A stretch of DNA of 23,575 nt from Candidatus Nanopusillus sp. GTDB lineage: Archaea; Nanobdellota; Nanobdellia; Nanobdellales; Nanobdellaceae. Position numbers and translations under genes: made by a program. This document shows positions 1 through 23,575 of this stretch, one piece after another. The notes below the pieces were generated by a model. It was not told where the DNA came from. It worked only from the letters and a program-made list of their open reading frames with translations, and searched no databases. The DNA lies in assembly GCA_046533775.1 (NCBI GenBank), contig JAWDOO010000008.1:1-23575 (forward strand), read 5' to 3'. Position 1 is the first letter of the stretch. Each line of letters opens with the position of its first letter.

Positions 1-326
1 AATATATATTTTATATCTTTTTCTTCTTCTATTGGTTTTGATGGAGTAACATAAAATACTTCAGATTCAAAGCCTTTTATATGTTCACTTTCCCTTTTAA
101 ATATTTCATATGGAATTAATATTGGAAACCAGTATGGTTCAAACCCATTTTTTTCTAATTCATCTTCTAATATATTTAATATCTTTCTAATTGCGAAATA
201 TCCATTTGGATAATAAACAGGCATTCCTTTTATAGGATATCTATCATCAATAATCTTGGAAACTCTTACTATATTGTTATACCATTCAGAGAAATTGAAA
301 TTCTTATCTAAATTGCTTTCTCTCAT
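1..326 (-). CDS. proS: Prolyl-tRNA synthetase, archaeal/eukaryotic type. Only the N-terminal 108 codons are present; the gene runs off the left edge of the window.
   Basis: Not in the supplied ORF track. The minus-strand ATG at 326-324 opens a stop-free frame to position 1: MRESNLDKNFNFSEWYNNIVRVSKIIDDRYPIKGMPVYYPNGYFAIRKILNILEDELEKNGFEPYWFPILIPYEIFKRESEHIKGFESEVFYVTP... This matches the conserved N-terminus of archaeal ProRS as I recall it (FSEWY...RYPIKG...P.G...FP.LIP...E.EHIKGFE.EV). Confidence 0.8.
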   Translation of the reverse strand, partial: MRESNLDKNFNFSEWYNNIVRVSKIIDDRYPIKGMPVYYPNGYFAIRKILNILEDELEKNGFEPYWFPILIPYEIFKRESEHIKGFESEVFYVTPSKPIEEEKDIKYI

Positions 327-440
327 AGTAGAAGAAATCTAATGATACATTTTTAAATATTATATTATTTAATATTATGTATATGATCTTCTCTACCAAA
401 GGTAGAGAAGTGAGCCTGATGATAAAAATGAGGGGAATGA

Positions 441-464
441 GAGGGAATATATAGTCTCAGGAAC
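441..464 (+). other. 5' strand of the pre-23S rRNA processing stem
   Basis: 441-459 (gagggaatatatagtctca) is the perfect reverse complement of 3371-3389. 460-464 (ggaac) pairs with 3364-3368 (gttcc), leaving a 2-nt bulge at 3369-3370. Archaeal pre-rRNAs are excised from stems of this kind. Confidence 0.8.
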
Positions 465-3372
465 CCGCCCGGTGGATGCCCGGGCTCGGAAGCCGAAGAA
501 GGGCGCAGCAAGCTGCGAAAAGCTGGAGGAAGGTGCATGCAACCGTTGATCTCCAGATTCCCGAATGGGATATCCTGCCGAAAGGCATCCCGTAAGGGAG
601 GGGAACGCGGGGAAGGGAAACATCCTAGTACCCGCAGGAATAAAAAACAATTTGTGATTTCCTGAGTAGGGGCGACCGAAAGGGAAGAAGCCCAAACCGA
701 ATCCTCTAAAGTAATTTAGAGGAGATGTGGGGTAAAGGAACGGGAGCTTCCCGTTATTATATCCTCAGAACTCCGGTGAAAGTCCGGGGCCGTAGAGGGT
801 GACAGCCCCGTATGAGGATATAATAATGGGATTTCTCGTTTCCGGAGTACCGGCGGTTGAATTTCCGTCGGGAATTTGGGGGAAACTAGCCCCCAAGGCT
901 AAATACTCTCCGAGTCCGATAGCGTATTAGTAGGGCGACCGAAAGGTGAAAAGAACCCTTGGTAGGGGGTGAAAAGAGCCTGAAACCGGGCGGGGATTGT
1001 CTGGTAGGGCTAGTTAAGCACCTTATCTGGGAAAATCTGGTGACAGGTGAGTACCAGATAAGGTGCTAGCTAGTTCTACCGTGAGTTTTGAAGAACTTGC
1101 GGGGGAGTATACCCGAGTGGCGAGGTTAAGGTTATACCGAAGCCATAGGGAAACCGAAAGCCCGTAACCTGGTTTCCAGGTGAGGGGCGCTGTCCTATAA
1201 GGGCGGTTTAGTCACTCGGGTATGACCGGAAACCGGGCGATCTACCCCGGGGCAGGGCGAAGCGGGGTTTCCCGTGGAGGCCCGAAGAGGTGGGGCTTAC
1301 CTCTCTCATGACCTCGGGGTAGAGGTGAAAAGCCACTCGGGCCCGGATATAGCCGGTCCCCGCCGAAACTGACCCCAGCCAGGTCTCGGGTTAGGATCCC
1401 TATGGTGTAGAGAGACGGATTCTGTACGGGTTTCCGTACGGAGTCCAACTCCGAAGCCATAGGGTCCGTAGCCCGGGAAACGGGGATTGCGGGAAAGCCG
1501 CAATTCCGAGACGGGAACAACCGAGACCGAGGTTAAGGCCCCAAAGTGCTGGCTGAACGATTTTGAAGGAGTCTGTCCCCTAAGACATCGGGGATGTGGG
1601 CCTAATAGTGGCCATCATCTAAGGAGTGTGTAACAACTCACCCGACGAGGGGATAGGCTCCGAAAACGGACGGGTCTAAGCCAGCCGCCGAGACCTCGGT
1701 CCGCTGGCATTGCCAGTGTGAGGTAGGCGGGCGTCCCGATGGCCTAGAAGGGTTCCTGAAAGGGAGCCTGGAGCCGTCGGGAATGAAGATCCCCGCGGTA
1801 GTAAGAATCAGACGGGTGAGAATCCCGTTGGCCGAAGGGGGAAAGGTTTCCCAGGCAATGAAGATCAGCCTGGGGTTAGTCGATCCTAATCCAGGCTCCG
1901 AGTGGAGTCTGGAGAAAGGGAAAGGGGTTAATATTCCCCTACCGCTCCGATAGATGCGGTAACGCAACATCCTTTCCCGACCCGGAAGGCTAGGCATACA
2001 CAGGGGTGGGGTAAAACCCACTTACTGTGCCAAGGGGGATAGGACCGGAGAGTGCCGTCATGGCGAGAACCGGTCTAAACCCTGATGGGCCCGAAAGGGT
2101 TATGCCGAGGCCTTCCGGCAATGAAAAGGGAAAGGATGCGATTCGGAGCGATCGTACCGAAATCCATCATAGGTCCCCTGGGTGAGGAGCCTAAGGCCGT
2201 GGGGGTCAAGCCGGTCTAGGGAACTTGGCAAATTGGTCCCGTAACTTCGGGAGAAGGGATGCCTGCGGTGTGGACCGCAGGTCGCAGTGACAAGGGCGGG
2301 CGGACTGTTTATCAAAAACATAGCTCTCAGCAAGCCCGAAAGGGTTTGTACTGGGGGTGACGTCTGCTCAGCACCGGTATCTGAATCCCCCGTTCAAGGG
2401 GGGTAAGGACCGGTAAACGGCGGGGGTAACTCTGACCCTCTTAAGGTAGCGTAATGCCTTGCCAGTTAAATGCTGGCTCTGCGAACGACGTAACTAGCCC
2501 GCCACTGTCCCGGGCCGGCGCCCCCTGAAAAGCTATCCTGGTGAGAAGGCCAGGGACTTCCGATGGGTAAAAAAGACCCCGTGAAGCTTAACCGCAGCCT
2601 GTTGTTGCTCTGAAGAACCTGGTGTGTAGGGTAGCGGGGAGCAATGAATTCCTGCCGCTAGGTAGGAAGGATGCGACGATGAAACACCCGCCTCTGGGTT
2701 CTTCAGGGCTAACCCGAAAGGGGACAGCGGCAGGTGGGCGGTTTGGCTGGGGCGGCACCTTGCCGAAAAGATATCGGCAGGGTCCATAAGGTCAGCTCAG
2801 GCGGGTCAGGAATCCGCCGTAGAGGACAAGGCCAAAAGCTGGCCTGACTGTGCCCTGATCATCAAGGGGCACAGGGGGGAAACCCGGGCCTAGCGAACCC
2901 CGTACTCTCACTAGTGGGGGTACGGGCTGGCGGAAAAGCTACTCCGGGGGTAACAGCGCCGTCGCGGGCGAGAGCCCCCATTGACCCCGCGGTTTGCGAC
3001 ATCGATGTCGTCTCTCCCCATCCTGGTGGTGCAGAAGCCGCCAAGGGTGGGGGTGTCCACCCATTAAAGGGGATCGTGAGATGGGTTCAGAACGCCGCGA
3101 GGCAGTTCGGTTATAACTGTCGGAAGTGCTGGCTGCCTGAGGGGAAGGTCCGCCTAGTACGAAAGGAACGGCGGGCCGGGGCCTCTGGTATACGGGCTGT
3201 CCGAGAAGGGCATGCCCGGTAGCTACGCCCTAGGGGATAAGCCCTGAAAGCATCTAAGGGTGAAGCCCTCCTCAAAAATAGGCAGCCATTAAGGGGTCGG
3301 ATAAAAGATCCGACTCAGAGCGGCGGTGTAAGCTCCGAAAAGGAGTTCAGCCGACCGCTTGAAGTTCCCGTG
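460..3372 (+). rRNA. rrl: 23S (LSU) ribosomal RNA. The ends are approximate (+/-15 nt).
   Basis: A GC-rich island in AT-rich DNA. The 5' region reads ...CCCGGTGGATGCCCGGGCTCGGAAGCCGAAGAAGGGCGCAGCAAGCTGCGAAAAGC... Peptidyl-transferase-ring elements are present (CGATGTCG at ~3001-3008, GGGTTCAGAACG, CAGTTCGG at ~3080-3112). The length of ~2.9 kb is normal for archaea, so no intron-sized insertion is present. Confidence 0.95.
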
Positions 3373-3389
3373 AGACTATATATTCCCTC
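3364..3389 (+). other. 3' strand of the pre-23S rRNA processing stem
   Basis: Reverse complement of 441-464 with a 2-nt bulge (see the 5' strand feature). Confidence 0.8.
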
Positions 3390-3401
3390 GACCCCCAAAT
3401 T

Positions 3402-4895
3402 TTATTCAATATTATAATATCTCAAAACATTTTCTTTATTATAATAATACATTTGTATAATTTTACTGAATGTTTGAAAATCTGAAATATTTAATTCAGA
3501 TAATCTATATAATAATTTTACTCTTTTAATATATTCATCATACAATTCTTTGTATCTTATTCCATAATCATTTTCAATTAATTTAAACAAATATTTCTTA
3601 GGATTTTCTAAATATTCTCTTTTAAAAGGATTCCATTTATATGCAATATTAAATTTATTATATCTTATAATTTCATTAACTTCTTTAATTCTCCTCAAAT
3701 TTGTTCCAATAAAATTATCATGTTGCATTATTACGACAACATTTAATAATTCAATTAATGTTGGAGATAAATTTATTGGTGGCGTTGTTAATCTACTTAT
3801 TAGAGCTCTTGTACTTTCAGCATGCATTGTTGATAAAGATGAGTGACCAGAAGCCATTCCTTGGAACATTACGTATGCTTCTTCTCCCCTTACTTCTCCA
3901 ACAATTACATAATCTGGTCTTTGTCTAAAAGACATCCTTAATAATTCAAACATATCAATTTCTCTATTTTTATCAGAAGAATATTTTACTACGGAAGGAA
4001 TCCAGTTTGGATGATATAACTTTATTTCTCTTGTATCTTCAATTGAAACAATTCTAGCATTTGGTGGTATAAACATAGATATCGCATTTAGCATTGTTGT
4101 TTTTCCAGAAGCTGTACCTCCAATTATGATTATATTCTTTCTAAATTCTACTGCTAGCCATAAATATGCAAATATTTCTGGAGTTGCACTTCCTAATCTT
4201 ATTAATTCTATTGGGGTCCATGGAATTTCCCTAAATTTTCTTATTGTAAATGTTGGACCATGTGTAGTAATTTCTTGTGAATATGTTGCATTTATTCTTG
4301 ATCCATCTGGTAATGTTGCATCTAAAATTGGTTCTGCATATGATATATGTTTTCCAGCCCTCAAAGCAAATTTTTCAATTAAATCTCTAATTTCTTTATC
4401 ATTTAAAATTATATTTGTCCTTAAATTTCCAAAATATCTATGAACAACAAATATTGGATAACCTGGACCGGAACATTCAATATCTTCAATCAATGGATCT
4501 CTTAATAAAGAATCTACCTTATTATATCCATAAAGATCCCTAAAAATATAATAAAATATTTTTTCATAAGAGGATTGTCCTAATTGTATTCCTAAATCAT
4601 TTAATACAAAATCATATAATCTTTGTAAATAATTTATAGCATCATTTAAATTACTAATTTCAGATAATTTAATATATAATAATTTTTCAATATAAAAAAT
4701 TATATTTTTATATATTTTTTCCTCATTTTCAGTTAATTTTGGCTCTATTATTTCGTAAACAAGATCATATGTACTTCTATCAAAATATATATGTGCATAT
4801 GAAAAAGGTTCTACAATTGGATAGGTTATATTTGTTTCAAATTTATTTTTAGGTACATTTATTTTTATATCATTAATAAATTTAATGTTTATCAT
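3402..4895 (-). CDS. Type IV filament secretion ATPase (FlaI/PilB/GspE-VirB11 superfamily)
   Basis: 497-aa ORF with Walker A GGTASGKTT, Walker B-like RPDYVIVGEVRGEEA and a His box MASGHSSLSTMHA. The N-terminal region resembles FlaI-like proteins (PIVEPFSYAHIYFD...YEIIEPKL). Confidence 0.85.
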   Translation of the reverse strand: MINIKFINDIKINVPKNKFETNITYPIVEPFSYAHIYFDRSTYDLVYEIIEPKLTENEEKIYKNIIFYIEKLLYIKLSEISNLNDAINYLQRLYDFVLNDLGIQLGQSSYEKIFYYIFRDLYGYNKVDSLLRDPLIEDIECSGPGYPIFVVHRYFGNLRTNIILNDKEIRDLIEKFALRAGKHISYAEPILDATLPDGSRINATYSQEITTHGPTFTIRKFREIPWTPIELIRLGSATPEIFAYLWLAVEFRKNIIIIGGTASGKTTMLNAISMFIPPNARIVSIEDTREIKLYHPNWIPSVVKYSSDKNREIDMFELLRMSFRQRPDYVIVGEVRGEEAYVMFQGMASGHSSLSTMHAESTRALISRLTTPPINLSPTLIELLNVVVIMQHDNFIGTNLRRIKEVNEIIRYNKFNIAYKWNPFKREYLENPKKYLFKLIENDYGIRYKELYDEYIKRVKLLYRLSELNISDFQTFSKIIQMYYYNKENVLRYYNIE

Positions 4896-4936
4896 GATAA
4901 AGATTAATATACTCTAGAATATATAAACTATTCATA

Positions 4937-6316
4937 ATGATTAATAAAAATGTTCTGATAAACTTAGAAAGGGATATAGAAGAAATAGAAAGATATATTG
5001 ATAAATTAAAAAATATTTTAAGAGAAATAAAGAGAAAGGAAGAAATGAAGAAATATTTTTATAAATTATATTTGGATGGATATTTTGATGAAAAAGAATA
5101 TAAAAGAAGGTTAACAATAATTGAAAAGAAAATAAAATATTTAGAAAAATCTAAATACTTAATATTATATGATTTAATTAATTTAATAAATAATAGTCAA
5201 AAAGTAATAGAATTTCTAAAGAATATAGAAGAAAAAAATGAAGAAGAAAATAAAAATATACAATATTATGAAATGAAAATAAATGATACAATAAATTATA
5301 TTAGTAAAGTTTATCCAGAAATATTTAAGAAAGAAGAAATAAAGATTGGTAAGAAATTTATTGAGGCATCAAATGTACTATTTAGAAAGAAGGAAGAAAA
5401 AAAGAAGAAAATAAAATTTAAATTAAAATTAACTGAAGAACGTAAAATAAATTATTATCAAGAGATTAAAAATATATTAATAAGATTTTCATATAAAATA
5501 TTTGGAGGAATATCTAGAAGAATTTTAAATAATAGTCCAAAATTATATTTCTATTTAAAATATTCATTAAAAGAGGCATATTATAATATAGAACCCGATG
5601 AATTTTTATCTATTATATTTTTATTTTCATCAATTATTATTATTATTTCAATATTTATATCATTATATCTTCTAAATATTTTCTATTTAATTTATGGTTT
5701 AATAGCATTTTTATCTGTAGTAGGATTACTTATACTATATTTCAATTATAAAAAACAGAGTATAGAAGAAGATATAAATAGAAATTTACCATTTGCTATA
5801 ATACATATGGCATCATTAGCAGATGCTGGGATAGAAATAAAGTATATAATAAAAATAATAAGTGAAACTGAGGAATATGGATATTTATCAAAAGAATTTA
5901 AAAAAATATATGATAAAATAAGTTTGGGAGAAGGATTAGTAGAATCATTAAGATCTGTTGCGGATGATACGTTATCAAAAGATCTAAAAGATTTTTTAGA
6001 TGAATTAATATTAACAATTACGTCTGGAAGAAAGATATCAGAATTTTTAATATTATATTCTCAGCAAGAAATGATTAGATATAATTCATTTTTAAAGAAA
6101 ATTAATCAGGTAATGAAGACATTTTCAGATTTATATGTTGGAATGGTATTAACAATTCCAATGATAATAATATCAGTCGGAGTAATGTTATTATCAATAT
6201 TACAACAAACATACAATTTGAATATTCAAGGAATATTAGAAATAATTACATATGTAGGATTACCTGCTATTAATATTGGCTTTATAATATTGTTTGATAA
6301 ATTAACAAAAGAATGA
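4937..6316 (+). CDS. Type IV filament platform protein, part 1 (FlaJ/TadB/TadC-like, one T2SSF-type domain) with a long N-terminal coiled-coil extension
   Basis: 459-aa ORF. Residues ~1-175 are Lys/Glu-rich and look like coiled coil. These are followed by TM helices and a T2SSF-like cytoplasmic domain (NLPFAIIHMASLADAGIEI...ISLGEGLVESLRSVADDT...ITSGRKISEFL), then further TM helices. Confidence 0.7.
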   Translation: MINKNVLINLERDIEEIERYIDKLKNILREIKRKEEMKKYFYKLYLDGYFDEKEYKRRLTIIEKKIKYLEKSKYLILYDLINLINNSQKVIEFLKNIEEKNEEENKNIQYYEMKINDTINYISKVYPEIFKKEEIKIGKKFIEASNVLFRKKEEKKKKIKFKLKLTEERKINYYQEIKNILIRFSYKIFGGISRRILNNSPKLYFYLKYSLKEAYYNIEPDEFLSIIFLFSSIIIIISIFISLYLLNIFYLIYGLIAFLSVVGLLILYFNYKKQSIEEDINRNLPFAIIHMASLADAGIEIKYIIKIISETEEYGYLSKEFKKIYDKISLGEGLVESLRSVADDTLSKDLKDFLDELILTITSGRKISEFLILYSQQEMIRYNSFLKKINQVMKTFSDLYVGMVLTIPMIIISVGVMLLSILQQTYNLNIQGILEIITYVGLPAINIGFIILFDKLTKE

Positions 6317-7137
6317 AGGAAGAAATAATTGACATACTTATTATTATAGTTCTTATATTTTTATTTTATTTTATATTTAATTTTAGTATTTTAAATTCAA
6401 TTGTAACTGGGATAATAGTTGGTATATTTCCATATTTAATCTATCAAACAATTGTTAATAATATAGAAAAAGAAAAAGAGGAACAATTTATTAGATTTTC
6501 AATTGATTTGATTGGATTATTAAAATCCGGACTATCATTACCAATTGCATTAAAGCAATTGGAAAAAAATGATTATGGAAGAATTAATGAACTAGTAAAA
6601 AATCTATCTTCAAGAATTGATTGGGGTGTTAGTATTGAAGATTCATTTACAGAATTTGCAGAGGAAAGTAATAATAGAATGATTAAGAGAACTATACAAT
6701 CTTTAATAGATATATATAAGGAAGGTGGAAATCTTGAACAAGGCTTGGAAGCAATCATAAATAGTATAATGGAAATTAGAAAAATAAAAGAAGATAAAAA
6801 GGCAGAAATACATGAAAATATAATTCATTCTTATATTGTATTCGCTTTTTTCTTAGGTATAGTATTTACATTTCAAATATTTTTATTACCATTCTTACAA
6901 ATTTCATTACCTGGACAGGCTTCAAATGTTAATTTTAATTTTATAAATAATCTAATGTATTATATGTCAATAATCCAAGCAGTTTTTGCTGGATTATCAA
7001 TGGGAAAGATGTATGATGATTCTTATAAAGCCGGTGCAAAATATGTAGCAATATTTCTATTTATGGTTATAATATTATTTAATATTATAATTCCAATTGT
7101 TCCAAAAGGTATGTTTTTAATAAATATAAATATATAA
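6313..7137 (+). CDS. Type IV filament platform protein, part 2 (FlaJ/TadB/TadC-like, one T2SSF-type domain)
   Basis: 274-aa ORF. Its ATG overlaps the upstream stop codon (ATGA at 6313-6316). TM helices flank a T2SSF-like domain (FSIDLIGLLKSGLSLPIALKQL...WGVSIEDSFTEFA...KEGGNLEQGLE). Confidence 0.7.
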   Translation: MKEEIIDILIIIVLIFLFYFIFNFSILNSIVTGIIVGIFPYLIYQTIVNNIEKEKEEQFIRFSIDLIGLLKSGLSLPIALKQLEKNDYGRINELVKNLSSRIDWGVSIEDSFTEFAEESNNRMIKRTIQSLIDIYKEGGNLEQGLEAIINSIMEIRKIKEDKKAEIHENIIHSYIVFAFFLGIVFTFQIFLLPFLQISLPGQASNVNFNFINNLMYYMSIIQAVFAGLSMGKMYDDSYKAGAKYVAIFLFMVIILFNIIIPIVPKGMFLININI

Positions 7138-7139
7138 AA

Positions 7140-7550
7140 TTATTTCTTTGCTTTCATAAACTTAGAAGATTTAGAAGCTCCAATACCTGGTGCTGAATGT
7201 TGAACTTTCTTTGTTGTATGAACAAATTCTCCCAATCTTCTTCCAATCATTTCTGGTTTTATTTCAAATTCAACAAATTCTTTTCCATTATATACTCCAA
7301 CCTTTGCACCAACAATTGAAGGCAATATAATAATTTCTCTTGAATGTGTTTTTATTGTTTTCTTATATTTTCCCTGTAATTGTAAATAGCATTTTTTATA
7401 GAAATTTTCCCATTCTGGTGGAAATCCAATTTTTAATCTTCTTAATAATGTTCTTCTTGTCCTACTATTCACAACTTTTTGGGCAAATTCTTCAATACTC
7501 ATACTTTTTAATTGATCCAATGTATATCCCCTAATCATGAATTCTGGCAT
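7140..7550 (-). CDS. rps19: Ribosomal protein uS19 (S19p/S15e)
   Basis: 136-aa ORF with the family core THSREIIILPSIVGAKVGVYNGKEFVEFEIKPEMIGRRLGEFVHTTKKVQHSAPGIGASKSSKF. Confidence 0.9.
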   Translation of the reverse strand: MPEFMIRGYTLDQLKSMSIEEFAQKVVNSRTRRTLLRRLKIGFPPEWENFYKKCYLQLQGKYKKTIKTHSREIIILPSIVGAKVGVYNGKEFVEFEIKPEMIGRRLGEFVHTTKKVQHSAPGIGASKSSKFMKAKK

Positions 7551-7573
7551 TATTTATATTTAATGTATAATTT

Positions 7574-8071
7574 TTATAAATAATATTTTGAAAGATAATC
7601 TAAAATATTTTTTATGCCAAAAACATATTTTTCCTTCATAGAAACTATTTCATATATAAAATTTAGCATATCTTTATAATCTGTAAATATATAAGGTTCT
7701 TTATTTAAATATTTTGATATATAATATTCTGATACATTATATGCAATATTATAAAAATATTTATTTTTCTTTTGAATTAAATATTTATATTTTTCTTCTT
7801 TTTTATAATTATATAATAAAAAAGATAAGAAAACACCTTCTATTGGTAATATTAATATTGAATTTTCCTTTATTTCAATTTCTTCAATTTTTTTATATAT
7901 ATTTAAATTAATTTTAAATCCCATATTGAATTTTTTATCTATTTTATTTATTATATCTAATACAAAATCTTTTGTATTTGATTCTAGTGCAATTATATTT
8001 ATATTAGAATTTCTTTTGAATTTTTTTGAAATTCTAATTTCCCTTTTTGTTAATCTTTCATATATGTTCAT
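7574..8071 (-). CDS. Hypothetical protein, possibly translationally coupled to ArcTGT
   Basis: 165-aa ORF. Its ATG overlaps the ArcTGT stop codon (ATGA at 8068-8071). I recognise no motif, and it has no Gly-rich PUA-like signature. Confidence 0.5.
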   Translation of the reverse strand: MNIYERLTKREIRISKKFKRNSNINIIALESNTKDFVLDIINKIDKKFNMGFKINLNIYKKIEEIEIKENSILILPIEGVFLSFLLYNYKKEEKYKYLIQKKNKYFYNIAYNVSEYYISKYLNKEPYIFTDYKDMLNFIYEIVSMKEKYVFGIKNILDYLSKYYL

Positions 8072-9276
8072 TTTACATTTTTAAATGAATTAAATGGATA
8101 TATATAATCAAATATATCTTCAATATCTTTTTTATCAACTCTCTCATTTATTCTTTCCAATGCTCTTTTAACATCTACTCTAATTTCATTTAATTCTCCT
8201 CCATAAAATATCCCAGATCTTTTTCTTATTGGTTCTAATGATTTTAAATAATTATAATATTTCTCTAAAATTAATTTTGTCGCTTTATATAATGAATAAT
8301 GTGTATGAGCCTTAATTAATATTAAATCTGTTAAATATTCATTTTTTATAGCATCTTTTGTAATTTCAATTTCTTTAATTAAACTATATAGATTATGTTC
8401 TGCTAATATTTTTATTAATTCTTCATTATTATAATCTTTTATTTCTTCTATATGATATATATTATTTTTAGTTTCAATATAAAAGTCTTTTATTTCATCA
8501 TATCTAAATGTACCGTATGGTGTTAATATTCTCTTATCTTTAGCAAATAATATATATGAGGCAGAATCAAATATATCAAAACCTAAATATATTGATAGTG
8601 GAATTATCAATGTATGGCCCATTCCAAATAAATGAATAGGTTTATTAAATGGTAATAAAATTTTTGGTTCGATTACCAATTCTAATAACTTATAAAAATT
8701 GTATTTTATCATATATGGAACAATTGTACCAATTGCAAATATATCTACATCTAAATTTTTTAAATATTCAGCAGCTTTTCTTCTTAGATCAATGTAAATT
8801 CCACCTTGTATTGCTCCATTAATTAATCTATCTCCCTTTAATTTTATTCCTTCCTTTATTCTTTCAATTGTAATATCTAATTCCTTTTCAGCCTCTTCTT
8901 TTGACTTATCAATATCTGTTGGTATATCTAAAACATTTAATATATCTGAATTTATTTTTATTTGGTATTCAATAATTTCTCTATTATTTATTTCTAAATC
9001 TTTTTTATAATGAAGCATTTGATATGATCCAGAATCTGTTTCAATAATTCCATCAAAATTTAAGAATTTATGTATATCACCATCAAATTTTTTTCTATAT
9101 AATATATATGCATTTGTAATTATTGCATTAATTCTATATTTTTTTATTATTTCTATTGGTAAAATATTTTTATATGGATTTATAACTGGTAAAAGTAATG
9201 GTGTTTCTAATTTTTTATTTTTATATCTAATAATTCCTATTCTTCCAGCTCCATCTCTATACTTTATTTCAAACAT
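8068..9276 (-). CDS. tgtA: Archaeosine tRNA-guanine transglycosylase, catalytic TIM-barrel portion only (no C2/PUA region, no Zn-site cysteines)
   Basis: 402-aa ORF starting MFEIKYRDGAGRIG...ETPLLLPVINP. Catalytic Asp contexts are ETDSGSYQ and FDIFDSASY, and LFGMGH and AEHNLYSL are also present. It is about 180 aa shorter than canonical ArcTGT as I recall it. Confidence 0.85.
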   Translation of the reverse strand: MFEIKYRDGAGRIGIIRYKNKKLETPLLLPVINPYKNILPIEIIKKYRINAIITNAYILYRKKFDGDIHKFLNFDGIIETDSGSYQMLHYKKDLEINNREIIEYQIKINSDILNVLDIPTDIDKSKEEAEKELDITIERIKEGIKLKGDRLINGAIQGGIYIDLRRKAAEYLKNLDVDIFAIGTIVPYMIKYNFYKLLELVIEPKILLPFNKPIHLFGMGHTLIIPLSIYLGFDIFDSASYILFAKDKRILTPYGTFRYDEIKDFYIETKNNIYHIEEIKDYNNEELIKILAEHNLYSLIKEIEITKDAIKNEYLTDLILIKAHTHYSLYKATKLILEKYYNYLKSLEPIRKRSGIFYGGELNEIRVDVKRALERINERVDKKDIEDIFDYIYPFNSFKNVK

Positions 9277-9304
9277 TATTTTATAATATAAGAAAATTTT
9301 ATTT

Positions 9305-9320
9305 GGGGATTGCAGCGGAA
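9305..9320 (-). other. 3'-flank strand of the pre-16S rRNA processing stem
   Basis: Plus-strand ggggattgcagcggaa (9305-9320) is the reverse complement of 10861-10879 (ttccgctgcaattatcccc), except for a 3-nt bulge in the latter. Confidence 0.75.
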
Positions 9321-9321
9321 T

Positions 9322-10815
<1,494 letters not shown>

Positions 10816-10860
10816 GGCGGATTTCCGCTGCGGGCCTAGCCCGAAAAGTACGGCCGCAGA

Positions 10861-10879
10861 TTCCGCTGCAATTATCCCC
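10861..10879 (-). other. 5'-flank strand of the pre-16S rRNA processing stem
   Basis: Complementary to 9305-9320 with a 3-nt bulge. A further GC-rich leader hairpin lies at ~10827-10858 (ctgcgggcc...ggccgcag). Confidence 0.75.
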
Positions 10880-10902
10880 TTTCAGATATTCTCTACATAT
10901 GT

Positions 10903-10937
10903 GCCATGTACATCATATTGTATATGATGTACATGGC
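10903..10937. repeat. Perfect 16-bp inverted repeat with a 3-nt spacer
   Basis: gccatgtacatcatat (10903-10918), tgt, atatgatgtacatggc (10922-10937). It lies between the eL41 stop codon and the 16S leader. Confidence 0.9.
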
Positions 10938-10961
10938 TATACTAACAAAATATTACTATAA

Positions 10962-10972
10962 TATTTTAAAAA
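10962..10972 (-). promoter_or_regulatory. Candidate TATA box for the 16S rRNA transcription unit
   Basis: The minus strand reads TTTTTAAAATA about 30 nt upstream of the palindrome and ~85 nt upstream of the processing stem. AT-rich background makes TATA calls weak. Confidence 0.3.
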
Positions 10973-10981
10973 TCTTAATAT

Positions 10982-11098
10982 TTATAAAGCTCTCATTCTA
11001 GTTATTTTTCTTAATCTTTTTTCTTCTCTAATTCTTCTTCTCTGCCATTTCCATCTAGATCTTAAGTATTTTTTCCATCTCCTTGAACTTCTCCTCAT
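10982..11098 (-). CDS. rpl41e: Ribosomal protein eL41 (L41e), 38 aa
   Basis: Below the ORF-track size cutoff. Hand translation gives MRRSSRRWKKYLRSRWKWQRRRIREEKRLRKITRMRAL followed by a stop codon. The RSSRRWKK...RWKW...RR.R..KR.RK pattern matches archaeal L41e sequences as I remember them. Confidence 0.7.
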   Translation of the reverse strand: MRRSSRRWKKYLRSRWKWQRRRIREEKRLRKITRMRAL

Positions 11099-11130
11099 TC
11101 AAAATAATAAATGACAATAATATTTTTAAA

Positions 11131-12111
11131 TTATGATAGATTTGCTATACCATCTATGAATCCAAGTATAAGACCTAAGGAAATTAATAAAAATCCAACC
11201 CATCTTGGTATTCTTCTTTTATATGAAGATATATATAAAATTATGACAGAAATTAATAAAACTAAAAATGATGAAATAATTGGTATAATATCTTGACTAG
11301 AAAATTTTATTGGAGATATCATTCCAAGAATTCCTGTAAATATTGTAAATTCTGATATTTCTTCTCCTGATATTGATGCTATACTAATATTAAGATTCTT
11401 CTTTTTAAACCAAGAAAAATGACCATATAATATATCTGGTAATGTAAATAAAATTATGGATATTATATAACCAATTAATGGTATAGAAAGATTTAATTCC
11501 TGTAAAGTATTTGAAATATTATTTAATATATTTCCACCAATATATATTATTGATATTGCTAGAGCAACTTCTAAAGAAAAAACCGTTGCCTTAAAATATT
11601 CATAAAATGAACTTTTTGGTATATATATATTTTTTTCACTTTTTCTTCTATATTTATATAATAAAAATATGGAAATTATAATAAATATGATGTATAAAAT
11701 AGATCCAGAAATAAAATTTATTTGTTTAAATATTAATACAATAACTTGTGCCATTATTGAAATCATAATTAAGGAAAGTACATTGCTATCGAGTATTCCT
11801 TTCTCAAAATTAAATGCTAATATAAAAGTACCTAAGGTAATTGTATAATCTAATACTACATTATATAATTGAAAATAATATCCTAGTTTTGGGTCTCCAT
11901 TCAATGTTACTACTAAACCTGGTAGAAAAGATTGTAAAGCAGAAGCCATTCCTGCTGTATATATTAATAAATAATGTTCTGGCCATGAAGAATAATACTT
12001 TGAATATTTTCCAATATACTTTAATATAATGTTTTCAGATAAATATATTAGAAAAGCATATATAAGTAAGGGTATAAGAACTGATATGATGATTATTAAG
12101 TAATTTATCAT
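11131..12111 (-). CDS. Polytopic membrane protein, distantly CaCA (Na+/Ca2+ exchanger, YrbG/NCX_Mj)-like
   Basis: 326-aa ORF with ~10 hydrophobic segments. Two candidate alpha-repeat remnants are present (ALQSFLPGLVVT; ILFTLPDILYG). The C-terminal segment YKRRIPRWVGFLLISLGLIL resembles the NCX_Mj C-terminus (YSKIGRWQGILFLALYII, recalled from memory). Confidence 0.45.
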   Translation of the reverse strand: MINYLIIIISVLIPLLIYAFLIYLSENIILKYIGKYSKYYSSWPEHYLLIYTAGMASALQSFLPGLVVTLNGDPKLGYYFQLYNVVLDYTITLGTFILAFNFEKGILDSNVLSLIMISIMAQVIVLIFKQINFISGSILYIIFIIISIFLLYKYRRKSEKNIYIPKSSFYEYFKATVFSLEVALAISIIYIGGNILNNISNTLQELNLSIPLIGYIISIILFTLPDILYGHFSWFKKKNLNISIASISGEEISEFTIFTGILGMISPIKFSSQDIIPIISSFLVLLISVIILYISSYKRRIPRWVGFLLISLGLILGFIDGIANLS

Positions 12112-12147
12112 AAAAGATTAATAACTATCAAGATTTAATAATTTTCT

Positions 12148-12663
12148 ATGGATGACTGTGTATATTGTAAAATTGCAAATAAAACATTGCCATCTTATAT
12201 TTTATATGAAGATAATGATATAATGTGTGTATTAGATATTTTACCCCCCTCAAAAGGATCTTTTTTAATATTTCCAAAATTACATATAGAAGATTATACA
12301 AGTTTAAATGATGAAATAAATCAAAAAATGTTTACAATTTCAAAATATATATCAATAATATTAAAAAATAAATTAAAATTTGATGGATTAAATATTCTAT
12401 TATCTTCTGGAGAAACTGGACAAAAATATAAGCATATTGTTATTAATGTTATACCTAGATTTAAAGATGACAATATTAAAATATATTTTAATAGATTTAA
12501 GGAAGATCCTTCTTTTTTAGAAGAATTAAAAAATTATATAACTACAGAATTAATAAAAATGAGTCAAAATTATTTAAGTTCTGAAAAAAAGGAAGAAAGA
12601 GAAGAAATAAAAAAAGATGTAGATTATAAATTATTAAATCAGTGGTTTGAAAAAAGAATATAA
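12148..12663 (+). CDS. HIT-superfamily-like protein with a degenerate histidine triad and a Lys/Glu-rich C-terminal tail
   Basis: 171-aa ORF with a HIT-like layout: CVYCKIA...YEDNDIMCVLDILPPSKGSFLIFPKLH...GLNILLSSGETGQKYKHIVINVIPR. The expected HxHxHxx reads HIVINVI. Confidence 0.7.
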   Translation: MDDCVYCKIANKTLPSYILYEDNDIMCVLDILPPSKGSFLIFPKLHIEDYTSLNDEINQKMFTISKYISIILKNKLKFDGLNILLSSGETGQKYKHIVINVIPRFKDDNIKIYFNRFKEDPSFLEELKNYITTELIKMSQNYLSSEKKEEREEIKKDVDYKLLNQWFEKRI

Positions 12664-12686
12664 ATAAATATTTTAAAGATTATTCT

Positions 12687-14417
12687 ATGGCAGATCTTAA
12701 GGATGATATATTGAATAGTGAATATAAAGATAAAGTAATGGGAATAATGGAATTTAAAGAAAAGAATGAAAACATAATGAATTTATTGAAAGAATTAATT
12801 TATTATAGTTCAATAATGGTAAGGGATGATTTATTTGAAAAATATAAAAGAGAGATAGAAGCTTATAAACATTGGATAATAATTTTATCAGATTTTGGTT
12901 TAAGTCCAGAAGAAAAAATAAAATTGAAGACATCTTTTTTAGAAAAATATTTACAGAAAATAAAAGATGAAAAGTTGGATATATGGTTACATGTTTTATT
13001 GATTGAAGATATAAAAAATATTGCGATGGATTCAAGATTTGAATTATTAGATTTATTAGCAATTGGAAATATAATATATGATAAAGGAATATTTGAAATA
13101 TTTAGGTTAACTAGTGTTCATAAAAAATTAATAATTGATATATTACAGAAATATGTTGTTGCATATGTTTTAGCAGGATCTCAAGTAAAGGGGAGAAGTG
13201 TTGAATCTTCTGATGTAGATATATATGTTGTAATTGATGATACAGATGTTAAACAGCATACATTTGAAGAATTAAAAATAAAATTAATGGATTTAATATT
13301 AAATAAAGCAATGGAAGCCAAAATATTGGTAAACTCTAATAAAGAATTGCATCCGCAAGTTTATACTTTAACAGAATTCTGGTTGGCAATGTCAGAATCA
13401 AATCCTGTAATAATTACATTCTTAAGGGATGGAATACCATTATATGATAGAGGAATGTTTATTGCATGGAAACAATTATTATTAAAAGGAATTATAAAAC
13501 CATCGCAAGAGGCTGCTAATAAATATATAATTGCTGCAGAAAATGCATTGAAAGAGGCTAGAAATAAATTGAAAAATATTATAAATAATTTAATAATTGA
13601 AGATTTGGCAGTTGCAATGGTTACTTCTGCTCAGGCAGTAATAATGGATTCCGGTTTTTTACCAGGAGATCCAAAAGAAACTCCAGATATGTTAAAAAAA
13701 TTGTTTGTAGATAAGGGAATATTGAATATTGAATATGTAAATATATTATCTGAAGTATGGAAAATGAGAAAAGATTTTGAGCATGGTAAAGTAAATGAAT
13801 ATAAATATGAAGATTTAATGAATGTATTTGAAAAGGCTGAGAAATTTATATCTGAAATGAAAAATATAAAGCAAATTATTGATAAAGAGAATGAAAAGAA
13901 GATAATGGATAATTATATATTAATGTATGAGGAATTGAAAACAAAGTTCCAAGATTTATTTAATGTTGAATATAAAGATTATGTAAAAGAAAAAATGCCA
14001 ATAGAATATAATGGATTAGAAAATTTGGAAAATGATATTAAGAATTATAAGGAAAAGAAGTATGATATAATTGAAATGGAAAAATTAAAAGAATCTTTAT
14101 TATATCATATTAGAAATATAAGAAATTTAATTGAGAATAAGAGGGAAGAAATATTATTGAGATTTAAGTATTCAATAATCGATAAAGAAAAAAATAAAAA
14201 CTATGATCTATATTTGTCAAAATCTAAATTATATATAGTAACAGAAAATGGAATTGATATATATGATAATAATGGGAATAAAATTGGCACATTTAATGAT
14301 CCAAAATATAGAGAAGAAATGATTAAAGATATTAGCAAAGATGGTTTAAATTATTTAGATAATAATATAATTGGCATACTAAATAAAATATTTAAAGATT
14401 ATTATATATCAAAATAG
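12687..14417 (+). CDS. Large fused minimal-nucleotidyltransferase (Pol-beta superfamily) / HEPN-like protein with additional N- and C-terminal helical regions
   Basis: 576-aa ORF. The NTase signature LAGSQVKGRSVESSDVDIYVVIDD lies at nt ~13176-13230. A downstream helical domain ends in an R-x4-H motif (MRKDFEHG; R at 13767-13769, H at 13782-13784). Confidence 0.65.
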   Translation: MADLKDDILNSEYKDKVMGIMEFKEKNENIMNLLKELIYYSSIMVRDDLFEKYKREIEAYKHWIIILSDFGLSPEEKIKLKTSFLEKYLQKIKDEKLDIWLHVLLIEDIKNIAMDSRFELLDLLAIGNIIYDKGIFEIFRLTSVHKKLIIDILQKYVVAYVLAGSQVKGRSVESSDVDIYVVIDDTDVKQHTFEELKIKLMDLILNKAMEAKILVNSNKELHPQVYTLTEFWLAMSESNPVIITFLRDGIPLYDRGMFIAWKQLLLKGIIKPSQEAANKYIIAAENALKEARNKLKNIINNLIIEDLAVAMVTSAQAVIMDSGFLPGDPKETPDMLKKLFVDKGILNIEYVNILSEVWKMRKDFEHGKVNEYKYEDLMNVFEKAEKFISEMKNIKQIIDKENEKKIMDNYILMYEELKTKFQDLFNVEYKDYVKEKMPIEYNGLENLENDIKNYKEKKYDIIEMEKLKESLLYHIRNIRNLIENKREEILLRFKYSIIDKEKNKNYDLYLSKSKLYIVTENGIDIYDNNGNKIGTFNDPKYREEMIKDISKDGLNYLDNNIIGILNKIFKDYYISK

Positions 14418-14419
14418 AG

Positions 14420-14764
14420 ATGAAGGGAGTAATATTAAATTATAGGATGGGTAGGCACCATACATATCAAAATCAAGTGATAGTAAAATTTGAAAATATA
14501 AATAATAAGTATGAGGCAAGTAAATATATTGGAAAGCATATAATATGGGTAAGTCCAGGAAAGAAGATTTTTATTGGAAAAATTGTTGATATACATGGAA
14601 ATAAGGGTAATTTAAGAGTTAGATTTAATAAAGGAATACCTGGACAAGCTTTGGGGGATATTGTTTTATTAATTGATAATATAGATAAAGTAAAGGAAAT
14701 AAGGGAAAAAATAAAAAATGCAAAAGATATAAATCAAATAAAGAGTATTTTAATTAATGCTTAA
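14420..14764 (+). CDS. rpl35ae: Ribosomal protein eL33 (L35Ae) with a ~25-aa C-terminal extension
   Basis: 114-aa ORF: MKGVILNYRMGRHHTYQNQVIVKFE...ASKYIGKHIIW...GKIVDIHGNKGNLRVRFNKGIPGQALGD matches the L35Ae family pattern. Confidence 0.85.
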   Translation: MKGVILNYRMGRHHTYQNQVIVKFENINNKYEASKYIGKHIIWVSPGKKIFIGKIVDIHGNKGNLRVRFNKGIPGQALGDIVLLIDNIDKVKEIREKIKNAKDINQIKSILINA

Positions 14765-15422
14765 ATTTACTGGAACCGAAGGTTTAATATTTTTTAATAA
14801 AATTTTAGTTATTTCTGATCTACATATTGGGATAGAAAGGGAATTATATAAAAAGGGAATAAATATTCCTTCCCAAGTAAATTATTATATAAATAAAATA
14901 AAGAAAATTTATGAAAAATATAAAATAAAGTATTTAATAATTGATGGAGATTTAAAACATAACATACCTGAAACAAGTTTACAAGAAATGTCAGATATTC
15001 CATACTTTATAAATGAAATTTCTCAATATTTCAAGAAAATATATATAATAAAGGGGAATCATGACGGAGATATTGAAGAATTAATTAATGGAATAAATAA
15101 TGTTAAAATTTTGAAGGCATTAAAAATAAAAAATGTTGTATTTACTCATGGAAATTTAAATACAAGATTAAATGGAAAATATTATGTTATTGGGCATCAT
15201 CATTTTGCAAAAAGTATTTCTACAAGTATTGGAGAAAGTATATATGAAAAAGTTTTTGTAATTGGATATAAAGATAATAAAGTAATTATATTTTTACCTG
15301 CATTTTCTGATTTAGCTGGATTATGGGAAGTTGGAGAATTTCAAGGCCCAATTGCAAAGGGAATAAAAAAATATGAAGTATATACTCTAGATGGAATTTT
15401 AATTGAAGAAAAGGAAATTTAA
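14757..15422 (+). CDS. Calcineurin-like metallophosphoesterase (SbcD/Mre11-related, Lhr-associated MPE type)
   Basis: 221-aa ORF that overlaps the eL33 stop codon by 8 nt. The motifs appear in the expected order: ISDLHIG, IDGDLKHN, IKGNHD, FTHGN, IGHHH. Confidence 0.8.
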   Translation: MLKFTGTEGLIFFNKILVISDLHIGIERELYKKGINIPSQVNYYINKIKKIYEKYKIKYLIIDGDLKHNIPETSLQEMSDIPYFINEISQYFKKIYIIKGNHDGDIEELINGINNVKILKALKIKNVVFTHGNLNTRLNGKYYVIGHHHFAKSISTSIGESIYEKVFVIGYKDNKVIIFLPAFSDLAGLWEVGEFQGPIAKGIKKYEVYTLDGILIEEKEI

Positions 15423-15679
15423 AAATTTTAATATTTTATATTAATCCATTTTATTTATTAAATTAATTTATTTTCTAAGATTATTTTCATTTTAATTAAT
15501 TTATGTAAATAATTGAAATTCTTCTTTATCGTGTTATTTCTAATTCTTATTATTAGATTTTCTACTAATTTTTTCATTATATAAATTAATAATCCTTTTA
15601 ATTATTTATTCTTCTTGTTGTATTTCTGTTGCTTAAGTATAACTTTAAAAAAGAATGTATTCAAATATATAAATTATCT

Positions 15680-16831
15680 ATGACATATAAACTTAATAAA
15701 AAAGTAGAAGAATTATTCTTTGAAAGATTCAAAGATTTTAATCCAATTCAAAAAATAGCAATTCCTGAAATATTAAATGGAAATAATACTTTAATTGTTG
15801 CACCTACAGGATCTGGAAAAACAGAGGCTGCAATATTACCAGTATTTTCAAAAATATTGGAATTAAAGGAAAAAGGAATTGAAAATCAATTATTAGGAAT
15901 TTATATATCTCCATTAAGGGCATTGAATAGAGATTTATTGGATAGAATAAAATGGTGGTGTGATAATTTAGGAATAACTGTTGCAGTAAGACATGGAGAT
16001 ACAGAAGAGAAAGAAAGGGCTAGATTATCCAAAAAACCTGTAGAATTTTTAATAACAACGCCAGAAACTTTCCAAATATTATTTTTAGGAAAAAGATTAA
16101 GGGAACAATTAAAAACATTAAAATATATTATTATAGATGAATTACATGAATTATTGAATGAAAAAAGAGGAATACAACTATCTTTAGGTTTAGAAAGATT
16201 GGTAAATTATGCTGGAGAATTTCAAAGGATTGCATTATCTGCAACAATAGGAGATTTGGATGAAGCTGCAAAATTTATTTTTGGATATAGGAATTATAAA
16301 ATTGCATATTGGTATTCAGAGAAAAAATATCATATAGAAGTATATTATCCAGAAATTGGTGAAGAAGATTTGGAATTATCAAGGAAATATAATTGGAATC
16401 CAAAAATAGCATGGAGTTTAAGAAAAATAAAGGAAATATTGGATAAACATAGATCTGTAATAATATTTGTAAATACTAGAGAAATGGCAGAATTATTGTC
16501 TTCAAGATTTAAGGTTTGGTTACCTGAATATAAGATTGAAATACATCATAGTTCTTTATCAAGAGAAGTAAGGGAAAGAAATGAAAAATTATTTAAGGAA
16601 GGGAAAATTAAAGCAATTATTGCGACATCTTCTTTAGAACTTGGTATAGATATTGGATATGTTGATGCTGTTATTCAATATAATTCACCCAGACAGGTTA
16701 CAAGGTTAATACAAAGGATTGGAAGAGCAGGTCATAGATTACATGAGGTATCTATTGGATATATAATTACAACAGATATAGACGATTATGCAGAAAGTTT
16801 AGCAATTAAAAAGTTTATATTGGAAAAATAA
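15680..16831 (+). CDS. lhr: Lhr-type superfamily-2 DEAH helicase, RecA1-RecA2 core only (no winged-helix or domain-4 region)
   Basis: Motif I APTGSGKTEAA, Ia/Ib YISPLRALNRD, motif II IIDELH, motif III LSATIGD, motif VI QRIGRAGH. I prefer the ATG at 15680 (MTYKLNKK...). The ORF track starts at an upstream TTG at 15629. Confidence 0.8.
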   Translation: MTYKLNKKVEELFFERFKDFNPIQKIAIPEILNGNNTLIVAPTGSGKTEAAILPVFSKILELKEKGIENQLLGIYISPLRALNRDLLDRIKWWCDNLGITVAVRHGDTEEKERARLSKKPVEFLITTPETFQILFLGKRLREQLKTLKYIIIDELHELLNEKRGIQLSLGLERLVNYAGEFQRIALSATIGDLDEAAKFIFGYRNYKIAYWYSEKKYHIEVYYPEIGEEDLELSRKYNWNPKIAWSLRKIKEILDKHRSVIIFVNTREMAELLSSRFKVWLPEYKIEIHHSSLSREVRERNEKLFKEGKIKAIIATSSLELGIDIGYVDAVIQYNSPRQVTRLIQRIGRAGHRLHEVSIGYIITTDIDDYAESLAIKKFILEK

Positions 16832-16835
16832 ATTA

Positions 16836-18134
16836 TTAATAACGAGTTTTTAATTCTTCTAAAAATTTTATTCTTTCATCAACTGAATCTAATTCTCTTT
16901 TTATAAATTTTTCTAATTCGTCAGGTTTGATATGAGCAATTAAAATGCTCCAAAGTCTTGAGCTAATCTTTTTTTTAAGTGTAGTTTCATATTTATGAAA
17001 CATCTGCAATAATAATGTTTTTGCTTTATTGTATTCATTTAGTGTGTCGTTTATACTTTCTAATATTTGGTTTTTATATCCCAAAGCTTTTTTATGCTCA
17101 TCATCTAATATCTGCTGAAGTTCCGATATAACTTTTTTATCTATATTGGAATCTTTATCAAGTTCTTTAATTTGGTTTAATACATCATAATAAAGTTCTT
17201 CTATTGATCGGATTTTTCGTAATTTTTCTATATCTTCTATATCAGTATTTTTTTTCTTATCTAATTCATCTAAAAAAGCATTTAGTTTATTTTTTTGCTC
17301 TTCTTTCAAATTACTCATAATTTTATTTAAAGTTTCTTCATATCTATTTCTTAACCCACTAAAAAATGCAACATGATCCATTTTTATATAATATAAAGTA
17401 TCATTAAATTTCTTATCTGCAGTCTCAAGAGCCTTGCTTAATTCTTCATAAAGGTTATAGTTTTCTTTTAATACATTTAATAGTTCTGATATATTCCTTA
17501 CATCTACTTTAGAAAGATTTCTTTTATTCTCTAATTCTTCTAATTCTTCCATTGTCTTTAAGAGACTTTTTTTTACATCAGCTTCAAAAGATTTAGTTGC
17601 ATAATGAAAGCTTTTTCCATAAGAAATAGCAGCTCTTCCAAAGAAAAATAAGGCTACTAATGCGAGTACTAATAAAATAAATCCATAAAGATTAAGTAAA
17701 AATGGTATAGCATAACCTATTGATATTGCAGAAAATATGCTTAGAATAAATATAAATAATATTTTTGCTTTTTTCATCGTTTCACTTTCAGATATATTAG
17801 CTCCTTTTATTTTTTGCATAAATATTTCAAAGAGAAATGCATATATTGCAACAAAGAATAAAGTAACTATTAAAAATGTTATAATAGTCCAAACATAAGA
17901 TGGTATTCCATTAATAGATATAAAACTAGCTAAAGATTGACCCGCAGTTGAATAACCATTAATTGAAGAGTTAATAATCCATTGGATAATAGAATTTGAT
18001 TCTAAACTACTTATTGCTGCATTGTTTTGTGCAGATGTTCCTTGGGAATATACTGAATAAATAAATCCTATTAAGAATGGGACAGTAAATATAGCTATTA
18101 GTAACTTCTTATTAATATTTTTTATACCCTCCAT
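16836..18134 (-). CDS. Membrane-anchored coiled-coil protein, cassette copy 1 (unknown family)
   Basis: 432-aa ORF. It has an N-terminal signal-like helix ending VYSQG, a Ser/Asn-rich ~45-aa segment, three further hydrophobic helices, and then ~260 aa of Lys/Glu/Leu-rich helical sequence. Confidence 0.7.
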   Translation of the reverse strand: MEGIKNINKKLLIAIFTVPFLIGFIYSVYSQGTSAQNNAAISSLESNSIIQWIINSSINGYSTAGQSLASFISINGIPSYVWTIITFLIVTLFFVAIYAFLFEIFMQKIKGANISESETMKKAKILFIFILSIFSAISIGYAIPFLLNLYGFILLVLALVALFFFGRAAISYGKSFHYATKSFEADVKKSLLKTMEELEELENKRNLSKVDVRNISELLNVLKENYNLYEELSKALETADKKFNDTLYYIKMDHVAFFSGLRNRYEETLNKIMSNLKEEQKNKLNAFLDELDKKKNTDIEDIEKLRKIRSIEELYYDVLNQIKELDKDSNIDKKVISELQQILDDEHKKALGYKNQILESINDTLNEYNKAKTLLLQMFHKYETTLKKKISSRLWSILIAHIKPDELEKFIKRELDSVDERIKFLEELKTRY

Positions 18135-18229
18135 TTTATTATATGAATTTGTTAAAATTTATAAATTATTTCCTTACAATTATAACAAAAAAGGAATAAA
18201 TATAAAAAATTAAATAAATAAATAAAAAG

Positions 18230-18346
18230 TTATAATGTGCTATCTTTATATTTATTCAAGGATGTTTTCTTCATAACTTCTTTTATTTCTAAAGCTTTTT
18301 CCAATGCTAGATTTAATGCATCATTTAATTCTTTATTAGAAATTTC
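18230..18346 (-). pseudogene. Remnant copy of the rrp41 3' end (last ~38 codons plus stop codon), with no start codon
   Basis: 18281-18346 matches 19973-20038 at 64 of 66 nt. In the same frame the copy reads EISNKELNDALNLALEKALEIKEVMKKTSLNKYKDSTL then a stop codon, versus EISNKELNDALNLALEKALEIKNLMRNNILNHLSSDNFVY then a stop codon in genuine rrp41. An in-frame stop codon lies upstream of the fragment. Confidence 0.8.
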
Positions 18347-18351
18347 GTATT

Positions 18352-18399
18352 TCTCTAGGTTTAGAAAGATTGGTAAATTATGATGGGAATTTCAAAGGA
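18352..18399 (+). pseudogene. Remnant copy of an internal lhr segment (codons SLGLERLVNYAGEFQR), frameshifted
   Basis: 18352-18399 matches 16181-16229 with 2 mismatches and a 1-nt deletion. The reading frame terminates a few codons later. Confidence 0.75.
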
Positions 18400-18550
18400 A
18401 GAGATCTTCTTTAATATTTGGGAAATGAAAAATTAACATGTCTTTTGTAAAGTTTATTTAGGTCTTTTAGATTATCTGTAAGATAGTGAGATGAATCTTA
18501 TTAATAGACCCTTCTAAAGATTTAATTCTCTTAAATACAATTTCATCATT

Positions 18551-19867
18551 TTATTTTCTTTTGAAGGTTTTAAATGCTCTATAACTAGATGCTATAGATT
18601 TCGAAATACTTCTACTTAATTTATTAGTCAAGTATAATAATTTTTTTGGATTTCTTTTAAATTTACGTAAAGATTCAAATAATTTTTTCGTAGATTTATC
18701 TGTTTCAGATAATATTTCCTCTTTTTTTAATGGAGATATATTTTGATTTTTATCAACAGCAGCGATAATGTTACTTAAGTTTTGTATTTGTTTTATTAGA
18801 GTTTTATTATTAACTAGAGATAAAAGAGCATTATTATTAGAAATTTCTTTTAAATTATTAATTATTTTAGTTTCAGATTTCCTATTAACAGCTTCTATAA
18901 AAGTTAATAATCCATTTAAATATGCGAATGTTTTCTGACCCTTTTTGTATGTAGTATTTAATCTTACATTCAAGTCATTTAGTATATTTCTTAGTTCCAT
19001 TAAATATTTTGGTGTAAATTTATTTGTTCTAAATATTCTATTTCCAAACCTTCTTAATAAAGAATAATTGCTAAGCATATTATTTATTATTCTATTTAAC
19101 TGTTCGACTTCATTTTTAGCCTTATTATATGTATTATCAAAATTTGAAGAATAATCTTTTAATGTATCTCGAGTTAATTCTTTATTTTCAGTTTCTTTTA
19201 ATAGGTTAGATATTATATTATTTAAAGTTTCTATATTCTTTTCTATAGAATCTAATAAGCCTCTTATTTGAGGATGATTTAGTATTTTATATAATTTATC
19301 TATGTCTTTTAGAATTTTATCTGTATCTTTATCAAAATCCTTAACATCTGATATTATTCTTGAGAAAAAGCTTGGTAATCTAGGACTAATCTTGCCTAAG
19401 GTTTCTTTAAAACTTTCCAATTTAGATTTACCAATTCTAAATACTTTTATTATAAACGCAATAATTAATATTGGTATAACAAAAGGCCAAAAGAAGAATG
19501 TGAGGGGTAAAGATATTACTAAGGAGGTTATAAGCTTTTCAGATTCTGGAGCTTGACTCTTAAAAGCATTTATGAATCTTCTGGACATAAAAAATAAAGC
19601 AAAAAATGAAACTAGAATTGGTAAATTTTCTATTAGATATGGTAAAATTTTTAAAATAATTGGTTCTAGGGGACCTAAATATTGAGAAAGCGTACTAAAA
19701 TATTGAGAAAGAGTATTAGCAGTAGATTCTAATAGTTGTTTATCTATATATAATGTACCTATAGATTCATTATACCATGTATAAGCATAATTATTTGATT
19801 GTGAATAAATGTTGGTAAAGTTTAGAATAAAGATTAATATCATCAAATATTTATAATTTTTTATCAT
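18551..19867 (-). CDS. Membrane-anchored coiled-coil protein, cassette copy 2 (same architecture as 16836-18134)
   Basis: 438-aa ORF. It has a signal-like helix ending IYSQS, a short polar segment, a cluster of hydrophobic helices with an intervening PESEK loop (ISESE in copy 1), and then ~290 aa of Lys/Asn/Leu-rich helical sequence with a basic tail. Confidence 0.7.
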   Translation of the reverse strand: MIKNYKYLMILIFILNFTNIYSQSNNYAYTWYNESIGTLYIDKQLLESTANTLSQYFSTLSQYLGPLEPIILKILPYLIENLPILVSFFALFFMSRRFINAFKSQAPESEKLITSLVISLPLTFFFWPFVIPILIIAFIIKVFRIGKSKLESFKETLGKISPRLPSFFSRIISDVKDFDKDTDKILKDIDKLYKILNHPQIRGLLDSIEKNIETLNNIISNLLKETENKELTRDTLKDYSSNFDNTYNKAKNEVEQLNRIINNMLSNYSLLRRFGNRIFRTNKFTPKYLMELRNILNDLNVRLNTTYKKGQKTFAYLNGLLTFIEAVNRKSETKIINNLKEISNNNALLSLVNNKTLIKQIQNLSNIIAAVDKNQNISPLKKEEILSETDKSTKKLFESLRKFKRNPKKLLYLTNKLSRSISKSIASSYRAFKTFKRK

Positions 19868-19915
19868 AATGATCTAAAAATATTTTATACTTTATAAAGG
19901 TTGTTATAAAAAATA

Positions 19916-20671
19916 CTAATAAACAAAATTATCTGAAGATAGATGATTTAATATATTATTCCTCATTAAATTTTTTATTTCTAAAGCTTTTTCCAATGCT
20001 AAATTTAATGCATCATTTAATTCTTTATTTGAAATTTCTCCGTCCAATTGTATTAAAGTAAATTTTTTCTCTGAAGGAATTATTGCAACCGGTATATCTG
20101 TAGCTCTTCCTTCTCCATAATATTCTATATATTTAGATTTTTCAGGATCTTTTCTTAATTTTTCAGAATCATAATCTTCTTCTTCTTTGTTTAAATCTAC
20201 AACAATTTTTTCCCCAACTTTTCCAACTGCTAAACCTATTACTAGATCCTTCATTGGAATACCTGCTAAAGATAATGCCAAAGATGCAGCATTTATACTT
20301 GCAGTTCTTGTCCCAGCATCTGCATTTAATATTTCAATATATATATCTATAATACTCCCAGGAATTTCTTCTAATAATAATGCCGGTTCTAATGCTCTCT
20401 TAATTACTTCAGATATTTCTATTTCTCTTCTACCTGGTGTAGGCTTTTTCCTTTCAGGTGTAGAAAATGTTAGCATATTGTATCTAACCCTTAAGAATGC
20501 TTTATCATAATCCAAAGACATTTTTGAAGATTTTGGTCCGTATACAGCAGCTAATGCAACAGTATCTCCGAATGAAAATATTGCAGATCCTTTTGCATTA
20601 TCTACTACATTTAGTTTTATATCTATTTTTCTTAGTTCATTATATTCTCTATCATCAAATCTTTTTACCAT
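19916..20671 (-). CDS. rrp41: Exosome complex RNase PH-like subunit Rrp41
   Basis: 251-aa ORF: RKIDIKLNV..AKGSAIFSFGDTVALAAVYGP, PGRREIEISEVI, ADAGTRTASINAASLALSLAGIPMKDLV, VVDLNKEEED. It carries a ~15-aa insertion (DSEKLRKDPEKSKYIEY) relative to the usual DL..EE....GE.D.PVA spacing. Confidence 0.9.
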   Translation of the reverse strand: MVKRFDDREYNELRKIDIKLNVVDNAKGSAIFSFGDTVALAAVYGPKSSKMSLDYDKAFLRVRYNMLTFSTPERKKPTPGRREIEISEVIKRALEPALLLEEIPGSIIDIYIEILNADAGTRTASINAASLALSLAGIPMKDLVIGLAVGKVGEKIVVDLNKEEEDYDSEKLRKDPEKSKYIEYYGEGRATDIPVAIIPSEKKFTLIQLDGEISNKELNDALNLALEKALEIKNLMRNNILNHLSSDNFVY

Positions 20672-20673
20672 TT

Positions 20674-21273
20674 TTATTTATTTTCCAAAATTTCTTTAAC
20701 CTTTTCAGTTAAACCCTTCTTATATGAATTATTTATAATAAATCTAATAATATCTACTACCTTCGATACATCATTTATATTACCATTTAAATATATTCTA
20801 CCATTTTTTCCAATTATTATATCAATTTTTAAATATTCTTTAATTAAATTTAACATTGAAGAATTTTTTCCAATCAATCTTGGAATTCTTGCAGGATCTA
20901 CTTTTAATATTAATCCATCATTTAATTTTTCCTTTTTCTTAATATCTAAATCTATTAATTTATTCTTTGTAATTTTTATAATTTGACATAATATATAATC
21001 ACCATAAGTATATATATTATTCGGATCTGTTCCAACATCTTTTAAAGATAATTTTCCTACATATGGAGAATTTATATCAACTAACCATCCATTAGATAGA
21101 ACATCAATTACTTTTCCAATTACAATGTCATTTACTTCTGGCATATAATATCCAAAAAGTCTTGCAGTTTTATCTTCATTTACTAATAATATATATTTTG
21201 AATAATAATTGTTATCTCTTTCATATGAGTTAATATCTTTTTTCTTTAAATTATCTCCAGGTATTAATATCAT
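20674..21273 (-). CDS. rrp4: Exosome complex RNA-binding subunit Rrp4 (S1 + KH), short N-terminal domain
   Basis: 199-aa ORF with an S1-like segment (YMPEVNDIVIGKVIDVLSNGWLVDINSPYVGKLSL), a KH-like segment (RIPRLIGKNSSMLNLIKEYLKIDIIIGKNGRIYL) and a C-terminal GLTEKV. Confidence 0.85.
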   Translation of the reverse strand: MILIPGDNLKKKDINSYERDNNYYSKYILLVNEDKTARLFGYYMPEVNDIVIGKVIDVLSNGWLVDINSPYVGKLSLKDVGTDPNNIYTYGDYILCQIIKITKNKLIDLDIKKKEKLNDGLILKVDPARIPRLIGKNSSMLNLIKEYLKIDIIIGKNGRIYLNGNINDVSKVVDIIRFIINNSYKKGLTEKVKEILENK

Positions 21274-21274
21274 C

Positions 21275-22381
21275 TTATAGATAATATATTATATCATTTT
21301 TAAACATACTTTCTAGCATATAACTTTCCTCATTTTTATGTTTTATTTTTTCTGCTTCATTTTCTAATATTAAAAATATATCTTTTATTGTTGAATATAA
21401 ATCATATCCATGGTCATCAATAGAAAATTTACCATTATTATATATTAATTTTGCTCTAATTTGGTAATATATTTTTTTATTTACATTATCTTCATTTACC
21501 TTTTTGATATGTAATATTAATCTAATATTTTCTCCTAAAACATTTCTATATTTTTTATAAAATCTCTCATACAATTTCTTTATATAATTTATATCTATTT
21601 CATCTAAAGATATCCCATGAACAACTAAATTATATTCTTTTTCCTTTTTATATTGTAAATAATGTATTAATATATCTTTTGCAGTTATTATTCCAATTAA
21701 ATTTCCATTATCTAATATTGGCAATGAAAATACTTTATTTTCTATCATTAAATTAATTATTTTTTCTATATTATCATCTTTATTTGCAAATATTAATTTA
21801 CTATTCATTATTGATTTTATTTTTACATCAAAATCTTTCTCATTTGGTGTTCTTATATTATTACTGTTATCAGTTAACATATATTTTAGAATATCTGTTA
21901 ATGAAATTATTCCAGATACTTTATTATTTTTATCTAATACTATTAACCTTGATATACCCTTATCTTTCATTATACCGATTGCTTTCTTAATATTTTCATC
22001 TTCATATATAGTATAAGCTTCATTTATTATTTCATTTAGATTCATTTTTCCTAGAATATCTTTATCATTCAATATATCCTTTAATACATCATATATATTA
22101 ACTATCTTTATTTGCCCATTTTCTCTTACAAAAGTTACTCTAGAATTAGAATTAATTAATTTTTCTATTATATCAATTATATTATTTGTTTTTAGTGGTT
22201 TTATTTTATTTACTATTTTTTCAATTTTTGTATCTGGCCTATATAAATATCTAATTGCTTTAGAATTTTCTAAAACTCCAAAAGGTTTTCCATTATTATC
22301 TGTTACAATTATATCTTCTCCCTTTTTTATATATTCAACAATATCTCCAATTTTTTTATCCTTAGATATAAATACTGCCAT
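21275..22381 (-). CDS. Four-CBS-domain protein with a C-terminal HPF/RaiA (S30AE)-like domain
   Basis: 368-aa ORF. It has four CBS-like units, of which the last two are clearest (ISRLIVLDKNNKVSGIISLTDILKYML; VFSLPILDNGNLIGIITAKDILIHYL). Residues ~250-352 can be aligned by eye to E. coli HPF, recalled from memory (details in findings). Confidence 0.7.
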   Translation of the reverse strand: MAVFISKDKKIGDIVEYIKKGEDIIVTDNNGKPFGVLENSKAIRYLYRPDTKIEKIVNKIKPLKTNNIIDIIEKLINSNSRVTFVRENGQIKIVNIYDVLKDILNDKDILGKMNLNEIINEAYTIYEDENIKKAIGIMKDKGISRLIVLDKNNKVSGIISLTDILKYMLTDNSNNIRTPNEKDFDVKIKSIMNSKLIFANKDDNIEKIINLMIENKVFSLPILDNGNLIGIITAKDILIHYLQYKKEKEYNLVVHGISLDEIDINYIKKLYERFYKKYRNVLGENIRLILHIKKVNEDNVNKKIYYQIRAKLIYNNGKFSIDDHGYDLYSTIKDIFLILENEAEKIKHKNEESYMLESMFKNDIIYYL

Positions 22382-22418
22382 TAATCTATATAATAAAAAA
22401 TTCTTAAATGATTAATTT

Positions 22419-23060
22419 TTACTTTTTGGTATTTTCTGATAACTCCTCCATAGCTTTTAAAAATGCTGTGGGAATTTTTATTATATTACGTTTTTTCTTT
22501 GGACGTTCTTCTTTGTGATATACCCAATATATAGCTGCAAGTACAAATCCTATTACTATAAGTAATGGGAGTAAACCAGTATATATCAATTCAAGCATTA
22601 TTTCTGTTATTATATTTTGAGCGGATGCTCCAAATCCGTTAAAATCTATTGAAGATGCATATAGAAATGCAAATAGAACTGTAAGCGTTATAAATCCAAC
22701 AATAACATTATGAGAATATTGTTTATATCTCTCAAATTCTTCATCTCCTTTATATGGTTCTGATATACCAGCCATTAATGCAATGATCATTAGAATAAAA
22801 AATATAACAAGTACTTCAAAAAAGAAGAATGATATAAAGTTTGATGTAAATATAACATCAGATATATTATATAAATAATAGAATGCTATTACCATAGAAA
22901 TTATTGCATACAATTTTTCTTTATTTGGATTATCCTTTCCAAACAAACCAGTTTTTCTAAGAGATCCATATAATAATGAAAATACTAATAAAAAAGGTGC
23001 TACAAATGTAAATATGCCATATTCTGAAAACAAATTATAAATAGATGATGAGAAATCCAT
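22419..23060 (-). CDS. Small multi-pass membrane protein with a basic C-terminal tail (paralog of 23066-23569)
   Basis: 213-aa ORF with ~5 hydrophobic helices. Its C-terminal half (...LLPLLIVIGFVLAAIYWVYHKEERPKKKRNIIKIP) parallels the neighbouring ORF. Confidence 0.6.
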   Translation of the reverse strand: MDFSSSIYNLFSEYGIFTFVAPFLLVFSLLYGSLRKTGLFGKDNPNKEKLYAIISMVIAFYYLYNISDVIFTSNFISFFFFEVLVIFFILMIIALMAGISEPYKGDEEFERYKQYSHNVIVGFITLTVLFAFLYASSIDFNGFGASAQNIITEIMLELIYTGLLPLLIVIGFVLAAIYWVYHKEERPKKKRNIIKIPTAFLKAMEELSENTKK

Positions 23061-23065
23061 TTTAT

Positions 23066-23569
23066 TTAGTTAGATTTAGGTATTACATATATTTGGCCCC
23101 CACTTTTTTCTTCTTTCTTTTCCTCTTTCTTTTCTCCACCACCAGCTAACCACATTAATACTAAGAATATAAATCCAAACATAATTAATAATTCTAAAAT
23201 ACCAGATTGCATAAGATAGTTGATTGTATATGATAATAGAGATATTAGTGATGATGAAGATGAAGAGGAAGAACCAGTTATACTTAAAGAATTTATAGCT
23301 AACCACAATATTATTCCTACAACAAGGAATGCAAAAAATGCTCTTAACCATGAAGGTATCTTTTTATTTGTAATTGTTAATACAATAACTATTAAAGTAA
23401 ATCCAATTATAGCTATAGTAGCATTAGGAATAAAAGATAATAACCATCTTACTAAATTTTGATTATATATTGATAAAAGAGCAAATCCGAGAGAAAACAA
23501 TGCGTTTAATTTTCTACCTACAGTATCATCAGGACTTGTTTTTAATAAATTAGATAATTCCAATATCAT
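23066..23569 (-). CDS. Small multi-pass membrane protein with a Ser8 tract and a Lys/Glu-rich tail
   Basis: 167-aa ORF with ~4 hydrophobic helices, an internal GSSSSSSSSL tract, and the tail ...ILELLIMFGFIFLVLMWLAGGGEKKEEKKEEKSGGQIYVIP. Confidence 0.6.
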   Translation of the reverse strand: MILELSNLLKTSPDDTVGRKLNALFSLGFALLSIYNQNLVRWLLSFIPNATIAIIGFTLIVIVLTITNKKIPSWLRAFFAFLVVGIILWLAINSLSITGSSSSSSSSLISLLSYTINYLMQSGILELLIMFGFIFLVLMWLAGGGEKKEEKKEEKSGGQIYVIPKSN

Positions 23570-23575
23570 GAATAC

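Follow-up and report, generated by a model that had tools for sequence, protein, structure and literature searches.

The window analysed here, by which the whole stretch of DNA is meant, covers 23,575 nt of Candidatus Nanopusillus sp. (GCA_046533775.1, JAWDOO010000008.1:1-23575) and is a contig of a metagenome-assembled genome (MAG) with 29.5% G+C. Its genes lie in the order L35Ae, metallophosphoesterase, Lhr-type helicase, gene A, the feature under study (the scar, 18230-18399), gene B, rrp41, rrp4 and a CBS-domain gene (Table 1). The 23S and 16S rRNA genes found in the window by Rfam are unlinked. The gene labels used in the original prediction, which was made from the window's sequence alone, proved essentially right: rrp41 is identified by its RNase_PH domains and TIGR02065, and the helicase gene, called lhr, has the size of an N-terminal half only. 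Indeed, it covers the RecA1-RecA2 half of Lhr, corresponding to positions 15-407 of the 877 positions of PRK13767 (NCBIfam), and in relatives it has an equal length and 91-97% amino acid identity. The two housekeeping genes rrp41 and lhr thus delimit a fixed slot, in which genes A and B are each preceded by a TATA-like box, TTTATAAA, located at 18158-18165 for gene A and at 19891-19898 for gene B, in both cases 24-31 nt before the ATG.

Table 1. Features of the rrp41-lhr interval and its borders in the window (positions counted from the first nucleotide of the window)
Feature	Position	Strand	Basis and remarks
Lhr-type DEAD/DEAH helicase gene	15629..16831	+	Pfam DEAD and Helicase_C; 400 aa; conserved right-hand anchor of the cassette locus
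Parent of the lhr fragment in the scar	16181..16229	+	BLASTN, 93.9%, 49 columns, E 3e-15
Cassette gene A, 432 aa	16836..18134	-	Signal-like N-terminus; TM segments, conserved over ~195 aa; hypervariable helical C-terminal half
Upstream region of gene A, A haplotype	18135..18229	-	In A-only loci, directly follows the stop codon of functional rrp41; conserved in alignment with relatives
Displaced (orphan) rrp41 3′ end	18230..18346	-	core′ (18267-18346), A-type C-terminal tail and stop (18230-18232)
Illegitimate junction, filler GTATT	18347..18351	.	Identical breakpoint in 24/24 B-bearing loci
Internal fragment of lhr-like gene, frameshifted	18352..18399	+	BLASTN; distal end of the B module
Spacer of 150 nt beyond the 3′ end of gene B	18400..18550	.	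Conserved among B modules (alignments)
Cassette gene B, 438 aa, cargo of the module	18551..19867	-	Signal-like N-terminus, TM segments, helical bundle
Upstream region of gene B	19868..19915	-	TATA-like box
Type II C-terminal tail of functional rrp41	19916..19972	-	...NLMRNNILNHLSSDNFVY, then stop; linked to gene B
rrp41 core, duplicated target/homology region	19959..20038	-	Direct repeat with 18267-18346
Functional rrp41, exosome RNase PH subunit	19916..20671	-	RNase_PH domains, best match TIGR02065; conserved left-hand anchor

The scar is composed of pieces of both anchor genes. When 18101-18600 was compared with the whole window by self-BLASTN, two direct-repeat pairs stood out. First, 18267-18346 matches 19959-20038 in rrp41 without gaps (91.25% over 80 nt, E 1e-27), and within this pair a 66-nt core (18281-18346 versus 19973-20038) differs only at 18310 and 18338; according to the repeat finder, this is the sole long, high-identity direct repeat of the window. 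Second, 18352-18399 matches 16181-16229 in the lhr-like gene (93.9% over 49 columns with 2 mismatches and 1 gap, E 3e-15), and the copy in the scar is frameshifted. The third-ranked self-match has an E value of only 6e-5 and the remainder is AT-rich background, so that neither pair is a low-complexity coincidence. Both pairs had been described in the original prediction with the same mismatches and the same 1-nt deletion in the lhr piece, and its expectation that nothing in the window would match these segments equally well was borne out. Minus-strand reading likewise agreed with its claim of a diverged tail, since the frame of the rrp41 copy stays open until the stop at 18230-18232 and gives ...EISNKELNDALNLALEKALEIKEVMKKTSLNKYKDSTL before it. 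Between the last position of the rrp41 match (18346) and the first of the lhr match (about 18350-18352), there are 3-5 nt of filler. Both copies are direct relative to their parents and their order is inverted with respect to the parental one; segments that are far apart in the parental arrangement are thus abutted in the way characteristic of a novel joint. The feature is best read as a displaced rrp41 end fused to a 49-base piece of the helicase gene. Taken as a whole, the 170-nt feature very probably marks where an old duplicative insertion into the 3′ end of rrp41 ends on its right-hand side, in a genome of the Nanopusillaceae (Nanoarchaeota).

The same joint has been found widely in relatives of this genome. 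Scanning of the GTDB species representatives with Rrp41 returned nine Nanopusillaceae loci, five of which, the window counted, have the order rrp41-B-A-lhr. Identity to 18135-18550 is 87% in Nanopusillus DS.bin.8 (L004), 82% in the Ca. Nanobsidianus stetteri SAG AB-777_F03 (L001), 77% in Ca. N. stetteri Nst1 (L002), and 80% over 261 nt in N. acidilobi 7A (L003; complete genome CP010514). A metagenome scan yielded ~60 further close loci. A single HSP runs across the lhr piece, the junction and core′ in 24 loci/assemblies including the window; these assemblies stem from differing projects and include the closed genome CP010514 and one single-cell genome. Alignment of the junctions gives one common breakpoint, and the edge of the lhr piece lies at the equivalent of 16181, within 0-4 nt of the alignment end, in nearly all B-bearing loci; ~65 nt of lhr are kept in L041 and L073. 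In addition, the scars carry lineage-specific substitutions and indels.

A junction common to 24 assemblies is not an assembly chimera, is old, and arose once. A chimera or mis-join was a legitimate concern, which the original prediction had raised and which the nature of the window as a MAG contig favors, but its probability is negligible: the identical junction recurs with a syntenic intergenic region in 23 other assemblies, CP010514 and AB-777_F03 among them, and the scars have diverged from each other by substitutions and indels as real inherited DNA does. Mapping of raw reads across the junction is not needed for this purpose. The joint has a single origin and has been inherited across species-level lineages, and it predates the split of lineages whose housekeeping genes show dS values of about 0.2-0.35. 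The underlying event is neither recent nor private to this genome, given that the 24 assemblies include those of Ca. Nanobsidianus stetteri and Nanopusillus acidilobi.

The identity of the displaced sequence can be deduced from the C-terminal ends of Rrp41, because the last ~40 codons of rrp41 fall into distinct tail types. Type I tails of 38 codons occur in the outgroups L008 and L075 and in every locus without gene B or a B remnant, and their length is the ancestral one according to these outgroups. The type II tail (...NILxHLSSxNFxY before the stop) was seen, among the loci examined, only where gene B or its 5′ remnant (L007) is present, and additionally in L049, in which tail II lies immediately before cassette gene C. 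Tail II probably came in together with the B module. The scar tail of the window, ...EIKEVMKKTSLNKYKDSTL before the stop, is of type I. Five contigs (L061, L062, L065, L071, and L088) possess gene A and lack both gene B and the scar; their functional rrp41 genes end with ...EIKE[IV]MK[EK]TILNTYK[AT]STL and the stop, and are directly followed by gene A. The tail segment of the scar shares 78-81% identity with these functional tails versus 60-72% with all the other tail types, and the scar tail is thus the C-terminus that functional rrp41 has in A-only genomes.

The A-only contigs are empty sites. Positions 1-637 of L071 correspond to 20582-19946 of the window and positions 545-3239 to 18346-15634; the 93 nt covered by both alignments constitute the duplicated core. 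The same pattern, a single clean indel flanked by the ~80-93-nt core, is seen in L061, L065, and L088, so that it holds for the four of the five A-only loci whose contigs reach far enough for this alignment. Metagenome contigs can in principle be subject to collapse of an 80-nt repeat, but the A-only contigs originate from three to four separate assemblies, and their tails are intact and conserved. From the empty-site alignments and the tail identities, it follows that the window bears an insert of ~1.6 kb, from 18347 to ~19972, which consists of the type II tail, a promoter with the TATA-like box, gene B, the 150-nt spacer and the lhr piece. From 18347 to 19972, no ORF of 90 aa or more other than gene B is present. 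The ~60 related loci and the empty sites are hence in accord with the original prediction that 18230-18399 is the novel joint of a duplicative event over the lhr-to-rrp41 interval.

If the lhr-to-rrp41 interval had simply been duplicated in tandem and in situ within one lineage, with genes A and B as diverged paralogues, this would account for the order and orientation of the repeat pairs, which are exactly those of a tandem-duplication joint, as well as for the similar architecture of A and B, their signal-like N-termini (...IYSQ and ...VYSQ) and the identical TATA spacing before them. Repeat units generated in this manner are, however, expected to be homologous throughout, and those of the window are not: A and B show no detectable homology, in contrast to repeat cores with 91-98% identity, the tails of the two rrp41 copies differ in type to the point that they do not align, and 18400-18550 does not correspond to the 3′ part of lhr. 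Furthermore, the tail type of the scar is functional in A-only genomes, and the B module is also located before the non-A cassettes C and R1-R2-C. This explanation is improbable, and the preference of the original prediction for a divergent allele acquired at the locus over a simple in-situ duplication is upheld by the lack of A/B homology and by the difference between tail II and the A-type tail. As a variant, an initial in-situ duplication may have been followed by replacement of one copy, a course of events that still needs recombination between haplotypes.

Comparison of the ~60 loci revealed at least seven arrangements of the rrp41-lhr interval, consistent with the variable cassette locus of the original prediction. 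The arrangement of the window, B-scar-A, is found in 17 loci, C only in 10, tail II and C with no intact gene B between them in seven, among them L007 and L049, R1-R2-C in six, A only in five, B-scar-R1-R2-C in three, and B-scar-C in two. In the B-scar-C and B-scar-R1-R2-C loci, the scar tails are 91-97% identical to the functional tails of the C or R1-R2-C haplotypes; in every combination, therefore, the scar is the former functional 3′ end that belonged to the haplotype of the cassette located downstream of it. Some B-A loci and the B-C and B-R1-R2-C loci, although their tails differ, all lack 1 nt where core′ begins. This deletion, shared despite the different tails, requires at least one crossover inside the 80-nt core′.

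Several loci illustrate the reshuffling of this interval. In each of the pairs L041/L061 and L045/L059, the two loci are distinguished by one clean indel of the B module (1.5-1.9 kb), to the left and right of which they have diverged to the same degree. L048 and L049 share 98.9% identity upstream through rrp41 but contain B-scar-A and C, respectively. L007 is a mosaic: ~70 nt of gene B, together with the B promoter and tail II, have been kept and are fused to L006-like sequence. Loci of the different haplotype classes are thoroughly interspersed when a tree is built from the upstream flank. A near-identical pair of a B-A and an A-only locus, indicative of a very recent event, was sought among these loci; the best pair is 95% identical, equal to its flanks. 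The content of the interval thus varies between core genes, with breakpoints in flanking or internal homology, as in flexible islands, and the locus appears to be a small replacement/additive flexible island of fast-evolving membrane-protein genes.

These observations can be arranged in the following scheme, the order of which is deduced. The ancestral A haplotype would have been rrp41 (core and A-type tail)-promoter-gene A-lhr, and the incoming DNA would have been the homologous locus of another haplotype, rrp41 (core and type II tail)-gene B-lhr. A single illegitimate break-and-join would have connected an internal lhr position (the 16181 equivalent) to rrp41 (the 20038 equivalent), to yield rrp41-core-[tail II-promoter-B-spacer-lhr piece] followed by core′-A tail-promoter-A-lhr. 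By this event, rrp41 would have remained intact, because the incoming module supplied a replacement C-terminal tail, and the resident 3′ end of rrp41 would have been shifted downstream, where, no longer translated, it became an orphan and began to decay. Later deletion would have removed most of the 3′ part of lhr that had arrived with the module. From then on, the ~80-nt repeat of core and core′ and the conserved flanks could have served as substrates for ordinary homologous recombination, which would have put the B module with its junction before other resident cassettes (A, C, and R1-R2-C) and also given rise to deletion derivatives. One illegitimate joint and subsequent reshuffling by the homologous recombination machinery would in this way cover all the arrangements. 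The incoming DNA is assigned to a homologous locus with B next to lhr on the basis of the distal lhr piece. Among the ~60 loci, a donor haplotype with gene B beside a full lhr was not found, and the source of the B module is accordingly deduced solely from this 49-65-nt lhr piece. The original prediction had offered a tandem duplication or a re-inserted circle of the interval; its topology stands, whereas the choice between the two does not arise from the sequence, as tandem duplication, re-insertion of a circle (Campbell-type) and unequal crossover would all give an identical product.

Inverted segment order at one joint, direct copies and duplicated homology flanks are general properties of tandem-duplication joints and of Campbell-type integration. 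The scar resembles them also in that the insertion would in principle be reversible by recombination between the repeats. It is unlike a simple joint of either kind in that its units contain non-homologous genes and different rrp41 tails, which means that at least one partner came from another haplotype. Again unlike a simple tandem-duplication joint, it has been passed on and recombined among lineages that differ at species level.

Integrative elements that insert into the 3′ ends of tRNA or protein genes reconstitute their target, and site-specific integration of a small mobile element with an att site in the 3′ end of rrp41, carrying a replacement 3′ end, would fit several properties of the B insert. 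Direct repeats of the 3′ part of the target flank the insert, the module restores the 3′ end of the target gene, which is intact, and presence and absence of the module form a clean polymorphism. Unlike an integrative element, however, the module encodes gene B alone, without an integrase or recombinase domain, and its distal end is a fragment of the neighboring chromosomal gene lhr, which points to an origin from the same locus; membership among integrase-borne elements fails on these two points. Moreover, the breakpoints vary, since one crossover lies inside core′ and L049 switches just after tail II, and a search of IMG/VR viral contigs found no relatives of A or B, nor were viral or plasmid copies encountered. 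Integration of this kind is very unlikely.

Displacement of a variable 3′ tip is known from rhs and cdiA genes. These encode polymorphic toxins, with YD/Rhs repeats or a CdiA VENN motif, whose variable tip is a toxin domain paired with an immunity gene downstream. Their orphan modules (rhs-CT and cdiA-CT) are displaced 3′ tips that keep a conserved core, are without initiation signals, and recombine with the main gene; in Salmonella, the core homology amounts to 522 bp at 95% (PMC3967940). At the rrp41 locus, similarly, a gene with a conserved body and a variable 3′ tip has acquired another tip, which came with a gene behind it; the former tip and the gene that followed it have been displaced downstream, and the scar has kept a core stretch (~80 bp at 91-98%) and has no start signal. 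The differences are as follows. First, the host gene is a housekeeping exosome subunit of an archaeon and not a polymorphic toxin. Second, the tip comprises only 16-19 aa and no toxin domain, and neither A nor B matches a toxin or immunity family. Third, the linked genes encode helical membrane proteins rather than immunity proteins. Because the main gene is Rrp41, with a 16-19-aa tip and no toxin or immunity domains, the locus is not a polymorphic-toxin locus, and the linkage of tail and cassette is most simply explained by physical proximity. The example shows that the C-terminal tail of a housekeeping gene can be swapped as a side effect of cassette exchange.

The other close parallel is provided by replacement flexible genomic islands, in which differing genes of similar type occupy one slot and are exchanged by homologous recombination (PMC4033161). 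As in these islands, the slot at rrp41 is situated between core genes, breakpoints are in conserved flanks, and close genomes (98.9% identity in the flanks here) differ in content. The rrp41 island differs from them by its tiny size, one to four genes in 1.4-3.6 kb, by being partly additive, and by its visible illegitimate joint, with the scar acting as a crossover site; surface exposure of its products is here a prediction from sequence. Rather than a new mechanism, the locus represents the flexible-island concept in miniature with an unusually legible illegitimate joint, and crossovers are evidenced in a homology patch of 80 nt. In this regard, the surrounding cassette locus is of more interest than the scar itself.

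The scar may have been kept for a function, as a small ORF, as an RNA, antisense or regulatory, directed at rrp41 or lhr, or as a selected recombination anchor. The intergenic region 18135-18550 is indeed 77-87% identical between the named species, compared with 47-50% for the gene A protein, and the 38-codon frame is intact in ~9 of the 24 scars. This nucleotide conservation is, however, within the neutral range predicted by the flank dS of 0.18-0.36 and no higher, and genes A and B themselves have a similar nucleotide identity (70-81%). Roughly half or more of the 24 scars contain frameshifts or premature stops, there is no start signal or start codon, and the sequence upstream of core′ is the antisense lhr piece. 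As for RNA genes, Rfam at the gathering threshold detected only the 23S and 16S rRNAs in the whole window, a search with E ≤ 1 gave no match on 18050-18650, and ARAGORN found no tRNA. A functional scar is thus highly improbable, and no evidence of function emerged: the scar is most plausibly a decaying, non-functional pseudogene fragment that marks cassette exchange and occasionally serves as its substrate. The only nearby element under plausible constraint is the gene A promoter with its TATA-like box, outside 18230-18399.

Three candidates for the 150-nt spacer were tried and rejected. As a structured RNA, it reaches only -6.1 kcal/mol in a weak consensus fold, in which one pair covaries. 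A C/D-box sRNA was considered by eye, but the candidate C box is not kept in L004. Finally, for a 3′ remnant of lhr in 18400-18550, 72 of 300 shuffled sequences scored as well in local alignment.

Decay of core′ is uneven, its identity to the functional core ranging from 98% to ~77% among the scars. Repeated refreshment by recombination with a recently functional 3′ end could produce this pattern, and unnoticed gene conversion is the alternative. Concerted evolution, examined by comparing each scar with its own and with other functional cores, was not detected (paired Wilcoxon, p = 0.2), in what is a weak test over 66 nt. For genome annotation, the origin proposed above would explain the recurrent pseudogene-like fragment of rrp41.

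Genes A and B have a common architecture, comprising a signal-like N-terminus that ends with ...IYSQ or ...VYSQ, hydrophobic segments, and a long helical C-terminal part. Homology between them was found neither by hhalign (probability 0.7%) nor by pairwise BLASTP (30% over 111 aa, E 1e-3). Searches of Pfam, NCBIfam and PADLOC assigned no family to A, B, C, R1 or R2 and gave only sub-threshold coiled-coil noise, as Pfam did for genes X1-X3 of the outgroup L008. The gene B family comprises 75 clusters at 90% identity, for which no source gives a consistent function, and all its organism-named members are from Nanopusillus or Nanobsidianus. An AF2 model of the gene B protein has a mean pLDDT of 71, with a helical bundle at residues 150-420 (73-97) and low confidence at residues 1-150; the best Foldseek hit of this model in the PDB has an E value of 0.6, and the hits are generic helical bundles only.

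These genes evolve rapidly and are kept as coding. All of the 39 ORFs examined are intact in spite of the AT-rich genome, which indicates that coding capacity is maintained. The dS of A and B orthologues (0.26-0.44) compares with 0.18-0.36 for the flanks, and their dN is about ten times higher than that of the flanks. By NG86, dN/dS is 1.2-2.0 in the C-terminal half of gene A and 0.4-0.95 in its N-terminal part, 0.7-1.5 in the C-terminal part of gene B, and 0.2-0.95 in the membrane-proximal N-terminal parts of A and B; these are rough values, given an identity of only 25-35% in the regions compared and the AT bias of codon usage. Architecture and evolutionary rate suggest that A and B may act at the cell surface or in host contact. 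This would be in line with the elevated nSNP densities reported for hypothetical, predicted surface-exposed proteins of clade 1 Nanoarchaeota, in a paper that does not mention the rrp41-lhr cassette locus (Jarett et al., 2018; PMC6142677).

The locus, a hotspot of gene exchange, may be considered a concrete, sequence-level example of how predicted surface-protein genes diversify in nanoarchaea of hot springs. Nanoarchaeota are obligate ectosymbionts with tiny genomes, and a further-reaching reading of the locus, which as a whole is tentative and rather doubtful, can be put forward for them. It holds that the B module, although free of an integrase, is still mobile in Nanopusillaceae, and that A, B, C, R1 and R2 constitute a diversifying repertoire of membrane proteins. 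Bordered by its own substitute rrp41 tail at one end and by the scar, a portable patch of 80 nt of rrp41 homology, at the other, the module could be inserted before, or popped out from, any resident cassette by homologous recombination of the host; the cassettes might then help to decide which crenarchaeal host or virus the ectosymbiont engages. The locus would gain greater weight only if the B module turned out to move actively and the cassettes to control interactions with hosts or viruses. Proteins A and B are candidates for experiments in the cultured N. acidilobi-Acidilobus system.

A common haplotype of the variable slot between rrp41 and lhr, which elsewhere holds the cassette genes A, B, C, R1 and R2, carries tail II (the rrp41 C-terminal tail type linked to gene B), then a gap of ~540 nt, then gene C, and is a deletion derivative. 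Gene B survives in this haplotype as a remnant of ~70 nt (demonstrated in L007), and R2, which lies on the reverse strand, is reduced to its first ~42 codons. These two remnants look as if left by a single deletion from a B-scar-R1-R2-C ancestor, the scar being the displaced rrp41 3′ end with its adjoining lhr piece. In one step, such a deletion would have taken out the scar and R1 together with the greater part of both B and R2.

Archaeal exosome operons usually have the order rrp4-rrp41-rrp42. At this locus, rrp42 was found after rrp41 in none of the Nanopusillaceae loci compared (the window and the related loci L001-L008), and under that usual order the variable cassettes fill the slot where rrp42 would sit. 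The genes rrp4 and rrp41 adjoin (19916-20671 and downstream in the window; L001-L008), and Rrp4 is short (199 aa).

Against some A alleles (L061, L065), the nucleotide sequence of gene A aligns at 84-86% in its 5′ half but cannot be aligned in the C-terminal half (16836-17570). This C-terminal half has an NG86 dN/dS of 1.2-2.0; either allele replacement at a second level, within the gene, or simply very fast evolution could account for it. The spacer 3′ of gene B (18440-18480) shows a weak direct match to the gene B interior (19282-19325; 79.5% over 44 columns, E 6e-5), which is probably due to chance in AT-rich sequence.

Split or reduced genes are common in Nanoarchaeota, and the Lhr-type helicase may be one of them; its C-terminal half is absent within the window. 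Its size of 400 aa is common to all relatives, and it was therefore not truncated by the old duplicative insertion of the B module at the rrp41 3′ end.

Features of the window and of two related loci
Feature	Coordinates	Strand	Remarks
Lhr-type helicase	15629-16831	+	400 aa, RecA1-RecA2; aligns to positions 15-407 of 877-position model PRK13767
Tail II, ~540-nt gap, C	L007 10834-11380; L006 12094-12609		
23S rRNA	448-3382	+	
16S rRNA	9321-10813	-	strand opposite to 23S
T2SSE-type ATPase adjoining two T2SSF (FlaJ/TadC-like) ORFs	3402-4895; 4937-6316; 6313-7137	-; +; +	
Two membrane proteins upstream of CBS gene	22419-23060; 23066-23569	-	without family

The two rRNA genes are unlinked, with ~6 kb of protein-coding genes in between. 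The two T2SSF ORFs are consecutive, overlap and have one T2SSF domain each, which gives them the look of a platform-protein gene that has been split. Jarett et al. (2018; PMC6142677) drew attention to two high-nSNP proteins, and one of these is a FlaJ/TadC homologue. Of the two membrane proteins encoded upstream of the CBS gene, the one of 213 aa evolves fast (58-86% aa identity; dN/dS 0.2-0.7, against ~0.1 for its neighbours), and in several loci a weak paralogous match to it lies just upstream.

Follow-up and report, generated by a model that had tools for sequence, protein, structure and literature searches.

A probable nanoarchaeal ortholog of the ribosome hibernation factor HibA/AHA encoded next to the exosome genes rrp4 and rrp41

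Results

A CBS tetrad joined to an HPF/RaiA-like domain

The window analysed here (the whole stretch of 23,575 nucleotides) carries three closely packed genes on its reverse strand, two of which encode exosome subunits (Table 1). The first is a real and complete open reading frame, which begins with ATG and has its stop codon within its coordinates. The genome has a GC content of about 21%.

Table 1. Genes, domains and segments at the hibA locus (positions in the window)
Feature	Extent in protein	Position	Strand	Assignment and basis
hibA	368 aa	21275..22381	-	Very probable ortholog of the archaeal ribosome hibernation factor HibA/AHA; ORF listing and colinear match to 9sr9_H
CBS tetrad	residues 1-245	21647..22381	-	Predicted 50S-binding, adenine-nucleotide-binding module; Pfam CBS, AF2 model, Foldseek
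CBS repeats	CBS1 ~1-52, CBS2 ~53-108, CBS3 ~112-169, CBS4 ~187-245			
Loop between CBS3 helix and CBS4 (LTDNSNNIRTPNEKDFD)	residues 170-186	21824..21874	-	Position of HibA 'PTC loop' / AHA 'loop 3'
HPF/RaiA-like domain	residues 250-347	21341..21634	-	Predicted 30S decoding-centre and mRNA-channel binding module
HPF/RaiA-like domain elements	beta1 251-255, alpha1 264-282, beta2 287-298, beta3 303-314, beta4 317-325, alpha2 328-347			AF2 topology
C-terminal tail (HKNEESYMLESMFKNDIIYYL)	residues 348-368	21278..21340	-	Position of HibA tail reaching the mRNA exit channel
rrp4, exosome S1/KH cap subunit	199 aa	20674..21273	-	PF21266 (RRP4_S1) and PF15985 (KH_6); NF003181 Rrp4, E 3.5e-46
rrp41, exosome RNase PH catalytic subunit	251 aa	19916..20671	-	PF01138 and PF03725 (RNase_PH domains); TIGR02065, E 1.8e-76

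Residues 1-245 fold into four beta-alpha-beta-beta-alpha repeats in the full-length AlphaFold (AF2) model (pLDDT 87), on which the four-CBS proteins MJ1225, SSO3205, AMPK-gamma, SriA-D and Dri superpose over about 260-290 columns (Foldseek, E down to 3e-16). Pfam reports CBS (PF00571) on the protein at E 3.3e-29, scoring only two stretches, CBS3 and CBS4. These are also the only repeats to retain the motif G-h-h-S/T-x-x-D (G157..D163 and G230..D236), which is invariant or nearly so among orthologs; G-I-I-S-L-T-D (157-163) and G-I-I-T-A-K-D (230-236) align with GLVTLHD and GILTVKD of P. abyssi HibA. CBS1 and CBS2 have degenerate nucleotide motifs. Because the ribose-phosphate binding motif is kept in CBS3 and CBS4, AMP, ADP or ATP is likely, at the level of motifs, to bind at the interface of these two repeats.

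The first-pass annotation had compared a peptide from the C-terminal region with a bacterial HPF sequence. That peptide is exactly residues 250-352 (nt 21326-21634), and the HPF sequence used agrees with the PDB chain of E. coli HPF. A single-sequence phmmer search of the PDB with the C-terminal 124 residues gave no match, so a profile of orthologs was needed. TIGR00741 (yfiA) scored 15.7 bits over residues 266-353 (E 0.016; curated cut-off 40.9), and Pfam did not report PF02482 for the window protein itself, relatives reaching 19-23 bits against a cut-off of 23.7. PF02482 nevertheless matched 10 of 12 orthologous C-terminal domains (best E 6.7e-6). Because of these ortholog matches, we dismissed the chance-level hits to MATH, RuvB_C and phiKZ_IP that Pfam gave on the isolated C-terminal region.

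Searched against the PDB, a profile of nanoarchaeal C-terminal domains found P. abyssi HibA (E 9.4e-4) and E. coli HPF (E 1.9e-3 to 3.3e-3); the 19 sequences at E<=10 comprised one HibA, 16 of the HPF/RaiA/pY/PSRP1 type and two weak, unrelated ones. Foldseek with the C-terminal domain returned HPF/RaiA/pY/PSRP1 structures at every PDB rank from 1 to 38 (best E 5.5e-5; TM (target) up to 0.79). The resemblance of residues 250-347 to HPF is beyond chance. The HPF/YfiA match of residues 250-352, on which the first-pass annotation had staked its reading, was thus found, and the architecture it proposed, a CBS tetrad followed by an HPF/RaiA-like domain, is borne out by profile matches, structure prediction and the fold search alike.

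Could the protein, with a likeness to HPF that arose by convergence, be a generic CBS regulator, for instance one of transcription, as HhpR is, or a sensor of metabolism, as MJ1225 is? The empty single-sequence search, the missing PF02482 call on the window protein and the score of MJ1225, which exceeds that of HibA for the CBS part, point that way, as does the JGI name of one ortholog ('predicted transcriptional regulator'). However, profile, Pfam on orthologs, structure prediction and fold search agree on HPF/RaiA, with no competing family, and the match to HibA (see below) is colinear through both modules. Moreover, when the C-terminal profile was run against 1.84 billion representative proteins, the domain turned up only in HibA-type or standalone-HPF-type architectures: of 33 proteins at E<=1e-3, 19 were 350-390 aa and one was 290 aa long, with the domain C-terminal in all 20, and the other 13 were standalone (98-156 aa). 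The profile also extends to HibA-like proteins of Archaeoglobales and Aenigmatarchaeota. We therefore consider convergence in a generic CBS regulator extremely improbable. Pfam and NCBIfam thresholds overlook the HPF domain in every HibA tested, and as a result hibA genes are still annotated 'CBS domain-containing protein'. On a protein 92% identical to ours, the JGI label is already 'CBS domain-containing protein/ribosome-associated translation inhibitor RaiA'.

Colinear match to P. abyssi HibA

Against P. abyssi HibA (chain 9sr9_H), phmmer aligned query residues 19-342 colinearly with chain residues 32-367 (E 3.4e-19), and BLASTP gave E 5e-20 with 23% identity over 323 aa. The match covers the HPF domain as well as each of the four CBS repeats. 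We checked the identity of the chain as HibA by comparing residue names with the published contact table (PMC13324472), which agreed at 51 of 51 positions. Motifs common to the two proteins are G-h-h-S/T-x-x-D in CBS3 and CBS4, LG(E/N), h-(H/Y)-I-(K/R)-(K/R)-x-N-E and YQxR. When the CBS part was ranked against the PDB by pairwise score, MJ1225 and one Sri chain came above HibA; only HibA aligned colinearly from CBS1 on. The CBS module of HibA belongs to a monophyletic HibA-CM clade, sister to CM-5 / SriA-like; since the CBS module alone does not place HibA on top, it is unusable as a clade test.

When the 51 P. abyssi C-terminal ribosome-contact residues were mapped onto the window protein, the type of side chain was mostly not retained; the few kept are H291 for Y317, E297 for E323, K311 for R336 and K333 for H358. 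The mapping thus lends no positive support, but neither is the divergence strong negative evidence, because the HibA authors see the same trend across the family, with conservation in the core and not at the interfaces (PMC13324472). Of the two insertions in the HPF domain that are specific to archaea, that between beta2 and beta3 (beta14-beta15) is present, with 11 residues relative to E. coli HPF. The one between beta1 and alpha1 (beta13-alpha11) is not evident, as this stretch has no gap relative to E. coli HPF and falls 2 residues short of its P. abyssi counterpart. According to the HibA authors, deletion of both insertions does not do away with inhibition in vitro (PMC13324472).

Two further segments correspond in position to ribosome-contacting parts of HibA. 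The 17-residue loop between the CBS3 helix and CBS4 aligns with residues 188-207 of P. abyssi HibA and is 4 residues shorter. It varies among orthologs, has no obvious equivalent of P. abyssi Tyr195 and is where model confidence within the CBS module is lowest (block pLDDT 79). In HibA/AHA, an extended loop of the third CBS repeat reaches into the peptidyl-transferase centre (PTC); for P. abyssi its contacts with the PTC are tabulated, and Tyr195 stacks on a PTC adenine (PMC13324472 Supplementary Data 1). The C-terminal tail lies beyond the reliable alignment with P. abyssi HibA and is modelled with low confidence (pLDDT 47-58); Y354, K361 and Y367 are conserved among orthologs. The P. abyssi tail contacts h23, uS7, uS11 and eS28 (PMC13324472 Supplementary Data 1).

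Conservation among nanoarchaeal orthologs

We collected 16 full-length orthologs with 39-93% identity to the window protein, the named ones coming from Nanopusillus/Nanoarchaeota. The frame is intact and full-length in all 16, the mean column identity is 62% and many core and motif residues are invariant, which argues for purifying selection on hibA. This pattern bears on whether the gene might be a decaying relic, an open reading frame kept by a symbiont after ribosome and nucleotide binding were lost. The genome is that of a reduced ectosymbiont lineage, and the degenerate CBS1 and CBS2 motifs and the shortened CBS3 loop would fit decay, but uniformly intact orthologs at such divergence are what purifying selection leaves behind, and genomes as small as 0.6-0.8 Mb have kept hibA. 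A relic is highly improbable on these grounds.

hibA precedes rrp4 and rrp41 in Nanoarchaeales

The hibA stop codon (TAA, 21277-21275) is separated from the rrp4 ATG, which begins at 21273, by the single base 21274, and the gap between rrp4 and rrp41 is 2 nt. The 1-nt spacing noted in the first-pass annotation is therefore real, and it is conserved across Nanoarchaeales: the junction and the order hibA-rrp4-rrp41 are kept in every Nanoarchaeales locus that is long enough, down to 36% HibA identity. Neither the junction nor the order was seen at 13 HibA loci of other archaeal phyla. This conserved synteny goes beyond the HibA/AHA literature examined. Given the tight first-cistron position of hibA, the conserved spacing and gene order suggest that this gene and the exosome core are probably transcribed together. 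A relaxed tblastn search for rrp42, the second RNase PH gene, gave only a duplicated rrp41 fragment, and the genes called around hibA in two Nanoarchaeales loci did not include SBDS. We found no literature tying ribosome hibernation to Rrp41 in archaea, or a CBS domain to Nanopusillus.

Adjacency of this kind raises the question of whether a HibA-derived protein has been re-purposed in Nanoarchaeales as an exosome partner, for example delivering or withholding rRNA or mRNA, instead of or besides acting in hibernation. The persistence of the junction and gene order within Nanoarchaeales and their lack elsewhere would fit such a role, as would the poor conservation of ribosome-contact residues and the view that the exosome is what probably degrades archaeal rRNA in the 3'-5' direction (PMC13324472). 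Yet adjacency is weak evidence of partnership in a tightly packed 0.6-Mb genome, and other archaea already have their exosome genes within a superoperon of translation-related genes (PMC2695463). The architecture and core motifs are those of an ordinary HibA, and the sequence holds no hint of an exosome-binding surface. Re-purposing as an exosome partner thus appears very unlikely.

Discussion

A probable two-module hibernation factor

The window gene is very probably the Nanobsidianus/Nanopusillus ortholog of HibA/AHA, a two-module archaeal ribosome hibernation factor. Whether its fusion family had been described in archaea was left open by the first-pass annotation; the family is already published (2025-2026), and the window gene is therefore an ordinary nanoarchaeal ortholog. 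HibA was reported by Madru et al. (Nat Commun 2026, PMC13324472; preprint October 2025; PDB 9SR9-9SRF), with members P. abyssi PAB0961, T. kodakarensis TK1186 and that of T. barophilus, and was found in 47% of archaeal genomes; the genome database of that study includes Ca. Nanopusillus acidilobi. AHA, which is the same factor, was described as Hfx. volcanii HVO_2384 by Souza et al. (bioRxiv 2026, PMC12934967). Both papers give ribosome structures, AMP binding and knockout phenotypes, with function tested in P. abyssi and T. barophilus for HibA (PMC13324472) and in Hfx. volcanii for AHA (PMC12934967). On our side of the ledger against this assignment we counted the 23% identity, the divergent contact residues, the shorter CBS3 loop, the sub-cut-off PF02482/TIGR00741 scores and the CBS ranking.

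By homology to the P. abyssi and Hfx. volcanii complexes, the window protein would bind ribosomes and nucleotides and play the same physiological role. Its HPF/RaiA-like domain (250-347 and tail) would sit at the decoding centre in the mRNA/tRNA channel of the 30S subunit, and its CBS tetrad would take the tRNA sites on the 50S subunit. With one module on each subunit, a single polypeptide could clamp the empty 70S ribosome, block binding of mRNA and tRNA and, under starvation or stress, keep nucleases away from the active sites. The first-pass annotation had also proposed that such a fusion couples energy state to ribosome inactivation. A fusion that senses nucleotides and silences ribosomes has been demonstrated for the HibA/AHA orthologs, but coupling to energy state is plausible and not established even there, because in the HibA study neither AMP nor ATP clearly affected binding to the ribosome (PMC13324472).

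For the family as a whole, the fusion extends HPF-type hibernation to Archaea and links it to adenine-nucleotide sensing, a case already made by structures and genetics. In Nanoarchaeales, purifying selection maintains a full-length HibA in genomes (~0.6-0.8 Mb) that are among the smallest in Archaea, which fits the importance of hibernation for an obligate ectosymbiont. That hibA is joined to rrp4-rrp41 in Nanoarchaeales only, among the loci sampled, may hint at the nuclease that hibernation counters. A further step would be that the exosome operon of Nanoarchaeales has taken in hibA as its first cistron, so that a ribosome protector and the principal 3'-5' RNA-decay machine share a transcript and are functionally coupled. 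We hold this to be unlikely; if true, a possible purpose would be to balance rRNA preservation against rRNA and mRNA turnover in an energy-poor ectosymbiont.

Comparison with known systems

Bacterial HPF/RaiA (YfiA, pY) and plastid PSRP1 (PF02482, TIGR00741) share the fold of window residues 250-347, and the profile homology to E. coli HPF (E ~2e-3) is weak and consistent over the whole domain. By homology, the window domain should occupy the same decoding-centre site on the 30S subunit. The bacterial proteins are standalone (~95-115 aa) or are long HPFs with a C-terminal dimerisation domain, whereas the window domain is the C-terminal third of 368 aa behind a CBS tetrad. It also has about 11 more residues in the beta2-beta3 hairpin and a longer terminal helix and tail, and it scores under the curated cut-offs.

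The CBS tetrad resembles those of SriA-D / ARC-A,P (Methanosarcina, Methanolobus) and Dri (Thermoproteota) in structure (Foldseek E 2e-15 to 2.5e-13), and these too are ribosome-silencing factors linked to adenine nucleotides. They lack, however, the HPF/RaiA domain present in the window protein, and Dri consists of two CBS tetrads. SriA-D/ARC/Dri and HibA/AHA are reportedly largely mutually exclusive across archaeal genomes. A parallel in gene context is aSBDS of the archaeal exosome superoperon, a ribosome-associated factor likewise encoded beside exosome genes in other archaea and found with HibA on idle P. abyssi ribosomes (PMC13324472), although its protein family is unrelated to HibA.

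HibA/AHA itself, in which four tandem CBS domains make up a disk-like module at the N-terminus, is the closest counterpart. The window protein shares with it the CBS tetrad and HPF domain, a similar length (368 vs. 392 aa) and colinear homology (E 3e-19). Both also have a loop at CBS3 and, compared with bacterial HPF, a long insertion in the beta2-beta3 hairpin. The nucleotide motifs it retains in CBS3 and CBS4 lie at the AMP/ATP sites of HibA and AHA. The two are 23% identical, and the window protein differs in a CBS3 loop shorter by 4 residues and with no obvious counterpart of Tyr195, no evident beta1-alpha1 insertion and mostly different ribosome-contact side chains. Finally, the window gene lies in a probable operon with rrp4-rrp41, a context that neither PMC13324472 nor PMC12934967 mentions.

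HPF/RaiA-like domain of the hibA product

The first-pass annotation read residues 250-352 of the hibA product as an HPF/RaiA-like domain fused to four CBS domains, and the peptide it quoted is exactly that stretch, located where it was placed in the window. Alone, the window sequence gave a weak match to TIGR00741 (yfiA; E = 0.016, residues 266-353 versus model positions 19-98 of 102), and a PDB search with the C-terminal region as a single sequence returned no match. PF02482 was matched by 10 of 12 orthologous C-terminal domains (best E = 6.7e-6). A profile of these 12 domains found the Pyrococcus abyssi HibA chain 9sr9_H (E = 9.4e-4) and full-length E. coli HPF (E = 1.9e-3 to 3.3e-3) in the PDB; among the 19 PDB sequences at E ≤ 10, one was HibA, 16 were HPF/RaiA/pY/PSRP1-type and two were weak and unrelated. 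When the domain was compared with the PDB by Foldseek, HPF-family structures filled the first 38 places (best E = 5.5e-5; TM, normalised to the target, up to 0.79), and the first unrelated folds appeared at rank 39. Thus, residues 250-352 have both HMM and structural matches to the HPF/YfiA fold, on which the first-pass annotation had staked its reading, and that reading stands. Against 1.84 billion representative proteins, the C-terminal profile retrieved 33 at E ≤ 1e-3: 19 of 350-390 aa and one of 290 aa, with the domain C-terminal in all 20, and 13 standalone proteins of 98-156 aa.

CBS tetrad

Pfam CBS matched only two stretches of the hibA product (E = 3.3e-29), corresponding to CBS3 and CBS4. 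In a full-length AlphaFold2 model (alignment of 14 orthologs; pLDDT 87, pTM 0.85), residues 1-245 form four CBS-type repeats. Foldseek superposed about 260-290 columns of this module on MJ1225, SSO3205, AMPK-gamma, SriA-D and Dri (E = 3e-16 to 2.5e-13), all known to have four CBS domains; SriA-D and Dri are ribosome-bound. The CBS-HPF fusion is therefore borne out by ortholog profiles, AlphaFold2 and Foldseek. The ribose-phosphate motif G-h-h-S/T-x-x-D is present in CBS3 (G157-D163) and CBS4 (G230-D236), where it is invariant or nearly so across orthologs, and is lost from CBS1 and CBS2 in alignments with HibA and orthologs. Judging from sequence, CBS3 and CBS4 probably bind AMP, ADP or ATP.

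Annotation of HibA-type proteins

Neither the window protein nor any HibA tested reached the curated thresholds of PF02482 and TIGR00741. The best PF02482 scores on archaeal HibA C-terminal domains and archaeal-type standalone HPF were 19-23 bits, short of the 23.7-bit cut-off, and most of the HibA-type and standalone proteins tested had no PF02482 match at all (P0021, P0024, P0028, P0033; P0025-P0043). Such sub-threshold scores result in the bland label 'CBS domain-containing protein', so that standard annotation systematically overlooks the hibernation domain in the archaeal proteins of both types tested. A 92%-identical protein at JGI is labelled 'CBS domain-containing protein/ribosome-associated translation inhibitor RaiA'.

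Genomic context of hibA

Features of the window
Feature	Position	Strand	Remarks
23S rRNA gene	448-3382	+	unlinked to 16S
uS19 gene	7140-7550	-	solitary, outside any ribosomal-protein operon
16S rRNA gene	9321-10813	-	opposite strand to 23S, ~6 kb apart
80-nt direct repeat	18267-18346 and 19959-20038		91% identity
438-aa ORF, hydrophobic N-terminus	18551-19867	-	flanked by both repeat copies; no significant Pfam match
rrp41	2 nt beyond rrp4	-	RNase_PH domains; TIGR02065 E 1.8e-76
rrp4	ATG at 21273, one base past hibA TAA	-	RRP4_S1 + KH_6 domains; NF003181 E 3.5e-46
hibA stop codon TAA	21277-21275	-	junction sequence
hibA	21275-22381	-	ATG start, 368 codons (ORF listing)
Membrane-protein paralog	22419-23060	-	37-nt gap
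Membrane-protein paralog	23066-23569	-	5-nt gap

The hibA product shares 95% identity with the corresponding protein of Candidatus Nanobsidianus stetteri Nst1 and 91% with the one from Ca. Nanopusillus acidilobi. The databases hold 16 homologs, each 366-371 aa long, and their sources, where given, are Nanopusillus, Nanopusillaceae or Nanoarchaeota. The single-nucleotide gap before rrp4, with rrp41 following, had been noted at first pass and is seen in the junction sequence and the domain matches. Every retrieved Nanoarchaeales locus extending far enough keeps this gene order, to HibA identities as low as 41%, and nearly all have junctions of 0-5 nt. At the most distant locus (L015, Nanoarchaeota MC-1; HibA 36% identity), rrp4 is still downstream, about 0.7 kb off, and a possible 149-aa ORF lies between (L015 6080-7042); the tight junction is thus not universal in the phylum. 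Neither rrp4 nor rrp41 occurred within 5 kb of HibA-type genes in 13 loci from Archaeoglobales, Aenigmatarchaeota, Marsarchaeota and Micrarchaeota.

Functional coupling of hibernation to the exosome in Nanoarchaeales is a permissible reading, because exosome genes of other archaea lie in a superoperon also encoding SBDS (PMC2695463), aSBDS accompanies HibA on idle P. abyssi ribosomes, and the HibA authors regard the exosome as probably responsible for degrading archaeal rRNA from its 3' end (PMC13324472). However, when a genome is compact, neighbouring genes are weak evidence of coupling, which we consider improbable here. The words 'operon', 'synteny' and 'Rrp4' are absent from the texts of the HibA (PMC13324472) and AHA (PMC12934967) papers, and a literature search combining ribosome hibernation, Rrp41 and archaea found no paper. 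The gene for the second RNase PH subunit, rrp42, was not found after rrp41 in window 18100-20671 or within 5 kb in the compared loci L001 and L003-L014, relaxed tblastn included.

Two or three tandem paralogs encoding multi-pass membrane proteins of about 165-220 aa, with no significant Pfam match, lie immediately upstream of hibA and on its strand; the arrangement is kept in nearly all Nanoarchaeales loci with enough upstream sequence (L001, L003-L013). At the other end, the downstream copy of the 80-nt repeat is a duplicated rrp41 3' end (aa 212-242). The 438-aa ORF is about 63% identical to its Nst1 and N. acidilobi counterparts, against 90-95% for neighbouring genes, and has no match in several other Nanopusillus loci; the region just 3' of rrp41 resembles a recombination hot spot or a site of variable-gene insertion.

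Between the 23S and 16S genes lie type IV pilus/archaellum-type ATPase and membrane genes, uS19 and tRNA-guanine transglycosylase. The uS19 protein carries a long basic tail at its C-terminus, ...GASKSSKFMKAKK; in P. abyssi, strand beta13 in the HPF domain of HibA pairs with the equivalent uS19 tail (PMC13324472). G+C content is about 55-60% in the rRNA genes, 20-25% in coding DNA and 21% in the window outside the rRNA genes.

Comparison with characterised hibernation factors

The CBS-HPF fusion family of the window protein is already published and experimentally characterised. HibA was seen by cryo-EM on 70S ribosomes of stressed P. abyssi (Madru et al., Nat Commun 2026, preprint October 2025; PMC13324472). 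Its C-terminal domain occupies the 30S mRNA/tRNA channel, and its CBS module adopts three positions on the 50S (PTC, uL5 and L1 stalk); AMP binds at the CBS3/4 interface (Kd 12 µM), HibA inhibits in vitro translation, and its deletion in T. barophilus leads to a smaller 70S pool and delayed recovery (PMC13324472). HibA was found in 47% of archaeal genomes, in a survey database that included N. acidilobi, and nucleotide had no clear influence on its binding (PMC13324472); ATP-triggered release is reported for CBS-only factors (ARC preprint). The same family was described independently in Haloferax volcanii as AHA, with two AMP molecules at CBS3/4 and 3,160 homologs across 17 phyla (Souza et al., PMC12934967).

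The window protein very probably is an ortholog of HibA and works as a ribosome hibernation factor; we infer its ribosome binding, nucleotide binding and physiological role. By homology, its HPF-like domain would plug the 30S decoding centre and mRNA channel while the CBS tetrad sits in the 50S tRNA sites, and this two-site binding would keep empty 70S ribosomes together, silenced and shielded.

Although deposited under the name 'Dehydrogenase', chain 9sr9_H is HibA: its alignment-rebuilt sequence fits 51 of 51 residue names in the published C-terminal contact table. It is colinear with the window protein from CBS1 to the last HPF-domain helix (19-342 versus 32-367, E = 3.4e-19), with 23% identity over 323 aa by BLASTP (E = 5e-20). 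In contrast to the P. abyssi PTC loop, the window loop at the CBS3 position (170-186), which is variable across orthologs, is four residues shorter and lacks a clear counterpart of Tyr195. Compared with E. coli HPF, the window domain carries an 11-residue extra stretch in the beta2-beta3 hairpin, the second 'archaeal-specific' insertion, whereas the first (beta1-alpha1), found in HibA, is not evident. Most C-terminal ribosome-contact side chains of P. abyssi HibA differ in the window protein, but character is kept at H291 (for Y317), E297 (E323), K311 (R336) and K333 (H358). Because the family is conserved in its core and not at its interfaces (PMC13324472), we take this divergence as ordinary within-family variation. 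The window locus thus encodes an uncharacterised ortholog that differs in minor structural points and lies in a putative operon specific to its lineage.
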